DNA from: a virus | Lineage: Duplodnaviria; Caudoviricetes | Reading direction: 5' to 3' (one strand) | Length of the DNA: 59,971 bases | Virus record (IMG/VR): IMGVR_UViG_3300025769_000114 | Coordinates: 1-59,971 of that record | Shown: in pieces, positions 1 through 59,971 of the stretch | Position numbering within the stretch: the first letter of the stretch is position 1 | How the letters are laid out: each line of letters begins with the position of its first letter | Notes under the pieces: generated by a model | Seen by the model: the letters and a program-made list of their open reading frames with translations, nothing else | What the model was told of the DNA's origin: nothing | Database searches by the model: none | Made by a program: the position numbers and the translations under genes

Positions 1-127
1 CAATCACGACTAATGCGGATACTCATACCACTACTATTGCTGATGGTTCTACTGATCCCGGTAGGAGTCTTTTCCTTAAATACACTGGCACACTCGATTC
101 TGCTTGCACCATAACTATTGGCCCGAA
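1..127 (+). repeat. Exact direct repeat of 56299..56425 (genome circularisation overlap)
   Basis: 127 nt identical, then mostly synonymous divergence to about nt 287. Confidence 0.9.
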
Positions 128-2897
128 CACTGTTAGTAAGCTCTGGCTCATAGAGAATGCCACTTCTGGGTCACAGAACATCATCATTAAGCAAGGCTCT
201 GGCGCGACTGTCACAGTGCCCAACGGCCAGACCAAGGCTATCTACTCAGATGGTGCCGGATCAGGCGGCGCGATGGTTGATGCCTTTCAAGACCTGTCCA
301 TCCCAGATTTATTTGTAGATGATGACCTAACGGTAGGCGATGACCTAATTCTTTCCTCCGATGGCGCAATCTTGAAGTTTGGTGCTGACGCTGATACTAC
401 GCTGACTCACACTGATGGCTCTGGTCTGACGTTGAACTCTACGAACAAGATTATGTTCAATGATGCGAGTCAGTTTATCCAAGGATCGTCTGCAACGGTT
501 TTGTCGTTGGGTGCGACAGATGAGATTGACCTGACTGCTACTGCTATCGATGTGAATGGCACGATGGACGTAAGCGGTGCAATCACTTCTTCGGCTGGGG
601 CAACCATAACTGTTGCTGATAATAGTGCTGCTTTAACTCTTATTAGCACAGATGCAGATGCCGATGTCGGGCCAGTGTTCATATTGAAAAGAAACTCTGC
701 TAGTGCAGCAGATAATGATTTTCTTGGAAGGCAGCAGTTCGTTGGAAAAAATGATGCGGATGAAGAGTTTGTACTCACAGATATTTTAACAAGAATCACA
801 GATGCGTCTGATGGAACTGAGGATGCCAGATTTGATCTTAATACGATGGTTGCTGGTACGAGCAGAAACAGAATTACTGTTTCAGCGACAGAAACAATAA
901 TGAATGAAGGATCAGTAGACCTAGACTTCAGAGTGGAGTCAGACAACAACGCTAATATGTTTCTGGTTGACGCTGGGAATGACCGTATTCAGATTGCAAA
1001 TCTTTTACTGGGTGAGATTAGTTCTAATGTAGACATCATTCAATCAACGAGCAGTTCGGGTTTATTGGTAGACGTAACGGGCGACATTACTTTTGATGCA
1101 GATGGGGGTGATTTCAACTTCAAAGATGGCGGTACTACTCTGCTTAGTTTGAGTAACGCTGGCAGCAACAACGTACAGTTTTTAACAGGAATCAGTGATG
1201 GTGACCTTTTATTCAAGGGTGTAGATGGCGGCTCAGTAATCACAGCCCTGACCCTTGATATGTCAGAGGCAGGTATCGCCACATTCAACTCAGGCATCAA
1301 CATAGGAAACAGAGGTTCTGCTTCTGATCCCACGCTACAATCTGCAATAGACCCAGATACTGGTGTATTTTGGGGTGGTAGCAACATTCTTGGTTTTTCA
1401 AGCGGTGGCGCTGAACGACTGCGTGTAAGCAGTGAGGTAGTAGTTAACGAACCAAGTAATGACGTTGACTTCCGCGTTGAGTCTAATGCAGACGCAAACG
1501 CATTCTTCGTTAACGGCGGTGATGGAGTAGTTTCTTTTGGTGGTATGGGTGCTAACACCCGAAGCCCATCATCCGTAGAGCCTAAATTCCAAGCGAACTC
1601 ACTCACTCGCATGGACTCTTCAATATCTCTGTGCTGTAACTCAAATGACGCTCTTGCTTCTTTGCTCATGTTTAGCAAAACGCGATCAGCTAACCGTACT
1701 GGAGCAACTATTTGTCAAGCTGGCGATGCCGTAGGTGCAATTACATGGAACGCCGCTGATGGCAATGACATAGATCATGGTATTGCTGCGATTGATGCGG
1801 TGGTTGAGTCAGGCATTGGCGCTAACGATACTCCCGGTGCGATTCGTTTTTACACCAACAGCGGCACCACTGCTGCTACTGAACGATGGCGCATGACAGG
1901 GACCGGGGTGCTAGTTGGGGGTGGACAAACTCCAGCAGGACTAGCTGGCGACCCTGCTGATGCTAACTTTGCAGAAATTGGGCCGGGATACCTGAATCTA
2001 GCTAGGGACGATACTGCCGCCGCTGCACAGATATTGTTTGCAAAAAATGGCACCGCTGTTTCGTCAATTCAAACAAGCACTAACGGACTTATTCTTCAAG
2101 TGACGGATGGTCAAGGATCTGTTGTTGCGAATGATGCGGGTAATGCAAATACTGACTTCCGCATTGAGTCAAGTGGGTTTGCCAATCAATTTTACGTTGA
2201 TGCTGGAAATAACACCGTAGGGATTGGTCGTATAGCTAGTTCTGCCGTAGTTGATGTTGAATCAGCATCAAGTGGAACTCTCACTGCTTTGAGAATCAGA
2301 AACAGGGGTCAAGTAGCAGGATCAGCAGTCAAACAAGTGTTTTCTCTGAATAGGGACGCTAGTGATGTTGATTTTGAGGCAGGATCTATAAGTGTTCACA
2401 AAACACAAAATTGGACTGCAACATCGTCAACCATTGATTCCTACATGGTGTTTAACATCATGGAAAACGAAGTGTCACGCGAGGCTTTGAGGCTGACACA
2501 AGATAGGCAAGTTGTTATGCCCGGTGTCGCGGACGATACCACCTCAGATGCCGCCAATATAAACATCCGAGCTTCTGATGGTCTAGTGCGGCGTAGCACC
2601 TCAAGTCGCCGTTACAAAAACACAATCACCGACGCAACGCATGGTCTGACTGAACTACTTAATTTGCGGCCAGTAACGTACAAGGGCAATAACGATGGTG
2701 ACCGTTTATTTGGCGGTTTAATCGCAGAAGAAGTACATGAAGCCGGTTTAACGGAGTTTGTTCAGTACAATAGTGATGATGAGCCAGACGCTTTGGCATA
2801 CGGACATATGGTTTCTTTGTGCATCAAAGCAATCCAAGAGCAACAAGAACAAATTGAAGAGCTGAAAGCTGAAATAGCGACATTAAAGGGAGAATAG
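3..2897 (+). CDS. Tail fibre protein, allele A (5'-truncated at window edge), C-terminal intramolecular chaperone (peptidase S74-like)
   Basis: Frame is open from nt 3. N-terminus matches the 56172 fibre. Repeated NE-x-S-x-D-x-DFRVES modules. C-terminal SSRRYKNTI...LRPVTY...GLIAEEV...coiled coil is typical of S74 chaperones. Confidence 0.9.
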   Translation: MTTNADTHTTTIADGSTDPGRSLFLKYTGTLDSACTITIGPNTVSKLWLIENATSGSQNIIIKQGSGATVTVPNGQTKAIYSDGAGSGGAMVDAFQDLSIPDLFVDDDLTVGDDLILSSDGAILKFGADADTTLTHTDGSGLTLNSTNKIMFNDASQFIQGSSATVLSLGATDEIDLTATAIDVNGTMDVSGAITSSAGATITVADNSAALTLISTDADADVGPVFILKRNSASAADNDFLGRQQFVGKNDADEEFVLTDILTRITDASDGTEDARFDLNTMVAGTSRNRITVSATETIMNEGSVDLDFRVESDNNANMFLVDAGNDRIQIANLLLGEISSNVDIIQSTSSSGLLVDVTGDITFDADGGDFNFKDGGTTLLSLSNAGSNNVQFLTGISDGDLLFKGVDGGSVITALTLDMSEAGIATFNSGINIGNRGSASDPTLQSAIDPDTGVFWGGSNILGFSSGGAERLRVSSEVVVNEPSNDVDFRVESNADANAFFVNGGDGVVSFGGMGANTRSPSSVEPKFQANSLTRMDSSISLCCNSNDALASLLMFSKTRSANRTGATICQAGDAVGAITWNAADGNDIDHGIAAIDAVVESGIGANDTPGAIRFYTNSGTTAATERWRMTGTGVLVGGGQTPAGLAGDPADANFAEIGPGYLNLARDDTAAAAQILFAKNGTAVSSIQTSTNGLILQVTDGQGSVVANDAGNANTDFRIESSGFANQFYVDAGNNTVGIGRIASSAVVDVESASSGTLTALRIRNRGQVAGSAVKQVFSLNRDASDVDFEAGSISVHKTQNWTATSSTIDSYMVFNIMENEVSREALRLTQDRQVVMPGVADDTTSDAANINIRASDGLVRRSTSSRRYKNTITDATHGLTELLNLRPVTYKGNNDGDRLFGGLIAEEVHEAGLTEFVQYNSDDEPDALAYGHMVSLCIKAIQEQQEQIEELKAEIATLKGE

Positions 2898-2898
2898 C

Positions 2899-3243
2899 AT
2901 GGCTATAAACACAACTTGGTCGGTTGGTAATTTGACCCGTGTAGACGCTGATGGTGGCGTCATTCAAGCAGTCTGGAGCCTAGTCGCAACAAGCGATGGC
3001 GAAGGTGGCGAAACTGCAACAGAAGGCGGTAAAAATCGTTTCACTTATGATGCGTCTGCTAGCGACTATATTGCTTATGACGATCTTACTGAAGCTGATG
3101 TGCTTGGCTGGATCTGGGAAGCCAACAAAGAAGGCGACGAAACCGCTGAAGAGTACAAGGCTCGCATTGAAGCGGAGCGTACCGCAAAGGTTCAAGCGCA
3201 GATTGATCGTAAAGCAACTCAAGCAACTGGAGTACCGTGGTAA
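2899..3243 (+). CDS. Tail-fibre-associated small protein (allele of 59611..59955)
   Basis: YDDLTEADVLGWIW...GVPW motif typical of genes following fibres; GGAG SD. Confidence 0.75.
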   Translation: MAINTTWSVGNLTRVDADGGVIQAVWSLVATSDGEGGETATEGGKNRFTYDASASDYIAYDDLTEADVLGWIWEANKEGDETAEEYKARIEAERTAKVQAQIDRKATQATGVPW

Positions 3244-3488
3244 TGAGTGAAGAACAAAAAATTGTCATAAACGACGAAGAGTACAACTTTGGTGATCTCA
3301 AGGTTGAGACTCAGGCGCACATTGCTAGAGTCGCAGAGATCCGTCGTGAAATCGCTGCACTGCAACAGCAGGTCGCAGAGCGTAACGTGTTACTGCAAGC
3401 CTATACCCAAAGCATCGCCGAAAGTGTTCAGACAGTAGAAGAGCCTGAGACTTCACAAGGTCTACCCGAAGGCTTCAAGGAACACTAA
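3243..3488 (+). CDS. Hypothetical coiled-coil protein
   Basis: TAATG coupling at both ends; KIVINDEEY N-terminus followed by heptads. Confidence 0.7.
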   Translation: MSEEQKIVINDEEYNFGDLKVETQAHIARVAEIRREIAALQQQVAERNVLLQAYTQSIAESVQTVEEPETSQGLPEGFKEH

Positions 3489-3649
3489 TGAGTTTGTTTG
3501 AAATCGTGACTACCCTAACCACATTGTCAGTCGTTGCGTCTGCTGTGTGCGCCGTTACGCCAACCCCAAAAGATGACGCATTTTTAGCAACCTATGTGTA
3601 TCCAGTGATTGAAGCTCTGGCACTTAATGTTGGTAAAGCTAAAGAATAA
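3488..3649 (+). CDS. Small membrane protein, holin-like (53 aa, absent from ORF track)
   Basis: MSLFEIVTTLTTLSVVASAVCAVTPTPKDDAFL...LALNVGKAKE; TAATG overlap; hydrophobic helix plus TPTPKDD. Confidence 0.65.
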   Translation: MSLFEIVTTLTTLSVVASAVCAVTPTPKDDAFLATYVYPVIEALALNVGKAKE

Positions 3650-3651
3650 CT

Positions 3652-3894
3652 ATGTGCTATCTAGCGATGGCAGAGGAATGGGGCTTGGACAACGGTGATA
3701 AGGCATTGAATCAGATCTCTACTCACGAGCAAGTGTGTGAGCAGCGTTACCTGCGTATTGAAGAACGTCTTGCCAGTGGGTCTAAACGGTTTGATGAGCT
3801 TGAAGCAAAGATGGACACTGTATCCAACAGATTATGGTGGATCATCGGTTTAATTGTAGTGAGCATTTTAGTGCCACAGTTTTTAGGAGGTTGA
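3652..3894 (+). CDS. Coiled coil plus C-terminal TM protein (XhlA-like lysis accessory)
   Basis: HEQVCEQRY...coiled coil...LWWIIGLIVVSILV. Confidence 0.6.
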   Translation: MCYLAMAEEWGLDNGDKALNQISTHEQVCEQRYLRIEERLASGSKRFDELEAKMDTVSNRLWWIIGLIVVSILVPQFLGG

Positions 3895-3895
3895 T

Positions 3896-4201
3896 ATGTC
3901 AGAGGAAGGAATCCGAGTCCCAACATGGGCGCTGCCAGCATTTTTAGCTGTACTTTCGGGTGCCGTTGTATGGGGTGCTAGTCAAGCACAAGCACAGGCT
4001 ACACAAGAAGAAGTAGACCGTATTGAAGCTGCTGTCGTGAGTGTTGTTGAAGAGGCCCAAGCCACGGGAAAACTCGCAGCAGTCAATGCGACAAAGATCG
4101 AGGCTATCGTAGATTCATTGGCGGAACAAGCCGAGACAGCGAAAGCGTCAGATCAGAAGCTCCAGCAACTGATCGAAATAATGTTGAAGAATCAGAATTA
4201 G
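3896..4201 (+). CDS. Membrane-anchored coiled-coil protein (lysis module)
   Basis: AGGAGG SD, N-terminal TM helix, heptad repeats. Confidence 0.7.
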   Translation: MSEEGIRVPTWALPAFLAVLSGAVVWGASQAQAQATQEEVDRIEAAVVSVVEEAQATGKLAAVNATKIEAIVDSLAEQAETAKASDQKLQQLIEIMLKNQN

Positions 4202-4251
4202 AGTACGACCCCGCCAACCCGAATCTGTTTTGCGATTTACGGGAGTGGCGA

Positions 4252-4476
4252 ATGTTAGAGCTAGTCGATCCTCCTGCATACCGTCATTGCCTTGCGCTGG
4301 CATGGTTACGATACAACCACCGCCAGTGTGGATATGGCGCTCAGATCTATATACAGAACACGATGCCGCGTGTTTTAGGCACAGCTCATCAGCTTGATGT
4401 AGAACTTCTTACTTGGGAACTTGTTAAGCCAAAAGCTGTGCGTGCTCAGGCTGTACAGAAAAAGCGGAGGCTGTGA
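4252..4476 (+). CDS. Hypothetical; possibly the -1 frameshift extension of the 3896 ORF
   Basis: Frame is open from 4051; see findings. Confidence 0.45.
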   Translation: MLELVDPPAYRHCLALAWLRYNHRQCGYGAQIYIQNTMPRVLGTAHQLDVELLTWELVKPKAVRAQAVQKKRRL

Positions 4477-4703
4477 TGGATGTCCCGCCAGTATTTCCGA
4501 ACAGCGTCAACGCACCATCAGAGGTGGTGGTCAAGGACAAGATACACAGGCTGCTGCGTTTAGATCAGATTAGCCGTACTCGCACTAATAAAGTAGAAGC
4601 GTTAACACAATACAGCGAGACGTATTACTACTATAAAAACGGTCAAGTTCTTTCCACCATTGTAAAGGTTCAAGACCAGTTTCAACTGGACATACGCGCA
4701 TGA
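4473..4703 (+). CDS. Hypothetical protein
   Basis: GGAGG SD; coupled to both neighbours. Confidence 0.6.
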   Translation: MMDVPPVFPNSVNAPSEVVVKDKIHRLLRLDQISRTRTNKVEALTQYSETYYYYKNGQVLSTIVKVQDQFQLDIRA

Positions 4704-4951
4704 CGATGATGATTTTTGTTTTGATTGTTCTTGAGCGTGGGCAACCCACGGGTGAGGAGTTGTACTTCCGAGAATTAACGTCGTGTTTGGAGTATTCCAA
4801 GGCGCTTAACGCGCAGTCTGTTGGTGCTATTAACGAGTTACTGAGTAACAACAGCTACTTCAAAACTTACTGCCGTGTGCGGGAGATACCTACCTCAGAA
4901 GCAGGCACCAAGATACTTTTCCGTGATCCGGCTAGAAAGGATGAAGGTTGA
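4700..4951 (+). CDS. Hypothetical secreted/membrane protein with two Cys
   Basis: ATGA overlap; hydrophobic N-terminus. Confidence 0.6.
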   Translation: MTMMIFVLIVLERGQPTGEELYFRELTSCLEYSKALNAQSVGAINELLSNNSYFKTYCRVREIPTSEAGTKILFRDPARKDEG

Positions 4952-5274
4952 TGAGTCCGAAGAAATTAGAGCCTAAATCGCGGTATGCTCAGTACGACCT
5001 AGATGGAGACGGGGTCGTGAGCGATGAAGAATTGGCACGAAATCAAGAGCTTGTTGAGATTGAACTGCGTGAAGAAAAAGCAGACAGTCAACGAAGAATG
5101 GCTTGGGTTAGTCTTAGTAGTATGGTGGTTTTCGCTTTACTACCACTTCTGCCCTTCATACCTGAGTCTCGCTTGTCCACTTTGGCGTCTTTGAGCGATA
5201 TGTTGTTTCTCAGTCAGGCATCTATTGTGGGGCTATACTTTGGTGCTACAGCGTACATGGCAAAAGGGCGATGA
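4951..5274 (+). CDS. Two-TM holin-like protein with EF-hand-like loop
   Basis: DLDGDGVVSDEE loop, then RRMAW and two hydrophobic helices. Confidence 0.65.
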   Translation: MSPKKLEPKSRYAQYDLDGDGVVSDEELARNQELVEIELREEKADSQRRMAWVSLSSMVVFALLPLLPFIPESRLSTLASLSDMLFLSQASIVGLYFGATAYMAKGR

Positions 5275-5402
5275 GCGATGAAAGGCGAGTTACATTGCGC
5301 TGTGCTGGTTGCAAAAAGCCGGGAGCAGTGATGGATTTTGTACACCTAAAAGTAAAACTACTTTGCGGCAAGTGTTTTGCCCGATATAGCGGGTGGGCGT
5401 AA
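5271..5402 (+). CDS. 43-aa zinc-ribbon peptide (absent from ORF track)
   Basis: CAGC...CGKC; ATGA overlap upstream and TAATG overlap downstream. Confidence 0.5.
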   Translation: MSDERRVTLRCAGCKKPGAVMDFVHLKVKLLCGKCFARYSGWA

Positions 5403-5785
5403 TGGGGATACTCGGATCACTCATAGGCCCAGCAACTCAGCTACTAGATAAGGTAATTGAAGACAAAGACGAAAAGAATCGTATTGCCTTTGAGTTGAGT
5501 ACCCTTGCAGAGCGTCATGCCCAAGAGCTTGCCAAAGGCCAGCTAGAAGTAAACAAGGTAGAGGCTGCCTCCAAGTCTTTGTTTGTGGCTGGGTGGCGAC
5601 CTTGTATCGGGTGGGTGTGCGCGTTGGGGCTTTTTTACAACACGATCCTTTCAAACATACTGGGCATCTGGGTAGAGGTGCCAGAGATAGACACCACGCT
5701 ACTTGTACCCGTTATGATGGGAATGTTGGGCTTAGGCGCGATGAGATCATACGAAAAGGTACAGGGCGTAAGCCGGGAGAGGTAA
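5402..5785 (+). CDS. Holin (3TM, GTA-type family)
   Basis: LDKVIEDKD...QLEVNKVEAA...FVAGWRP-x-IGW...GMLGLGAMRSYEK signature. Confidence 0.85.
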   Translation: MGILGSLIGPATQLLDKVIEDKDEKNRIAFELSTLAERHAQELAKGQLEVNKVEAASKSLFVAGWRPCIGWVCALGLFYNTILSNILGIWVEVPEIDTTLLVPVMMGMLGLGAMRSYEKVQGVSRER

Positions 5786-6207
5786 TGGGTATCCAGTTAA
5801 TAGGAATGTTGAAGCGCCATGAAGGTGTGCGTAGTCATGCATATAAGTGTTCAGAAAATATGATCACTGTAGGCGTTGGGCGCAACATAGACGAAAACGG
5901 TGGGCTTGGACTTTCTGATGATGAAATTGAGTATTTACTAGCCAATGACATAAGGCGTGTGCGTGATGAACTTGAGGACACTTACTTTTGGTTTGCTGCT
6001 CTTAACGAGGCACGAAAAGACGCGATGATTGATATTTGCTTTAATCTTGGTCTTACGCGACTGCGTGGTTTTGTGAAGGCTTTAGAGGCGATGTCCCGTG
6101 AGCAGTTTGACATAGCGGCTGATGAGTTCATGGATTCTAAGTGGAGTGAGCAGGTTGGTAGCAGGGCGGTAGAAGTTACTGAAATGATTAGAACTGGAGA
6201 GTATTAG
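5785..6207 (+). CDS. Endolysin, T4-like lysozyme (GH24)
   Basis: HEGVR...Y...TVGVGRN...FNLG...AADEFMDSKW; probable start is the TAATG-coupled ATG at 5785. Confidence 0.9.
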   Translation: MGIQLIGMLKRHEGVRSHAYKCSENMITVGVGRNIDENGGLGLSDDEIEYLLANDIRRVRDELEDTYFWFAALNEARKDAMIDICFNLGLTRLRGFVKALEAMSREQFDIAADEFMDSKWSEQVGSRAVEVTEMIRTGEY

Positions 6208-6209
6208 TA

Positions 6210-7988
6210 ATGGCATTGTTTAATACCACTTCTCAAGCGCCTCAACTTGGGTTTGCACCCTCTCCTACGCTTAGCGGATCGTTTACTCAAGCCCCTGTCC
6301 CTGTGGGGTACGGGCAAATGCAAGGTCAACCTACGCTATCTAGAAACCCTAACTATGGGGTTCCTTCTGGTATAGCAGCTTTACTGGGTGGCGCTAACCC
6401 TATGGGCGCCCCCCAACCAAGCGCAACATTGACCCCTCAGCAAGCGGTGGCGACGTTAACGCCGGGAAGAGCCGACCCAACATCCATGTCCCAGTTTGGG
6501 ACATCGTTTGGCCTTGGAGGCTCTAGCCCTGCAACCCCGCCGATGCCGGGAACAAATCCTTTTACTGGTCAGGCGTTTCAAACATTTGATCCAACAGAAG
6601 CCGCAAACATATTTACGCAAGGAAGGATTGCTGAAGAGCAAGCTGCTGCTCAGGCTTTTGCACAATCTGAAGCAGACAGGGTAGCGGCTGAACAAGCTGC
6701 CGCAGCACAAGCTGAGGCAGATAGAATAGCCGCAGAGCAAGCTGAAGCTGATCGTATTGCGGCAGAGCAAGCCGCCGCTGAAGCTGAAGCCGCAAGAACC
6801 CCTTATGATGACCCAGCATTAGAGCAGTTAAGGGCTGATGTCATAGCCCAAGGGCCAGAATCTTATGGCACCAAGCTTTACGAAGACCTTTTGAATGCGT
6901 TTGATACTTCAAACAGAACAGATCAAATTGTTGCTCAAAATAATGCAGCTTTAGAGCAGGCGCGAGCCGAGGCGGAGGCTTCTTCTTTAGCTCTTGCTGA
7001 AGCTCAAGCAGAGGCTGCTGCTGCAAAAGAGCAGTTGAGTGGTTTCTTTAATCCTCCCCAAGAAACAACGCCTGAGACAGAACCAGCAATACCTGCTATG
7101 TCGCCTGTTCCCGATGTTATGCCTCCTGCTGTAGCTCCCATACCCGCTATTGACTCACCAATAATGCAAATGGGCGCATTTAGCCCAGAAGCGAATATGG
7201 CAGGAATGTTTGACAGAGTTCTGCTACCGACAGAAATACCAGAGCCTGCTCCTTTACCAGAGCCGCCGTTAATTGAGAGGCCATCAGTCGTGCCATCTAG
7301 GCAGGACGTTATGAGGCCACCTCTACCGCCTCCACCGCCACCTCCTCCGGCTCCAGTTGCTCTTCCTCTTGAACCTGAGGCTGGACTTGGCGACAGGCTG
7401 CGTGGCATGGGCGGTATATTTGCTAATGCAGTTGCCCCCGGTGATGTAGGGTATGAGGACTTAGCATCAGCGGCTGCTCCAACAGGGGGAAGCCTTGCTA
7501 GTGTCGTACAAAGACCAGCGCCCACACCACGGCCAGTGCCGCTCGCGCCCCCGTTAAATCCAAACTCAAGGATTTCTGATATTGGCAAGCTTTTGGGTGG
7601 GGCTAGAGGTAGTGGCTCTTTGATGACCCAGCCTCAACCAACGCCAGCCGTACCCGTTGGTATAGACGCATTGCTTGGTGGCGGAAGAGGGGAGCCAGCA
7701 AATATCCCAATGCCAGCACCAATGCCAGCACCGTTGCCACCGCCTCCAGTGGTTGCTACGCCAGCTTTGAGGCAACCATTGCCGCTACCGCCTGTGACTA
7801 CTCCTGCGGAAGCAAGGGCGGCAGCAACGCCTAAACCTTTTGTAGCTCCTGATTTGTCAGCATTGCTTCCAGTAAAGCCGAGAACTCAAAAGGTCATTAA
7901 GCCTAAGAAAGGCAAGAAGAAAGTTCCTCAGCCTGATCAGAGATCTAGCAGGAAAAAACGCAGACGTAAGCAGAGAGGGCCGCGTTAA
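6210..7988 (+). CDS. Pro/Ala-rich low-complexity protein with basic C-tail
   Basis: 592-aa ORF filling the gap; AEADRIAAEQA repeats, poly-Pro, KKRRRKQRGPR end. Confidence 0.75.
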   Translation: MALFNTTSQAPQLGFAPSPTLSGSFTQAPVPVGYGQMQGQPTLSRNPNYGVPSGIAALLGGANPMGAPQPSATLTPQQAVATLTPGRADPTSMSQFGTSFGLGGSSPATPPMPGTNPFTGQAFQTFDPTEAANIFTQGRIAEEQAAAQAFAQSEADRVAAEQAAAAQAEADRIAAEQAEADRIAAEQAAAEAEAARTPYDDPALEQLRADVIAQGPESYGTKLYEDLLNAFDTSNRTDQIVAQNNAALEQARAEAEASSLALAEAQAEAAAAKEQLSGFFNPPQETTPETEPAIPAMSPVPDVMPPAVAPIPAIDSPIMQMGAFSPEANMAGMFDRVLLPTEIPEPAPLPEPPLIERPSVVPSRQDVMRPPLPPPPPPPPAPVALPLEPEAGLGDRLRGMGGIFANAVAPGDVGYEDLASAAAPTGGSLASVVQRPAPTPRPVPLAPPLNPNSRISDIGKLLGGARGSGSLMTQPQPTPAVPVGIDALLGGGRGEPANIPMPAPMPAPLPPPPVVATPALRQPLPLPPVTTPAEARAAATPKPFVAPDLSALLPVKPRTQKVIKPKKGKKKVPQPDQRSSRKKRRRKQRGPR

Positions 7989-7990
7989 AC

Positions 7991-9847
7991 ATGGCTCTCA
8001 GTAAAATCAAGTTTGCCCCCGGCGTAAACAAAGAAGGCACAGAGTATTCTGCTGACGCAGGATGGTTTGATGCTGACAAGATACGTTTTCGCCAAGGCAG
8101 AGTTGAAAAGATAGGGGGTTGGGAGAAGTACACAGATCAAAGCTTCCTTGGTGTCTGTCGGTCTTTACACAACTGGTCATCTTTAGAGTCCATAAACTAT
8201 CTGGGTGTGGGTACTAATCTAAAGTTCTATGTGGCTGAAGGCGCTGGGTACAACGACGTAACCCCAATAAGGCTTACCTCTGGCGCGGGTGATGCTACAT
8301 TTGCAGCAACAGACGGCTCTTCAACAATCACAGTTACAGAGAACGCTCATGGCGCGGTTGTTAATGACTTTGTTACTTTTAGTAGCGCAGCATCTCTTGG
8401 CGGGTTAATCACAGCCGCAGTCTTAAATCAGGAGTATCAGATTACTTCTGTGCCAACGACCAACACCTTTACGATTACGGCTAAGGACACAAACGGAACC
8501 GAGGTAGTCGCAAACTCTAGCGATACAGGTAACGGCGGTAGTTCTACTGTTGCGACTTATCAGATAAACACGGGCTTAAACACTTTCGTTCAAGGCACCG
8601 GATTTGGCGCAGGCACTTGGAGTTCTGGCGCTTGGGGCAGTTCTAGCAGCATATCTGCGGCTGGGCAGTTGCGCTTGTTTAGTCAAGACAACTTTGGCGA
8701 GGACTTGGTGTTCAATGCTAGAGGCGGTGGTATTTATTACTGGGACGAAAGCTCTGGTACAGGCACTAGAGCTATAGAGATTGGATCTCTTGCAGGGGCT
8801 TCAAACACGCCGACTATTGCCTTACAGGTTCTAGTTTCTGATATAGATCAGCACGTTATTGCTTTTGGCTCTAACCCGATTGGCTCATCAACTATTGACC
8901 CGTTATTAGTTAGGTTCTCTGATCAGGAGAATGCAGCAGATTGGACGCCAACAGCAACAAATACCGCTGGTGGTGTAAGGATAAACTCTGGATCAGAGAT
9001 CATTGGTGCCGTACAGACAAGGCAAGAGATACTTGTTTTTACAGATGTAAGTTTGCACTCAATGCGGTTTACTGGCGCTCCGTTTACCTTCCAGTTTTCA
9101 ACGCTAAGCACAGACATCTCTATGATCTCACCAAACGCGGCGGTTAACGCCAGAGGCTCTGTGTACTTCATGGATTCTGGTGGGTTCTATGTTTACAACG
9201 GCTCAGTGCAACCACTGCCTTGTAGCGTTAAAGAGCATGTGTTTACCAACCTGAACAAAGGTCAGGCGTTCAAGGTTTTTGCGGCAGAAAATAACGATTT
9301 TTCTGAAGTGATCTGGTTCTATCCTGTAGGCACCGATGACACTGAAATTACCAACTATGTGTCGTACAACTACGCTGAAAATCTTTGGGCTGTAGGCACT
9401 TTGGATCGTGGCGCTTGGATTGGTTATTCCAAGAACTCCAACCCTATTGCATCCAGCGTAAACACTGGGGTCACCGACGCAAACTACCTATACAACCATG
9501 AAATTGGTTTTGATGATGACGGTCAGGCAATGACGGCGTTTGTTGAGTCAGGTGATTTGGAGATAGGTGAAGGCGAGCGGTTTATGATGATTAGCAGGAT
9601 AATCCCTGACTTTAGCTTCCGTGGAGCTACATCAGATGCGTCTGTTGATTTCACAATCAAAGGCAGCAACTTCCCGCTAGAAACGCCCACAACCCAAGCA
9701 ACAGCTACAGTTACATCGTCAACTCAGCAGTCACACATACGCACAAGAGCAAGACATGCAATTGTTCGCATTGAAAGCAGCGGGTCTGGTTTTGGTTGGA
9801 GGCTTGGTGATCTTAGGTTTGATATGCGACAGGACGGTAGGCGCTAA
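7991..9847 (+). CDS. Tail nozzle / packaged-DNA stabilisation protein (P22 gp10-like)
   Basis: PGVNKE...KIRFRQG..EKIGGW start, VRFSDQE, C-terminal WRLG..RFD..DGRR. Confidence 0.8.
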   Translation: MALSKIKFAPGVNKEGTEYSADAGWFDADKIRFRQGRVEKIGGWEKYTDQSFLGVCRSLHNWSSLESINYLGVGTNLKFYVAEGAGYNDVTPIRLTSGAGDATFAATDGSSTITVTENAHGAVVNDFVTFSSAASLGGLITAAVLNQEYQITSVPTTNTFTITAKDTNGTEVVANSSDTGNGGSSTVATYQINTGLNTFVQGTGFGAGTWSSGAWGSSSSISAAGQLRLFSQDNFGEDLVFNARGGGIYYWDESSGTGTRAIEIGSLAGASNTPTIALQVLVSDIDQHVIAFGSNPIGSSTIDPLLVRFSDQENAADWTPTATNTAGGVRINSGSEIIGAVQTRQEILVFTDVSLHSMRFTGAPFTFQFSTLSTDISMISPNAAVNARGSVYFMDSGGFYVYNGSVQPLPCSVKEHVFTNLNKGQAFKVFAAENNDFSEVIWFYPVGTDDTEITNYVSYNYAENLWAVGTLDRGAWIGYSKNSNPIASSVNTGVTDANYLYNHEIGFDDDGQAMTAFVESGDLEIGEGERFMMISRIIPDFSFRGATSDASVDFTIKGSNFPLETPTTQATATVTSSTQQSHIRTRARHAIVRIESSGSGFGWRLGDLRFDMRQDGRR

Positions 9848-10041
9848 TGGCAACAAGACAAAACCCACTACCTGTTCCAACGCCAGAGTATGATGTTAAC
9901 AACGAGGCGATTACTCGCAGAACCATAGAACAGGCGATGGATCAGATAGAAAACGATGTAAACCTAGCAAAGACCCAAGGCGACAAGTCTGGATCTTTAG
10001 CTATGCGTAGGTTCCAGTTCCTGCTTATGGGTGCATCGTGA
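9847..10041 (+). CDS. Small virion protein
   Basis: TAATG coupling; PLPVPTPEYD motif. Confidence 0.65.
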   Translation: MATRQNPLPVPTPEYDVNNEAITRRTIEQAMDQIENDVNLAKTQGDKSGSLAMRRFQFLLMGAS

Positions 10042-10367
10042 CAGACGTTATCAAGGTGCTTGGTCAGGTTGATGTCAGCGCGACTACAACAACGACTTTG
10101 TACACAGCGCCCGACCTAACACAAACAACTGTTAGCTCATTGGTTATATGCAACCGTGGCGGTTCTGGCATCACGTTCAGAGTCAGTGTCCACGTTGGCG
10201 GTGCAACAGCCGATGACAAGCAGTTTATTTTTTACGACGAGGATCTTGCAGCAACCACCACGAGGACGGTTGTAATAGGCATTTGCCTCTCTCAAACAGA
10301 TGTGGTCAAGGTTTATTCCAGCGCCGCCAATGTAAGTTTTAACCTATTCGGGGTGGAGACAAGTTAA
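10038..10367 (+). CDS. Small beta-rich virion protein
   Basis: TTLYTAP...SSLVICN...NLFGVE; coupled. Confidence 0.7.
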   Translation: MTDVIKVLGQVDVSATTTTTLYTAPDLTQTTVSSLVICNRGGSGITFRVSVHVGGATADDKQFIFYDEDLAATTTRTVVIGICLSQTDVVKVYSSAANVSFNLFGVETS

Positions 10368-12325
10368 TGAACTATGTAAGAGGACAGCTACAGCAAGCGC
10401 CATTACAGCCACAAGCAGAACAGATGGCCCAGTATGGTCGCTACGGCGACAGTATGTTGGTTCACATGAATCCAGCAGAGGTGCAGGGCATCGCATCACT
10501 CACCCCCGGCGGTTTAACTACAAACCCTGTCACAGGTCAGCCAGAGGCGTTTGCCTTCCTTATCCCTATGCTGGCAAGCATGGCCGCTCCCGGCGCGTTT
10601 ACAGCCGCTGCTGGCGCTTTAGGCACAGGTGCGCTAGGAAGCACCTTGGCTGCAATAGGCGCTAACAGCGCCCTAGCAGGCGCTATAGGCTCAGGCCTTG
10701 CCACAACAGCCATGACTGGCGACCTCAAGAAGGGTATTGCTTCTGGCCTTATGGGCTACGGGGTAGGATCTGCTTTGGGTGCGGGTGCGGACGTTGCTAC
10801 AGGCGCTGATGCCACTGCTGCCGCTTTGGATACAGCCACTACTGAGGGCGCTAAGCTGGCTGCTGATGCTACAGCGTTGCAAGCCGCCGCTGTAGACCCT
10901 ACTTCGATAGAGGCGGCATCAAAAGCCGCAATTGATGCAACCAGCAATCAAGGTTTGCAGGATGCATTAAGCGACAGGCTTATATCCGAAAGAACCAGTG
11001 CTGGGTTTGGAGAAAGGCTTACGCAACCTTTTTCAAGTGGAGATGCACTAAAAGCTACAGCTAAAGGCCTTACGAAGCCTTCTGCAATCCTGCCAATGGC
11101 AATAGGCAGTGGTATGCAGGGCGACATAGAAATGCAGGAAGGCTACGAGCGCATGGCTCGTGAAGCTGAGCGTGAGCGCCAAGCGGAATCGGATAGAGCA
11201 TACGAACTTCTAGGCACCTCTCTTTCGCAGGTTGGTCAGGATTACAACATGGATGTATCTGGTGCTAACAGACGGTATTCAGCTTATGACGGCTACAACA
11301 TGGGTGGCATCGTATCTGTAAATCCACAAGAGTATCAGCGCCAGTTAGGTGAGGTTCAAAGACTTGGTCAAGCACCTGTCCGCATGGATATGGGCGGCCC
11401 TACAGGGGGGTTTAACCAAGATTATGTGCCTCCGAGTGTTAGGTTTGGCCTTGGATCTGCGGCGTCCCGTCAAGCTGGCCTTAGAGGCCCAGTGGCTAAA
11501 ACGGCAGAAGAGCTTGCAGAGGTTGGGTATCGGCCCGGATTTGGCCCTGAAATAAGCTATTTTAGGGAAAGAACTCCAGAAGCTGACACTACAGACACAA
11601 CAACCACAGACACTACAACGCCTCCAGTAGATGTGCCGTTTGATCCGGGTATGCGTGACGGCATCGGCTCTATGATGTCTGAGTCTGAGTACGACGCTTT
11701 GGTTGCTTTAGCTACAACGCCAAGGCGAGGTATGAGCAGGGCAAGCAAGAAGTATCAGGCTGCTGTTCAAGAGTATGAGGATCTTGGTCTGACTGGCGAC
11801 AAACAAAAAGACATGGGCGTATTTCAAACACCAGTGAACATGGATGAGTTGGCGTTTGATTACACTGAAACATACGCTATGCAAGAGGGTGGCTCGGTTC
11901 CTAGCGCAGATCCGTTAATAGAGCAGGCAATGATGGCAGTTCTTGGGCAGCTATCTGAAGATGAGGCTGAGATTGTCATAAAAAGATTCGTTGATGAGTA
12001 CGGGTCTGAGGCATTTCAAATGCTAAGAGAGCAGGTGCTGCAAGGCGTACAACCTAACTCGCAAACCGAAGGCCTTATTAAGGGCGAAGGTCGAGGTATG
12101 GATGACATGATTCCCGGAACTATTGGCGCTCAGCAGCCAGTAGCTGTTTCTCCCGGCGAGTACATCATCCCTGCTGATGTGGTATCTGCGGCTGGTGACG
12201 GCGACACAGATGCAGGCGCTAGACGTTTTGATCAGATGTTAGACGAAGTACGAATGCAAAAAACAGGTACAACGAAGCAGCCAGACCCGCTGGTTTCTAG
12301 TGCTGGAGGACTAATACCCGCATGA
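10367..12325 (+). CDS. Internal virion/ejection protein
   Basis: GRYGDSMLVHMNP...TTNPVTGQPEAF, Ala/Gly hydrophobic stretch, C-terminal G-x-G-x-G-x-DD-x-IP...GEYIIPADVVS. Confidence 0.7.
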   Translation: MNYVRGQLQQAPLQPQAEQMAQYGRYGDSMLVHMNPAEVQGIASLTPGGLTTNPVTGQPEAFAFLIPMLASMAAPGAFTAAAGALGTGALGSTLAAIGANSALAGAIGSGLATTAMTGDLKKGIASGLMGYGVGSALGAGADVATGADATAAALDTATTEGAKLAADATALQAAAVDPTSIEAASKAAIDATSNQGLQDALSDRLISERTSAGFGERLTQPFSSGDALKATAKGLTKPSAILPMAIGSGMQGDIEMQEGYERMAREAERERQAESDRAYELLGTSLSQVGQDYNMDVSGANRRYSAYDGYNMGGIVSVNPQEYQRQLGEVQRLGQAPVRMDMGGPTGGFNQDYVPPSVRFGLGSAASRQAGLRGPVAKTAEELAEVGYRPGFGPEISYFRERTPEADTTDTTTTDTTTPPVDVPFDPGMRDGIGSMMSESEYDALVALATTPRRGMSRASKKYQAAVQEYEDLGLTGDKQKDMGVFQTPVNMDELAFDYTETYAMQEGGSVPSADPLIEQAMMAVLGQLSEDEAEIVIKRFVDEYGSEAFQMLREQVLQGVQPNSQTEGLIKGEGRGMDDMIPGTIGAQQPVAVSPGEYIIPADVVSAAGDGDTDAGARRFDQMLDEVRMQKTGTTKQPDPLVSSAGGLIPA

Positions 12326-12837
12326 ATCAACTATTAAGCTTTGACGAGTCAAGGGTTAGGGATATCTCTCGCGAACCAAAAGTTCGCAGCAAGTCAGCGC
12401 CGAGAGAAGTAACCCACGCCATAACTATGGTTCCACCAAACTATGTGGAAACTCTGTGGCCTGAGATAAGAGATCAGTTGCTCAAAGCTATTGCTAGGTC
12501 TAAGGGCCGATGGACGGAACGAGCGTTGTTTCACTCCGTTGTTTCGGGCAATCAGCACCTTTGGTTAGCGTTTGATTCAGAACACAAGATAAACGGAGTA
12601 GGCACTACAGAGCTTATGTCTTACCCCGGCAAAAAGATGCTCACAATACAGTTCTTGGGCGGCGACAAATTCAATGAATGGGTTTGGGACATGCTGGAAA
12701 GATTTACTGACTGGGCTAAAGATAATAACTGTGATGGCATAGAAGCTACTGCTAGGATGGGATTCTGGAAATGGCTTCAGCAAGACGGCTTTGAAAGGTC
12801 ATATGTCGTTTACGAAAGGAGTTTGAAGGATGAGTAA
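12322..12837 (+). CDS. GNAT-fold-like protein preceding the DNA-injection genes
   Basis: HLWLAF...FLGG...WAKDNNCDGIEATARMGFWKWL; position as in podovirus internal-protein clusters. Confidence 0.6.
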   Translation: MNQLLSFDESRVRDISREPKVRSKSAPREVTHAITMVPPNYVETLWPEIRDQLLKAIARSKGRWTERALFHSVVSGNQHLWLAFDSEHKINGVGTTELMSYPGKKMLTIQFLGGDKFNEWVWDMLERFTDWAKDNNCDGIEATARMGFWKWLQQDGFERSYVVYERSLKDE

Positions 12838-14962
12838 AGGCGGTGGTGGCGGCGGCGTCCAACAAAGCGAAAGCGTAGTAACTCAAACTAATTTACCAGA
12901 GTATGCCAAGCCTTTTTACGAGGAGATGCTTGGTCGTACAGTCTACGAAAGCACTCGTCCATACGAGACTTATCAGGGCACTAGAATAGCCGACTTTAAC
13001 CCGTTTGAAACTACAGCAATGACGGGCATGGCTGAGATGGCTGCTGCTGGCGCTCCACAGCAGATAAGGTCTGCAAGCGACATAGCTACCCAAATAGGCT
13101 TCCAGCCTACCAATATGGGCACAAACATAGCCGCTGGATTCAACCCTCAACAGCAGTTTTCAGGGTATCAAGCCGGGACTATTGGATCAGGATACACCGC
13201 CCCTACCGACGCATCACTCACACAAGGTTTTCAGGCTGGCACATTAGCTCCAACCTATGCACCCGGAACCATAGCGTCTGGTTATGTGCCACAAGCAAGA
13301 ACATCGGCATTTGCCCCTCAAACATCTACAAGCGGTTACACAGCGGAAGATGTAACGTCCGGCTATGAAGCAGGAACAGTTGGGCAAGGCTATCAAGCTA
13401 GAGAATTAGGTGTTGGCTACGAAGCTGGCGCTTTTGATCCGGGCTACGTTGCGCGTGAGCTAGGTCAAGACTACGCAGCAAGAGATTTGCAGTCTCAATA
13501 CACAGGGCAGGGCGATTTTGGCCCCGGTTTTCAAGCTGGAACAGTAGCTGACGCAGCTACTCTAGAAAGCTATATGAGTCCTTATCAGCAGCTTGTCACT
13601 GACATAGAGGCTAGAGAAGCGCAAAGAGCTTCAGATATACAGGCTGCAAACATATCGCAACAAGCAGCGCAGGCTGGCGGTCTGGGCGGCTATCGTGAAG
13701 CAATCATGCAGGCTGAGCGTGAAAGAAACCTTGGTCAGCAGCTTGCAGACATACAAGCTAAGGGCGGTCAGGCGGCGTTTGCTCAAGCACAGCAGGCGTT
13801 TGAGGCTGACAGAGCAGCAAGACTACAAGAGGCTCAGCTTGGACTGCAAACAGGGACACAAGCGCAGCAAGCCTTACAACAGGCAGAACAGCTAAGGCAA
13901 TCAGCGTTTGGCACCACTGAGCAGGCAAGACAAGCCCAGCAAAAAATGGCTATTGACTCGTTCAGGGTTGGTGAGCAAGCCAGACAGCAGGCTGCTCAGC
14001 TTGGTCTTTCCGCCCAGCAGCAGGAAGACGCAGCAAGACAAGCCCAAGAAAAGTTCTCGCAAAGCGCGTTTCAACAAACAGAGGCAGGCCGAAGGTCGCA
14101 ACAAGAACTTGACGTTCAAGCGTTTCAAGCTGGAGAACAGGCAAGACAACAGGCTGCTAAGCTTGGTCTTTCTGCCGATCAACAAGATGCTGCTGCTCGC
14201 CAAGCACAAGAGCAGTTACGGCAGGGCGCTTTTGGTCAGACTATGGAAGGGGCTGCTCAACAAGAGCAGTTCGCTCAGCGAGCATTTGAGGCTGGTGAAA
14301 AAGCAAGACAGACGGCAGCACAGCTAGGTCTTTCTGCTCAACAGCAACAAGAAGCGGCGAATCAGGCTGCTCAGCGGTTCCGTTCAGATGCGTTTGCAGA
14401 GAATCAAAGAGGCAGACTTGCTCAGCAACAAGAGGCTAGGGCTGTGTTTGAGGCTAGAGAAAGAGCCAAGCAACAGGCAGCACAGCTAGGGTTGTCGGCA
14501 GCAGAAACTCAAGAGCGCATGAGACAAGCCGAAAACCAAGCCGCTATGCAGGCTAGAGAGTTTAACGTCCGAACAGCGCAAGACAGAGCGCAACTAGGGT
14601 TGGCTGGGCTACAGGCTGATCAGGCTGGTAGGGGTCAGGCCTTGGATGCTGCAAGACTTCTTAGCTCGCTTGGTGGTCAAGAGCAGGCAATGGCTTTCGA
14701 CAGGTTGCGTAACTTGCAAGCCGCTGGTGAGATACAGCGTGGTTTGGATCAGCGTAGCCTTGATATGGGTTACCAAGACTTCTTGCGTCAGCAAGCGTTC
14801 CCAAGAGAGCAGATTGGATTCTTTAGCAATATGCTTCAAGGGCTACCTGTTACCCCCGGTAGCACTATGGCGAGTTATGGCGTACAGCCTTCAACAACTC
14901 AACAGCTTCTTGGCGCGGGTATCGGTGGCGTAGGCTTGTATAATGCCTTGGGCGGCAGGTAG
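12830..14962 (+). CDS. DNA injection/pilot protein, Gln/Ala-rich with a 54-aa repeat
   Basis: MSKGGGG start, LPEYAKP, YMSPYQQ; QLGL unit every 162 nt. Confidence 0.75.
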   Translation: MSKGGGGGGVQQSESVVTQTNLPEYAKPFYEEMLGRTVYESTRPYETYQGTRIADFNPFETTAMTGMAEMAAAGAPQQIRSASDIATQIGFQPTNMGTNIAAGFNPQQQFSGYQAGTIGSGYTAPTDASLTQGFQAGTLAPTYAPGTIASGYVPQARTSAFAPQTSTSGYTAEDVTSGYEAGTVGQGYQARELGVGYEAGAFDPGYVARELGQDYAARDLQSQYTGQGDFGPGFQAGTVADAATLESYMSPYQQLVTDIEAREAQRASDIQAANISQQAAQAGGLGGYREAIMQAERERNLGQQLADIQAKGGQAAFAQAQQAFEADRAARLQEAQLGLQTGTQAQQALQQAEQLRQSAFGTTEQARQAQQKMAIDSFRVGEQARQQAAQLGLSAQQQEDAARQAQEKFSQSAFQQTEAGRRSQQELDVQAFQAGEQARQQAAKLGLSADQQDAAARQAQEQLRQGAFGQTMEGAAQQEQFAQRAFEAGEKARQTAAQLGLSAQQQQEAANQAAQRFRSDAFAENQRGRLAQQQEARAVFEARERAKQQAAQLGLSAAETQERMRQAENQAAMQAREFNVRTAQDRAQLGLAGLQADQAGRGQALDAARLLSSLGGQEQAMAFDRLRNLQAAGEIQRGLDQRSLDMGYQDFLRQQAFPREQIGFFSNMLQGLPVTPGSTMASYGVQPSTTQQLLGAGIGGVGLYNALGGR

Positions 14963-14971
14963 AGGATAGCA

Positions 14972-17140
14972 ATGCAAAACTTAATTCAGCTAGAAGATGA
15001 TGTAAAAGGCTTGCCTGATCAGGCTTTGCAGCAGTTAGCTCAAAGACCTAACCCGCAACTTCCCCAGTTCCTTGTTGTGAGCGAGATACAGCGCCGTAGC
15101 GACATGCGTAAGCGTTTTGAAGCAAGGCAACAACAGCCTCAAGGCACTGTTGCTCAGCAAATAGTTGCACCTCAGCAGCAGGGTATAGGCGCTATGGTGC
15201 CTCCGGGCCAGCAGCCTATGCCTCCAAGAATGCCCATGCAGCCCCCTATGCAGCAGCCTATGGCTCCACAAGGGATGTCCGGCGGTGGCGTAGTCCGCAT
15301 GGCGGCAGGTAGGCAAGCTACATTCCCTATGGATCAAACTCCGCCACAGTCATCTATTATTGGTCAGAGAATAAATAACCCGTTTAACATCAGGCAGTAT
15401 GACCAAGGATTTCTTGGTGAATCAGGCGAAGACTCAGGCTTTGTAAGCTTTGAAGACCCAATGTACGGAGTTCGCGCTGCTGACAGAGTGCTTACCACCT
15501 ACGGCACAAAGCGCGGAATCAACACCATCCGTGGTCTAATAAATAGGTTTGCTCCGCCATCAGAAAACGACACTAGGAATTACGTTAACTACATATCTGG
15601 TCAGCTTGGCATAGACCCTGACGCAGAGGTTGACCTTTCTGATCCTGAGATGAGAGCAAGAATCTTGTCGCCAATGGCTATGATGGAGTCTAGGTCTGAG
15701 TACAGCCCCGGCCAGATAACCGAAATGATTGAGATGGCTAATGCGCCTCGGCAAGAACTAAGGCCTCTTGTGCCAGACGTTCAGTTGCCAGAAATGAATA
15801 TACCTATGCCTCAACAACGAGAGACACGGGTGACCACCGAAGAGGTGTTTGATGCTCCAGTCCAACAAAGCGGCCCACAAAGCCTAGACGAGCTAATGAC
15901 CGCCACCTTTGGTGACAGACAGACCCCAGATGTTGCACCTCAAAGCCGTCAGGGGGCTGTATCAAGGCTTCCTGAGCTAGAGGGCGGATTACCACAAACA
16001 ATGCGACAACCCACTGGCAGCGAGCCGGGGGACGTTATACGGCTGGCTGAAGACACTAAGGTTGATCCGAAGGGCCTTATTACTACAGACAATCAGCCTG
16101 TAGGGGCAATCGTTGAAGATGCTTTGAAAGCGCAGCCAAAAGATAAGGTAAGACCTGCTGCAACCGATATATCGGCGTCTTTAGCCTTGCTTGAGCAATC
16201 TGCACAGGCGATTGGAGATCCCAGCACTGCTGTGACGGAAAGAATGAGGCTGTTGACCACTCCGCAACAAGTGCCTGCGGCTCAAGCCGCCTCTGACACT
16301 GGGGACATATCAATTCTTGGCGGGTTGATTACAGGAAAGCGCAAGTCTCCAGAGGAGATGGCTAGGATACAAGCTGAAAGGGACGCCACTACGAAAAGGA
16401 TGCTTGAGGCTCAGGCAGCATCTGATGAAGAAAAACCCAGAGAAACAAGACGGGCAAGAAGGTTAAGACAACGAGGCAATAACCCCACCACTGTTGTAGA
16501 AGAAAAAGCTGCTGAGCAATCTGCTGCCGCAGAAACCGATGTTGAAAGAGGTGAAATAAAAGAAGAGATCGTCAATCAGCAACCAGTTGATGACATCAGT
16601 CAAACAGCGCAAACAACACAACAACAGGCTGATCAATACATAGCAGACGCTAGAAAAGCCCGTCAAGAGGGGCTGATTACCAAAGAAGATTTAGCCAAGA
16701 AAGAAGCTTTAGGCGCTGCATTGATACAGCTTGGTGCGGGTATTGCCAAGGGTGACTTCGCAGAAGGCCTTTCTAAGGCTGGCGTTGCTGCACAGGATGT
16801 GCGTGAAAAAGCTCGTGACAGGGCTGTAAGGTCTGATTATTACGAGTACTTGAAGACCAAACCTTCCACAACGGGTCTTACCGCTTCAGGTCAAAATTAT
16901 CAGCGGCTGTTAAAAACCGTAAACACAGAGCTAGAAAAAGAATTTGGCAAAATAAACATAAACATGATGCCTGAAGACATTCAGTTGCAGTATGCAGCTA
17001 GGCGTGAGCAATTATTGCGTGAACTCGCCCCTCAATTTCAGTTAGGTGATGCTGATATTGGGCCATCACTCGTTGATCCAGTGCAAGCGGCAACGCAAAG
17101 TGCCACTCCGGGTGGCATAAACTTCGGGGATATGCAGTAA
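14972..17140 (+). CDS. Ejection protein with lysozyme-like (virion peptidoglycan hydrolase) domain
   Basis: NNPFNIR...GF..F.....GVRA...TIRGLINRFAPPSENDT..Y motif at about 15370-15700. Confidence 0.7.
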   Translation: MQNLIQLEDDVKGLPDQALQQLAQRPNPQLPQFLVVSEIQRRSDMRKRFEARQQQPQGTVAQQIVAPQQQGIGAMVPPGQQPMPPRMPMQPPMQQPMAPQGMSGGGVVRMAAGRQATFPMDQTPPQSSIIGQRINNPFNIRQYDQGFLGESGEDSGFVSFEDPMYGVRAADRVLTTYGTKRGINTIRGLINRFAPPSENDTRNYVNYISGQLGIDPDAEVDLSDPEMRARILSPMAMMESRSEYSPGQITEMIEMANAPRQELRPLVPDVQLPEMNIPMPQQRETRVTTEEVFDAPVQQSGPQSLDELMTATFGDRQTPDVAPQSRQGAVSRLPELEGGLPQTMRQPTGSEPGDVIRLAEDTKVDPKGLITTDNQPVGAIVEDALKAQPKDKVRPAATDISASLALLEQSAQAIGDPSTAVTERMRLLTTPQQVPAAQAASDTGDISILGGLITGKRKSPEEMARIQAERDATTKRMLEAQAASDEEKPRETRRARRLRQRGNNPTTVVEEKAAEQSAAAETDVERGEIKEEIVNQQPVDDISQTAQTTQQQADQYIADARKARQEGLITKEDLAKKEALGAALIQLGAGIAKGDFAEGLSKAGVAAQDVREKARDRAVRSDYYEYLKTKPSTTGLTASGQNYQRLLKTVNTELEKEFGKININMMPEDIQLQYAARREQLLRELAPQFQLGDADIGPSLVDPVQAATQSATPGGINFGDMQ

Positions 17141-17144
17141 AGAG

Positions 17145-20100
17145 ATGGATGTAACTCTTCCAAATGGGCTTGTTGTATACGGCGTTCCTGAAGGAACAAG
17201 CAAAAAAGATCTTGCCGAAAAGCTTATAAGAAACAACATAGCAACCGCTGATGAGCTAGGCTTTGATCCGTTTGAGGATGAAAGGACTGCATCAGGCCAA
17301 GCTTTTGAGACTGCTAAAGGGATAGGCCGTGGCTTTGCCAATGCGTTCTTGTCTGCTGGTGAAGGTCTAGCTGAGCTTGCTGATGCTGGCACCAACGCGA
17401 TAGGCCTTGAGGAGTTAATAGATAGTGGCGATGAGAATGATCTAGTACGCGCTGCTAGGGAAGGCCGTGCCGCAGTTGATGAAGCGATGGGCGCTGATCT
17501 CGCGTACAGGGATCAGTGGCTCACTAAGTTTGGCGAAGGCGTGGGTTCGTTTGCCTCGTTCTTTACCCCTGCCGGAGCAATAAAGCTTGCAGGCATGGCA
17601 GGCAAGGGCATATCCGCAGCAAAAGCAGCAAAGGTTGCTGAGATTGGCGCTACCGGGGCTTTGGCCGTAGGCACAGGTGCTGGTGATCAAGCTCAAAGAA
17701 TACAAGCGGCCCGTGATTCAGGTCTAGAAGTGTCGGAAGACGAAGAAGACTTGTCTGTTTTGCTTGGTGGTGGCGTTGGTTTATCTGAGCTTATTGTTCC
17801 TCAAAGATTATTAAACAGGCTTAGAGGTCTTGAGGCTGGTAACAAACTGCCTTCAGGCATAAAAGAAAGACTTTCTTCTGCTCTTAGAACGGGCAGCGTG
17901 GAGGGTATACAGGAAGTTGCTGCAAGTATTGCTCAAGACGGTATTGAGCGAGGTGTATACAACGAAGCTTTGGAAATAAATGGCGGCAGCTTGATGGATG
18001 ATTTCACCATCGGCGGCGCTGTTGGTGCGGGTGCAGATCTTGTTATTAATGCTGTGGCTGGTAGACGCAACAAGGGAGCCTTCCAAGCCGCAGAAGAGGC
18101 TGAGGGCAAGCTTAGAGAGGATTTGCAAGACGCTCAGGACGCAAGGCAGCGTCTTCTCTCTGGTGACTTAGCTATACAAGAAAGAATAGACGCTGAAGCA
18201 GCACTTGACCGCCAAGCTGCAAATGAAGCTCGCAGGGCCGCTGGTGAGGCACCGATAGACCCATCCCAAATAGCGCCTCCTACAGGCAGGGCGCTTACAT
18301 CTAAGTTAAAGACCCCATCAAGGATTGTTTCTGTAACCGCGCCTAATGGCGAGTCATTTCAAGCAGAAGAAAAGACCAGAGTAAGGAACAAGGGAAAGCC
18401 CACAGAATCCGTCACGACTTACATAGAAGCTCCCGGCGGCGGTGAAGTAATAACCTCAGTCAATGGTGTACCGCAACAATCTGGATTCCAAATCACCACA
18501 GTTGCACAGCCTACTGAGGGCATACAGCGTCGATATCCCAAGCAACCAATGCTTGCATACGCACAATCAATTCGCCAAACAATGGGCGACAACTTCCCAT
18601 CAGCCGACAACACGTTCACTGTTAAGTTGCCAGAAGATTTTGGTGGTGTAGGCGCTAGTACCACACAGCTTGACGCTCAAGGCGTCCCTGTATTTACAGT
18701 GCAAGACAGCAACGGTCAGCAATACGGTGTGCCTTTACAGAACTCTGAAGATGCATTTGCTCTTGCTGGGTTCCTTAACGATGAAATGATCAATGACAAC
18801 GTGTTCTCTGGTGGAGACGCGGTGATCACATCATCACCAGAATCATACGACGCCGATCAAGAATCCTCGTTGCAGGCCTACAACTTTGCTGCAAACCATC
18901 CTGACTCAAATACATATAGTTCTGTTGCCGTAGACAGCGCAGCTGAGACAACGCAAGACCGTGGCTTTGATGAAACAGCCGACGTTAAGGTGTTAATGCA
19001 GGACAGGGTTGGCCCTACTAAGATGACAGCATCTCAGCGCATAAACGCTAAGCGTCTGCGTCAAGGGCTGCCAGTAACAAACACGTTTACTATTCAAGAA
19101 GTAAGAAGCGTCCTCAAAGAAGACCAGCTATACAATCTTAGCGATACACGGGTGAATGGCTTACCTGAGACTGAAACGTACAGGGCTGGCCTAAGTAAGA
19201 ACAACAACCCGATAGTGAAGAGCAGTGCTGGTGAGATTCTGCAAGGCAGGCCTCTGACCACCCTAGAAAAAGACGCTGCAATCAAAGCAAACCCGAAGAA
19301 GAAGCCGCCTAAGCTTGTTAAGTTCAAGACAGAAGCCGACGCTAGGGTCTATGCAAACCAACTCAACAATCGCACAGGCAAAGCCGCTGTTGAGAAGGGT
19401 GTCATGCGTAATGTTGACGCCAACTTCCAAGAGATGGAGCAGCTTCTCAAAGCTAAGAACATTACATCAAAAGTAGGCTCTCCTGAGATCAAGTATCTTG
19501 CAGGCAGAATACTAGGCAAGAAGACCATCAAGTCGGTAAACGATTTGTCATTGGCTGAGTCTAGGTTGTTGTATCAAAAGCTCAGATCGTTGCCACGTTT
19601 TGACAAGCCGACAAAGCTTCCTACCTTCAAGCTTCCCAAGTACACAGGCGCTCAGTTCCGCGCGGCATCAAAGACGCTGCAAGAAAACCCCAATGCAGGC
19701 GAGGTTGTTCTTGCTAATGCCACTGGTATCAACCCAACAACACAGCAAGGTGCTGCCGCTCTAAGCGATCTAAAGGCAGACCTAGCCAAGCAAGGTGTAC
19801 AGGCTGCTCCAGCCGTTGAAGCGGAGCCTGTTGTGGAGCAAGAAGCCGAGGTATTGGCGCTGCCTGCGCCAGCGGTAAATGTTGACCGATTACGCAAAGC
19901 TATTACTAAAACAATGAAAGGCTTTGGTCTGAAGGATGTGGGGCTAAGCCTTGATTACGCCCTAAGAACGGCGGTCAAAGACGCTAATGGGAACCTAGTC
20001 TACGGCATACGGCCCCGTCAAGGCGGTGATATAGACAGCATGGTTGTTGGTGGCGAGTCAGTAACTCTAGACCCCAGTCGTGAAAAAACTCAACTTGTGA

Positions 20101-23100
20101 GGTCTGATGAGATTGATCCAGAGGGCAGGGCTGAGGCGTATTACGACCCGACTATAAACACTATTTTCTTGTCAATAGACAAAGTCATGGCTGATCCCTC
20201 TATGACCGAGGCTCAAGTAGAGGCTGCGCTGCTTGAGATACTAGATCACGAAATGATTCACGCCATGCGTAAGCTTGATTTGTTCACGAACAAAGAGTGG
20301 AGCTTGCTTTCTAGGGCTGCTGCAAACAAAAAGATGCCAGACGGCAAGACGTTCCTGAAATGGGCACAAGACAATTACTCAGACTTATCGCCCGTTGATC
20401 AAGTAGAGGAGTCTGTTGCCGAGTTAGTAAGGGCTGCAAGAAAAGATCCCAAGTTGCTTCAGGGCAAGCCCCGATCCTTAGTTGAGCGTATAGCTAGATT
20501 CTTCAGGAACATGGTATCCAGCCTCAAGGGCGAGGAGTTCAACACGTTCAGCGAGGTCATAGGTGGCATAGAGTCTGGAGCGATTGGCGCTAGAGAGCGC
20601 GGCCAGATACGCACGCTTGCTCAGACACAGAAGAGAGCATCCAGAAGGTTAAAGACCCTGCAAGATAAAGGCGCTGTTGTCACCACAGGCGAGGACGCAG
20701 AGCGCCCCGTGCCCACAGCAACGGGGCAAACCATTGCTGACTTTGACGAAGCCCCAGCCTCTTCTAGGGTGCCAATAGAGGCTGAGATGGGTATCAACGT
20801 CAGAACTGATGGAGATACTAATTATGCCGAGTTGATTGTCAGCGGTCAGAAAAAATACGAGACACGCGACAAAGACTCGCTGCGCCCCTATGTGGGTAAG
20901 CGTATTGGCATAGTGGAGACAGGCTCTGGCCCTGCAAAACTTGTTGGTTACGCTACTGTGGGGGAGCCTATTGAGGTAGGCGAAGCAGAATTTGCCGATT
21001 CAAGAGATCAACATCTCGTGCCTGAAGGCAGCAAGTTTGATATCAAGCCGGGGCAGTCAAAGTTTCTTTACGAAATGATTGATCCTGAGCAGTTAGCACA
21101 ACCTATTGATGCGTCAGCGACTAAGGGCATCGTTGCTAGAAATATCTCACAACTTGGCGGTGAAGCCGCTCCTGCAACAGATCCTGATTTTGCAGAATCC
21201 CCCGTGTTTTCTAGGGAGGAGGGCTTAACAAACGAACAGGTCAGAGCTTACATTGATTCTTCTCCAATCACTCAGCAGTTTCTAGATCCAAAAGAAGTAG
21301 ATCAGCAATTCCGTGACGCTGTAGACCCAGCATCAAGATCTACCGTTGTAATGATGACTCCTAATGAGTTCTTAAACTTGGCGATGACGGGAACTGAGTT
21401 TTCTAAAACTGAGCGAGTTCAGGAGATGTTTGATGCTGGAGAAAGATTCCAGCCCAACTTTCTTCAGTTCAAGGCTAACAGGCGAGGCGCTGCGACCATT
21501 GCAGGCCATGAGGGAAGGCACAGGTCTAGGCTTTACAGGGATCAGGGATATGGCGATACGTTAATGCCTGTCACCCTAACGTCCATCGGTGGCGAAGCTG
21601 GCGAGTTACGGTTCGGTGAAAAAGATGCAAGACCAAGAGTTTTGTACAAAGAAGATGACAGGCGTTTAGTAGGCCTGACAAGCGAATCTAGAGTACGCGA
21701 CCCTGATGAAAAGCTCCGCGCCTTAGAACCATTTCAGTTGGAGTTTCCAAAAACAATACCTTTTGACCTTGAAGGATTTGCAGAGGACGGCACTCCTGTC
21801 TTCAAGACAAAGCCACTGCTTGCTGACAAAGATTATGATGGCCCAGTTTTTTCTAGAAGACCGCTAAGCCCTATGGGCGAGGCGGAACGCCTTGGTATGA
21901 CAAATACCGATCTGTTACCAACTAGTGAAGAGTTGGAGCAGATGAAGAACAACACCTACAAGCCTGAAAAGAAAAGGACACTTGCTGAAGCGGCACAGTT
22001 CCTACAGGACAGGTGGGAGGCTGCTACGGGTAGAACGGAGCCTTTTGAGTACACAGAAGAAAACATTGGCATCTTGTCTGACATGCTTGCCACAGAGGCA
22101 ATGGTTGCCCTAGAAAAAGACGGCAATGCTATTGGCTGGTATGACCGAAAGATTAAGGCCGCAAAAGAAGTGATGAAGGTTGTCGAGCCTAGAATAATGC
22201 AGTCGCCTGAGACGGAGGCCGTATTTGACTTTGTTCTGGCTGTTACATCAAACGGGCAGGCCGTGGTGGACAACTTTGAAATGGCTACGGACATGTTCCG
22301 TTTCTACATGGATAAAGGCAGGCTTCCAAAAAACAAAAAAGAATTTAACAAGGGTGGTGAGCGTAACAACGCAATGCTTGAGGCGTTCAACTTCCACAAC
22401 GCTTACGAAGCAAGCGGTCAGAACATGCGTGTTGCCGACTTCTTAGACGCTGACTTTACAGTTAACGAGCTAAGGGATATGGCTAAGGCGTTCAACAACG
22501 AGGTTGGATTTGAGGCCATTAAGGTTCCGGGCGCTGAGGGCGTTGATGTTCAAGTCAAAGGAAGCTACATCCTTGGGCCAAAGATAGGTCAGGGTTTTTA
22601 CCAGAACATTCGCGGTAACTATGATCCGCTTACTATGGATATTTGGTGGATGCGTATGTGGAACCGCGCTGTGGGACGCCCATTCGCTGCTCCACCAGAC
22701 TTAGCTAAGGCTCGCGGTGAATTGATCCCAATGATCGACAAGGTTGGCGGTCTTCCGAGGACAATTATAAAGGACGCCCTAGAGGGTTCTGACCAGCCCT
22801 ACAGCGAGATCGTTAAAGACCCGTACCTGTTTGATGAGTTCATACAGTCTGTAGAGCGCAGGTATCAGCGTTACTTCAAGGACTATAAGAAGGAGCATGG
22901 GGTTAACCATGTAAAGCCTGAGATATTCAAGAAGACAGGCACGTTTGTTAAGAACCTGAAAAAGCAACTACAAGCCACGCCTAAAAGCGGATCAGAGCGT
23001 CAATACATGCGCGAGGTTACGGCTGCTGCTAGAGAGCGCCTGTCTGAAGCTGGGTATGACATAACCACCGCCGACTTCCAAGCGTTGATGTGGTATCCTG

Positions 23101-26100
23101 AAAAGCAATTATTCAGAGCGTTAGGCGTTCAACCCGGACGGGGATCAGACAACGACTACTTAGACGCTGCTGAAATACTGGCCGAAAAAGAGGGAGTACC
23201 CCGTGGACAAGTTGAAAAAGCACTCAGGGACGCAGACAGACAGCGAGCCGTCGATAGTCGGTCAGGTGCCAGAGGGCAAGATGGATCTGTTCGTCAAGAT
23301 GATTCAGGATTCGATGCGGAAGAAAGCCCAGCGTTCAGCAGAAGGCCAGAAAACCTAGCTAAAGAAGTAATCGGTCAAAGTGAAGTTGACCGTGTAGTAG
23401 AGGATAACTTACAGGTAGCCGAAAACAGGCCAGTAAGCACAGTTCCTCGCTTCAACCCCGGCGCAGACCCATACGCTCAAGCTGTTGCAGCTAACCCCGA
23501 CAAAGGTCAGGAAGTTCCAGCGAGCGAAATGCCAGCCTTTTCTAGAGCAAACGCCCCAATAATTAATCCACTAGATCAAGCTGCTGTAGACAATGTGGTC
23601 GCAGAGCTACCTACAAACACGCCGGGGCAGACCTACTTAAACGTCTTGGATCAAGGCCCAATAGCACTCAGCCTGACTCGACTCAAACAAAAAGCAATCA
23701 ACAGGTACGCACAACTTGAAAATTATCAGGGCGCGCTTGGTAATTTATTAGCTGATTCCTCGTCAATAGCTGCCGCGCTCATGGCTGACAGATCAAACGC
23801 CATCACTGCTGCGGCATTGCAGTACGGTGTTCCGGTCTACACAGGCGGCATGACTAAGATTGTTGACTTTGAACACACCAACAGTCGAGGCGAAACCCAA
23901 AAGATTGGCGGTCTTATTGACCTCATGTCTATGCTGTACACAAAAGAGCATGGATCTTTGGAGCAGTTAGCTCAGGCTTACTCAATAGCTAAAAGGGCTG
24001 AGAGGCTAAAAGCGAAGGGTATTGATGTACCCGGAACCCCGGCAGACCACGCAGCAAACATAGCTACAGCCGAGTCATTCTTGGATGAGAACGGCAACTC
24101 AATTATTAAGGACTGGTACGACGCTTGGCAGGACTACAACGGTTACACCGTTCAGTTCTTGCAAGACACAGGTGTTGTTGACCCAGAGACTGCTGAGATG
24201 TGGCGGGATCAGTCTGACTACATACCGTTTTATCGCCAAGTAGAAGGCGCTGAAACGCCAAATGCGCCGAATATATTCGGAGGATTAACTGGCAGCGCAG
24301 ACCTAAAAGCCATCAAGGGCAGCAAGAAAGAGATCAACGTGCCCATGTTGGAAGCCATATCAATGAACCTTAATGCGGCCATAAGCATGGGCATGAAGAA
24401 TGTCGCCCAGCAACGCATTGTCAGGGACATGAGAAATCTTGGTCTTGCAAGAGAGGTTAAGCCGGGGCAAAGAACCACTGGCGAGGCTGTTGTTACGTTC
24501 AAGGTAGACGGCAACCGACGCAACTTCATCATTGATGACCCGTTAATATATGAGTCGTTAACTGTTGAACCCGCTGGTGGGTTTGAGCAGTTTATATCTA
24601 AGACTGCTGGAGTCCCTGCACGATTCCTTAGAGAGATGGTCACCCGCGAGCCGGGGTTTGTTATAGCCAACATGCTCAGAGACTCATTGTCTGCATTTGT
24701 AACTTCAGGATCTAAGTTTACGCCCGTCATTGACACTATTTTTGGCTACGCAGAAGGCATGGAAAAGCTTGAGCGGACTGGCGTTGTAGGCGGTTATGAC
24801 TACAAGAATGACCCAGAAAACATTGGCGAGTACGCAGGGAAGATCCTGCAAAAAAGAAACAAGAACGTAAAACAGAGAGATCCTATCTCTAAACTCTTCA
24901 TTGGTGCTTGGGATGTGATGGGCCAAGCGACCACAAGGTCTGACGCCGCAACGAGAAACGCGGTCTATAAAGATGTCCTCGCTCGCACTGGCAACGAAGC
25001 TGAGGCAAGCTTTCAAGCAATGGAGGTTCTTAACTTCGGGCGTCGAGGCAGCAACGTTGGAATGCGTATACTTACAGCCACAATCCCATTCCTAAACGCA
25101 AGGCTTCAAGGATTGGACGTTCTATACCGAGGCCTATCAGGGAAGAGCAGTGCAAACAGAGAGCTTTCTAGGGGTCAAGCAGCTAGGAGTGCGTTCGCAA
25201 GAGGCTCGCTGATAGCCGCCAGTACAGCTATTTACTACGCAATGTTTAGCGATGATGAGCAGTACAAAGAACAGACAGAAGAAGTAAAAGATAATTACTG
25301 GATTATACCTACAGCGTCTGGTGTACCAGTACGAGTGCCGATCCCGTTTGAAGTTGGGTTGTTGTTTAAGACTTTGCCAGAGCGCATCATAGACTCATAC
25401 AACGAAGGCACTACACCCAGAGAAGCCCAGCAATCTGTTCAGCGAGCCGTATTTGGAACACTTGGCATTCAGCCACCGCAAGCGATCACGCCACTCATAG
25501 AAGCTTACATGAACTACGACCTGTACACTGGCCGACCTGTTACTCCAGTGTTCATAGAGGGCAACTTAGATCCACAATTCCAAGAGCTTGCATCCACCAG
25601 TGAGATCGCCAAGAACATGTCGAAGGTCGTTGGTATTAGTCCGATAAAAATAGATCACCTAATGAACGGATACGGCGGAACAATAGGTATGTACTTCTTA
25701 GGCGGCCTTGATTACGTGCTAAGAGACAGCTATGTGCAAGGTGACAACAGGGCTGTTCTTGCGGGTAAAGATGTTTCTCAGTACCCAATTATCAGACGGT
25801 TCTTTGGCTCAGAGTTCGGCGGTGGTGCAAAAGAAGACTTCTACGAGATGTGGGACTACATTAAGCGCGTAGAGCAAACAACTAAAAAGCTTTATGAAGA
25901 CGGCAGGACTGATGAGCTTGAGAGTTATCTCGTTAATAACAGACAGTTCTTGGGGCTGAAGTCTCAATTGCAGCCTACTGCAACGGCGCTATCCGACCTG
26001 CGGAATCAAAGAAGGACGATATTAAAAGCGGATCTAACAGCGGCGCAAAAGCAAGAGGCCATAAAGCTGATAAACGAACAAGAGCGTTACTACTTACAGA

Positions 26101-26180
26101 TTGTTCCTCAGCTTGAAAGATACATTCAGCTACCCACCATCGCTGAAAAAGTCGCAGACAGGCTATCGTCGCTTCTGTAG
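17145..26180 (+). CDS. Large polyvalent virion protein (zincin metallopeptidase, ASCH, ParB-like, HhH-glycosylase-like, C-terminal LPD38-like)
   Basis: HEMIH at 20247; YAELIVSGQKKYETR (ASCH); GHEGRHR; GWY...GPK..FY.N..G...TMDIW..R...QALMW; IPFLNA..QG...KDNYWIIP...IPFEVG. Confidence 0.8.
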   Translation: MDVTLPNGLVVYGVPEGTSKKDLAEKLIRNNIATADELGFDPFEDERTASGQAFETAKGIGRGFANAFLSAGEGLAELADAGTNAIGLEELIDSGDENDLVRAAREGRAAVDEAMGADLAYRDQWLTKFGEGVGSFASFFTPAGAIKLAGMAGKGISAAKAAKVAEIGATGALAVGTGAGDQAQRIQAARDSGLEVSEDEEDLSVLLGGGVGLSELIVPQRLLNRLRGLEAGNKLPSGIKERLSSALRTGSVEGIQEVAASIAQDGIERGVYNEALEINGGSLMDDFTIGGAVGAGADLVINAVAGRRNKGAFQAAEEAEGKLREDLQDAQDARQRLLSGDLAIQERIDAEAALDRQAANEARRAAGEAPIDPSQIAPPTGRALTSKLKTPSRIVSVTAPNGESFQAEEKTRVRNKGKPTESVTTYIEAPGGGEVITSVNGVPQQSGFQITTVAQPTEGIQRRYPKQPMLAYAQSIRQTMGDNFPSADNTFTVKLPEDFGGVGASTTQLDAQGVPVFTVQDSNGQQYGVPLQNSEDAFALAGFLNDEMINDNVFSGGDAVITSSPESYDADQESSLQAYNFAANHPDSNTYSSVAVDSAAETTQDRGFDETADVKVLMQDRVGPTKMTASQRINAKRLRQGLPVTNTFTIQEVRSVLKEDQLYNLSDTRVNGLPETETYRAGLSKNNNPIVKSSAGEILQGRPLTTLEKDAAIKANPKKKPPKLVKFKTEADARVYANQLNNRTGKAAVEKGVMRNVDANFQEMEQLLKAKNITSKVGSPEIKYLAGRILGKKTIKSVNDLSLAESRLLYQKLRSLPRFDKPTKLPTFKLPKYTGAQFRAASKTLQENPNAGEVVLANATGINPTTQQGAAALSDLKADLAKQGVQAAPAVEAEPVVEQEAEVLALPAPAVNVDRLRKAITKTMKGFGLKDVGLSLDYALRTAVKDANGNLVYGIRPRQGGDIDSMVVGGESVTLDPSREKTQLVRSDEIDPEGRAEAYYDPTINTIFLSIDKVMADPSMTEAQVEAALLEILDHEMIHAMRKLDLFTNKEWSLLSRAAANKKMPDGKTFLKWAQDNYSDLSPVDQVEESVAELVRAARKDPKLLQGKPRSLVERIARFFRNMVSSLKGEEFNTFSEVIGGIESGAIGARERGQIRTLAQTQKRASRRLKTLQDKGAVVTTGEDAERPVPTATGQTIADFDEAPASSRVPIEAEMGINVRTDGDTNYAELIVSGQKKYETRDKDSLRPYVGKRIGIVETGSGPAKLVGYATVGEPIEVGEAEFADSRDQHLVPEGSKFDIKPGQSKFLYEMIDPEQLAQPIDASATKGIVARNISQLGGEAAPATDPDFAESPVFSREEGLTNEQVRAYIDSSPITQQFLDPKEVDQQFRDAVDPASRSTVVMMTPNEFLNLAMTGTEFSKTERVQEMFDAGERFQPNFLQFKANRRGAATIAGHEGRHRSRLYRDQGYGDTLMPVTLTSIGGEAGELRFGEKDARPRVLYKEDDRRLVGLTSESRVRDPDEKLRALEPFQLEFPKTIPFDLEGFAEDGTPVFKTKPLLADKDYDGPVFSRRPLSPMGEAERLGMTNTDLLPTSEELEQMKNNTYKPEKKRTLAEAAQFLQDRWEAATGRTEPFEYTEENIGILSDMLATEAMVALEKDGNAIGWYDRKIKAAKEVMKVVEPRIMQSPETEAVFDFVLAVTSNGQAVVDNFEMATDMFRFYMDKGRLPKNKKEFNKGGERNNAMLEAFNFHNAYEASGQNMRVADFLDADFTVNELRDMAKAFNNEVGFEAIKVPGAEGVDVQVKGSYILGPKIGQGFYQNIRGNYDPLTMDIWWMRMWNRAVGRPFAAPPDLAKARGELIPMIDKVGGLPRTIIKDALEGSDQPYSEIVKDPYLFDEFIQSVERRYQRYFKDYKKEHGVNHVKPEIFKKTGTFVKNLKKQLQATPKSGSERQYMREVTAAARERLSEAGYDITTADFQALMWYPEKQLFRALGVQPGRGSDNDYLDAAEILAEKEGVPRGQVEKALRDADRQRAVDSRSGARGQDGSVRQDDSGFDAEESPAFSRRPENLAKEVIGQSEVDRVVEDNLQVAENRPVSTVPRFNPGADPYAQAVAANPDKGQEVPASEMPAFSRANAPIINPLDQAAVDNVVAELPTNTPGQTYLNVLDQGPIALSLTRLKQKAINRYAQLENYQGALGNLLADSSSIAAALMADRSNAITAAALQYGVPVYTGGMTKIVDFEHTNSRGETQKIGGLIDLMSMLYTKEHGSLEQLAQAYSIAKRAERLKAKGIDVPGTPADHAANIATAESFLDENGNSIIKDWYDAWQDYNGYTVQFLQDTGVVDPETAEMWRDQSDYIPFYRQVEGAETPNAPNIFGGLTGSADLKAIKGSKKEINVPMLEAISMNLNAAISMGMKNVAQQRIVRDMRNLGLAREVKPGQRTTGEAVVTFKVDGNRRNFIIDDPLIYESLTVEPAGGFEQFISKTAGVPARFLREMVTREPGFVIANMLRDSLSAFVTSGSKFTPVIDTIFGYAEGMEKLERTGVVGGYDYKNDPENIGEYAGKILQKRNKNVKQRDPISKLFIGAWDVMGQATTRSDAATRNAVYKDVLARTGNEAEASFQAMEVLNFGRRGSNVGMRILTATIPFLNARLQGLDVLYRGLSGKSSANRELSRGQAARSAFARGSLIAASTAIYYAMFSDDEQYKEQTEEVKDNYWIIPTASGVPVRVPIPFEVGLLFKTLPERIIDSYNEGTTPREAQQSVQRAVFGTLGIQPPQAITPLIEAYMNYDLYTGRPVTPVFIEGNLDPQFQELASTSEIAKNMSKVVGISPIKIDHLMNGYGGTIGMYFLGGLDYVLRDSYVQGDNRAVLAGKDVSQYPIIRRFFGSEFGGGAKEDFYEMWDYIKRVEQTTKKLYEDGRTDELESYLVNNRQFLGLKSQLQPTATALSDLRNQRRTILKADLTAAQKQEAIKLINEQERYYLQIVPQLERYIQLPTIAEKVADRLSSLL

Positions 26181-26351
26181 CTTGTTCAGCTTGTCTGTTT
26201 TGGTGTGCAGCTTCTGACCTGCTCGGACATTTGCTCGCACAGTGAAGGTTTTGCTAAGACTATTATTTTCATCTGTGATCTTTCCAAACGGCACCTTTTC
26301 AATCTTGCCGCCACGGGCTAGGAATTCTTCTACGGTTTCTTTATCGTCCAT
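26163..26351 (-). CDS. Hypothetical small protein
   Basis: VEEFLARGGKIEKVP motif seen in small phage proteins. Confidence 0.65.
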   Translation of the reverse strand: MDDKETVEEFLARGGKIEKVPFGKITDENNSLSKTFTVRANVRAGQKLHTKTDKLNKLQKRR

Positions 26352-26621
26352 CTAAACCCCCAAGTACTTGTACCACTTGCCTTCACCCTCAACATCAATC
26401 AGGCAGTAACGCTGACGCACGTTATAGATAGTCTGCACTGGCACCCCGACCTCACCAGCTATGTGCCTTGGCTGAACGCCGTTTTTTTGCAACAGAAGTA
26501 TCCGCATGATCTGGGACTCCTTTACTGGTGGACGCCTGTCTTCGGGTAAATTGTTCTTTTTAGGCTTAGGCTTCTTCATGTAAGCCTCTTGCGATCTTAT
26601 TGCTTGTACGAATTTATTCAT
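26352..26621 (-). CDS. HTH DNA-binding protein
   Basis: GVQPRHIAGEVGVPVQTIYNVR; GAGG SD before ATG 26621. Confidence 0.7.
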   Translation of the reverse strand: MNKFVQAIRSQEAYMKKPKPKKNNLPEDRRPPVKESQIMRILLLQKNGVQPRHIAGEVGVPVQTIYNVRQRYCLIDVEGEGKWYKYLGV

Positions 26622-26943
26622 TGTTACCTCGTTAAAGTCCCGCCTTCGATCACCCTGACGGGGAAGGGTTACCAAGCAGCCTTACTTGAAGGAATTACAC
26701 AAGCGTAGCTGCCGATCTTATTAGCCCCGCCTTCGGCTCCACCGGACGGGAACGGTGATGGAGGGTGTGATGAATACCCTGAGCCAATTCAAATTCAGTT
26801 GTGGCAGATGACCCGATTGGTGGTGACTCGGCTAGTCAACCGCCGCTGCGATCCACACTTCATCGGGCCTCTTTGTATTGCGGGAGATCAAAATCCCATG
26901 TTGGAGAGACTGATGCTGCCACTCACCTGCCCTTTTCTCGCAG

Positions 26944-27360
26944 TTATAAATCCTTAAACCTTTCAATATCGTAGTACACCACTGGCTCCATGTCTTGGTT
27001 GTCACTGCGGTCAACGCGCCCACCAAAACCGACGCCGTTTGGTTTTTCCTTGAAGTTGATCCACCCAGCCTGATCCTTCCATTTCACAATCAATATGCAA
27101 GGAACCCCAGTTGCATCGGTCAAAGCCTTAGCCGCCATGACCTTTGATACCGATATCATGTAGGTTTCGTAGACATCCTTCCGTACCTTTCGGCACTTGA
27201 TCTCAGCGAACAAAACAATATCTGGCCCTCGCCTGAAGCTAATGTCTATTGGGTACTTTGGCGGATTCCTTACCCATTGCATGTTGTGCTTGCTCGCAAA
27301 CAAGCCAGCAACGTGAGACTCGTATTCGATATCCTCATCGGTTTCGTATGTAGGCCTCAT
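26944..27360 (-). CDS. PD-(D/E)XK nuclease-like protein
   Basis: YPID...FAEIKCR; GGRVDR.D.QDMEP. Confidence 0.7.
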   Translation of the reverse strand: MRPTYETDEDIEYESHVAGLFASKHNMQWVRNPPKYPIDISFRRGPDIVLFAEIKCRKVRKDVYETYMISVSKVMAAKALTDATGVPCILIVKWKDQAGWINFKEKPNGVGFGGRVDRSDNQDMEPVVYYDIERFKDL

Positions 27361-27785
27361 CTTGGCGTTGGGATCTTAAACCCCATCTCCGCTGCGGTAT
27401 TGATCAGGTTATCTATTAACCGTGCATATGTTGTTACGCTGGTTTCACCACTACGCTTCACAGCCCTGCGTCTAGGCCCAAACCGAGTCTGCACCTCTTC
27501 ACTGCCGAATGTTATGCACAGCATCTCCTCATGCATCTCATCGGGTGTCATGCCGCAGTGATCTGCAAAGCTGTTACACCATTTGCGGTAATAGCTTTCT
27601 TGATTCCTGCTCCTGCTCTTTTGCACAGGCTTAAGCTCAATCACCAAGCCCTTCTTGCACTTCAAGAACAACTCCATGATCTCAGTGCTGCGGTTGGGAA
27701 CTAGGGCGCATATCGGCCCCAGTATCTCCCCAACACCAGCGCCTTTAATATCAAGACGCATCGACCAAGAACCCTTCATCGTCAA
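27357..27785 (-). CDS. NinB/Orf-like recombination protein
   Basis: RSRNQESYY..W...ADHCG.TPDEMHE motif. Confidence 0.6.
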   Translation of the reverse strand: MTMKGSWSMRLDIKGAGVGEILGPICALVPNRSTEIMELFLKCKKGLVIELKPVQKSRSRNQESYYRKWCNSFADHCGMTPDEMHEEMLCITFGSEEVQTRFGPRRRAVKRSGETSVTTYARLIDNLINTAAEMGFKIPTPR

Positions 27786-28038
27786 CTACAGGCGCTATAA
27801 CATCCTTGTGCGCTTCCACAAGCTTATCTATTACCTCCTCAACACGATCTAAGGCCTCAGCTAGATCCTCGGCGTTACTTTCACGAACCAGAGTCTCACC
27901 AAGGTGCAATAGTGCCGCCCTATAATTGGGATGGTAGGTTTTAGACCTCCACTTGCCGCCCATGAACGACTGCACTATCCAGTTCAAAGGATCAGAAATG
28001 ATCCTAGTTTCTTCATCAATCTTTACCACTATTGGCAT
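27751..28038 (-). CDS. Hypothetical protein
   Basis: AGGAG SD; ISDPLNWIVQ. Confidence 0.65.
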   Translation of the reverse strand: MPIVVKIDEETRIISDPLNWIVQSFMGGKWRSKTYHPNYRAALLHLGETLVRESNAEDLAEALDRVEEVIDKLVEAHKDVIAPVVDDEGFLVDAS

Positions 28039-28048
28039 CGTTTACTCC

Positions 28049-28363
28049 TTAAAACGGTATGTCTTCGTCAAAATCAATCGGATCAGCCTGTTGCTGCGGA
28101 GCCTCTTCCTTGGGCGCTTTGTAGACCTCAGTACCGAGCCACTTGTACTCGGAGCCAGTCTGCTTCGCCACTCGGTTCCACATGCCCACATCAATCTTCA
28201 TCTTAAAATCAGGATCTGGACTCGCCTGATTCTCCTTGTACATTTCCAAGAGAAGCTTTAACTGCTCTGGGGTGATGTAGATGTGCCCCCGAAAGTCTGG
28301 GTGCTTTTCGTTCTTTTTGTTGTGAGGCCACAAACCGCCTTCGCCTTTTGGATAACTAGCCAT
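28049..28363 (-). CDS. Single-stranded DNA-binding protein
   Basis: KKNEKHPDFRG N-terminal motif, acidic DEDIPF tail, next to Sak. Confidence 0.75.
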   Translation of the reverse strand: MASYPKGEGGLWPHNKKNEKHPDFRGHIYITPEQLKLLLEMYKENQASPDPDFKMKIDVGMWNRVAKQTGSEYKWLGTEVYKAPKEEAPQQQADPIDFDEDIPF

Positions 28364-29084
28364 TAGCTTTTTCCTTGCTGTTAAGTTCGTCCTGCTTCGC
28401 CTTCATAGCAGCCGCAAGTCTGTCGTAGGATTTAGGGAACTTGGATTGAATGTGGTCAACGGCTTTTTTGTTTGCCTCCCACATGCTACGCAGCCCCTTC
28501 TTAGTTTCGACCATGCCCTCAACTGTTGAGATCATCATGTCTACCCAGCCATCCGCTTGCTCAGCATTGAAGGCAAGATAAAACTCTTCTTCTTCTGCAT
28601 CACCAGCGTCTGCCTTTGGTTCTGGTTTCTTTTTGGGCGGCTGCTTGGCCTTAGGCTTTTGTTCAGCCACAGGTTGTTCAGCCTCAGTGTCATCCCATGT
28701 ATCTTCCGGCTGCACCTGACCTTGGAAGATGTGAAAGCCAAGTCCGAACATAGCAATCGTCTTAACTAGACAGCGCATTTTGGTGTCGCTGATATCACGG
28801 GCGCTAGGGTTAGGGATGGCTTGGTTTTTGTAGTTCATCACAGGCAACCACATATGACGGGCGTGGCCTTCGATAGCTACTGTGCAGTGAATAGTTTGCG
28901 ATCCGTCACCGTGGATCTCAATCTCGCCAAACTCGTAGTGGGCCGTGGGGTAATGCATCATCAACAACCGCCATGCCTCATTCCAAGGTAGGTACGTTAG
29001 TCCGTTCTTTTGCTTGGCGGACTCACCACATTTAACTGGGTAAAGGGTATCCCAGATATCGCGTAGCGATACGTTAGTTTCCAT
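28356..29084 (-). CDS. sak: Sak/Rad52-like ssDNA annealing protein
   Basis: KNGLTYLPW..AW...MWLPVMNYKNQAI...MRCLVK.IAMFGLG..I. Confidence 0.85.
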   Translation of the reverse strand: METNVSLRDIWDTLYPVKCGESAKQKNGLTYLPWNEAWRLLMMHYPTAHYEFGEIEIHGDGSQTIHCTVAIEGHARHMWLPVMNYKNQAIPNPSARDISDTKMRCLVKTIAMFGLGFHIFQGQVQPEDTWDDTEAEQPVAEQKPKAKQPPKKKPEPKADAGDAEEEEFYLAFNAEQADGWVDMMISTVEGMVETKKGLRSMWEANKKAVDHIQSKFPKSYDRLAAAMKAKQDELNSKEKANG

Positions 29085-29103
29085 ATTGCACTCCTGCTAT
29101 GGG

Positions 29104-29388
29104 TTAGTTTTGAGAACTGAATGGGTCTTTTTTGAACCCCGTAAATTTGTTTCGGTAATACTTCTTTGGGACGCTATAGAACTCTTCTAGAGCGGCCTCA
29201 ATCAGCATTGCTATTTCAATCGGCTCCAGCGCGTAAAACTGCGCCATCGGAAAGCCTGTTATGAAGCCCTTGGCCCAAGTGAACGAGGCTTGCCCGTTGT
29301 TGGTGGACATCTTCAGTGCTGGTATCTGCGTTATCTGGAACACAGCGACCATCTTTTCATAGGTTTCTTTGTCAGTCCCGATCATCAT
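29104..29388 (-). CDS. Hypothetical protein
   Basis: GGAGG SD; fits the operon. Confidence 0.6.
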   Translation of the reverse strand: MMIGTDKETYEKMVAVFQITQIPALKMSTNNGQASFTWAKGFITGFPMAQFYALEPIEIAMLIEAALEEFYSVPKKYYRNKFTGFKKDPFSSQN

Positions 29389-29602
29389 CTTCCTCCACTA
29401 ATCTGGGCTTTTTGTGCAAAAACGTCTCGCACCAATGCATGATTTCATACACAGCTTCAGTCACTAGCTCTGGCTCAATCGGCTCAATCACAGTTGAAAG
29501 AGTTCCGGTTTCTGAGTCATAGCTGAAGTGCATGTGCAGCTCGCCTTTATCCGTTTCCACATCAAGTCTCCAGTTGATTTTGATCACACCACCTCGCAAC
29601 AC
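29372..29602 (-). CDS. Hypothetical protein (true start probably near 29560)
   Basis: Fills the operon gap. Confidence 0.5.
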   Translation of the reverse strand: MLRGGVIKINWRLDVETDKGELHMHFSYDSETGTLSTVIEPIEPELVTEAVYEIMHWCETFLHKKPRLVEEDDDRD

Positions 29603-30440
29603 GACACCAATCTTGAGCGCACCGAGTAGACTCGCCTACCCGCTCTTCGATCAAGTGGTCTTTGCCAAGTGATTTGATGTAGGCTTCGGCCTCATCCCTT
29701 GACGTTAGGACGCGCACAGCCCGTTTACGGCCTTTTTTATTCACAGCATAGGTGGTTGGCTTCTCCCAACGCTCGGCTCCTGTGCAGGGCGGTAACACGC
29801 CTCCAGTCATGTGGTCAAACTCAGCTTGTTGATGCAGCAGCACCCGATCCAGCATGTACTGGTCTGTCTCCTCGACGCTCCACATCGGTATCTCTACCAT
29901 ATGGATTGGCGAGTCTGGATAGTCTGGCTCCATCTGAGCTTTACGCCGCTGCCAATCACGCAGTATCGCTATAATCCTTAACCCTTTGACTGGTAAATCC
30001 TTAGCAGACCTCACAAGCCAAGCATATGCGTTAAGTTGATTGTGCCATTCGGTTTTGTCGTGAATGACAGACCAGACAGAAGTCACCTTGTAGTCACTTA
30101 CCAGTACGCCATCGTCGTGCAGTTCCTGCAAGTCAATCGCGCCACTGATCGTCCAACCCTCCACCTCAGCATACAGCCGCTCCTCTGATACAACGCCCAC
30201 AGCAGTGGTGTCCTCGACAGCCTTCTCAAACATGCCGTGAACACTAGTGCCGAAGCGTGACCAGAGAAAATCGACCACATCCTGAGACATCTCGTCTTCA
30301 TGCTCGCGCTGCAAAATGGCTACCCTTGGGCTGTCTATCAACTGAGTCACTGACCTGTTGGACTTGCCTTTTGTGTAATCATCCTGCGTTAAAGCGTTTA
30401 CAACGATCTGCGGAAGGTTGAAATGATTCGTTATCTTCAC
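29562..30440 (-). CDS. PD-(D/E)XK exonuclease (Cas4/RecB-like)
   Basis: GTSVH, SGAID...DYK, QLNAY, C-terminal Cys cluster. Confidence 0.85.
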   Translation of the reverse strand: MKITNHFNLPQIVVNALTQDDYTKGKSNRSVTQLIDSPRVAILQREHEDEMSQDVVDFLWSRFGTSVHGMFEKAVEDTTAVGVVSEERLYAEVEGWTISGAIDLQELHDDGVLVSDYKVTSVWSVIHDKTEWHNQLNAYAWLVRSAKDLPVKGLRIIAILRDWQRRKAQMEPDYPDSPIHMVEIPMWSVEETDQYMLDRVLLHQQAEFDHMTGGVLPPCTGAERWEKPTTYAVNKKGRKRAVRVLTSRDEAEAYIKSLGKDHLIEERVGESTRCAQDWCRVARWCDQNQLET

Positions 30441-30443
30441 TGG

Positions 30444-30725
30444 CTACTCAGCGTATTCGCACATGCTGATTCTGGAGTAGCCGCCCTTCTCTTCCTTACA
30501 GTTTTTCACCTTGTAAGAGATGGAAGCTTCCTTTGGCACGGTTTTGCGAAACTGAACCGCATAATTGTGAACACAGCGCACTACACTTGCCTTGCCCAGA
30601 CCTTCGTAGTCGTAAGGCACATCAAAATGCTGACCATGTTTTAGTTGCTTAATTGTTTCCATAAACTCAACCCGAAGCATGTACTCCTTCGATAGCGGTT
30701 TAGGCGCTTCTTCAATTTTGAACAT
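30444..30725 (-). CDS. Small putative DNA-binding protein
   Basis: AGGAG SD before MFKIEEAPKP; resembles the upstream neighbour. Confidence 0.55.
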   Translation of the reverse strand: MFKIEEAPKPLSKEYMLRVEFMETIKQLKHGQHFDVPYDYEGLGKASVVRCVHNYAVQFRKTVPKEASISYKVKNCKEEKGGYSRISMCEYAE

Positions 30726-30747
30726 ATTGCACTCCTGCGTTTGTTCA

Positions 30748-31065
30748 TTAGGCGACTCGGTACACCCTGAGTCCACTTCGCCCTGAGTGGGGGTCTTCGT
30801 ATTTCCTGACAGAAAATTTCGTATCCATCGAAACATGAGAGCTTTCATCCTGTTGCAGTCTGCGTATTGCTGATCTGATTGCGTTGGTCTTTGCCTTGCG
30901 GTGATTTTCGTTATCAGTCGCAATAAAGAATGATTGGTTAACCCTCATCTGGCTGATGATTTCTTTGAAGTTGCTGGGAAGACTTTCGCCCGTACCCATC
31001 CGGTTGTCTTTTGGTAAGGGGACATTGTCCTCCAATACCAACAAACTGTCGTTTTGAATTGTCAT
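30748..31065 (-). CDS. Small putative DNA-binding protein
   Basis: LEDNVPLP...MRVNQSFF...FSVR...GLRVYRV pattern; GGAG SD. Confidence 0.7.
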   Translation of the reverse strand: MTIQNDSLLVLEDNVPLPKDNRMGTGESLPSNFKEIISQMRVNQSFFIATDNENHRKAKTNAIRSAIRRLQQDESSHVSMDTKFSVRKYEDPHSGRSGLRVYRVA

Positions 31066-31154
31066 AAGTTATGACTCCAGTTTCCTCTAGTTCTTGTAAG
31101 AAATTTTTTAATTTAGCCATGAGTCCAACAAGTGTGTGTTAAAGTGAAAGCCGA

Positions 31155-31544
31155 ATGTATCAGGAACGCAATACGTTGACAACAGTAGACTTGAAAATAT
31201 ATGGTGAACCCGCGTCGAAAGCGAACAGCAGAAAGCTTGTGACAATACGCGGTAGACCAGCGTTTATCAAAAGCAAGAAAGCTAGAGACTATGTAGCTAT
31301 GTTTGACAAGCAGTGCCCCGTCTTACAGGAATTGTTGGAAGGGGATTTGTCGGTAACAATAACTATTTTTTACGCAACAAGAAGACCTGACCTAGATGAA
31401 AGTGTAATCTTAGATTGTATGCAAGATAAGATTTACAAAAACGATAGGCAGGTCAAAGAGAAGCATATTTTCTGGGGACTAGATCGTGATAACCCAAGAG
31501 CAGAAATTACGGTTACAGAGAAAAATGATCTTGCAGACAGTTAA
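31155..31544 (+). CDS. rusA: RusA-family Holliday junction resolvase
   Basis: GEPASKAN...RRPDLD...ILD.....IYKNDRQV...PRAEI. Confidence 0.85.
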   Translation: MYQERNTLTTVDLKIYGEPASKANSRKLVTIRGRPAFIKSKKARDYVAMFDKQCPVLQELLEGDLSVTITIFYATRRPDLDESVILDCMQDKIYKNDRQVKEKHIFWGLDRDNPRAEITVTEKNDLADS

Positions 31545-31758
31545 GGACTTAGACGGCAGCAGCGCCCGTGAGCGTATTGACGCCATCAAATTCTTTTACG
31601 ATGAAAAGCAAGCAGCAGGGATACGGGTAGAACACCCGCTTGAGTTGAGACGCAAGGCTCTTGATGCGGCGAGGCTTGATGGGGTGCAGAGAACAAGAGC
31701 CGTCAATGACTTAGTAGAAGAGATAGAGGAGGAATTCCTTAGGAATATGCCTACTTAG
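31486..31758 (+). CDS. Hypothetical protein (start may be ATG 31525)
   Basis: Fills the gap between RusA and primase. Confidence 0.5.
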   Translation: MITQEQKLRLQRKMILQTVKDLDGSSARERIDAIKFFYDEKQAAGIRVEHPLELRRKALDAARLDGVQRTRAVNDLVEEIEEEFLRNMPT

Positions 31759-31824
31759 GCATCTTCCTAATTATTTTTAAGGTAATTTCTAAGCTAAGCA
31801 TTTGCTTGGCTTGGCATATTCCTA
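31740..31824. repeat. Array 1 of 14-bp imperfect palindromes (TAGG-n-ATAT-n-CCTA)
   Basis: Copies at 31740, 31756, 31795, 31811. Confidence 0.75.
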
Positions 31825-31871
31825 AGACAACCTGACGGTTGATTTTAACCACAGCAAAAGCAGGAGTGCAA

Positions 31872-33629
31872 ATGCTAAATCGAGAAGACTTGGATTCAAT
31901 CCTAGTCCAGTACACCGAGGACACAAGAATTGTCTGCCCATCATGCGGCAGCAGCAGAAAGAAAAAAGGACAGAAAACTCTCAGCCTAACGATGGACGGT
32001 AACACCACGCTGTACTACTGCCACCATTGCGGGATAACAGGCAAGACCAAGCATCCTGACTACCGAGAGCCAGCGCCTAAGATCAGGGCAATATCTGTTC
32101 CCAAGACAACCAACAAAGAATTGATCAGCGAATATCTTTCGGGGCGGGGTATCAACCCAACACTGGCAGACAAGTATTCAGTGGTGAATGGTAAAAAATT
32201 CTTCCACGGCCACGGCGAACAAAGCGCCATCGGTTTTGTCTACGGCAACAAAGAAGCCGTGAAGTGGCGAAGCATAGAATCCAAAGCGTTCACTCAAGAC
32301 GGGGCGGCGAGAACCCTGTGGGGTGTTGAGCATATCTCGGACGATGCGACAGTCCTTGTGATTGTCGAGGGCGAAATGGATTTACTGGCGTGTGCCACAG
32401 CAGGGATCGACTACTGCGTTAGCGTTCCCAACGGCGCACCGATCAAAGTCTCAGATAAGAAGCCAAGCCCAGAGGAGGACAATAAGTTTTCTTATGTCTG
32501 GGCGGCAAAGGATTTGATTGAGCGGGTAGATAGAGTGGTCATTGCTGTTGATGGCGATGACGCTGGCGTTGCTCTTGCTGAAGAACTGGCGAGAAGAATC
32601 GGAAGGGCTAAGTGCTGGGCTGTTGACTGGCCTGATGAATGCAAAGATGCAAACGATGTTCTGCAAAAGCTTGGGCCAGAGGCGCTCGCTTCTGCGATAG
32701 ATCAGGCAGCGGCTATGCCGTTGGAGGGCGTTTATTCTGCGGATGACTATGCGCTAGACATTGCCAACCTCTACGACAAGGGACTGGTGGGCGGTCTGTC
32801 TACTGGGCTGGCGTCTGTGGATAAGCTGTTTACTGTGGTGCCGGGGCAATTGTCTGTGGTCACTGGTTTGCCGGGATCTGGCAAGTCAGAGTTTATTGAC
32901 CAGATAATGGTTAATCTAGCGCAGTCTGAGGGGTGGCGGTTTGCTGTTGCCAGCTTTGAGAATCCGCCTCCGCTGCACATTGCCAAGCTCAGCGAGAAGT
33001 ATGTGGGCAAGCCGTTCTTTGAAGGGATGCCTGACAGAATGAGCAGGGTTGAGTCGGTGTCTGCGATGAAATGGGTCAACGATCACTTCCTGTTCTTAGA
33101 GCAGCGCGGCGGCGAGGCTGCGACCATCGACAGTATCTTAGACCGAGCTAGGCAAGCTGTTATGAGACTAGGCATCAGAGGCTTAGTCATTGACCCGTAC
33201 AATTACATCTCACAAAGCAAGTCGGTGGATAACGAGCATCAGGGCATCAACGAAATGCTCACTCGGCTTGTTGCTTTTGCCAGAGCCAATCAGATACACA
33301 TTTGGTTTATTGCTCACCCAGCCAAAATGCCAACCAATCCTGACGGCACAACAGCAGTGCCAAAAGGAATGAACATCTCAGGCAGCGCAGCATTCTTTGC
33401 TAAGGCTGACTTGGGGATCACGGTACACCTCAGTCCTGAGAAGGCCAGCGAAATACATGTCTGGAAGGTTAGGTTCAAGTGGATTGGAGCAACGGGCGGC
33501 ACCGTCTTAGATTATGACATACCGACTGGGCGCTATAGCGAATTGAAGCTAGAGGACATGCCTGATCCATTTACCGCTAGGGTTCCAGACTGGCATGAGA
33601 CAGACGATGACTGGGACATTGAAACCTAA
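31872..33629 (+). CDS. Primase-helicase, T7 gp4/Twinkle-like
   Basis: CPSC..CHHC zinc finger, TOPRIM IVEGEMD and D.D..G, Walker A GLPGSGKS, VIDPYN, AHPAK; AGGAG SD before ATG 31872. Confidence 0.92.
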   Translation: MLNREDLDSILVQYTEDTRIVCPSCGSSRKKKGQKTLSLTMDGNTTLYYCHHCGITGKTKHPDYREPAPKIRAISVPKTTNKELISEYLSGRGINPTLADKYSVVNGKKFFHGHGEQSAIGFVYGNKEAVKWRSIESKAFTQDGAARTLWGVEHISDDATVLVIVEGEMDLLACATAGIDYCVSVPNGAPIKVSDKKPSPEEDNKFSYVWAAKDLIERVDRVVIAVDGDDAGVALAEELARRIGRAKCWAVDWPDECKDANDVLQKLGPEALASAIDQAAAMPLEGVYSADDYALDIANLYDKGLVGGLSTGLASVDKLFTVVPGQLSVVTGLPGSGKSEFIDQIMVNLAQSEGWRFAVASFENPPPLHIAKLSEKYVGKPFFEGMPDRMSRVESVSAMKWVNDHFLFLEQRGGEAATIDSILDRARQAVMRLGIRGLVIDPYNYISQSKSVDNEHQGINEMLTRLVAFARANQIHIWFIAHPAKMPTNPDGTTAVPKGMNISGSAAFFAKADLGITVHLSPEKASEIHVWKVRFKWIGATGGTVLDYDIPTGRYSELKLEDMPDPFTARVPDWHETDDDWDIET

Positions 33630-34041
33630 GCAGGTCAACGACATAGGAACGGCGGCACTACACCGCCGTCATGTCATCAGCTTGGAGCAAGCCGACAGTG
33701 GTGTTGGCCGCGCTCGCATCAATGACCAGATGTTTATTGACAAGTTATTACTTAAAAAAGCAATCACAATTCGGCACCACCAAGCGGCAGAGCGAATACT
33801 TTCGCAAGCTGTTCAGGCGGGTGTTTATCTGAAATCGCCAGACATGACCTCCACGTTTGGCGGCAGCGGTCACAGCAACCGTAACGACAGGCTGCTCATG
33901 CTCAGCAGAACCTTCCGAAAAATTACAAAAGAATTTGGGGAGCCAGCCGCCACCCTCACCTACCTGATGATAGTAGAAGACCAGCCCACCGACTCGCAGT
34001 CAGATATCGACACGCTTATATCAGTCCTAGAGTTTGTATAA
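33595..34041 (+). CDS. Hypothetical protein (possible late-transcription regulator)
   Basis: ORF overlapping the helicase end; function inferred only from position. Confidence 0.55.
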   Translation: MRQTMTGTLKPKQVNDIGTAALHRRHVISLEQADSGVGRARINDQMFIDKLLLKKAITIRHHQAAERILSQAVQAGVYLKSPDMTSTFGGSGHSNRNDRLLMLSRTFRKITKEFGEPAATLTYLMIVEDQPTDSQSDIDTLISVLEFV

Positions 34042-34358
34042 GAAAACCAACCTGTTGTCTTGAGTACCCACAGTCGCGTTGTTGGCATGTTTTGTCTGGG
34101 CAGCCGACCCCTCGAAAAATCCTCTGAAAGCCTTATGTTTATTGGGGTTACGATTACGCAAAAATGCGTAAATTTTTTATGGTTGGGTAAAAGGGTTTAC
34201 TGATTGGGTAGGGATGTAGGATTGCAGGACGCAAGCCTTATCTATTGACTGGTCAATAAAAGGGAAGGGGGGAACCCCTAACCAAGCGGGGGCGCTTGGC
34301 TGGGGTTATGAAAACGCAGGAGTCCGATAAGTAGAACGTAAAATGCTTTAGCGGTCAA

Positions 34359-34496
34359 CTACGGACATTCGGGACATAACAAGTACATACGGCCATCATC
34401 GTCCTGCTCTTCGTGCATCTCAGCACCGCAGTCATCGCAGATGTCGGCGTCGAACTCGTAAGGGTTATGGAAAGAACTATCGGGGCGCTCAATCAT
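34359..34496 (-). CDS. 45-aa zinc-ribbon peptide (absent from ORF track)
   Basis: CDDCG...CPEC; TGATG coupling. Confidence 0.55.
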   Translation of the reverse strand: MIERPDSSFHNPYEFDADICDDCGAEMHEEQDDDGRMYLLCPECP

Positions 34497-34729
34497 CAGT
34501 GAAGCTCCCCGTCTGGGCAGGTGCATTCCTCATCCTGCTTTACCAGAAAGTCGCAATAATCAGACGCTGCCTGTACACAAACCAGCGATGCCTCTTGCGG
34601 ACTGTCTACGCCATAAGCCGCCATGATGATGCCCATGATCACAGACATCTGCCACGGGCCTTCTATCTCGCTAGGCAGTGCCGACATGATTGATTGCTTC
34701 ACTTTTTCAAACTCTTCTTGTGAGTTCAT
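34496..34729 (-). CDS. Hypothetical protein
   Basis: GGAG SD; coupled. Confidence 0.65.
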   Translation of the reverse strand: MNSQEEFEKVKQSIMSALPSEIEGPWQMSVIMGIIMAAYGVDSPQEASLVCVQAASDYCDFLVKQDEECTCPDGELH

Positions 34730-34730
34730 A

Positions 34731-35129
34731 TTATCTCCCTGTGTTGATTTTGCTTAGCTCTTCTTTTGTTGCGGGGCGGTATCCCATTTCCTCTTCTGTA
34801 TAGAGGTCGAAAACAGAAGGTATGGAATCATCTGCGTTCCAGCAATCAAGGCAGCGGCCTTGTAAGGTGTGCTTAGGGTTGGCGTAATCAGATGGAATCC
34901 GCACCCCGCACTTTTTACATACAGGCACTTGCAAGACGCTATCCTCTTCAGCCTCATCAGTGCCTGAAACAAACCAAAACGGAACGAACAACAGCATCGT
35001 TGCCATCGGGAAAGATATTGCAGGGTATAGCCCAACGCCTTCGCGCATGTACTCAAACCCTAGAAACGCCATAGCTCCAGAGAGCGCAGCGCAAGACAAC
35101 GAAACCGACACCGTGATATATGGGTGCAT
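34731..35129 (-). CDS. Two-TM protein with zinc ribbon
   Basis: Two hydrophobic helices, CKKC...CLDC; GGAG SD. Confidence 0.65.
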   Translation of the reverse strand: MHPYITVSVSLSCAALSGAMAFLGFEYMREGVGLYPAISFPMATMLLFVPFWFVSGTDEAEEDSVLQVPVCKKCGVRIPSDYANPKHTLQGRCLDCWNADDSIPSVFDLYTEEEMGYRPATKEELSKINTGR

Positions 35130-35423
35130 GTCTATTCTCCAACAAATAATTAAATGAATGCCAAGGCTTTACTGGGACTTATTGGTTTGGCCCATGAGGT
35201 CGCATCTCTGTCGCTCACCACAGGTTGGTCTTCCCTGTGCGTGCCCTGCACCATACCCGTACCCATACCCGCGCATCGTGCAAGGTGACTCGCGGCGGTG
35301 GGTTTGCATTACTTCAATGTTCTATCTCCCGTAATGATGCGGATTGCATCGGAGTGCCTACCAAGGCAGACACTGCGCTGAAATCAGAGAGCAGTTTTGC
35401 ATCGTACTCAGGATGGTTCGCGG

Positions 35424-35672
35424 CTACTGCCGCTGTTGGAAGTTATGTACCAGCACCATCATGAACTGGCCGTTAGTGAGTTTGTATGGCAGATCTTTTT
35501 CGTACTCAGCTTTTGCCTCGCGAAACGCCGCTGCACATTCATCTTTCACTAACAGGCTGTGGCCTGTTTCATCGGCGTTCTTGGGTGGCCTACCGCGTCC
35601 ACGGCTCAAGGGCAGTTCACCCCTAGTGCCATCAGCATTTATTTTCACGTTCATATCTACGCTCTCCGTCAT
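35424..35672 (-). CDS. Small AT-hook-containing DNA-binding protein
   Basis: SRGRGRPPK. Confidence 0.55.
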   Translation of the reverse strand: MTESVDMNVKINADGTRGELPLSRGRGRPPKNADETGHSLLVKDECAAAFREAKAEYEKDLPYKLTNGQFMMVLVHNFQQRQ

Positions 35673-35683
35673 TTTGATGTTAA

Positions 35684-35697
35684 GGGGCCGAAGCCCC
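35684..35697 (-). terminator. GGGGC-UUCG-GCCCC hairpin (identical copy at 37942..37955)
   Basis: cUUCGg tetraloop directly after a stop codon; short U tract. Confidence 0.55.
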
Positions 35698-37028
35698 TAG
35701 GTTACTTTGATGATTTCACCAAAAGGCTCACAGCCTCGCCACATAGGGTCGCGGTCAGTGGTTGCCCAGAACACCGGATAGTCAGGCATGGTGAAGTCGT
35801 GCCGTGCATTAGGCCCAACCTCGCCCCAGCCATCGGTGAAGTAGATCATCGCGCATGGTTCGATATCGTTGCGCTCAACATAGTTGAACGGTGGATTGAA
35901 CTCAGTACCGCCGAACTCAGGAATCTTGAGCGTTAGCTCTTCATGCCTGTCGAACTCCTCGACACCGCACACTACATCGTGGCAGTAAATGACCACAGTC
36001 TTGATAGGCTGCACCTCGTCAATGATGTCCTGCACATGCCCAGCATTCATATCCAACTCTTCCTGAGTCATGGAGTAGCTGACATCCTGCACCACAACCA
36101 ACTCACCGTTAGGCTCGCGGTTTTGCGTGGGCAGTATCAAGCCTTGCGATAGCAGCCGACGATTGGGTCGAGCATAGGTATGCTCAGACAAAACGAACTG
36201 ATCAAACGCAGACTTGAGGTGCTGGTGCCAAGGCACCGGATCACCAGAGAATCCGCTGATGATCTGGTCAACACTCGCGCCTCGACCAGAGCCACTGTCG
36301 CGGATCTTCTCATGGGCCTTAGCAGCCTCAAACACTTGCGAAGCGATCTCGCGCTCAGCTTCAGCCTTAGCGGCCTCAGACATACCCTGCCCATCGTCAC
36401 CAGCAGCCTCCCATACCTCGCCCCAAGGCGCGTCAGGATCAGCAGGGCCATCACCAGCAGCGGAGCCACTGTCGCCCTCACCGTCGCCCTCAGCGCCGCC
36501 AGAGCTAGGCTGGTCGCCGTCTTGGGTGCCGTTGTCGCCAGCCTGTGCCTGACCTTCGCCATCGTCGCACTGCTCGCCCTCGCCTTCATCGTTGCTGGGC
36601 TGGTCACCCTCAGACTGAGGCTGTGGCTTGCTGATAATTGTGTAGATCTGCTCAGCAGACATACCAATGTAGTCGGTGCTGTAGAGGCCACCGAAAACAT
36701 CGAACCCGTCACGCACTAGCGCGTAGTTGATTGCGTAGTCGGCAGCTTCGTTCCACAGCTTGTGGTCACGGTTACCCTTGCGTAGGTGATGGAACCCATC
36801 AACGTGCATCACCTCGTGGGCAATCACGGTCATGATGAACCGCACACCGTGTTCCTTTTCCTGCCCGACAACCCACTGCTCATTGAAGTGGATAGCCTTG
36901 CCATCGGTTGCCATCGTCGCAGTCTTGGTGCTGGGGATCAGCTCCAGTTGATATGCGCGGAAGGCAAAGTAGGGGAAGGTTTTCAGAAGGCGCTTGCGCG
37001 CCTCTAGAATGATCTGCATAGCATCCAT
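35697..37028 (-). CDS. HExxH metallopeptidase plus vWA domain protein (DUF2201-like)
   Basis: TMATDG, AHEVMH, WNEAADYAIN, acidic Gly linker, MIDAS DVSYS, GGTEF, YFTDG. Confidence 0.88.
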   Translation of the reverse strand: MDAMQIILEARKRLLKTFPYFAFRAYQLELIPSTKTATMATDGKAIHFNEQWVVGQEKEHGVRFIMTVIAHEVMHVDGFHHLRKGNRDHKLWNEAADYAINYALVRDGFDVFGGLYSTDYIGMSAEQIYTIISKPQPQSEGDQPSNDEGEGEQCDDGEGQAQAGDNGTQDGDQPSSGGAEGDGEGDSGSAAGDGPADPDAPWGEVWEAAGDDGQGMSEAAKAEAEREIASQVFEAAKAHEKIRDSGSGRGASVDQIISGFSGDPVPWHQHLKSAFDQFVLSEHTYARPNRRLLSQGLILPTQNREPNGELVVVQDVSYSMTQEELDMNAGHVQDIIDEVQPIKTVVIYCHDVVCGVEEFDRHEELTLKIPEFGGTEFNPPFNYVERNDIEPCAMIYFTDGWGEVGPNARHDFTMPDYPVFWATTDRDPMWRGCEPFGEIIKVT

Positions 37029-37041
37029 AACTATTACTCCG

Positions 37042-37923
37042 TTAATCCCATAGGCCAGTGAGGTTATCCACAATGGACTTGGCAGTGTCAGCAACAGCCT
37101 TGCGCTCAGTCTTGGACTCGCGCAGCTTGGCTGGGTCTAGGTCTGCAAGCTTGGTCAGCAGGGCGTTGCCAGCTTGGGTCAGCTTGGGGTCACCCGTGAT
37201 GTTAAGGCTGGGCAGCACAGCAGCCAGTTCCTCAATCTTTTCGACAGTGTTGTCGGTGAACTTGCTCGCACGCTTGGCACCGTCAGCCTTGATGCCGTGA
37301 CGCTCTAAGCCGTCGATCAGAGCCTGTAAGGTATCGACTACACGCTCATGCACAGACTCAGCAGCAGCCTCGACGCGCTGAGTGATACGGGCCTCGGTGT
37401 CGGCCTTTATCTTGGCAATCTTTTCTGCGGGTAGGTTGACTCTGATATCGCCAGAATCAGGCATAGCGCGAAGCTCATAGCTGAACTGGTACTTGCTAAT
37501 GATGTACTCAGGCGAGGGGTAGTCGTTAATGTCGAAAGACAAGCCGGAGTTGATTGCAGCATCTTTAAGAATTTTAGGCCACTCGCGCACGACCTCGCGC
37601 TTTAGCTCTTCTGCATAGTCAACTTTCTTGATCCACTCAGCCTCAAAGGTTTCGATGTTCTCGACAGGCATAAGCCTGACCCCATCTTCCCAAGGTACGC
37701 TCAGCGGGTTGAGGACTGTATTGCGTAGTTGCCCAACAATCCTACTCAAAGCTTTGATTGGCGCGGCCTCTAAAAGCCGTCGTGTAACGGTGAAGCTTTT
37801 CGGGTTGCCCTGTTGGCGAGCGGCCACATCAGCAGACAGTTCTGCGTCTCTTGTTTTGTTAGCGAACTTGGTGATTGTTGCTGTAACCAGCATTGCGTTG
37901 TTTTGGATCTTATCCATAGTCAT
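37042..37923 (-). CDS. Conserved helical protein between AAA and vWA genes (DUF3150-like)
   Basis: PW..GVRL.P, DYPS, LNITGDP.L; GGAG SD at ATG 37923. Confidence 0.65.
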   Translation of the reverse strand: MTMDKIQNNAMLVTATITKFANKTRDAELSADVAARQQGNPKSFTVTRRLLEAAPIKALSRIVGQLRNTVLNPLSVPWEDGVRLMPVENIETFEAEWIKKVDYAEELKREVVREWPKILKDAAINSGLSFDINDYPSPEYIISKYQFSYELRAMPDSGDIRVNLPAEKIAKIKADTEARITQRVEAAAESVHERVVDTLQALIDGLERHGIKADGAKRASKFTDNTVEKIEELAAVLPSLNITGDPKLTQAGNALLTKLADLDPAKLRESKTERKAVADTAKSIVDNLTGLWD

Positions 37924-37941
37924 TGACTCCGAAATAGTAAA

Positions 37942-37955
37942 GGGGCCGAAGCCCC
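37942..37955 (-). terminator. GGGGC-UUCG-GCCCC hairpin followed by UUUACUAUUU
   Basis: Immediately after the AAA stop codon. Confidence 0.55.
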
Positions 37956-37963
37956 GTTGGGGT

Positions 37964-39055
37964 TTAGCGAGTGGCCTTGTGGGCCACATACTCAGGGGTT
38001 GATAGCAGGTCTGCATCGCGGCGCGTTGCCAGCGCCCAGAACACCTCGACCAGTTCTTCGTTGATGCGCTTGAGAACAACCACTGCATTGCCAAGGTTGT
38101 CAGTGGTCACCCGTGCAGCCAGCGCAGCGGTCACTGCATACTGAGTAGTGATCTCATTCGGCAGCGGCACGTTGTGCGGATCTGACAGAAACAAGTTGAT
38201 GTCTGGCAGGTTACGCATGGTGCGGACAAACGCCATAAACTCAGCGGCAGCGCCGAATCCTACGGCACCCTCAATGGCGATCTGCTCAAGATCAGCAGGT
38301 AAATCGTCACTGAGAATGTCAGACACTGATTGCCAGCCGCGAGGTGTAGCGATAGCCACCCTGTCTTTAGGTGTGCCGCCATCGGGGAACTCGTGAATGA
38401 GTCCGGCCTGATCACCTGATGCCTCACCGCGAAACTTCAGGAACGCAACCACAAGCGGGTTAGCGCCAGTGTCTGCAAGGTAGTCGCTGGTCTCAGCAGC
38501 GGACGGCACAACATCCAAGTGATACTTGAATCTTGTACTTACGGCAGCGTCGATGCGGCCAGACACACCAGCACCGTCATTGGGTCGATTAGATGCAGCG
38601 ATAACAAACCAGCCCTTGGGCAGGATGTAGTCGCCAAGCCGACCATCGTTTAGTAGCTGGTAAGACGCGAATTGCGCTGATTGAGTGCCAAGCATTAGCT
38701 CATCCATAAGCAAGCAGCCCTCTGGGCCGTCGCGCTCCACGTTGGGTAGCCATGATGGCGTAGACCATTCGGTTGTGGATGCTTCGCCGTCGCCGCTGAT
38801 GTACGGGACACCGCGAGTATCGACTGCATCCAACTGTGACAGGCGTACATCAATCAGGCCTATCGGTCTGTCGAGAGTCTTGGAAAGCTTTTCCATAGCC
38901 TGACGGACGATTGAGGACTTAGCTGCCGCGTAGATGCCCCACAGAAATATAGGCAACTGGCGCTTGTCGCTAGACAGTTGAGAGGTCGCATGTGCGAGTA
39001 TTAGTTGTGCAGCCTGTGAAGGGCTGACTTTCGGTGCGTTTATTGATTTAGTCAT
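37964..39055 (-). CDS. MoxR-like AAA+ ATPase with atypical Walker A
   Basis: IFLWGIYAAAKS, IDVRLSQ.D..D.RG.P, LLMDEL, IAASNR, ATPRGW. Confidence 0.88.
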   Translation of the reverse strand: MTKSINAPKVSPSQAAQLILAHATSQLSSDKRQLPIFLWGIYAAAKSSIVRQAMEKLSKTLDRPIGLIDVRLSQLDAVDTRGVPYISGDGEASTTEWSTPSWLPNVERDGPEGCLLMDELMLGTQSAQFASYQLLNDGRLGDYILPKGWFVIAASNRPNDGAGVSGRIDAAVSTRFKYHLDVVPSAAETSDYLADTGANPLVVAFLKFRGEASGDQAGLIHEFPDGGTPKDRVAIATPRGWQSVSDILSDDLPADLEQIAIEGAVGFGAAAEFMAFVRTMRNLPDINLFLSDPHNVPLPNEITTQYAVTAALAARVTTDNLGNAVVVLKRINEELVEVFWALATRRDADLLSTPEYVAHKATR

Positions 39056-39090
39056 AACTAGTCAATGCTCCAAAGTTAAGGTTGTTGGTT

Positions 39091-39151
39091 ATCCAAGACC
39101 GCCCAGAGGGCGGTTTCACGCTGGTCACCAGCCAGCACTCGTCAGTTGGAT
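39091..39151 (-). ncRNA. Type I hammerhead ribozyme HH1
   Basis: AUCCAA CUGACGA GUGCUGG cugguga CCAGCGU GAAA CCGCCC ucu GGGCG GUC UUGGAU: full core and three stems; predicted cleavage between 39097 and 39096. Confidence 0.92.
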
Positions 39152-39360
39152 TAGGTCTCTAGGGTTGCAGCAGGGTCGAACTTCCATTGATCTGCAAGCT
39201 TGTAATAGAGGCGAGCAAACTGTTTGCGCTTTGCAATGTTGAACGATGGAGTCTCAACATGGGGGTTGCGGTCTCCATCCGCCTTTGCCAGCGCCTCAAG
39301 CAAATCCAATACCTCAGATCGGGCTTGTTCTTGCGGTGTGTGTCCGTACTTGTTTCTCAT
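39151..39360 (-). CDS. Hypothetical early protein
   Basis: GGAG SD; stop codon abuts HH1. Confidence 0.7.
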   Translation of the reverse strand: MRNKYGHTPQEQARSEVLDLLEALAKADGDRNPHVETPSFNIAKRKQFARLYYKLADQWKFDPAATLET

Positions 39361-39385
39361 TGGTTATGCTCCGTAGTTGGAATGG

Positions 39386-39634
39386 TTAGTCAGAACCCCA
39401 AGGTCTGGCGTTCAGCTTTTTAAGTCGGGCACCAGACACCGTGGCATCCATGACGGCACCTGACCAAGCACGATTGGTTAGCTCTACCAAATGCTCGCCG
39501 TTGTGGCCTTTCCAGAATGCGGTGCCTGTTGTTACCCATGTCTGATGCTTGAGTCCTTTAACTGGCACAACCACATCGGTGTCCACTCTTATCTGTTGCT
39601 TTTCGTTCATCTTTATCCTCAGTCGGTTTTCCAA
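39386..39634 (-). CDS. Hypothetical early protein (start UUG 39634 or AUG 39610)
   Basis: Both candidate starts have SD-like sequences. Confidence 0.65.
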   Translation of the reverse strand: MENRLRIKMNEKQQIRVDTDVVVPVKGLKHQTWVTTGTAFWKGHNGEHLVELTNRAWSGAVMDATVSGARLKKLNARPWGSD

Positions 39635-39693
39635 GACCGTGCCTCCTACACGGTTTCACGCCACTAACCAAGCGGCACTCATCAGTTGGAAAA
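39627..39693 (-). ncRNA. Type I hammerhead ribozyme HH2
   Basis: UUUUCCAA CUGAUGA GUGCCGCU ugguu AGUGGCGU GAAA CCGUG uaggagg CACG GUC UUGGAAAA; predicted cleavage between 39635 and 39634. Confidence 0.92.
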
Positions 39694-39933
39694 GGTTAGG
39701 TTATCGGTGAACAGCTTGAGTTCTGCGTGTTCCCAGCGGTCTAGCCAATCGACCTGAGCCTTAACCTGCGGCCAGCGCAGGGTGTGGCCTGTCTGCTTTT
39801 CGTAGTCGGCAAGTATCTGATCGGACAACTTGCCAATGCTCAGAATCCATTGCAGCCGTTCACGGTTGCTCAGGTTGGTGCGGTCTAGGTTCTGCTTGAT
39901 GTCATCAATGTCTGAGTTGTACTGCTCAATCAT
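39682..39933 (-). CDS. Hypothetical early protein
   Basis: ATGA coupling; its UGA stop is part of the HH2 core. Confidence 0.7.
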   Translation of the reverse strand: MIEQYNSDIDDIKQNLDRTNLSNRERLQWILSIGKLSDQILADYEKQTGHTLRWPQVKAQVDWLDRWEHAELKLFTDNLTFSN

Positions 39934-40328
39934 TTGGTGAGTCCCTCGTTGATTGCATAGTCGGCAGCTTGGTTGTATTGACGCATCTGCATATGCGCCC
40001 GATGCGCTGCTTCGTGCTTTTCAATGAAATCAACGGCAGCGATCATCTGCTTGGTCGCGTTCTCAAGCTCGCGGCGAGGCATGTATGACTCAAGCTCTAA
40101 AGCTTTGTCGTGCCATATCTCCTCTTGACGCAGATGGATTCTCCGCTTGGCAGCCATTGCACTGGTGTCCTGATCTCCCGCCCACTCAGCGGAGTCAACG
40201 TGGAAATCGACACGGCGTTGTGCCTTCACCCAATCAACGACGGTGCGCTGATGCTTGGGGTTGATAGCCTTGATTGCGTTCGCAACGGCCAAGTAATCAT
40301 CTATTTTTGGTTGCTGTTGTTTGGTCAT
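39930..40328 (-). CDS. Hypothetical early protein
   Basis: GGAGG SD; LES.MP.RE..N motif. Confidence 0.7.
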   Translation of the reverse strand: MTKQQQPKIDDYLAVANAIKAINPKHQRTVVDWVKAQRRVDFHVDSAEWAGDQDTSAMAAKRRIHLRQEEIWHDKALELESYMPRRELENATKQMIAAVDFIEKHEAAHRAHMQMRQYNQAADYAINEGLTK

Positions 40329-40330
40329 GG

Positions 40331-40477
40331 CTAGAAGCCTCCCATTGAGATAGCGCCGTGGGCGCGGGTTGTTGTTTTGATCTTGGCAACGATTGCACGC
40401 TTGCGTTCGATCAGTCGGTTAAGGAATAGGCGGCGGCGATTGTGTCGCAGTACCCGTTGTCGTTCTTGGTGTGTCAT
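40331..40477 (-). CDS. 48-aa Arg-rich peptide, candidate N-like antiterminator (absent from ORF track)
   Basis: MTHQERQRVLRHNRRRLFLNRLIERKR...; GGAG SD; first ORF of the operon. Confidence 0.6.
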   Translation of the reverse strand: MTHQERQRVLRHNRRRLFLNRLIERKRAIVAKIKTTTRAHGAISMGGF

Positions 40478-40489
40478 CACTCACTCCAT

Positions 40490-40865
40490 AGTTCAGTTCA
40501 TCAATAGCCACTCAGTAAGTGGTCATTGGTGAGCCGAAGCTCTGCCGCATCCCAGCTCGTTGGGCATTGTCAGGATCAAAGGCCGACTGAGTAGCATTGC
40601 CCTGTACAGGGACGAGCCTCACCCAGCCGTTCAACCTCAGACCTTCACCAATGCTTTAGTTCTGGCTGCTGCGGCAAACAGCGCGTGTCTTGGTCTGCAT
40701 GTGTGACTGCCCATTGATTGTCGGTACGGCACACTGCTCGCCTCTCACGCCCCAGAACATTTCCCCGTCTGGTAGGTGCATCCGATGCCGCATTGCCCAT
40801 TGATTGTCGGTACGAGCGGTGCATCCGGTGGATGGCGGGATTGGGTACGGCTCCCCGTCGCCGTT
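40490..40865 (-). ncRNA. Structured 5' leader of the early operon
   Basis: Multiple stems, a cUUCGg loop, a 21-nt tandem repeat in hairpin tips and a possible pseudoknot. Confidence 0.5.
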
Positions 40866-40871
40866 GAGTGG

Positions 40872-40901
40872 ATTATACGCACAGGTGAACGCAGTACGCA
40901 A
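40872..40901 (-). promoter_or_regulatory. Sigma70-type leftward early promoter
   Basis: TTGCGT-N18-TATAAT. Confidence 0.55.
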
Positions 40902-41330
40902 TACTCAGTAACCAATAAATGTTTAACGGTTGTAGATACAACGAATGGCTCAGAGAAAAATTACAGGGGCGTTGATGCAGGCCACGAGCAAAGTCGATTT
41001 GACTATTAGATGAAACGCGCACGCGAATAGCAGATAGCAGTACTCAATACAAGTATTGACAAGCAAATAAGTAGCAAATAGTCAGTAACGAGTAGAAAGT
41101 ACTTAGTAATCAACAACTTAGATACGAATTCCCGTCTAAGCGTTTTTCACGATGAACTGGTGCATATGTATGGCTTAGGCAAAACAGGCCTTAGAACGCA
41201 ATTCTGGGCGTCCTATCGGCAAGTGCGAAATGTCAAGCTTTATCTATGTACTGGTTACTGGGTACTGGTGGCAGACGGCCAAGCTGGGCGGCGGTATGAT
41301 TCCGGCAAACAGGCAGCACGGTATCGGAAC

Positions 41331-41804
41331 ATGGGCAAACCCAAGTCAGGACTCACAGCTAAACAGCGGCACTTTGCATTGGCATTGGGCAGCGGTGCAG
41401 GCATGACATTAAGTGATGCATACAGGGAGGCATACGATTGCAAGAATATGAGCGCGGCAGCCATCAGGACGGAAGCCAGCAGGCTTGCAGCGAACCCTGC
41501 CATTACCCTATTGATTGAGCAGCAAAGGGAGCGGACTCAGCGTGCAGCATCGGCCTCTGAGGTCGGAGACCGTGACCGTGTTTTACAGCGCCTGCGGCAG
41601 TGGATGGATGATGCCGAGCCTACCGATACAAACAAGCTGAAGGCTGCACAGCTACTTGGTCAGACCGTGGGCATGTTCAAGGATGTGGTAGAGACCAACA
41701 GCGGTGACCGTGCCAGCACCGAGGTAGCCGCCGAGATAGAACGACGCTTGGCAACACTGCAAGCAGCAGCCGAGCCTAAGCCTAAGCCTGACAGTCTGCA
41801 CTAG
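41331..41804 (+). CDS. terS: Terminase small subunit
   Basis: LTAKQRHFA...SDAYREAY...EASRL..NP.I...KAAQLLG..VGMF; upstream of terL. Confidence 0.85.
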   Translation: MGKPKSGLTAKQRHFALALGSGAGMTLSDAYREAYDCKNMSAAAIRTEASRLAANPAITLLIEQQRERTQRAASASEVGDRDRVLQRLRQWMDDAEPTDTNKLKAAQLLGQTVGMFKDVVETNSGDRASTEVAAEIERRLATLQAAAEPKPKPDSLH

Positions 41805-42120
41805 TGGCAACAGTACACCATACGCAAACGGTTACAGTACGCTGCACACAATACGCTAACCGTTGTACACCCCCTGCCTCTCAGCGAAATTGTCTATCAT
41901 TTTGCATACCCCTACCCCCCCTATAGCCAGTTGCGTGCCACCGTCTATATACATAGTAAAACGCTCAAATAATTACCTAAAAAATATATAGTCCGTAAAC
42001 AGTACGCAGTACACTTCCTTTTTTTGCAGGGAAATGCCCTAGGAATCCTAGTGCCTAAAAATTTTTCACAAAAAATTCAAGCCGGGTCTTGCCTCATCCT
42101 TGTCAAGTGTGTAACTTCTG

Positions 42121-42126
42121 TATAAT
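42121..42126 (+). promoter_or_regulatory. Possible -10 box of the late promoter
   Basis: Perfect TATAAT; TTGTCA 15 nt upstream (non-ideal spacing). Confidence 0.35.
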
Positions 42127-42141
42127 CAGTTATTCCTCTCT

Positions 42142-42273
42142 TAGGAATATGCCTAGGTAGGCATGTGCCGATTAGGCAAATGCCGATTAAGTAGATCCGT
42201 AAGTTTTTTTATATGGATTACTAAGTAGGTAGATTCCTAGGCTAGTCATATTCCTAAGCTAGGTATATTCCTA
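42142..42273. repeat. Array 2 of 14-bp imperfect palindromes
   Basis: Seven copies at 42142, 42158, 42173, 42188, 42226, 42243, 42260. Confidence 0.8.
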
Positions 42274-42283
42274 AGGGAGTTTT

Positions 42284-43795
42284 ATGTCGGTTCTTGACAG
42301 AGTAGACCCCAAACTTCTAAAGCAGATACCCAATCTTCCTGAGCATGAGCAGAGGGAGATACTTGCTCTCATAGAAGAGCTAGAAGAGGCTGAGGGTAAA
42401 GAGCAAGCCCGTGAAGGGTTTATGCCGTTTATTAAACGTGTGTGGCCTGCTTTCATTGAAGGGCGTCATCATAAGATCATGGGCGCTGCTTTTGAGCGGG
42501 TTGCCCGTGGTGAGTTGAAGCGGCTCATTATCAATATGCCGCCAAGGCACACTAAGTCTGAGTTTGCATCGTACTTACTCCCTGCTTGGTTTCTGGGTAA
42601 CTTCCCAGAGAAGAAGATCATTCAGACCGCACACACTGCTGAATTATCAGTGGGGTTTGGTCGTAAGGTTCGTAACCTAGTAGACAGTGATGATTACAAG
42701 AGCGTTTTCCCGAATCTAGGGTTACGCGCTGATTCAAAGGCTGCTGGACGGTGGAGTACTACTCAGGGCGGCGAATACTTCGCTATCGGTGTTGGCGGTG
42801 CTGTGACTGGTAAGGGCGCGGATCTTTTGATCATTGATGACCCTCACAGTGAGCAAGAAGGCCAAAGTGCCGATCCGGGCGTGTTTGATAAGGTTTACGA
42901 ATGGTATACCTCTGGGCCTAGACAGCGTCTACAGCCGGGAGGCGCGATCATTGTTGTAATGACACGCTGGCACAAGCGGGATCTTACTGGGCAGATCATC
43001 AAGTCTTCTGTTCAGCGGTCTGGTACAGATGAATGGGAGGTTATTGAGTTCCCTGCAATCATGCCGTCAGGCAAGTCGCTATGGCCTGAGTTCTGGCCTT
43101 TACCTGAGCTAGAGTCGCTTAGAAACGAATTACCAGCGCCCAAGTGGAACGCACAGTACCAACAGAACCCCACATCAGAAGAGGGCGCGTTGGTTAAGCG
43201 TGAATGGTGGCGCGAATGGGACAGTGATGTTCCGCCAGCTTGTGAGTTTATTATTCAGTCTTGGGATACGGCATTCCTCAAGACTCAGCGTTCAGACTTC
43301 TCAGCCTGTACAACGTGGGGCGTTTTTTACCACCCAGACGATACGGGCACTATGCAGGCAAACATAATCCTGCTGGACGCGCACAAAGAACGCCTAGAGT
43401 TCCCTGAGCTTAAAAAGAAAGCTTTTGAGTTATACGGCTACTGGGAACCAGATGCTTGTATCGTTGAAGCTAAAGCGGCAGGTACGCCGTTGATCTTTGA
43501 GTTACGGGCTATGGGCATCCCTGTTGCGGAATACACGCCGTCTAGGGGTAACGATAAGATTAGCCGTGTAAACGCGGTATCGGATCTATTTGCCTCTGGT
43601 AACGTGTGGCGGCCTAATACTAGGTTTGCAGAAGAGGTTGTAGAAGAGTTTGCATCGTTCCCTGCTGGTGAGCATGATGACCTTGTAGACTCATCTACAC
43701 AGGCGTTACTGCGGTTCAGACAGGGTGGGTTCTTACGATTACTCAGTGATGAAGAGGATGAGCCTTTTTATCCAAGAAAGGCCAGTTATTATTAA
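42284..43795 (+). CDS. terL: Terminase large subunit
   Basis: INMPPRHTKS, LIIDDP, VMTRW, QYQQNP, SWDTA, HDDLVDS. Confidence 0.95.
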   Translation: MSVLDRVDPKLLKQIPNLPEHEQREILALIEELEEAEGKEQAREGFMPFIKRVWPAFIEGRHHKIMGAAFERVARGELKRLIINMPPRHTKSEFASYLLPAWFLGNFPEKKIIQTAHTAELSVGFGRKVRNLVDSDDYKSVFPNLGLRADSKAAGRWSTTQGGEYFAIGVGGAVTGKGADLLIIDDPHSEQEGQSADPGVFDKVYEWYTSGPRQRLQPGGAIIVVMTRWHKRDLTGQIIKSSVQRSGTDEWEVIEFPAIMPSGKSLWPEFWPLPELESLRNELPAPKWNAQYQQNPTSEEGALVKREWWREWDSDVPPACEFIIQSWDTAFLKTQRSDFSACTTWGVFYHPDDTGTMQANIILLDAHKERLEFPELKKKAFELYGYWEPDACIVEAKAAGTPLIFELRAMGIPVAEYTPSRGNDKISRVNAVSDLFASGNVWRPNTRFAEEVVEEFASFPAGEHDDLVDSSTQALLRFRQGGFLRLLSDEEDEPFYPRKASYY

Positions 43796-44487
43796 TGCCA
43801 TATCTCCAAAGTAACATCCCGTACTTTAAGTGCTGGGTGAGAAAAGAGTACACGCATAACCATACGAAATATCATGGAGAGTTCCTTCATGCTATGGCGA
43901 TTGCGGTAACTACAATGCCTACAAGATGCTTGAGCTTTCAGGTTATCTTCACTGGGGCGGAAACCTACGACACTGATGAGCCGAATGTTCATGGTGGCGC
44001 AATGTGGGCAAGAATGCCGATAACGGCACTAGTTGCCGATACACCGTATGAAGAATGGCCTGAGCCGATGCCAGTGTGGGCTGCACAGCCTTGGGACTGT
44101 AGTTCTAGGGATCACAGCGTGTATGTGCTGGACAGGGCGACACCGTGTCCTTGGCTGGCAAAGATAGACGGCCAGTTCTACCCTGCAAAGTATTACTTCA
44201 CGGTAGATTACACCAACAACGAGATTGCAGATGACCCTGCTCAGCATAAGCAGAGCCATGTCATGGAGCTACTTGATGCTGGCCCGTACACGGGAAACAT
44301 CGTAGCTTTGCCGAATAATCGTGTTAGGGTGACTCACCCAGCGTGGTTTGAGACAGGAGAAGGTGCGCCTGACTTCAGGCCATCTCAACACATTCATTAC
44401 AGCAAATCAGACTTAGATTACACCTTAGACGTAAATCAGGTCTTTGATAACTTATATGCAGGAGACTCGCATGAAGATGAAGAGTAA
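43795..44487 (+). CDS. Conserved hypothetical phage protein
   Basis: TAATG coupling; GAMWARMPI, ALPNNRV motifs. Confidence 0.7.
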   Translation: MPYLQSNIPYFKCWVRKEYTHNHTKYHGEFLHAMAIAVTTMPTRCLSFQVIFTGAETYDTDEPNVHGGAMWARMPITALVADTPYEEWPEPMPVWAAQPWDCSSRDHSVYVLDRATPCPWLAKIDGQFYPAKYYFTVDYTNNEIADDPAQHKQSHVMELLDAGPYTGNIVALPNNRVRVTHPAWFETGEGAPDFRPSQHIHYSKSDLDYTLDVNQVFDNLYAGDSHEDEE

Positions 44488-44746
44488 AGGTTATAACCGA
44501 GGTGGTAAGACCAAGATGGGTATGGCTGGCGGCAAGAAAACCAAAATGGGTTACGCTGGCGGTAAGAAAACTAAACTGCCTATGGTTGAAAAGGATGGAA
44601 CGATGGTTCCGTTTTTTGCTGCTGATGGCAAAGGCAAAATGAAAGCTGGCGGCATGGTTCCTAAGACCAAGGGCTACTTCAAGGGTGGCAAGACCATGCA
44701 AAGCAAGATGGCTACCAAGGGCGGCAAGCGCGGCGGCAAAGGCTAA
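44471..44746 (+). CDS. Small basic protein with repeated (Y/M)-x-x-GG motifs
   Basis: GYNRGG, GMAGG, GYAGG, MKAGG, GYFKGG; AGGAG SD. Confidence 0.75.
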   Translation: MKMKSKGYNRGGKTKMGMAGGKKTKMGYAGGKKTKLPMVEKDGTMVPFFAADGKGKMKAGGMVPKTKGYFKGGKTMQSKMATKGGKRGGKG

Positions 44747-47220
44747 TGGCCGTAGATCGACCATTGCAGACCCCAACCTCTCTTATGCCGGGGATGGAGG
44801 AAGAAGCACTTGAGATAGAGATCGTTGACCCTGAATCCGTATCTATTGCGGCGGGTGGTGAAACCATTTTTGAGTTTGACGAAGACGATCTAGGCCAAAT
44901 GCAGATACCGCATGACGCCAATCTTGCTGAGTTTATTGAAGATGGCGATCTAAACGCGATTGCAAGTGATCTTGTGGGCGCTTTTCGCGCTGATAAAGAC
45001 AGTCGATCTGATTGGGAGCGATCCTATATCGAAGGGTTAGACCTTCTTGGGCTGAAACATGAGGAAAGAACCACCCCTTGGGATGGCGCTTGTGGTGTTT
45101 TCCACCCTTTGCTGACTGAATCTGTAATTAGATTCCAGTCCCAAGCCATTCAAGAGTTGTTTCCAGCGAGCGGCCCTGTAAAAACATCTATTGTCGGCAA
45201 AATAGATGACGAAAAAGAAAAGCAAGCACACCGAGTTCAAGACTATTTGAACTATATGCTTACTGAAAAGATGACCGAGTACCGTTCTGAGACAGAGCGG
45301 ATGCTTTTTTCTCTGCCTTTGGCGGGTAGCGCGTTTAGAAAAGTGTATTTTGACCCCTCAATGGGCCGCCCTTGCAGCATGTTTGTGCCTGCGGAGGAGT
45401 TTGTTGTCAGTTATGGCGCTTCTGATCTAGAAACTTGTGAGCGTGCGACTCACATAATGAAAAAAACCAGCAATGAAATCCGAAAATTGCAGATTTCCGG
45501 GTTTTATGCAGACGTTGACTTGGGCGAACCGTCTCCATCGTCAACAGATTCAGACAGAATCAAAGACAAATACAACGAATTAACGGGTGATGAGCCAAGT
45601 TACGACAGTGACAGCAGGCATACCCTCCTTGAGATGATGGTTGATCTTGATCTTGAGGGTTTTGAGGACATGGAGGGTGGAGAGCCTACGGGAATCGCCC
45701 TGCCATACGTCGTTACAATAGATTTATCGTCTAGAACCGTCCTTTCAATCAGAAGAAACTGGTATGAAGAGGATGAGCGTAAGCTGAAGCGCCAGCATTT
45801 TGTGCATTATCAGTATATGCCGGGGCTTGGGTTCTACGGGTTCGGTTTAATTCACATGATTGGCGGGTTGGCTAAGTCTGCAACGTCTTTGTTGCGCCAA
45901 CTTGTGGACGCTGGCACGTTAGCAAACCTTCCGGGCGGCTTAAAATCTAGAGGATTGCGGATTAAAGGCGATGACACGCCAATTATGCCGGGAGAGTTCC
46001 GAGATGTGGACGTTCCGGGCGGCACAATCCAAGATAATATCCGATTTTTGCCCTACAAAGAGCCAAGCACGGTGTTGTATCAGCTTATGGGCGATATTGT
46101 AGAGGAAGGACGCCGTTTTGCCTCGGCTGCTGACGTAAAAGCGGCAGATATGAACGCAGAAGCGCCTGTCGGCACCACATTGGCGATCATGGAACGGTCA
46201 ATGAAGGTGATGAGCGCGGTTCAAGCGCGGTTACACGCCTCTATGCGTACTGAGCTACGGCTTTTGTCGAATGTAGTAAAGGACTTTGGCCCTCAAGAGT
46301 ACCCATACGACGAAGAAGGCCCAGCGTTAACACGCGAAGATTTTGATGACCGTGTGGACATCATACCTGTCAGTGATCCAAACGCAGGAACGATGGCTCA
46401 AAGGATTATGCAGTATCAGGCTGCGCTTCAGTTGGCTCAACAATCGCCTGATATGTACGATATGCCGCTCCTGCACAGGCAGATGCTTGAGATACTGAAC
46501 ATTAGGGATGCAGACAAGATTGTGCCTGTAGAGGGCGATATGCAGCCTACAGACCCAGTTTCAGAGAACATGAACATAATTAACGGCGAACCCCTTAAGG
46601 CGTTTATCTACCAAGACCATGAGGCGCATATACTGGCCCACAAGTCTTTAATAGAAGACCCCAAGATTATGGAGATCATGTCAAAGAGTCCCAATGCCAA
46701 GCAGGCAGGGGCTTCTCTCGCTGCACACATACAAGAACACTTGGCGTTCCAATACAGGATGGAGATCGAAAAGCAGCTTGGTGTTGAGTTGCCGCCGCCT
46801 GATACCCCATTACCGGAAGATATTGAGTATCGTATATCTAGACTGGTGGCTCCTGCGGCTGAACAGCTTACAGGTAGAAACCAGCAAGAGGCACAAGCCA
46901 AGCAAGCGCAACAGCAAGCGCAAGATCCTATCGTGCAAATGCAGCAGAAAGAACTACAGATCAAAGAGTTGCAAGCGCAAACCAAGGCGCAAGCCGAAAT
47001 GGCTAAAATACAGCTTGATATGCAGAAAGCTGCGGACAACTCTCAGATACAAAGACAGAGACTTGATCAGGAAAACCGCATAGCTCAAGCCAAGCTTGCG
47101 GCAAGTATCTCTGAAAACAACTCACGCGAAGAATTAGAACAGCGGCGCATTACATCCAAGGAACAGCTAGAAGGCTTTAAGATTGGACAAGAAATAGCTA
47201 AGGACTTGCAGGGTGAATAG
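44746..47220 (+). CDS. Portal protein
   Basis: Follows terL; SR.DWE, HPLL.E..RFQ, GSAFRKVY, GFYGFGL, DAGTL.NLP.G, Gln-rich barrel tail. Confidence 0.92.
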   Translation: MAVDRPLQTPTSLMPGMEEEALEIEIVDPESVSIAAGGETIFEFDEDDLGQMQIPHDANLAEFIEDGDLNAIASDLVGAFRADKDSRSDWERSYIEGLDLLGLKHEERTTPWDGACGVFHPLLTESVIRFQSQAIQELFPASGPVKTSIVGKIDDEKEKQAHRVQDYLNYMLTEKMTEYRSETERMLFSLPLAGSAFRKVYFDPSMGRPCSMFVPAEEFVVSYGASDLETCERATHIMKKTSNEIRKLQISGFYADVDLGEPSPSSTDSDRIKDKYNELTGDEPSYDSDSRHTLLEMMVDLDLEGFEDMEGGEPTGIALPYVVTIDLSSRTVLSIRRNWYEEDERKLKRQHFVHYQYMPGLGFYGFGLIHMIGGLAKSATSLLRQLVDAGTLANLPGGLKSRGLRIKGDDTPIMPGEFRDVDVPGGTIQDNIRFLPYKEPSTVLYQLMGDIVEEGRRFASAADVKAADMNAEAPVGTTLAIMERSMKVMSAVQARLHASMRTELRLLSNVVKDFGPQEYPYDEEGPALTREDFDDRVDIIPVSDPNAGTMAQRIMQYQAALQLAQQSPDMYDMPLLHRQMLEILNIRDADKIVPVEGDMQPTDPVSENMNIINGEPLKAFIYQDHEAHILAHKSLIEDPKIMEIMSKSPNAKQAGASLAAHIQEHLAFQYRMEIEKQLGVELPPPDTPLPEDIEYRISRLVAPAAEQLTGRNQQEAQAKQAQQQAQDPIVQMQQKELQIKELQAQTKAQAEMAKIQLDMQKAADNSQIQRQRLDQENRIAQAKLAASISENNSREELEQRRITSKEQLEGFKIGQEIAKDLQGE

Positions 47221-47422
47221 TGTATCCTCTGTGAACAGCTTTGAGTATTACAGGCAAGCATTGCGTAATCAGATGAACGAGTACGCAGACCACATTAGTG
47301 GTGGCGCGTGTAAAGATTATAGTGAATACTCAAAATGTGTCGGAATCATTGAAGGCTTAGCAATAGCGGAGCGAGAGCTTCTGGATATGCAGGCTAAAGC
47401 TGAGGAAGATTACTCCGCATAA
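47213..47422 (+). CDS. Small conserved protein following the portal
   Basis: DYSEY...VG.IEGL..AE motif. Confidence 0.75.
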   Translation: MNSVSSVNSFEYYRQALRNQMNEYADHISGGACKDYSEYSKCVGIIEGLAIAERELLDMQAKAEEDYSA

Positions 47423-47470
47423 GCGGTGCAAGCGACTCTGGACGCTTTTTTCCAGTGCAAAGGAAAACTA

Positions 47471-47866
47471 ATGAGCGAATCATTAGCAATAAACGATGAC
47501 GCGAGTTCGCAAGAAGACGAACAGTCACGCAAAGCAAAGCAATTGCCTCAACCGAGAGGCTATAAAATACTTATTGCTTTACCTGAACCCGAAGAGAAGA
47601 CGGCTGGTGGCATAATCAAAGCCACTGAAACGCTGCACAATGAAGAAATAGGGTCAATTGTAGGCATGGTCTTGGCTTTAGGCCCGGACGCTTACAGCGA
47701 CTCACAGCGATTCCCGTCTGGCCCATCCTGTAAGGAGGGTGACTTCATATTAATGCGGTCTTATTCTGGAACCAGATTTAAGGTTCACGACAAAGAGTTC
47801 CGCTTGATTAACGACGATAGTGTTGAAGCTGTTGTAGAAGATCCACGGGGGATTGTGAAGGTATGA
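47471..47866 (+). CDS. groES: GroES-like co-chaperonin
   Basis: P.GYKILI..PE.EEKTAGGII...VLALGPDAY...GDF....YSG......EFRLINDD.V.AVV. Confidence 0.88.
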   Translation: MSESLAINDDASSQEDEQSRKAKQLPQPRGYKILIALPEPEEKTAGGIIKATETLHNEEIGSIVGMVLALGPDAYSDSQRFPSGPSCKEGDFILMRSYSGTRFKVHDKEFRLINDDSVEAVVEDPRGIVKV

Positions 47867-48915
47867 GTGAAATGCAAGAAGCGGTGGAGACTCAAGAGTC
47901 CTCTGCCGAAGAGAAGTTTTTTGGTGTCAAGACAACTATTGGCCGATCTCAAGATAACGAAGAGGCTGATTCTGGTTCGGATTTAGAGCTAGAGATTGTT
48001 GATGACCGCCCGGAAGAAGATCGTCGCGCACCCAAAGTAGAGTCATCTGCTGATGATTCCGATGACGATGAGCTTTCAGGTTACAGTGAGCGTGTACAAA
48101 AACGTATAAACAAGCTTCGATACGAGCAAAACGAAGAGCGCAGGCAACGCGAAGCGGCTGAGCGCCTAAGAGAAGAAGCTGTAAGTTACGCTCAAGCAGT
48201 TACCGCAAAGAACAAAGAATACGAATCTTTGATAAATCGCGGTGAAGCAGCGTTGATAAGCCAGATAAAAGATAAGGCTCAGTTGGCCCTTGAGACTGCA
48301 AGAGAGCAGTACAAGAAGGCTTACGAAGAGGGCGACACAGATAATGTTGTTGCTGCCCAAGAAAATCTTATGAGGGCGCAATCAGAACTTACCGAAGCAG
48401 GTAAGTACGAGCAGGCGTTAGCTAAAAAGCCTGTTAGTGTGCCGGAAGATGCGTACCAACAGCAGGTTTATCAACAGCAACTAGCAAGGGAGCAACAGTT
48501 TGCCCAGCAGCAAGCTCAGCCACAGGTTGAGCCGCAAGCTCAAGAGTGGGCGAGAAACAACCCTTGGTTTATGCGCGATGGTTATGAAGAAATGACCAGC
48601 ACCGCATATGGTGTTCATACAGCTTTAGTTAAAAAAGGTGTGGCACCTAACTCAACGGAATACTTTGAAACCATAGACGCTACCATGCGTCAACGGTATC
48701 CAGACTTTGACTGGCAGGATTCAAGCGATACAGATGGCCGTAGCGCGTCCGTGACTGCTAGTCAGCCTTCGTCGGTGGTGGCACCCTCCTCTAGGAGTAA
48801 CGGTGCTAAACCGCGCAAAATACGGTTAACGGCCAGCCAGATTGCTCTCGCCAAGCGTATCGGGCTTACCAATGAACAGTACGCAATGCAGCTCATCAAG
48901 GAGGGCAAACAGTGA
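47863..48915 (+). CDS. Capsid scaffolding protein
   Basis: Acidic N-terminus, VQKRINKL coiled coil, W...NPWF, C-terminal LT.SQ..LAKRIGL..EQYA. Confidence 0.8.
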   Translation: MSEMQEAVETQESSAEEKFFGVKTTIGRSQDNEEADSGSDLELEIVDDRPEEDRRAPKVESSADDSDDDELSGYSERVQKRINKLRYEQNEERRQREAAERLREEAVSYAQAVTAKNKEYESLINRGEAALISQIKDKAQLALETAREQYKKAYEEGDTDNVVAAQENLMRAQSELTEAGKYEQALAKKPVSVPEDAYQQQVYQQQLAREQQFAQQQAQPQVEPQAQEWARNNPWFMRDGYEEMTSTAYGVHTALVKKGVAPNSTEYFETIDATMRQRYPDFDWQDSSDTDGRSASVTASQPSSVVAPSSRSNGAKPRKIRLTASQIALAKRIGLTNEQYAMQLIKEGKQ

Positions 48916-49367
48916 CTGAAGAGCGCACCCCAAGAGAAAACGAGACGCGAGAAGCGTCTGCAAGACCTAGTGATTCATGGATTCCAGCTTCCATCCTGCC
49001 TGACCCGAAGCCTCAAGATGGCTGGGTTTTTCGGTGGGTTAGAACTAAAACCCTTGGTGAATCAGATAATGTTCATGTGTCTAGAATGTTTCGGGAAGGT
49101 TGGACGCCTGTAAAGGCAGAGGATCATCCTGAGCTTATGCTTTCCTCTGATATTGGATCTCAGTTTGAGGGCAATATAGAGGTTGGCGGTTTGCTTCTAT
49201 GCAAGGCTGACAAGGCCAGAATGGATGCTCGTACTAAGCACTTTGAACAGGTAGCTGATAATCAAATGCAATCCGTGGACAATAATTTCTTGCGCGAAAA
49301 CGACCCTCGTATGCCGCTGCTCAATCCAGAGCGAAGCACACGGGTGTCTTCATTTGGTAAGGACTAA
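48912..49367 (+). CDS. Conserved head-morphogenesis protein
   Basis: FRWVR...REGW.PV...VGGLLL; lies between scaffold and capsid genes. Confidence 0.7.
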   Translation: MTEERTPRENETREASARPSDSWIPASILPDPKPQDGWVFRWVRTKTLGESDNVHVSRMFREGWTPVKAEDHPELMLSSDIGSQFEGNIEVGGLLLCKADKARMDARTKHFEQVADNQMQSVDNNFLRENDPRMPLLNPERSTRVSSFGKD

Positions 49368-49408
49368 CCTCTGGCAAGGGGTTGGTTGATTAACTTGAGG
49401 AGGCCACT

Positions 49409-49996
49409 ATGGCTACCGTTGCAACCCCTATGGGTGCTGAACCAGTTGATACCTTAAGTGCGAGCGGCTCGTTTACGGGCAAGGTTCGTCACATTAAGAT
49501 CGCCAACGCTTATGGAACTGCTATTTTTTATGGCGATTTCGTAAAGTTGGTTGCTGCTGGCACCGTTGAAAAAGCCGCTGTAACAACCTCTGTTGTTGCT
49601 GGCACCGTTGGCATCTTTGTAGGCTGCGCTTACACTGATCCCAGCACAAACCAGATGACATTTAACCAACAATTCCCAGCATCAACTGCTGCTGACGACA
49701 TTGTTGCTTATGTCGTTGACGATCCTAAGTTGTTGTTCCGTATGCAAGGTGACGAATCTATTGCTCAAACCGGATTAGGAAACAACATCTCAGCAGTTAA
49801 CACTGCGGGATCAACCTCCATCGGACGAAGCAAGAACGCCCTAGACGGCGGCTCTATCGCTACGACCAATACATTACCACTGCGTGTCGTTGATTTCGTA
49901 GATGGCCCAACCAGCACTGTAGGTGATGCATTCACAGATTGTATCGTTACCTACTTGCCTTTGAGCCACGCTTACGAAACCAAGCTCGGCGTTTAA
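49409..49996 (+). CDS. Capsid decoration/cement protein
   Basis: AIFYGD.V, VGIFVGC.Y.DP, AYVVDDP; GAGGAGG SD. Confidence 0.7.
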   Translation: MATVATPMGAEPVDTLSASGSFTGKVRHIKIANAYGTAIFYGDFVKLVAAGTVEKAAVTTSVVAGTVGIFVGCAYTDPSTNQMTFNQQFPASTAADDIVAYVVDDPKLLFRMQGDESIAQTGLGNNISAVNTAGSTSIGRSKNALDGGSIATTNTLPLRVVDFVDGPTSTVGDAFTDCIVTYLPLSHAYETKLGV

Positions 49997-50009
49997 GGAG
50001 AACTAGGCA

Positions 50010-50918
50010 ATGGCAATTTCAAGAGCGCAAATGCTTAAAGAACTCCTGCCGGGGCTTAACGCCTTATTTGGTTTGGAGTACGAAAAATACGAAGACGAAC
50101 ACACTCTCATTTATGAGACTGAAAGTTCTGATCGTTCTTTTGAGGAAGAAGTGAAGTTGAGCGGCTTTGGTGCTGCTCCCGTTAAAGCTGAGGGTTCTGC
50201 AATCTCTTACGATTCAGCGCAAGAAAGCTATACGGCTCGCTATAATCACGAGACGATTGCGATGGGCTTCGCCATCACCGAGGAAGCGATGGAAGACAAT
50301 CTTTACGATTCTCTTTCTGCTCGCTACACCAAAGCTTTGGCACGGGCTATGGCCTATACCAAGCAAGTTAAAGCAGCGAATCCGCTTAACAATGGTTTCA
50401 CCAGCTTCCAATCTGGAGATGGTGTTACGTTGTTCAACGCTTCGCACCCATTAGTTAACGGTGGAACAAACTCTAACCGTCCATCTACTGGTGCTGACTT
50501 GAACGAAACATCGCTTGAGCAAGCAATCATTGAGATTGCAGCGTTCACCGATGAGCGTGGTCTGCTTATCGCAGCCCGTCCTCGTAGCTTGGTTGTTCCT
50601 CCTGCACTGATGTTTACAGCAGATCGTCTGCTTGAAACCACTCAGCGCGTTGGTACTGCTGACAACGACATCAACGCTATCCGCAATATGGGTGCAATCC
50701 CCGGCGGATATGCTGTTAATCACTATTTGACTGACAGCAATGCCTTCTTCATCATGACTGATGTACCGAATGGCATGAAGATGTTTGAGCGTACCGCTCT
50801 AGAAACGAGCATGGACGGAGACTTCGATACGGGTAACGTGAGATATAAAGCTCGCGAACGCTATTCCTTCGGGGTAAGCGACCCACTCGGAATTTACGGA
50901 TCTCCCGGCTCTAGCTAG
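50010..50918 (+). CDS. Major capsid protein (HK97 fold)
   Basis: KELLPGLNALFG, S.RSFEE, DGV.LF...HP, LVVPP.L, GNVRYKARERYSFG. Confidence 0.92.
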   Translation: MAISRAQMLKELLPGLNALFGLEYEKYEDEHTLIYETESSDRSFEEEVKLSGFGAAPVKAEGSAISYDSAQESYTARYNHETIAMGFAITEEAMEDNLYDSLSARYTKALARAMAYTKQVKAANPLNNGFTSFQSGDGVTLFNASHPLVNGGTNSNRPSTGADLNETSLEQAIIEIAAFTDERGLLIAARPRSLVVPPALMFTADRLLETTQRVGTADNDINAIRNMGAIPGGYAVNHYLTDSNAFFIMTDVPNGMKMFERTALETSMDGDFDTGNVRYKARERYSFGVSDPLGIYGSPGSS

Positions 50919-50932
50919 AGTGACGTAACTTT

Positions 50933-50967
50933 GAACAGGGCTGCTTTCGAGTGGCCCTTGTTCTTTT
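50933..50967 (+). terminator. Rho-independent terminator after the capsid gene
   Basis: GAACA GGGCTGCT TTCG AGTGGCCC T TGTTC TTTT. Confidence 0.75.
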
Positions 50968-50977
50968 CCTGACTAAT

Positions 50978-50993
50978 TGTTTCACATGAAACA
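50978..50993. promoter_or_regulatory. parS-like palindrome
   Basis: TGTTTCACATGAAACA, 15/16 match to TGTTTCACGTGAAACA. Confidence 0.45.
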
Positions 50994-51021
50994 TTTAGAC
51001 TAACCCAGACAGGAGACTACA

Positions 51022-51528
51022 ATGGGTACTACGACTTTCACGGGTGCAGTTCGTTCTGAAAGCACCTTCAAAACTGTAAGCAAAGACAGCACTTCTGGTG
51101 CTATTACTGAAGTTGCAACTATCGGTGACGGCCCCGTTAGCCTTGCTGATGGCAACGTAACCTTAACTAACGCCACTCACAGCGGACGAATACTGCTGGT
51201 TCCAGATGGCGGACAAGACAACACCTATACCTTACCAGCGCCTATTGCTGGATCTGTGTTTAGGTTTGTTTACGCTGGCGGTGCCGCTGACGCAACTGAT
51301 GCGCTTATCGTTACCCCCGGAAACACTAATTTTTACATTGGTGGTGTTACTTTCCTTGATACTGACAACGAAGTTAGTGCAGTTTTTTCTGATGGCAACT
51401 CAAATAGCAGCATTCAGTTAAACGTACCTGCTGGCTTTGATGTAACGATTATTGGTTTGAACACAACCAATTATCAGATCTTCGGCACTGTTACGGGCGC
51501 AACTGCACCTGCATTTGCTGATCAGTAA
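51022..51528 (+). CDS. Head fibre/decoration protein
   Basis: TTFTGAVRS start; HSGR....TYTLPA; AGGAG SD. Confidence 0.7.
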   Translation: MGTTTFTGAVRSESTFKTVSKDSTSGAITEVATIGDGPVSLADGNVTLTNATHSGRILLVPDGGQDNTYTLPAPIAGSVFRFVYAGGAADATDALIVTPGNTNFYIGGVTFLDTDNEVSAVFSDGNSNSSIQLNVPAGFDVTIIGLNTTNYQIFGTVTGATAPAFADQ

Positions 51529-51540
51529 TAGGAGGTTAGC

Positions 51541-51945
51541 ATGGCCGATGCAGTAGCAACTCAAACCATTGAGGATGGTGGTAGCACCGCCATTTTCAGG
51601 TTTACAAATGTCAGCGATGGCAGTGGCGAAAGCGCGGTCACAAAGATCGACGTATCAGCCCTTACTGCTGACCCTATGACTGGCGCGGCTTGTACCTCTG
51701 TTGTCATCCAGAAGATCTACTACTCATGCATCGGTATGGGCGTAAAGATTTTTTTTGATGCAACTACTGATGTGCTTGCTTGGCAGCTAAACGCGGATTG
51801 GTCTGATACGCTTGATTTCACTGACTTCAGCGGCATTCCAGATACAGAGGCGAGCGGCACTACAGGTGATATTAAATTCACCACAGTAGGTCATTCTAGC
51901 GGCGATGTGTATAACATCGTTATGCAGGTTCGCAAAAGATACTAG
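51541..51945 (+). CDS. Virion structural protein
   Basis: MADAV..QTI.DG, TNVSDGSGESAV.KIDVS.L. Confidence 0.7.
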   Translation: MADAVATQTIEDGGSTAIFRFTNVSDGSGESAVTKIDVSALTADPMTGAACTSVVIQKIYYSCIGMGVKIFFDATTDVLAWQLNADWSDTLDFTDFSGIPDTEASGTTGDIKFTTVGHSSGDVYNIVMQVRKRY

Positions 51946-51953
51946 TAGTAGCT

Positions 51954-52178
51954 GTGGCTAGAAACTACAAAGAAGAATACAAGGATTTCCATTCAAAGCC
52001 TGATCAGAAGAAACGTCGTGCGGGGCGCAACGCTGCAAGACGCAAGATGACTGCGGCTGGCAAGGTTAAGAAGGGTGACGGCAAAGACGTTCACCATAAG
52101 GATGGAAATGCCTTGAACAATAAAAAGAAAAATCTTCGGGTAGAGTCTAGATCAAAGAATAGGGCTAGAAAGAAATGA
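51954..52178 (+). CDS. Small basic HNH-like protein
   Basis: KGDGKDVHHKDGN..NN...NLRV....NR. Confidence 0.75.
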   Translation: MARNYKEEYKDFHSKPDQKKRRAGRNAARRKMTAAGKVKKGDGKDVHHKDGNALNNKKKNLRVESRSKNRARKK

Positions 52179-52507
52179 GCTTAACTGATGCTGAAAAAAA
52201 CAGGCTGAAAAAGGTTGGGCTTACAGGTCTTAACAAGCCTAAAAGAACCCCAAGCCATCCATCCAAAAAGGCTGTTGTTGCAGTGCGTGACGGCAGCAAA
52301 ATGAAGATTATTCGCTTTGGTGACCAGAAGATGGGTCACAACTATAGCGCAGAGGCTCGTAAGAGCTTCAAGGCCAGACACGGCAAGAACATTGCTAAAG
52401 GAAAAACCAGTGCTGCCTATTGGGCAAACAAGGTTTTTTGGAGCGGTAAGGGTGGAAGCAAGAAGTCTCCTCCGAAATCCCAGAAGCAGAAGTTTGGCAA
52501 GAAGTAA
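52175..52507 (+). CDS. Small basic conserved phage protein
   Basis: NKPKRTP.HP.K, IRFG, RKSFKARH, SAAYWA.K..W. Confidence 0.75.
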   Translation: MSLTDAEKNRLKKVGLTGLNKPKRTPSHPSKKAVVAVRDGSKMKIIRFGDQKMGHNYSAEARKSFKARHGKNIAKGKTSAAYWANKVFWSGKGGSKKSPPKSQKQKFGKK

Positions 52508-52605
52508 TGGCTATTAGTCGAGCGCAAATGGGCAAGCAAATAAAGAACGCCCCCGCCAAAAAGAAGCGGGTATCCAAGAAGAAGACAAAGGCTAGGAGGC
52601 CGTAA
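52507..52605 (+). CDS. 32-aa basic peptide with capsid-like N-terminus (absent from ORF track)
   Basis: MAISRAQMGKQIKNAPAKKKRVSKKKTKARRP; TAATG coupling at both ends. Confidence 0.7.
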   Translation: MAISRAQMGKQIKNAPAKKKRVSKKKTKARRP

Positions 52606-53297
52606 TGGCTGTAAGCGGTACATATGCGTTTAACTTAGACCTTTCTGACGCTATGGAAGAGGCGTTTGAACGCGCAGGCCTTGAGCTTCGTAGCGGTTAT
52701 GATTATAGGACTGCTCGCAGAAGCATAAACTTGCTGATGCTTGAGTGGCAAAACCGAGGCCTTAATCTTTGGACGGTCAAGGAAGGGACGCAAGCGTTAA
52801 CCTCTGGGACTTCGGCGTATGCTTTAGATGCAAAGGTTTTTGACATCATAGAGGCGTTTGTTCGCGTCAACGCTGGCAACACCTCTACGCAGCAAGATCA
52901 AACATTGACTAGGATATCTGTAAGCCAGTACGCCCATCTTTCAAACAAGCTTTCTGAAAGCAAACCTTTGCAGTATCAGATCGACAAAGCGCCGTCGCAG
53001 ATCACCGTGAACCTCTGGCCCGTTCCAGACAAATCCACCTATACGCTGGTTTATTATTATTTGGAGCGTATAGACGATGCCGGATCTCCAGCATCAAACA
53101 ACATGGACGTACCTGCTAGGTTCCTTCCCTGCTTGGTTGCTGGTCTTGCGTATCAGTTAACCTTGAAGTTTCCAACGGCAAGTGATCGCTCTGCTGTCTT
53201 GAAAGCCGATTACGAGGAGCAATGGAATCTAGCCGCCGATGCAGACAGGGAGAAGGCCTCTCTGTATGTTGCTCCGTTTATGTCGAGCAGTTTGTAG
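52605..53297 (+). CDS. Head-tail adaptor
   Basis: EEAFER.G...ARRS.NL...EW.NRGLNLW; WPVPD; RFLPCL.AGLAY. Confidence 0.8.
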   Translation: MAVSGTYAFNLDLSDAMEEAFERAGLELRSGYDYRTARRSINLLMLEWQNRGLNLWTVKEGTQALTSGTSAYALDAKVFDIIEAFVRVNAGNTSTQQDQTLTRISVSQYAHLSNKLSESKPLQYQIDKAPSQITVNLWPVPDKSTYTLVYYYLERIDDAGSPASNNMDVPARFLPCLVAGLAYQLTLKFPTASDRSAVLKADYEEQWNLAADADREKASLYVAPFMSSSL

Positions 53298-53298
53298 T

Positions 53299-53616
53299 AT
53301 GAGTGCCTTTGCCAGCGGCAAGCACGCTTTTGGCTTTTGCGACCTAACAGGGTTTAGGTATCCTCTAAAAGACCTTGTTCCGCAAATAGTTAACGGCAGG
53401 CCGACAGGCTTATTGGTTGGTAAAGATGTTAACAGCCCCGACCAGCCTCAGTTAAAGCTCGGACGCATCAGAATGGATGATCCCCAAGCTTTGAGGAACC
53501 CAAGGCCAGATCAGGGCTTGGATGAAAGTAGAATCCTGTCTTCGTTTGATCCAGTGGGTCAGGTTGGATTGGAGATGTTTGGCAGCATTGGCACAGTAAC
53601 AGTGAGTACAGGTTAA
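53299..53616 (+). CDS. Conserved hypothetical protein
   Basis: FASGK.A...CD..GFRY...PQL....DPQAL.NPRPD. Confidence 0.75.
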   Translation: MSAFASGKHAFGFCDLTGFRYPLKDLVPQIVNGRPTGLLVGKDVNSPDQPQLKLGRIRMDDPQALRNPRPDQGLDESRILSSFDPVGQVGLEMFGSIGTVTVSTG

Positions 53617-54254
53617 TGGCTTTTACATTTACAACGCTAAAAAGCGCCATACAAGATTATCTAGAAACGACAGAAACTACTTTCGTTAATGATCTGCCCA
53701 CAATTATTACTCAGGCAGAGGAGCGAATACTCAAGTCGGTTCAGTTGCCAGACTTTAGGAAGAACGCTAACGGCACGACCACTCAGTCAAACCCTTATTT
53801 GTCTGTGCCGTCTGATTTCTTAGCAACGTACTCACTGTCAATAGACAACAGCGGGTATGAGTTCTTGATTAGAAAAGACGTAAACTTTATCCGCGAGGCG
53901 TATCCTGTTGCTTCAACCACAGGTGTGCCGAAGCATTATGCATTATTCAATGAGCAGTCGTTTATTTTAGGGCCAACACCTAATGGCAATTACGCGGCAG
54001 AGATACATTACTTTTACAAGCCTGAGTCAATAACGGTTTCTAGTGACGGCACAAGTTGGCTAGGCACCAATGCTGAAAATGCACTTCTCTACGGTTGCTT
54101 GGTTGAGGCGTATACATTCTTGAAGGGCGAGCCTGATCTTCTTCAGTTGTACTCAACCAGATACAACGAAGCATTAGAAGAGTTGAAGTCTTTGGGCGAA
54201 GGGTATAACACTACAGACAGTTACAGGTCAGGCGCTGTGAGGGCGGCTAGATAA
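53616..54254 (+). CDS. Tail tubular/adaptor protein
   Basis: L..AIQDY.E, I.QAEERI, G.PK.YA, LGPTP, LLYG.LVEA. Confidence 0.8.
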   Translation: MAFTFTTLKSAIQDYLETTETTFVNDLPTIITQAEERILKSVQLPDFRKNANGTTTQSNPYLSVPSDFLATYSLSIDNSGYEFLIRKDVNFIREAYPVASTTGVPKHYALFNEQSFILGPTPNGNYAAEIHYFYKPESITVSSDGTSWLGTNAENALLYGCLVEAYTFLKGEPDLLQLYSTRYNEALEELKSLGEGYNTTDSYRSGAVRAAR

Positions 54255-54544
54255 TGTTGATTCAAGCGCCAACCCTTGAGATAGGTGAGGTTTCTGTTTC
54301 TACCACAAACAACAAGGGCCATAGTCCTGAGTTCTGGGCTGAGTCTGCGGCAAACAGAATTGTAAGTGTTGGTGGTGATTGCCATCCAGTCATAGCAGAG
54401 CAAGCAAGGGCGTTTAAGGAATCAGTCTTAAAGGTTGTTGAGTACTATATTAAGCAGGCAATACAGAGTGACAGAACAACTCTTATTGGTGAGCTTGAAG
54501 CACAAGGCCAGAGTGAAATGGCTGAAATTATTAGGAGATTGTAA
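54254..54544 (+). CDS. Hypothetical protein
   Basis: Coupled; TT..GH.PE..A motif. Confidence 0.7.
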   Translation: MLIQAPTLEIGEVSVSTTNNKGHSPEFWAESAANRIVSVGGDCHPVIAEQARAFKESVLKVVEYYIKQAIQSDRTTLIGELEAQGQSEMAEIIRRL

Positions 54545-54975
54545 TGAGCATCACGACAGCTATGTGTACTAGCTTCAAGAAAGAGCTAATGGAAGCAAAG
54601 CACAACTTTTTGAACTCTGGAGGCAACACCTTCAATCTTGCGCTGTACACAAGCAGTGCAACCTTGAATGCCAGCACAACGGCGTATTCAACCTCAAACG
54701 AGGTGAGCGGCACCAACTACACAGCGAAAGGCGCGTCTTTGACTCGCGTAGACCCAACCACATCAGGCACTACGGCTTTCACAGACTTTGCAGACCTGAC
54801 ATTCAGCAATGCAACGATCACTGCGAATGGGGCGCTCATATTCAATGATTCAGCCTCTGGTGATCCGGCGGTTTGCACGTTAGCTTTCGGTGGTGACAAG
54901 ACCAGTACAGCAGGGGATTTTACGATTCAGTTCCCTACGGCAGACGCTTCAAACGCGATAATAAGGATTGCATAA
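54544..54975 (+). CDS. Tail structural protein
   Basis: CTSFK.EL, F.LALYTS.A, FGGDKTST.G.FTIQFP.A..SNAIIRI. Confidence 0.75.
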   Translation: MSITTAMCTSFKKELMEAKHNFLNSGGNTFNLALYTSSATLNASTTAYSTSNEVSGTNYTAKGASLTRVDPTTSGTTAFTDFADLTFSNATITANGALIFNDSASGDPAVCTLAFGGDKTSTAGDFTIQFPTADASNAIIRIA

Positions 54976-55218
54976 ATGCCAGCCGCTAAAAAACCAGTAA
55001 GGAAGGTCGCTAAGAAACCCGTGGCAATGAAGTCGGGTAAAAAGACTAAATCACGGGTTAATGAAGCTGGCAACTACACCAAGCCGACCATGCGTAAGCG
55101 TTTGTTTAACAAGATAAAAGCTGGCAGCAAGGGTGGAAAGCCGGGGCAATGGTCAGCGCGTAAAGCGCAAATGCTTGCGTCTGAATACAAAAAAGCTGGC
55201 GGCGGATATAAAGACTAA
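54976..55218 (+). CDS. Small basic protein
   Basis: NYTKP.MRK....GGKPGQWSARKAQML..EYK..GGGY. Confidence 0.75.
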   Translation: MPAAKKPVRKVAKKPVAMKSGKKTKSRVNEAGNYTKPTMRKRLFNKIKAGSKGGKPGQWSARKAQMLASEYKKAGGGYKD

Positions 55219-55472
55219 TGCCGCTCAAGAAGTCCCAGAAAAGCCTTAAAAAGTGGACTAAGCAAGAATGGGGTACCAAGTCGGGTAAGCCTTCAACCCA
55301 AGGCAAAAAGGCTACAGGGGAAAGGTATCTTCCCAAAAAAGCCCGTCAGGCTTTGTCAGACAAGGAATACGCTGCTACTACAAGGAAGAAGAGGGCCGAT
55401 ACAAAGAAAGGCAAGCAGCACTCCAAGCAGCCCAAAAAGATAGCCAAGAAGACAGCAAGGCACAGGAAATAG
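55218..55472 (+). CDS. Small basic protein
   Basis: SQ.SL..WTKQ.W.TKSGK...GERYLP. Confidence 0.75.
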   Translation: MPLKKSQKSLKKWTKQEWGTKSGKPSTQGKKATGERYLPKKARQALSDKEYAATTRKKRADTKKGKQHSKQPKKIAKKTARHRK

Positions 55473-55475
55473 CGT

Positions 55476-56171
55476 GTGGCAATTGTTAATGGCTGGGGCA
55501 GAGGGACTTGGGGCGAAGGCGCGTGGAACGAGCCTGATGTTGTCGAGCCTACGGGTGTCGCTGGCACAGGGGCTGTCACGACAGTTACCGTTGACGCAGA
55601 AGCAAACACCTCTGTCACAGGCGTTTCTGGAACGTCAGCAGTCGGCACAGTCACTACGTCAGCAGCCGCTGATGTATCGGTTACAGGCGTTTCTTCAACA
55701 GGGTCTGTTGGCTCGGTTACGGTCACGGGTGAGTCAAACGTCACATCGCCTAGCGTCTCTGGCACAGGGGCTGTCACAACGGTCACTGTTGATGCAGAGG
55801 CCAACGCATCGGTTACCGGAGTTTCTGCAACAGGTTCAACAGGCACGGTTACAGCCACTGGTACAGCGGTTATCAGCCCCACGGGTGTTGCTGGCACAAC
55901 TGCTATCGGCACCATATCGGTATCTTGTGACAACAACCTTAGCGTCACAGGGGTTTTTGCAACTGCGAGCGTCGGTGATGTATCGGTCACGGGCGGTTCA
56001 ATCATTGTGCCTACTGGCGTTAGCGGCACTGGCGCAACTAATACGTCAAATGTATGGGGTCTTGTTGACAACAGCCAAACGCCTAGCTGGTCAACCATAT
56101 CAACAAGCCAAACACCTAGTTGGTCAGAAATATCAACAAGTCAAACACCAAATTGGGAAGAGGTAGCTTAA
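55476..56171 (+). CDS. Thr/Gly/Val repeat tail protein
   Basis: GWGRGTWG..AW start; about 21-22-aa VTGVS..G.VGTVTV repeats; SQTP.W repeats. Confidence 0.8.
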   Translation: MAIVNGWGRGTWGEGAWNEPDVVEPTGVAGTGAVTTVTVDAEANTSVTGVSGTSAVGTVTTSAAADVSVTGVSSTGSVGSVTVTGESNVTSPSVSGTGAVTTVTVDAEANASVTGVSATGSTGTVTATGTAVISPTGVAGTTAIGTISVSCDNNLSVTGVFATASVGDVSVTGGSIIVPTGVSGTGATNTSNVWGLVDNSQTPSWSTISTSQTPSWSEISTSQTPNWEEVA

Positions 56172-59100
56172 ATGGCAACTTATGTAAACGATTTACGGCT
56201 CAAAGAGATTGCCACCGGAGACGAGGCAGGCACATGGGGCACGAGCACAAATACTAACCTCGAATTAATTGCTGAGGCATTTTCATTTGGCACAGAAGCA
56301 ATCACGACTAATGCGGATACTCATACCACTACTATTGCTGATGGTTCTACTGATCCCGGTAGGAGTCTTTTCCTTAAATACACTGGCACACTCGATTCTG
56401 CTTGCACCATAACTATTGGCCCGAATACCGTCTCGAAGCTGTGGCTTATTGAGAATGCCACTTCCGGGTCACAGAACATCATCATTAAGCAAGGCTCTGG
56501 CGCGACGGTCACAGTCCCGAATGGCCAAACCAAAGCCATCTACTCTGACGGTGCCGGCTCTGGCGGCGCGATGGTTGATGCGTTTACTGGTCTATCTGTT
56601 CCCTCCTTGTTTGTTTCAGGCGACCTAGACGTTGATGGCACCACTAACCTAGATGTCGTGGACATTGATGGTGCTGTGGATATGGCTTCTACGCTGCAAG
56701 TTACAGGAAATTTAACTTTAGGGGCTGATGTTATCGCCTCTGATTTTGACGTTGATGCAAGTGGTGACATCAATCTTGATGCTGGTGGCGGCGATTGGCG
56801 ATTAAAAGATGACGGGACAACAATTGCTACAATTTCTAATGTGTCAGGTGATTTGCAGTTTCTTCTTGGTCAAGATCAGGACTACAAATTTCAAATTGAT
56901 GATAGCGGAACAGGTCAAGCCACAGCACTACTTTTAGACGGATCAGAGTCGGGAGCGGCTACGTTCAATTCTAGTGTGACTATTCCTACAATTGCTTATG
57001 TAGGAACATCTATTGTCCACCAAGGCGATGCCAATACGTCTCTAGATTTTGGAACTGATACGCAAACATTTTATGCAGGTGGTACGCGAACGCTTGATTT
57101 AGCCTCTGGAAGTGTAGTGATAAACGAAGGGGGTGCAGACGCTGACTTCCGCGTTGAGGCTGTCGGCAACGCTAATATGTTGGTTGTAGATGCTGGTAGT
57201 GCTCATGTAAACATTGGAACTGCTACAGATTACGATGCTGTGCTTAATGTCTTATCAACAGACAACGGTAAAACTTTGTCATTGGTTAGCACTGATACAG
57301 ATGCAAATGCTGGCCCTGTTCTCGCTCTCACAAGACAGTCCTCAAGTTCTGCTGCTGATGGCGACGTATTAGGACGGGTAGACTTTGAGGGTTTGAATGA
57401 CGCAAATCAACAAGTCGCTTATGGACGGATGCAAACCTTTATACGAGATGCGTCTGATGGCACTGAAGATGGCACTGTACAAATCAACCATATTATTGCC
57501 GGTACGGAGCGGGTTGCTCTTGAGCTTGATAACGATGAGTACGTTTTCAACAATGCAGGTATAGACATAGATTTCCGCGTTGAGTCAACTGGCAACGCTA
57601 ATATGTTATATGTCGATGCGGGTTCAAATTTCGTTGGGATAAATACTTCGTCCCCGAATGCACCTCTCCATGTGCAAATGTCGCATACATCAACAACTGT
57701 GGCTGATGCAAGCAGCAATATGACGTTGAACCTGGCTAATAGTGGGGTAGGAAACGGTGTTTATAACGCCATCAAGTTCAGTGGCAACCAGCAAGACATG
57801 TACCTCATGTCGTTCAACAATAGTACTCAAGCCGACAGAAGGTTAGGTTTTTTTGTAGGTTCTACTGCCGGAGATGCGGCCACGGACGAAAGGCTATCTA
57901 TAAACGGGAATGGAAGCGTTGGAATAGGTACAACTGACGGTGATGTTACAAACGATGGTACTGCCGCAAGAACGTATGTCGGGATTATTGGTACAGCTAA
58001 TAGAGGCAGATTAAACATTGGAACTACCGCTTCTAATGGTGCAGACGCAGGAACTTTAGCGTTTACAAACGGCACAAACTCGCTAGTTGAATTAGTGGTT
58101 GATACACACTCTGGCGTACAAAATGCTGGGGATTTCACCCTAGACGTAACTGGCGACATTACTTTTGATGCAGATGGAGGTGATTTCAACTTCAAGGATG
58201 GCGGTACTACTCTGTTGAGTTTGAGTAACGCTGGCAGCAACAACGTACAGTTTTTAACAGGGATTAGTGATGGCGACCTTCTATTTAAGGGTGTAGATGG
58301 TGGTTCAGTAGTCACAGCCCTTACCCTTGATATGTCAGATGGTGGTACAGCTATATTTGGTAGCTGGCAAAAAATGGCTGACAACAACAGAATCGTTTTT
58401 GGTGCTGGTTCTGACTTGTCTATTTACTCAGATGGTACAGATGGCAAAGTTTTAGTTTCTGGGAATTTAGATTTTGATGTTTCTGGAAATATAAAACTTG
58501 ATGCTGATGATGCTGGTGAAATTAGGTTTTTGGATGGAGGCACACAATACGCAACAATTAAAAAAGACGGTAACAGTGCACTATTCCAATCTATCGTAGC
58601 TGATGGCGATTTTTTAATACAAGGCATTGATGGATCATCTTTTGTCACAGCCGCATCATTTGATATGTCAGAAGGGGGAGCGGCTACTTTTCGTGGAAAT
58701 ATGACCATGAATGGTATTGCTGGCACATCTCCGATCTTAAAGTTAGTCAACAACGACACAGAAGACGTTAACACTGGGCGAGAAAGCTCTGTGCGCTTTA
58801 GTGGATTTAGGTCGGGTGGCGAAGCTGTAGACAACGCTCAAATTTCTGGCAACCACACTAGCAGCGCAGATGATGACAAAGGTGGGTTGTTCTTTTATAC
58901 CAACAGTGGCTCTGGGTTGGGCGAAAGAATGAGGATTACTGACAGTGAAATAATTATTAATGAAGACCACAACGATCAAAATTTCCGTGTTGAGTCAGAT
59001 GGCAACTCTACTATGCTGTTTGTTGACGGAGGAGATAACAGAGTAGGGATTGGAACAAGCACATTTACCGCTGTTTCAAGTACCTGTAACGCGATGCACG

Positions 59101-59609
59101 TTGCTGGTGGGTCATCAGATGCAGTGACGCCAGTAATGATGATTTCTGATGCAGATGGGTCAGTAGAAGGAAACTCTACGATATTGGAGTGTCTGTTTTC
59201 TGGCGACAACACCTTCAGTTCAGCGATGTATGTCAAGTTTACTGACTCTGGAGGCACTCAGGGTTCTATTTCTGGTACAGGTGATGGAACGGTTACTTAC
59301 AACACATCCTCAGATGAACGTCTCAAGCAGAGCATCCAAGACACTGATTCTAAGTGGGATCTAGTCAAGTCTTTGCAGGTCAGAGATTACGAGTGGAAAA
59401 AGTCTGGCAAACAAGAAACAGGCTTTATCGCACAAGAATTACATGACAAATGGGCGCAGCCAGTCAAGGTTGGTGGAGAAGATGTAGAAGTAGATCCTTG
59501 GTCTGTTGATTATGGGAAGCTCACGCCTATCCTTACAAAAGCCTTGCAAGAAGCGATGGAAAAAATAGAACATCTGGAATCTGAAATAGCAAAACTCAAA
59601 GGAGAATAG
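56172..59609 (+). CDS. Tail fibre protein, allele B, with S74-like chaperone
   Basis: ATG.E.GTWG..TNTNL anchor; DFRVE modules; SDERLK...GFIAQEL...VDYGKLTP.L.KALQE. Confidence 0.92.
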   Translation: MATYVNDLRLKEIATGDEAGTWGTSTNTNLELIAEAFSFGTEAITTNADTHTTTIADGSTDPGRSLFLKYTGTLDSACTITIGPNTVSKLWLIENATSGSQNIIIKQGSGATVTVPNGQTKAIYSDGAGSGGAMVDAFTGLSVPSLFVSGDLDVDGTTNLDVVDIDGAVDMASTLQVTGNLTLGADVIASDFDVDASGDINLDAGGGDWRLKDDGTTIATISNVSGDLQFLLGQDQDYKFQIDDSGTGQATALLLDGSESGAATFNSSVTIPTIAYVGTSIVHQGDANTSLDFGTDTQTFYAGGTRTLDLASGSVVINEGGADADFRVEAVGNANMLVVDAGSAHVNIGTATDYDAVLNVLSTDNGKTLSLVSTDTDANAGPVLALTRQSSSSAADGDVLGRVDFEGLNDANQQVAYGRMQTFIRDASDGTEDGTVQINHIIAGTERVALELDNDEYVFNNAGIDIDFRVESTGNANMLYVDAGSNFVGINTSSPNAPLHVQMSHTSTTVADASSNMTLNLANSGVGNGVYNAIKFSGNQQDMYLMSFNNSTQADRRLGFFVGSTAGDAATDERLSINGNGSVGIGTTDGDVTNDGTAARTYVGIIGTANRGRLNIGTTASNGADAGTLAFTNGTNSLVELVVDTHSGVQNAGDFTLDVTGDITFDADGGDFNFKDGGTTLLSLSNAGSNNVQFLTGISDGDLLFKGVDGGSVVTALTLDMSDGGTAIFGSWQKMADNNRIVFGAGSDLSIYSDGTDGKVLVSGNLDFDVSGNIKLDADDAGEIRFLDGGTQYATIKKDGNSALFQSIVADGDFLIQGIDGSSFVTAASFDMSEGGAATFRGNMTMNGIAGTSPILKLVNNDTEDVNTGRESSVRFSGFRSGGEAVDNAQISGNHTSSADDDKGGLFFYTNSGSGLGERMRITDSEIIINEDHNDQNFRVESDGNSTMLFVDGGDNRVGIGTSTFTAVSSTCNAMHVAGGSSDAVTPVMMISDADGSVEGNSTILECLFSGDNTFSSAMYVKFTDSGGTQGSISGTGDGTVTYNTSSDERLKQSIQDTDSKWDLVKSLQVRDYEWKKSGKQETGFIAQELHDKWAQPVKVGGEDVEVDPWSVDYGKLTPILTKALQEAMEKIEHLESEIAKLKGE

Positions 59610-59610
59610 C

Positions 59611-59955
59611 ATGGCTATTAACACAACTTGGTCGGTCAGTAACATGACCCATGTAGACGCTGATGGTGGCGTCATTCTGGCTTACTGGAGCCTAGTCGCT
59701 GTGAGCGATGGCGAAGGTGGCGAAACTGCAACAGAAGGCGGTAAGGCTCGCTTCACCTACGATGCGTCGAGCAGCGATTACATTGCTTATGACGATCTTA
59801 CTGAAGCTGATGTGCTTGGCTGGATCTGGGAAGCCAACAAAGAAGGCGACGAAACTGCTGCTGAGTACAAGGCTCGCATTGAAGCGGAGCGTACTGCAAA
59901 GGTTCAAGCGCAGATTGATCGTAAAGCAACTCAAGCAACTGGAGTACCGTGGTAA
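59611..59955 (+). CDS. Tail-fibre-associated small protein (allele of 2899..3243)
   Basis: Same length, few substitutions. Confidence 0.8.
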   Translation: MAINTTWSVSNMTHVDADGGVILAYWSLVAVSDGEGGETATEGGKARFTYDASSSDYIAYDDLTEADVLGWIWEANKEGDETAAEYKARIEAERTAKVQAQIDRKATQATGVPW

Positions 59956-59971
59956 TGAGTGAAGAACAAAA
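59896..59971 (+). repeat. Exact direct repeat of 3184..3259
   Basis: The last 76 nt are identical to the sequence following allele A. Confidence 0.85.

What the first reader, a model, noticed from the sequence alone, without database searches (positions are those of the whole stretch)
39091..39693. Two intact hammerhead ribozymes punctuate the early operon
Seen (minus strand): both have CUGANGA, stem II, GAAA, stem III, GUC and a closing stem I. The stems differ in sequence between copies yet remain paired, which is natural covariation. In each, loop II is complementary to the 3' tail (UGGU/ACCA; UUGGUU/AACCGA), matching the pseudoknot contact known for fast type I hammerheads. Both start at the stop codon of the upstream gene. 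Known: hammerheads occur in phage intergenic regions, but their function there is largely unresolved. Inference: the polycistron self-processes into segments without host RNase III, and the two cuts excise a 538-nt RNA (39634-39097) carrying two ORFs, with 5'-OH and cyclic-phosphate ends that could be circularised by RtcB.
Basis: partly seen in the sequence, partly recalled or inferred. Interest (0 to 1): 0.88.

Follow-up and report, generated by a model that had tools for sequence, protein, structure and literature searches.

The report
Two hammerhead ribozymes in phage operon
Two genuine self-cutting hammerhead RNAs sit between genes of an uncultured phage's operon, a known arrangement, and comparison with related phages shows that small genes are gained and lost exactly at these ribozymes.

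Summary
Both minus-strand elements (HH1 39694-39615, HH2 39154-39077) have the full hammerhead core, three paired stems and a loop II/3'-tail pseudoknot. The predicted cuts, 39635|39634 and 39097|39096, lie 538 nt apart. Rfam's models miss them at the gathering score. A covariance model built only from 78 other viral hammerheads scores them 74.4 and 65.2 bits, against a next-best 13.3. Across 101 distinct relatives, 97.9% of pair cells are standard pairs, and the pseudoknot covaries too.

This is a known kind. Perreault et al. 2011 described clustered hammerheads flanking genes in prophages. They proposed mRNA processing, and they looked for circular or spliced products without finding any.

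Most likely each ribozyme cuts the polycistron after the upstream stop codon and 24-41 nt before the next start. That would leave separate, insulated mRNAs. Circularisation has no support.

The new detail concerns gene turnover. HH2 precedes the ATPase gene in all close relatives. HH1-ORF3-ORF4 is a hammerhead-to-hammerhead insertion. One relative carries a single chimeric ribozyme there, so the crossover fell inside the ribozyme. No RNA evidence was obtainable.

The parts
39615..39694 (-). HH1: type I hammerhead with 3' tail. C17 is 39635 and the predicted cut is 39635|39634.
   Evidence: Sequence. R1 87.7 bits. Independent model R2 65.2 bits, E 3.1e-13. The minimum-energy fold gives the three-way junction, z -2.32.
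39077..39154 (-). HH2: type I hammerhead with 3' tail. C17 is 39097 and the predicted cut is 39097|39096.
   Evidence: Sequence. R1 89.5 bits. R2 74.4 bits, E 1.9e-15. Rfam RF00163 23.2 bits, below the cut-off of 34. Fold z -2.77.
39097..39634 (-). The 538-nt RNA that lies between the two predicted cuts. It would be a bicistronic ORF3-ORF4 message with a 5'-OH and a 2',3'-cyclic phosphate if both ribozymes act.
   Evidence: Arithmetic. The end chemistry is inferred from hammerhead chemistry and was not observed.
39682..39933 (-). ORF2 (83 aa). Its stop codon UGA is the UGA of the HH1 CUGA core.
   Evidence: Homologues of 83-91% identity occur in 4 relatives' contigs: L004/L135, L011/L142, L014/L141 and L028.
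39386..39610 (-). ORF3 (74 aa), with Shine-Dalgarno GAGGA at 39620-39616. The start lies 24 nt after the HH1 cut.
   Evidence: 7 protein clusters, unnamed. 100% amino-acid identity in L003/L006/L009/L012.
39361..39388 (-). ORF3-ORF4 junction without a ribozyme. It reads like a hammerhead 5' flank fused to a hammerhead 3' tail at a shared CCAACU, so it may be the scar of a lost ribozyme.
   Evidence: The motif CCAACTA[AC]GGA occurs in 4 unique contexts among all loci. 3 are hammerhead tails and 1 is this junction.
39151..39360 (-). ORF4 (69 aa). Its stop UAA abuts stem I of HH2 and is in frame with the core UGA.
   Evidence: 23 protein clusters, with no functional name from any source. A homologue lies directly downstream of a hammerhead in L031.
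37964..39055 (-). ATPase gene (phrog_1297). The start lies 41 nt after the HH2 cut.
   Evidence: A hammerhead cut lies 15-42 nt upstream in 14 of 14 loci whose ATPase is at least 47% identical.
40870..40901 (-). Possible promoter of the operon (TTGCGT, 18 nt, TATAAT). Read by eye only.
   Evidence: Sequence. The consensus scan did not list it.

Best explanation
These are two active-looking type I hammerhead self-cleaving ribozymes, each held in shape by a loop II/3'-tail pseudoknot. They fill two intergenic spacers of a minus-strand operon of an uncultured 60-kb tailed phage.

Proposed action (inferred): each folds as it is transcribed and cuts after C17. The upstream message keeps its stop codon and ends in a compact ribozyme fold with a 2',3'-cyclic phosphate. 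The downstream message starts with a 5'-OH, 24 nt (ORF3) or 41 nt (ATPase) before its start codon, with its Shine-Dalgarno sequence free. The polycistron is thereby split into ...ORF2, ORF3-ORF4 and ATPase-onward messages. Their stability and translation are uncoupled from the neighbouring genes, a natural version of a ribozyme insulator.

History at the DNA level: HH2 is the ancestral ribozyme in front of the ATPase gene. HH1 arrived with the ORF3(-ORF4) cassette by recombination inside the conserved ribozyme sequence.

Shown here: the motifs, covariation, position rules, conservation in relatives, and indels bounded by the ribozymes. Inferred: cleavage in vivo, the end chemistry, and the effect on expression.
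For: Core and stems.

Family membership:
- The independent model R2 was built from 78 matches in 83 other loci, with the window and its close relatives left out. It scores 74.4 and 65.2 bits, against a next-best 13.3.

Covariation:
- In A1 (13 sequences), 98.3% of cells are paired and 10 of 22 pairs change on both sides. 0 of 500 shuffles reach this.
- In A2 (124 matches, 101 distinct), 97.9% are paired and 19 of 22 pairs change on both sides. 0 of 500 shuffles reach this, and slid controls give 30-41%.
- The pseudoknot helix was not part of the model. It is 95.6% paired, and one of its pairs shows GC 59, AU 29, GU 7.

Position, from 104 distinct contexts:
- 99 have a Shine-Dalgarno sequence plus a start 10-120 nt after the cut (median 30, quartiles 25 and 35).
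- 90 have an ORF of at least 40 codons ending nearby. In 28 the stop is the core UGA, in 51 it ends 0-12 nt before the core, and in 11 it lies farther away.
- All hammerheads of a locus lie on one strand. 27 of 82 loci have 2 to 6 of them.

Conservation: 9 of 9 contigs whose ATPase is 77-96% identical carry a hammerhead about 20 nt upstream.

Cassette:
- Against L135, L028 and L142, the window has one extra hammerhead-to-hammerhead unit. Their single ribozyme aligns to both HH1 and HH2.
- The L004 ribozyme equals HH1 up to GGUCUUGGA and the HH2 tail after it.

Literature: clusters flanking phage genes and the processing hypothesis are in Perreault 2011 (passages).
Against: No transcript data exist for this virus, and cleavage is untested.

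Both elements fall below Rfam's gathering scores.

The pair next to the catalytic core (10.1-11.1) is G.U here. It is G-C in 67 of the 81 scored rows and G.U in 13. Its effect on the cleavage rate is unknown.

In HH1 the outer stem I (UUUU/AAAA) competes with two pseudoknot pairs.

The ORF2 stop codon lies in the core. A terminating ribosome would therefore unfold HH1, and the timing of cleavage relative to translation is open.

The benefit of 5'-OH and cyclic-phosphate ends for stability rests on recalled knowledge of bacterial RNA decay in model hosts. The host here is unknown.
Confidence: 0.72

Rival explanations
1. The two cuts release the 538-nt ORF3-ORF4 RNA, and its ends are then joined into a circular mRNA. 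The join would come from the ribozyme's reverse reaction or from a host RtcB-type ligase. Alternatively the flanking pieces are joined and the cassette is spliced out.
For: The ends are compatible. The HH2 ribozyme part co-folds with the HH1 3' strand at -27.8 kcal/mol, the same as the cognate HH2 pair. HH1 with the HH2 strand gives -24.5. Stem I and the pseudoknot are nearly the same in both copies. The L004 arrangement equals the sequence that a splice-out would give. Perreault 2011 raise both ideas.
Against: Perreault 2011 state that they could not detect circular or spliced products. In the fold of the whole 538-nt RNA the ends do not pair with each other, and the circular minimum energy (-156.8) is worse than the linear one (-161.5). 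The single-ribozyme form is explained more simply by DNA recombination in a double-stranded DNA phage. No ligase gene was seen among the proteins scanned, but only 19 proteins were scanned.
Confidence: 0.06
2. The ribozymes are conditional switches. Cleavage competes with translation of the upstream gene, or with a factor or metal level. The ratio of coupled polycistronic RNA to cut RNA would then be regulated.
For: In 79 of the 90 contexts with an upstream ORF, the stop lies inside or within 12 nt of the core, so a terminating ribosome must unfold stem I and the core. In HH1 the extended stem I competes with the pseudoknot. Perreault 2011 discuss regulated variants.
Against: Tight packing between the stop and the next ribosome-binding site is equally expected from plain economy of phage genomes. 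No alternative conserved structure was found or tested.
Confidence: 0.14
3. The elements no longer cut. They persist as conserved DNA homology islands for recombination, or as RNA hairpins that protect 3' ends.
For: The G.U at 10.1-11.1 departs from the usual G-C. Both score below the Rfam cut-off. Breakpoints of mosaicism fall at the elements.
Against: Every invariant core residue is kept in both copies and in all 13 members of the G.U subfamily, while the stems and pseudoknot change by compensatory pairs. Such purifying selection on unpaired core bases is not expected for a hairpin or a DNA site.
Confidence: 0.07

Closest known systems
Clustered hammerhead ribozymes flanking genes in prophages (Perreault et al. 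2011, PLoS Comput Biol; passages read)
   Same: There are several hammerheads on one strand within a few kb. They flank single genes or short gene blocks of varying identity. Many use a pseudoknot between the stem I and stem II regions. Processing into gene-length mRNAs was proposed.
   Different: This is a subfamily with tandem G.U/U.G pairs at the base of stem II, in an uncultured virus. Here the gain and loss of units can be traced between relatives to crossovers inside the ribozyme. Their supplementary alignments could not be opened, so they may already hold such sequences.
Rfam RF00163 Hammerhead_1 (type I)
   Same: The core, the order of helices and the open stem I match. The local match covers the full model, positions 1-45.
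   Different: The score is 23.2 bits against a cut-off of 34. Stems II and III are much longer than in the model, 13-nt inserts against 6 and 4. The model has no pseudoknot tail.
PeSL regulatory cassettes of T4-type phages (Arbiol et al. 2010; abstract read)
   Same: A short conserved regulatory element is repeated between small non-essential genes in a variable region. Insertions, deletions and replacements between relatives are bounded by the element.
   Different: PeSLs are a promoter plus a terminator stem-loop acting on transcription. Here the repeated element is a self-cleaving RNA, and no promoter-like or terminator-like site lies in it. DNA mini-circles were not examined.
Engineered ribozyme insulators such as RiboJ (recalled, no paper opened)
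   Same: A hammerhead placed just upstream of a ribosome-binding site cuts off the upstream RNA and gives a fixed 5' leader.
   Different: This one is natural, it sits between cistrons rather than after a promoter, and its effect is untested.
Hammerhead-bounded circular RNAs (viroid-like RNAs, retrozymes; review passages)
   Same: The unit is bounded by two hammerheads whose halves can re-pair across the ends.
   Different: Those units are non-coding or replicate as RNA, and circles have been shown for them. Here the unit is a protein-coding piece of a DNA phage operon with no circle evidence.

Membership tests
Hammerhead ribozyme, type I | Conserved core: C3 U4 G5 A6 N7 G8 A9, G12 A13 A14, A15.1-U16.1, and H17 at the cleavage site | tested here: met
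   Both copies have CUGAYGA ... GAA A ... U C, with C17 at 39635 and 39097.
Hammerhead ribozyme, type I | Three helices around the core, supported by compensatory changes | tested here: met
   A1: 98.3% paired and 10 of 22 pairs change on both sides. A2: 97.9% paired and 19 of 22 pairs change on both sides, with 0 of 500 shuffles reaching this. Stem I also covaries when left unconstrained: among 77 unique hammerheads there were 21 combinations other than CCAA/UUGG.
Hammerhead ribozyme, type I | Helix I open, helices II and III closed by loops | tested here: met
   Sequence and folds.
Hammerhead ribozyme, type I | Tertiary contact between the stem I side and loop II, here a pseudoknot with the 3' tail | tested here: met
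   The helix was not in the model, yet it is 95.6% paired and 3 of its 4 pairs change on both sides.
Hammerhead ribozyme, type I | Standard pair directly next to the core in stem II (usually G10.1-C11.1) | tested here: inconclusive
   Here it is G.U followed by U.G. The family shows GC 67, GU 13 and other 1, out of 81 scored rows. It is a wobble, not a mispair. Its effect on activity is unknown.
Hammerhead ribozyme, type I | Self-cleavage after position 17 | not testable with these tools
   No usable RNA data.
Rfam RF00163 / RF02275 as curated | Score at or above the gathering cut-off | tested here: not met
   23.2 against 34, and 15.3 against 52. This is a limit of those models, not a feature that defines the ribozyme class.
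Clustered phage hammerheads (Perreault 2011) | Two or more hammerheads, same strand, flanking genes in a phage genome | tested here: met
   Two in a complete virus record, 538 nt apart, flanking two ORFs. 27 of 82 related loci have 2 to 6.
Hammerhead-derived circular RNA | A covalently closed RNA with the cut-site junction | not testable with these tools
   Only compatibility of the ends could be computed.
PeSL-like shuffling cassette | Indels between relatives are bounded by the repeated element | tested here: met
   Window against L135, L028, L142, L138 and L141. Second clade: L050 and L013 against L056.
PeSL-like shuffling cassette | The element is a promoter plus a terminator | tested here: not met
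   No promoter-like or terminator-like site on the minus strand within 39077-39694.

The most novel reading that the evidence does not exclude
The hammerheads double as the portable junctions of a gene-cassette system. Each small gene travels with one ribozyme, and crossovers fall inside the conserved ribozyme sequence. A relative's single ribozyme is HH1 up to GGUCUUGGA and HH2 after it. Any newly acquired gene therefore arrives already insulated and correctly processed. The phage's own Sak single-strand-annealing protein and PD-(D/E)XK nuclease could drive exchange at such short homologies.

A bolder form is that HH1 and HH2 are interchangeable in stem I and in the pseudoknot. The cassette could then also be removed or circularised at the RNA level.
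Probability: 0.35. Interest if true: 0.6.

Novelty: new member of a known kind. Interest (0 to 1): 0.36.

Why it matters
The purpose of the many hammerheads in phage genomes is still open. The 2019 review states that the reason for their gene associations 'has not yet been determined'.

This window adds no new kind of element. It does give a clean, testable case, with these features:
- a complete phage genome with exactly two ribozymes;
- a conserved partner gene (the ATPase);
- strict placement between a stop codon and the next ribosome-binding site;
- natural variants among relatives with one ribozyme or with two, bounding different cassettes, at the same site.

That series of variants can be used to ask two questions. 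Does the ribozyme insulate expression? Does it serve as the seam for gene exchange?

Tried and rejected
GenBank phages:
- blastn of 3 kb and of 631 nt around the site gave no match.
- The 78-nt HH2 gave only a 20-nt chance match in a mycobacteriophage.
- tblastn with the ATPase gave only relatives below 60% identity, about 28-29% among the rows listed. These included MoxR-like ATPases of Acinetobacter and Vibrio phages. No cultured relative and no host was identified.

RNA evidence:
- One metatranscriptome run held 9% of the sampled words.
- Laying it gave only two 151-nt contigs. One lies at 38916-39066. The other, from a relative, lies at 39651-39777 and runs on for 24 unlike letters.
- Neither shows an end, nor bridges a cut site by the tool's own criterion. 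This is no evidence either way, for habitat as well.

Function of ORF3 and ORF4:
- No Pfam or PHROG family matched.
- Their homologues carry no functional name.
- The AlphaFold models are weak, with pLDDT 64.3 and 67.4.
- Foldseek against PDB and BFVD found nothing at E <= 0.001.

Literature:
- The search for an ATPase or von Willebrand link to hammerhead or twister genes found 0 papers.
- The searches for hammerheads as cassette or recombination boundaries in phages listed nothing relevant. This is not proof of absence.
- Weinberg 2015 (PMC4509812) is not held, and supplements were closed.

My own missteps:
- My first count of upstream stops and its first revision were flawed. A TTG in stem I was taken as a start, and an in-frame core UGA hid the real stop. 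Only the downstream figures and the upstream figures are used.
- L007 and L008 were dropped. They match the stem II pattern, but no GUC, stem I or stem III follows it.
- The parse kept only hits with stems of at least 4, 3 and 3 pairs: 99 hits, 74 unique, from 133 loci.

Full report
WHAT IS THERE

The window is a whole virus record of 59,971 bases, rated 100% complete. On the minus strand, two elements at 39694-39615 (HH1) and 39154-39077 (HH2) each carry:
- the hammerhead core (CUGAUGA or CUGACGA, GAA, A15.1-U16.1, C17);
- an open stem I;
- hairpin stems II and III.

Loop II pairs with the 3' tail in both copies. In HH2 this is UGGU with ACCA. In HH1 it is UUGGUU with AACCGA, with one U.G wobble.

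The ORF2 stop codon is the UGA inside the HH1 CUGA core. The ORF4 stop UAA abuts stem I of HH2.

IS IT MORE THAN CHANCE?

A loose motif search alone is not convincing. It gives 4 matches against 1.5 expected, and 7 of 100 shuffles reach 4.

Rfam finds nothing at its gathering scores. In a local scan HH2 reaches 23.2 bits on Hammerhead_1 (cut-off 34) and HH1 reaches 15.3 bits on HH9 (cut-off 52).

Related sequences settle the matter.
- A pattern fixing only the core and the base of stem II found 15 viral stretches. 13 of them hold complete hammerheads with different stems.
It also found 7 contigs of metagenome-assembled bacterial genomes.
- Model R1, built from the 13-sequence alignment, found 124 matches in 82 of 100 sources.
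- On these matches (101 distinct rows), 97.9% of pair cells are standard pairs and 19 of 22 pairs change on both sides. 0 of 500 shuffles reach this, and slid controls give 30-41%.
- The pseudoknot was not part of the model, yet it is 95.6% paired and covaries. One pair shows GC 59, AU 29, GU 7. Another shows UA 77, CG 13.
- Model R2 was built from 78 matches in 83 loci, with the window and its close relatives left out. It scores HH2 at 74.4 bits (E 1.9e-15) and HH1 at 65.2 bits (E 3.1e-13), against a next-best 13.3 bits.
- With stem I left free, 38 of 77 unique hammerheads have CCAA/UUGG. The other 39 show 21 other paired combinations.

One departure from the usual core should be noted. The pair next to the core in stem II is G.U, followed by U.G. 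The family shows G-C in 67 and G.U in 13 of 81 scored rows. Close relatives such as L028 and L050 instead have G-C with the U bulged.

CONTEXT

The operon runs on the minus strand, from a possible promoter near 40900 (read by eye). Its order is:
- a long leader;
- a conserved 49-aa arginine-rich ORF;
- ORF1;
- ORF2;
- HH1;
- ORF3;
- ORF4;
- HH2;
- an ATPase (phrog_1297);
- a DUF2201 metallopeptidase/VWA-like protein.

The operon diverges from the terminase and structural genes on the plus strand. 'Early' is plausible but not shown. No promoter-like or terminator-like site lies in or between the ribozymes on that strand. A terminator-like hairpin follows the ATPase gene.

ORF3 and ORF4 are real conserved small genes of unknown function, with 7 and 23 protein clusters.

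PLACEMENT RULES ACROSS THE FAMILY

These come from 104 distinct contexts.
- 99 have a Shine-Dalgarno sequence plus a start 10-120 nt after the cut, with median 30 and quartiles 25 and 35.
- 90 have an ORF of at least 40 codons ending nearby. In 28 the stop is the core UGA, in 51 it ends 0-12 nt before the core, and in 11 it lies farther away.

So the ribozyme fills the spacer, the upstream message keeps its stop codon, and the downstream message gets a short defined leader. Hammerheads within a locus always share a strand. 27 of 82 loci have 2 to 6 of them, spaced 250-2894 nt apart.

RELATIVES AND THE CASSETTE

All 9 contigs whose ATPase is 77-96% identical carry a hammerhead about 20 nt upstream of it. 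Four of these carry identical ribozymes. Of the two distant relatives also searched, L143 has one weak match downstream of its ATPase and L144 has none.

The rule holds for 14 of 14 loci with an ATPase at least 47% identical. In 5 loci at 28% identity, the nearest hammerhead is 722-2005 nt away.

Upstream of that conserved ribozyme, the content differs between relatives.
- L135, L028 and L142 have ORF2, one hammerhead, then the ATPase.
- L138 has hammerhead, ORF3, hammerhead, then the ATPase.
- L136 and L141 have another 63-aa ORF before the single hammerhead.
- L013 and L050 have two hammerheads around other small ORFs.

Against L135, the window's homology runs 40545-39622 and resumes at 39150. 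The relative's single ribozyme aligns to both HH1 and HH2. That ribozyme (L004, the same contig as L135) is identical to HH1 through GGUCUUGGA and to the HH2 tail thereafter.

ORF3 is 100% identical in protein, and 97% identical in DNA over 39691-39375, to the L138 group. The adjacent ATPase region is only 80% identical, and the change happens at the ribozymes.

The ORF3-ORF4 junction lacks a ribozyme. It reads as a hammerhead 5' flank joined to a hammerhead tail at a shared CCAACU. The joining motif otherwise occurs only in hammerhead tails (3 of the 4 unique contexts). A lost third ribozyme is a reasonable inference.

The phage encodes a Sak single-strand-annealing protein and a PD-(D/E)XK nuclease. 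From recalled literature, such proteins favour exchange at short or diverged homology.

MECHANISM

The best reading is co-transcriptional self-cleavage. It would split the polycistron into separately stable, separately translated messages. The ribozyme fold and the cyclic phosphate would protect the upstream 3' end. The 5'-OH and a freed leader would serve the downstream gene. These steps are inferred from hammerhead chemistry and from recalled knowledge of bacterial RNA decay. No transcript data could be obtained.

Circularisation or splice-out is chemically conceivable, because the two ribozymes have interchangeable stem I and pseudoknot (co-folds of -27.8 and -24.5 kcal/mol). But the ends do not pair in the full-length fold. 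Perreault et al. also report failing to detect such products.

COMPARISON WITH WHAT IS KNOWN

Perreault et al. 2011 (passages) state the following:
- multiple hammerheads flank genes or short gene blocks in prophages;
- the identities of those genes vary;
- long phage transcripts may be processed into gene-length mRNAs;
- pseudoknots occur in all three topologies, in about 40% of representatives.

The finding is therefore a new member of a known kind. This parallels the PeSL cassettes of T4-type phages (abstract). My searches found no paper making that link for hammerheads, but the library is partial and supplements were closed.

VERDICT

Interest is modest.

Noticed in passing
window 40708-40813 (minus strand): The long 5' leader of the operon holds a 20-nt direct repeat (GTACCGACAATCAATGGGCA) at 40813-40794 and 40727-40708. 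The stretch 40886-40545 is kept at about 94% in the L138 group but is missing or replaced in other relatives. It may be a non-coding RNA or a regulatory region. Rfam gave nothing.
   Followed up: partly
window 28356-30440 (minus strand): A Sak single-strand-annealing protein (PF06378, E 2.3e-26) lies close to a PD-(D/E)XK nuclease. Together they would be a phage recombination module, and could explain exchange at short homologies such as the ribozyme cores.
   Followed up: no
window 17145-26180 (plus strand): A 3011-aa protein whose only Pfam match is LPD38, a large-polyvalent-protein domain. It is probably a giant virion or injected protein.
   Followed up: no
window 39139-39153 (minus strand): The ORF4 stop UAA is in frame with the UGA of the HH2 core (UAA UCC AAC UGA), which gives a tandem stop.
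   Followed up: no
L022 (IMG/VR contig, 11066 nt): Six hammerhead matches lie on one strand within about 4.4 kb. This is a far denser punctuated operon than the window's.
   Followed up: no
L028:2229-2307 and L050:1796-1874: Close relatives carry a variant base of stem II, with G10.1-C11.1 and a bulged U, in place of the window's tandem G.U/U.G. This natural pair of variants would suit a test of what that position does.
   Followed up: no
L128-L134 (genome contigs): The same stem I/core pattern occurs in metagenome-assembled genomes labelled Thiohalocapsa, Prevotella, Lachnospiraceae, Clostridia, Bacteriovoracaceae and Bacilli. These are presumably prophages. The class is not tied to one host group.
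   Followed up: no
L120:11640-11975: A hammerhead tail plus ribosome-binding site (GATAACCAAATTGGAGAACGTG) is repeated, without the ribozyme, in front of the ORF4 homologue. This is another possible trace of recombination at hammerhead tails.
   Followed up: partly

What the first reader, a model, noticed from the sequence alone, without database searches (positions are those of the whole stretch)
39605..39693. HH2 overlaps a stop codon, a perfect SD and a start codon: possible translation-coupled ribozyme switch
Seen: the UGA of the catalytic CUGAUGA is the stop of ORF 39682..39933, so stem I lies in coding sequence. Loop III is UAGGAGG, 7 nt before an in-frame UUG that is the first triplet after the cut. 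A second start (AUG 39610, GAGGA SD) lies downstream. Inference: terminating ribosomes would unfold the ribozyme; uncleaved RNA could initiate at UUG, whereas cleavage removes that SD, so cleavage may report upstream translation and switch isoform or expression level. HH1 loop III lacks an SD, so this feature is copy-specific and could be coincidental.
Basis: partly seen in the sequence, partly recalled or inferred. Interest (0 to 1): 0.72.

Follow-up and report, generated by a model that had tools for sequence, protein, structure and literature searches.

The report
Phage hammerhead ribozyme between two genes
This is a genuine self-cleaving hammerhead ribozyme sitting between two genes of an uncultured aquatic phage, a known kind of element, and its overlaps with a stop codon and a possible start codon come mostly from the ribozyme's own conserved sequence rather than from a special translation switch.

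Summary
HH2 (39693-39627, minus strand) and HH1 (39151-39091) are real type I hammerheads. A descriptor scan finds only these two. 300 simulated windows gave none of comparable quality. A model built from relatives scores them 72.5 and 78.5 bits, with the next hit at 11.6.

The family has 51 distinct copies in about 50 viral contigs. Its three stems and a pseudoknot between loop II and the 3' tail covary.

The overlaps are family traits:
- The upstream gene stops at the core UGA in 19 of 51 contexts, and 7-12 nt before the core in 27 of 51.
- The UUG after the cut is stem I. Where stem I changes, it becomes UCG, UUA or UGG.
- The UUG is in frame with the next gene in 16 of 51 contexts, which is chance level.
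- Gene B relatives start at the AUG. In-frame stops lie just upstream in 3 of 5.

One feature stays unexplained: the SD-like loop III recurs (10 of 37 distinct loops; null mean 2.7).

Most likely this is constitutive processing of the operon mRNA between genes. A translation-coupled isoform switch is unlikely (about 0.1).

The parts
39682..39933 (-). Gene A (83 aa, no known family). Its last codons form the stem I 5' strand, and its stop is the first UGA of the hammerhead core.
   Evidence: ORF list. No Pfam or PHROG match. Orthologs at 83-91% identity in L002, L003, L009 and L010. In L002, L003 and L010 it ends with the same last two residues and the core UGA.
39627..39693 (-). HH2, a type I hammerhead. 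Stem I is 39693-39686 paired with 39634-39627. The core CUGAUGA is 39685-39679. Stem-loop II is 39678-39658. GAAA is 39657-39654. Stem-loop III is 39654-39636, with the loop AGGAGG at 39647-39642. C17 is 39635, and the cut falls between 39635 and 39634.
   Evidence: Sequence. Descriptor scan. Model R1, 72.5 bits. MFE fold of -24.9 kcal/mol equals the hammerhead fold. Covariation in relatives.
39623..39628 (-). 3' tail that can pair with loop II (39671-39666) as a pseudoknot. Two of its bases compete with the outer pairs of HH2's unusually long stem I.
   Evidence: Sequence. The four core pseudoknot pairs covary across relatives: G-C 27, A-U 7 and G-U 2 at one pair; U-A 34, C-G 3 and U-G 1 at another.
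39386..39610 (-). Gene B (74 aa from AUG 39610; SD GAGGA at 39620-39616). The UUG at 39634 would add 8 residues.
   Evidence: ORF list. Homologs start at this Met. Upstream in-frame stops, or an overlapping stop/start, in 5 metagenome loci.
39361..39385 (-). Junction between genes B and C. It keeps the first bases of a hammerhead (stem I 5' strand plus CU) fused directly to an SD leader, so it looks like the scar of a lost hammerhead.
   Evidence: Sequence. The 97.2% identity block with L005 ends at 39375. L005-L008 carry a full hammerhead at the matching place. L009 has the same hammerhead-less junction after gene A.
39151..39360 (-). Gene C (69 aa, no known family). Its UAA stop overlaps the first base of HH1's stem I.
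   Evidence: ORF list..
39091..39151 (-). HH1, the second type I hammerhead. The core is CUGACGA, loop III is pyrimidine-rich, and the cut falls between 39097 and 39096.
   Evidence: Descriptor scan. R1, 78.5 bits.
37964..39055 (-). MoxR-like ATPase gene. It is the conserved gene downstream of the hammerhead(s) in all close relatives.
   Evidence: phrog_1297, E = 2.5e-55. Relatives L002-L010. Isolate phages are annotated as MoxR-like ATPase at under 30% identity.

Best explanation
HH2 is one of two constitutively self-cleaving type I hammerhead ribozymes in a phage operon. Each is stabilised by a pseudoknot between loop II and the tail just 3' of stem I.

The operon order is gene A, HH2, gene B, gene C, HH1, ATPase, all on the minus strand. 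HH2 belongs to a family of hammerheads between genes in uncultured aquatic phages. These ribozymes fill the whole gap between two genes. The upstream stop lies at the core UGA or 7-12 nt before the core, and the next start lies a median 35 nt after the cut.

Cleavage cuts the operon mRNA into pieces:
- The upstream piece ends in the folded stems II and III with a 2',3'-cyclic phosphate.
- The downstream piece begins with a 5'-OH and a short leader that carries its own ordinary SD.

The stop in the core and the UUG after the cut are built into the conserved ribozyme sequence: UGA lies within CUGAUGA, and UUGG is the 3' strand of stem I. Gene B is made from AUG 39610.

Shown here: the motif, its covariation, the family-wide layout and the conserved N-terminus of gene B. 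Inferred: actual cleavage, and its effect on mRNA stability or translation.
For: - The motif is complete and unique in the window. Simulations give no comparable hit in 300 windows.
- R1 scores are 72.5 and 78.5 bits, against 11.6 for the next hit.
- 82 hits, 51 distinct, were found in 52 of 53 sources searched.
- 16 of 23 pairs carry changes on both sides, against a shuffled mean of 11.5, reached by 0 of 500 shuffles. 88.5% of cells are paired, against 29-43% when partners are slid by 1-3 columns.
- Layout over 51 contexts: stop at the core UGA in 19, stop 7-12 nt before the core in 27. The downstream ATG lies 13-65 nt after the cut, median 35.
- The triplet after the cut is UUG in 49 of 53 contexts. 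The 4 exceptions keep stem I paired.
- The UUG frame is at chance level, 16 of 51.
- Gene B homologs start at the Met matching AUG 39610.
- The predicted translation initiation region around the AUG is more open in the cleaved product: mean unpaired probability 0.81 against 0.51 uncleaved. This is a computation on one context.
- Perreault et al. 2011 (PMC3088659; passages read) describe clustered hammerheads that flank varying genes in prophages, pseudoknots in all three types, and cleavage of such RNAs in vitro and in E. coli.
- The 2019 review PMC6765202 (passage read) gives processing of polycistronic transcripts as the suggested role.
Against: - No cleavage data exist for this family.
- The only RNA-library run held one 151-nt contig of a relative, which cannot show RNA ends.
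- Rfam's curated models do not reach threshold.
- The 10.1-11.1 pair is G-U rather than G-C in HH2, HH1 and 8 other distinct copies. This may lower activity.
- The reading leaves two things unexplained. First, an SD-like AGGAG-type loop III recurs on different stems (10 of 37 distinct stem-loops, null mean 2.7, 1 of 5000 draws as high). Second, that loop goes together with a stop in the core (10 of 15 against 9 of 36, Fisher p = 0.0098) and with an open in-frame UUG (6 of 15 against 2 of 36, p = 0.005). These contexts are related by descent. Grouped by eye on the downstream leader (my own grouping, not a computed one), about 4 of 9 groups are open.
- A hammerhead has been lost between genes B and C, so the element is not needed at every junction.
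Confidence: 0.7

Rival explanations
1. Ribosomes terminating at the in-core UGA UGA keep HH2 unfolded. Uncleaved RNA starts at UUG 39634 using the loop III SD and gives a longer gene B protein. Cleavage removes that SD. The ribozyme therefore reports upstream translation and switches isoform or expression level.
For: - The geometry is exact: AGGAGG, 7 nt, then UUG, in frame and open to AUG 39610.
- The stop lies in or next to the ribozyme in 47 of 51 contexts, so a terminating ribosome must cover stem I. This follows from the known footprint.
- The SD-like loop recurs. It goes together with a stop in the core (p = 0.0098) and with an open in-frame UUG (p = 0.005), uncorrected for relatedness.
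- The loop is predicted to be unpaired (0.84).
Against: - The UUG follows the pairing of stem I, not start-codon identity: UCG, UUA and UGG appear in 4 of the 16 contexts found only by the model.
- The frame is at chance level, 16 of 51.
- The same AGGAGG loop stands before leaders with an in-frame stop, for example L002 and L018.
- The extension is absent from gene B relatives.
- The spacer and the UUG are paired (0.15 and 0.23), and stem-loop III alone is worth -9.1 kcal/mol.
- The only amino-acid difference between the window's gene B and L005's lies in the putative extension.
Confidence: 0.1
2. The AGGAG-type loop III is a selected ribosome-docking (standby or tethering) site, or it drives a short leader ORF from the UUG. 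That ORF ends at or near the next gene's SD or start. The hammerhead would then help load ribosomes onto the downstream gene, on uncleaved RNA or while the cleaved products stay paired through stem I and the pseudoknot.
For: - All 12 distinct loops of 5 nt or more are AG(G/A)AGG-like or G-rich. The other 25 are 3-4 nt loops.
- The loop occurs on at least six different stem III sequences.
- Leader ORFs of 9 codons end inside the ATPase SD region in L018, L023, L056 and L022, and one stop overlaps the next ATG in L022.
- Eukaryotic RNA viruses use ribozymes to help translation initiation (PMC13725137; passages read).
Against: - Most of the family (27 of 37 distinct loops) lacks the motif, HH1 in this same operon included.
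- Every downstream gene has its own SD.
- The copies carrying the loop are related by descent.
- No experiment bears on this.
Confidence: 0.1
3. The hammerheads mainly mark exchangeable gene modules. Their conserved 60-nt sequence serves as a recombination site at the DNA level. In the bolder version, the excised 538-nt RNA between the two cuts re-pairs its own ends, because all copies share the same stem I, and is ligated into a circle.
For: - The block from HH2 through gene B (39691-39375) is 97.2% identical to L005. The ATPase side is 79.1% identical and the genes upstream do not align. The breaks fall at 39691, 39375 and 39150.
- L002 has one hybrid hammerhead, with the HH2 body and the HH1 leader, and lacks genes B and C.
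- A DNA contig of run X15 joins 39104 to 39651.
- The stem I sequence is nearly invariant while stems II and III vary.
Against: - Any 60-nt repeat would give such breakpoints by ordinary homologous recombination, so no function is implied.
- The search pattern fixed stem I in 37 of the 53 contexts.
- Perreault et al. report that they could not detect circular or spliced products (PMC3088659; passage read).
- This reading is compatible with the best explanation rather than opposed to it.
Confidence: 0.25

Closest known systems
Clustered hammerhead ribozymes in prophage polycistronic RNAs (Perreault et al. 2011, PMC3088659; passages read)
   Same: - Consensus hammerhead cores.
- Several copies on one strand that flank single genes or short gene blocks whose identity varies.
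- A pseudoknot in place of the loop-loop contact.
- The function proposed there is processing of long phage transcripts.
   Different: - This family is type I.
- It comes from uncultured freshwater and marine phages.
- The layout is quantified here: stop at the core or 7-12 nt before it, start a median 35 nt after the cut.
- One subfamily has an SD-like loop III.
- I could not see that paper's supplementary alignments, so I cannot say whether these very sequences are already in them.
Rfam Hammerhead_HH9 (RF02275), clan CL00010
   Same: It is the best Rfam match over the whole element, and the core letters align.
   Different: The score is 15.3 bits against a gathering score of 52. Stem lengths and loops differ. 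Nothing is reported at Rfam's own thresholds.
Synthetic hammerhead insulators and RBS switches (RiboJ; hammerhead riboswitches with the SD built into a stem). Recalled from my own knowledge, not from any call.
   Same: It works like them. A hammerhead upstream of an SD cuts away the upstream context and leaves a defined 5'-OH leader.
   Different: - This one is natural.
- The functional SD of gene B lies outside the ribozyme.
- The SD-like motif sits in loop III on the 5' product, so cleavage removes it rather than freeing it.
Ribozymes that assist translation initiation in fungal and plant RNA viruses (PMC13725137; passages read)
   Same: Type I hammerheads with a long helix III in 5' UTRs or between ORFs, with the cut a few nucleotides before the next start codon.
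   Different: - Those are eukaryotic, cap-independent and on RNA genomes.
- No SD logic is involved.
- That paper reports that those ribozymes lack the usual loop-loop contacts.
glmS ribozyme. The 2019 review PMC6765202 (passage read) names it as a bacterial self-cleaving ribozyme whose biological role has been proven. That it is ligand-controlled is recalled.
   Same: A self-cleaving RNA in a bacterial-type mRNA, where cleavage would set the expression of the adjacent gene.
   Different: - glmS has a different fold and a metabolite cofactor.
- No ligand pocket or extra domain is seen here.
- The proposed input, a ribosome, is untested.

Membership tests
Hammerhead ribozyme (type I) | Conserved core C3-U4-G5-A6-N7-G8-A9 and G12-A13-A14 | tested here: met
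   CUGAUGA at 39685-39679 and GAAA at 39657-39654 in HH2. CUGACGA and GAAA in HH1.
Hammerhead ribozyme (type I) | Three helices around the core, stem I open, stems II and III closed by loops, supported by covariation | tested here: met
   Stems of 8/8/7 and 6/7/7 bp. Of 23 pairs, 16 carry changes on both sides, reached by 0 of 500 shuffles. Helices I, II and III are paired in 99.6%, 97.0% and 98.3% of cells. Parts of stems I and III were fixed by the search pattern in 37 of the 53 contexts.
Hammerhead ribozyme (type I) | A15.1-U16.1 pair and H17 (not G) at the cleavage site | tested here: met
   A39654-U39636 and C39635 in HH2. A-U in all 51 distinct copies.
Hammerhead ribozyme (type I) | G10.1-C11.1 pair at the base of stem II | tested here: not met
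   HH2 and HH1 have G-U at this pair. Over the 51 distinct copies the counts are G-C 39, G-U 10, other 1 and gap 1. This is a tolerated variant of the pair rather than a core change. Its effect on rate is unknown.
Hammerhead ribozyme (type I) | Tertiary contact that holds stems I and II parallel (here a pseudoknot between loop II and the 3' tail) | tested here: met
   The four core pairs covary: G-C 27, A-U 7 and G-U 2 at one; U-A 34, C-G 3 and U-G 1 at another. The unpaired cells are almost all from the short-stem-II subgroup. The pseudoknot was not part of the model that made the alignment.
Hammerhead ribozyme (type I) | Score above Rfam's curated gathering threshold | tested here: not met
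   0 matches at gathering. Best match is HH9 at 15.3 bits against 52.
Hammerhead ribozyme (type I) | Site-specific self-cleavage | not testable with these tools
   This needs an in vitro transcription assay. The one RNA-library contig cannot show RNA ends.
   The UUG covaries with stem I and its frame is at chance level, 16 of 51. Gene B relatives start at the downstream AUG.
   Only the geometry is shown: the stop lies within -12 to +1 of the core's first base in 47 of 51 contexts.

The most novel reading that the evidence does not exclude
In the subfamily with an AGGAG-type loop III, HH2 included, the hammerhead would be a ribosome-sensing processing site. A ribosome stopping at the in-core UGA UGA holds stem I and the core open. 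The exposed SD-like loop then captures the released or a fresh small subunit for initiation at the UUG just after the cut site, giving a short leader ORF or an N-extended protein. Upstream translation would thus decide between keeping the two genes coupled on one RNA and cutting them apart. This would be the first natural bacterial-type ribozyme whose input is the ribosome itself.
Probability: 0.1. Interest if true: 0.7.

Novelty: new member of a known kind. Interest (0 to 1): 0.35.

Why it matters
The 2019 review read here (PMC6765202) says the purpose of bacterial and phage hammerheads still needs to be defined. This window adds a large, well-covarying family with a very regular layout: stop codon at or beside the core, the cut, a short leader, then SD and start.

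The family also offers natural presence/absence variants of the ribozyme and of the gene modules it bounds. These are ready-made comparisons for testing what the cut does to mRNA stability and translation.

The recurrent SD-like loop III is a concrete, cheap-to-test feature. If it proves functional, it would link ribozyme processing to the ribosome. If it does not, the element is an ordinary member of the known phage hammerhead clusters.

Tried and rejected
- Rfam at gathering thresholds found nothing. The whole-window E-value scan gave only weak, unrelated matches.
- The simple pattern CTGATGA...GAAA is uninformative: 4 matches against 1.2 expected.
- blastn of 2.5 kb against isolate phages found no match. 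By protein, the ATPase finds only relatives under 30% identity, so no cultured relative or host could be named.
- Pfam and PHROGs give no family for genes A, B or C.
- Sequencing runs: 23 DNA runs and one metatranscriptome run, X24, which holds 0.08 of the sampled words and is kept as contigs. One 151-nt contig of X24 covers 39651-39777 and runs on into a relative's stem III and across its cut site. Contigs cannot show RNA ends, and DNA may be present in the library. I therefore draw nothing from it about cleavage or expression. Parts of the stretch without cover in these runs are not evidence either.
- I looked by eye for pairing partners of the AGGAGG loop: the 5' flank CCUUUU, the stem I 5' strand UUCC, and HH1's pyrimidine loop. 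These give 4-6 pairs with wobbles or a mismatch, are not conserved in L005 or L023, and the MFE fold is the hammerhead. Rejected as unsupported.
- I checked whether the SD-like loop compensates for weak downstream SDs. No such trend appears.
- The two Fisher tests are not corrected for shared descent. After grouping contexts by eye on the downstream leader, about 4 of 9 groups are open. I treat them as hints only.
- Supplementary files of PMC3088659, which hold its alignments and gene-context figures, were not seen. They may already contain members of this family.
- Searches behind the statement that I found no natural hammerhead with an SD in a loop or a stop codon in the core in print. These were listings, plus passages of three papers. 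This is not proof of absence.

Full report
**What is there**

All positions are on the minus strand.
- Gene A (39933-39682, 83 aa) ends with UUU UCC AAC UGA. That UGA (39684-39682) is the first UGA of CUGAUGA (39685-39679). The second UGA is in the same frame.
- Stem II is 39678-39658, with a 7-nt loop.
- GAAA is 39657-39654.
- Stem-loop III is 39654-39636, with AGGAGG at 39647-39642.
- C17 is 39635. UUGGAAAA (39634-39627) pairs with UUUUCCAA (39693-39686) to form stem I.
- The cut therefore falls between 39635 and 39634, and UUG is the first triplet of the 3' product. It lies 7 nt after the AGGAGG and is in frame and open to AUG 39610, which has a GAGGA SD 5 nt upstream.
- HH1, a second copy with a CUGACGA core and a pyrimidine loop III, lies at 39151-39091, right after gene C and 41 nt before the ATPase start.

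**Is it real?**

Rfam reports nothing at its curated thresholds. The best local match is Hammerhead_HH9 at 15.3 bits, E = 0.77, against a gathering score of 52.

A descriptor requiring the core, GAAA, A15.1-U16.1, H17 and three stems finds only these two sites in the window, with stems of 8/8/7 and 6/7/7 bp. In 300 Markov-simulated windows the mean was 0.053 hits with stems of at least 3 bp, and none had all stems of at least 5 bp. The MFE fold is the hammerhead fold (-25.5 kcal/mol for 81 nt, z = -1.94; -24.9 for the 67-nt element).

**Relatives**

The window is a whole IMG/VR virus record.
- Nine viral contigs encode the ATPase at 77-96% identity. Of these, eight showed one or two complete hammerheads just upstream in the descriptor scan. 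The ninth, L003, has its single copy confirmed by the pattern scan and by R1 at 85 bits.
- A pattern of the conserved letters found 50 viral loci. These gave 36 distinct copies with flanks, aligned as A1.
- The covariance model R1 scores HH1 at 78.5 bits and HH2 at 72.5 bits, with the next window hit at 11.6 bits, filters off.
- R1 finds 82 hits, 51 distinct, in 52 of 53 sources. Twenty sources hold two or more copies and five hold four, always on one strand.
- On alignment A2, 16 of 23 pairs carry changes on both sides (shuffled mean 11.5, reached by 0 of 500 shuffles). 88.5% of cells are paired, against 29-43% when the partners are slid.
- The four core pairs of a pseudoknot between loop II (UGGU) and the tail just after stem I (ACCA or ACCG) covary: G-C 27, A-U 7 and G-U 2 at one pair; U-A 34, C-G 3 and U-G 1 at another.
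- Caveat: the pattern fixed parts of stems I and III in 37 of the 53 contexts. The pseudoknot was not in the model.
- The same architecture occurs in two Clostridia MAG contigs.

This matches what Perreault et al. 2011 described. Clustered hammerheads flank varying genes in prophages, pseudoknots occur in all three types, cleavage was shown for other examples, and the function is unknown (PMC3088659; passages read).

**Are the overlaps special to HH2?**

I tabulated 53 distinct contexts, meaning hammerhead plus flanks.
- *Stop codon.* Of 51 contexts with an upstream open frame of at least 45 codons, the stop is the core UGA in 19. It lies 7-12 nt before the core's first base, that is 0-5 nt before the five-pair stem I, in 27. 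It lies elsewhere in 5. Unrelated upstream genes thus share the last two codons, which are imposed by stem I. The stop in the core is a recurrent packing solution of the family. In 47 of 51 contexts a terminating ribosome would cover the stem I 5' strand. This rests on the known footprint and was not tested.
- *UUG.* It follows the cut in 49 of 53 contexts. Among the 16 contexts found only by the model, 12 have UUG and 4 have UCG (2), UUA (1) or UGG (1), each with a matching change in the 5' strand. The triplet is constrained by pairing, not by start-codon identity.
- *Frame.* The UUG is in frame with the next gene in 16 of 51 contexts (8 open, 8 with a stop), against an expected 1/3 (p = 0.67).
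- *Next start.* The next ATG lies 13-65 nt after the cut, median 35, and is preceded by a match to an SD core of 3 nt or more in 50 of the 51 assigned.

**Where does gene B start?**
- Four database homologs at 65-69% identity were called from the Met that matches AUG 39610. A gene caller's choice is weak evidence.
- Five metagenome loci with gene B relatives have no hammerhead directly upstream.
- In L064, L065 and L066 an in-frame stop lies 2-6 codons before that Met. In L062 and L063 the preceding ORF's stop overlaps it.
- The 8-residue extension is therefore not part of the conserved protein.
- In the predicted ensemble of the uncleaved RNA the loop III motif is open (0.84), but the spacer (0.15) and the UUG (0.23) are paired. 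The region around the AUG is more open in the cleaved product, 0.81 against 0.51 (one context, computation only).

**What remains unexplained**

The AGGAG-type loop is not copy-specific.
- Of 37 distinct stem-loops III, 10 hold GGAG, GAGG or AGGA wholly in the loop. The null mean is 2.7, and 1 of 5000 draws was as high.
- All 12 distinct loops of 5 nt or more are AG(G/A)AGG-like or G-rich. The other 25 are 3-4 nt loops.
- The loop goes together with a stop in the core (10 of 15 against 9 of 36, p = 0.0098) and with an open in-frame UUG (6 of 15 against 2 of 36, p = 0.005).
- These contexts share descent. Grouped by eye on the downstream leader, about 4 of 9 groups are open, which is not convincing.
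- The same loop also stands before leaders with an in-frame stop, as in L002 and L018.

I keep this as the basis of the novel reading, at about 0.1.

**Modules**

Against L005, the block from HH2 through gene B (39691-39375) is 97.2% identical. The ATPase side is 79.1% identical and the genes upstream do not align.

L002 has a single hybrid hammerhead and lacks genes B and C. A DNA contig of run X15 joins 39104 to 39651.

Between genes B and C (39385-39361) only the first bases of a hammerhead remain, fused to an SD leader. L009 has the same junction after gene A.

Hammerheads are thus gained, lost and recombined, and mosaic breakpoints sit at their edges. Ordinary homologous recombination at a 60-nt repeat is enough to explain this.

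**Verdict**

HH2 is a real hammerhead of a known kind, the phage clustered hammerheads between genes. It most likely acts constitutively to cut the operon RNA between gene A and gene B. Gene B then has a short 5'-OH leader with its own SD, and gene A has a structured 3' end.

Confidence by step:
- Motif and family: 0.95.
- Constitutive processing, with the overlaps as by-products: 0.7.
- Translation-coupled isoform switch: about 0.1.

No cleavage or expression data could be obtained.

Noticed in passing
window 39361-39385 (minus strand); L009 about 3690-3712: Between genes B and C only the first bases of a hammerhead (stem I 5' strand plus CU) remain, fused directly to an SD leader. L009 has the same hammerhead-less junction after gene A. 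It looks like precise loss of a hammerhead, possibly between short AACU repeats.
   Followed up: partly
window 39691, 39375 and 39150; L005, L002; run X15: Mosaic breakpoints sit at hammerhead edges. The block from HH2 through gene B is 97.2% identical to L005, while the ATPase side is 79.1% identical. L002 and one X15 DNA contig carry a single hybrid hammerhead and lack genes B and C.
   Followed up: partly
L029, L033, L055, L051, L060: Arrays of four hammerheads on one strand within about 1.6-3.2 kb. 20 of the 52 sources with a hit hold two or more copies.
   Followed up: partly
window 39684-39679 (minus strand): The core CUGAUGA gives gene A two in-frame stops (UGA UGA). HH1's CUGACGA core would give only one.
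   Followed up: no
window 39678/39658 and the same pair in HH1: The 10.1-11.1 pair at the base of stem II is G-U instead of the usual G-C. This holds in 10 of 51 distinct copies. The effect on activity is unknown.
   Followed up: no
window 50967-51024 (+): Weak match to the Rfam Mu-gpT-DE RNA: 27.9 bits, gathering score 49, E = 0.026.
   Followed up: no
L067:7048-7101 and L068:6228-6283 (minus strands): Hammerheads with the same stem I and the same pseudoknot between loop II and the 3' tail occur in two Clostridia MAG contigs from animal guts. In L067 a stop codon lies 2 nt upstream, and an SD and ATG lie about 30 nt downstream.
   Followed up: partly
L038:6681-6698 (+): A second CTGATGAG lies 10 nt upstream of the hammerhead's stem I. 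It may be a partial duplication of the core.
   Followed up: no
run X24, contig on window 39651-39777: A 151-nt contig from a metatranscriptome library continues into a relative's stem III (AGGAGG-type loop) and across its cut site. Contigs cannot show RNA ends, and DNA may be present in the library.
   Followed up: no
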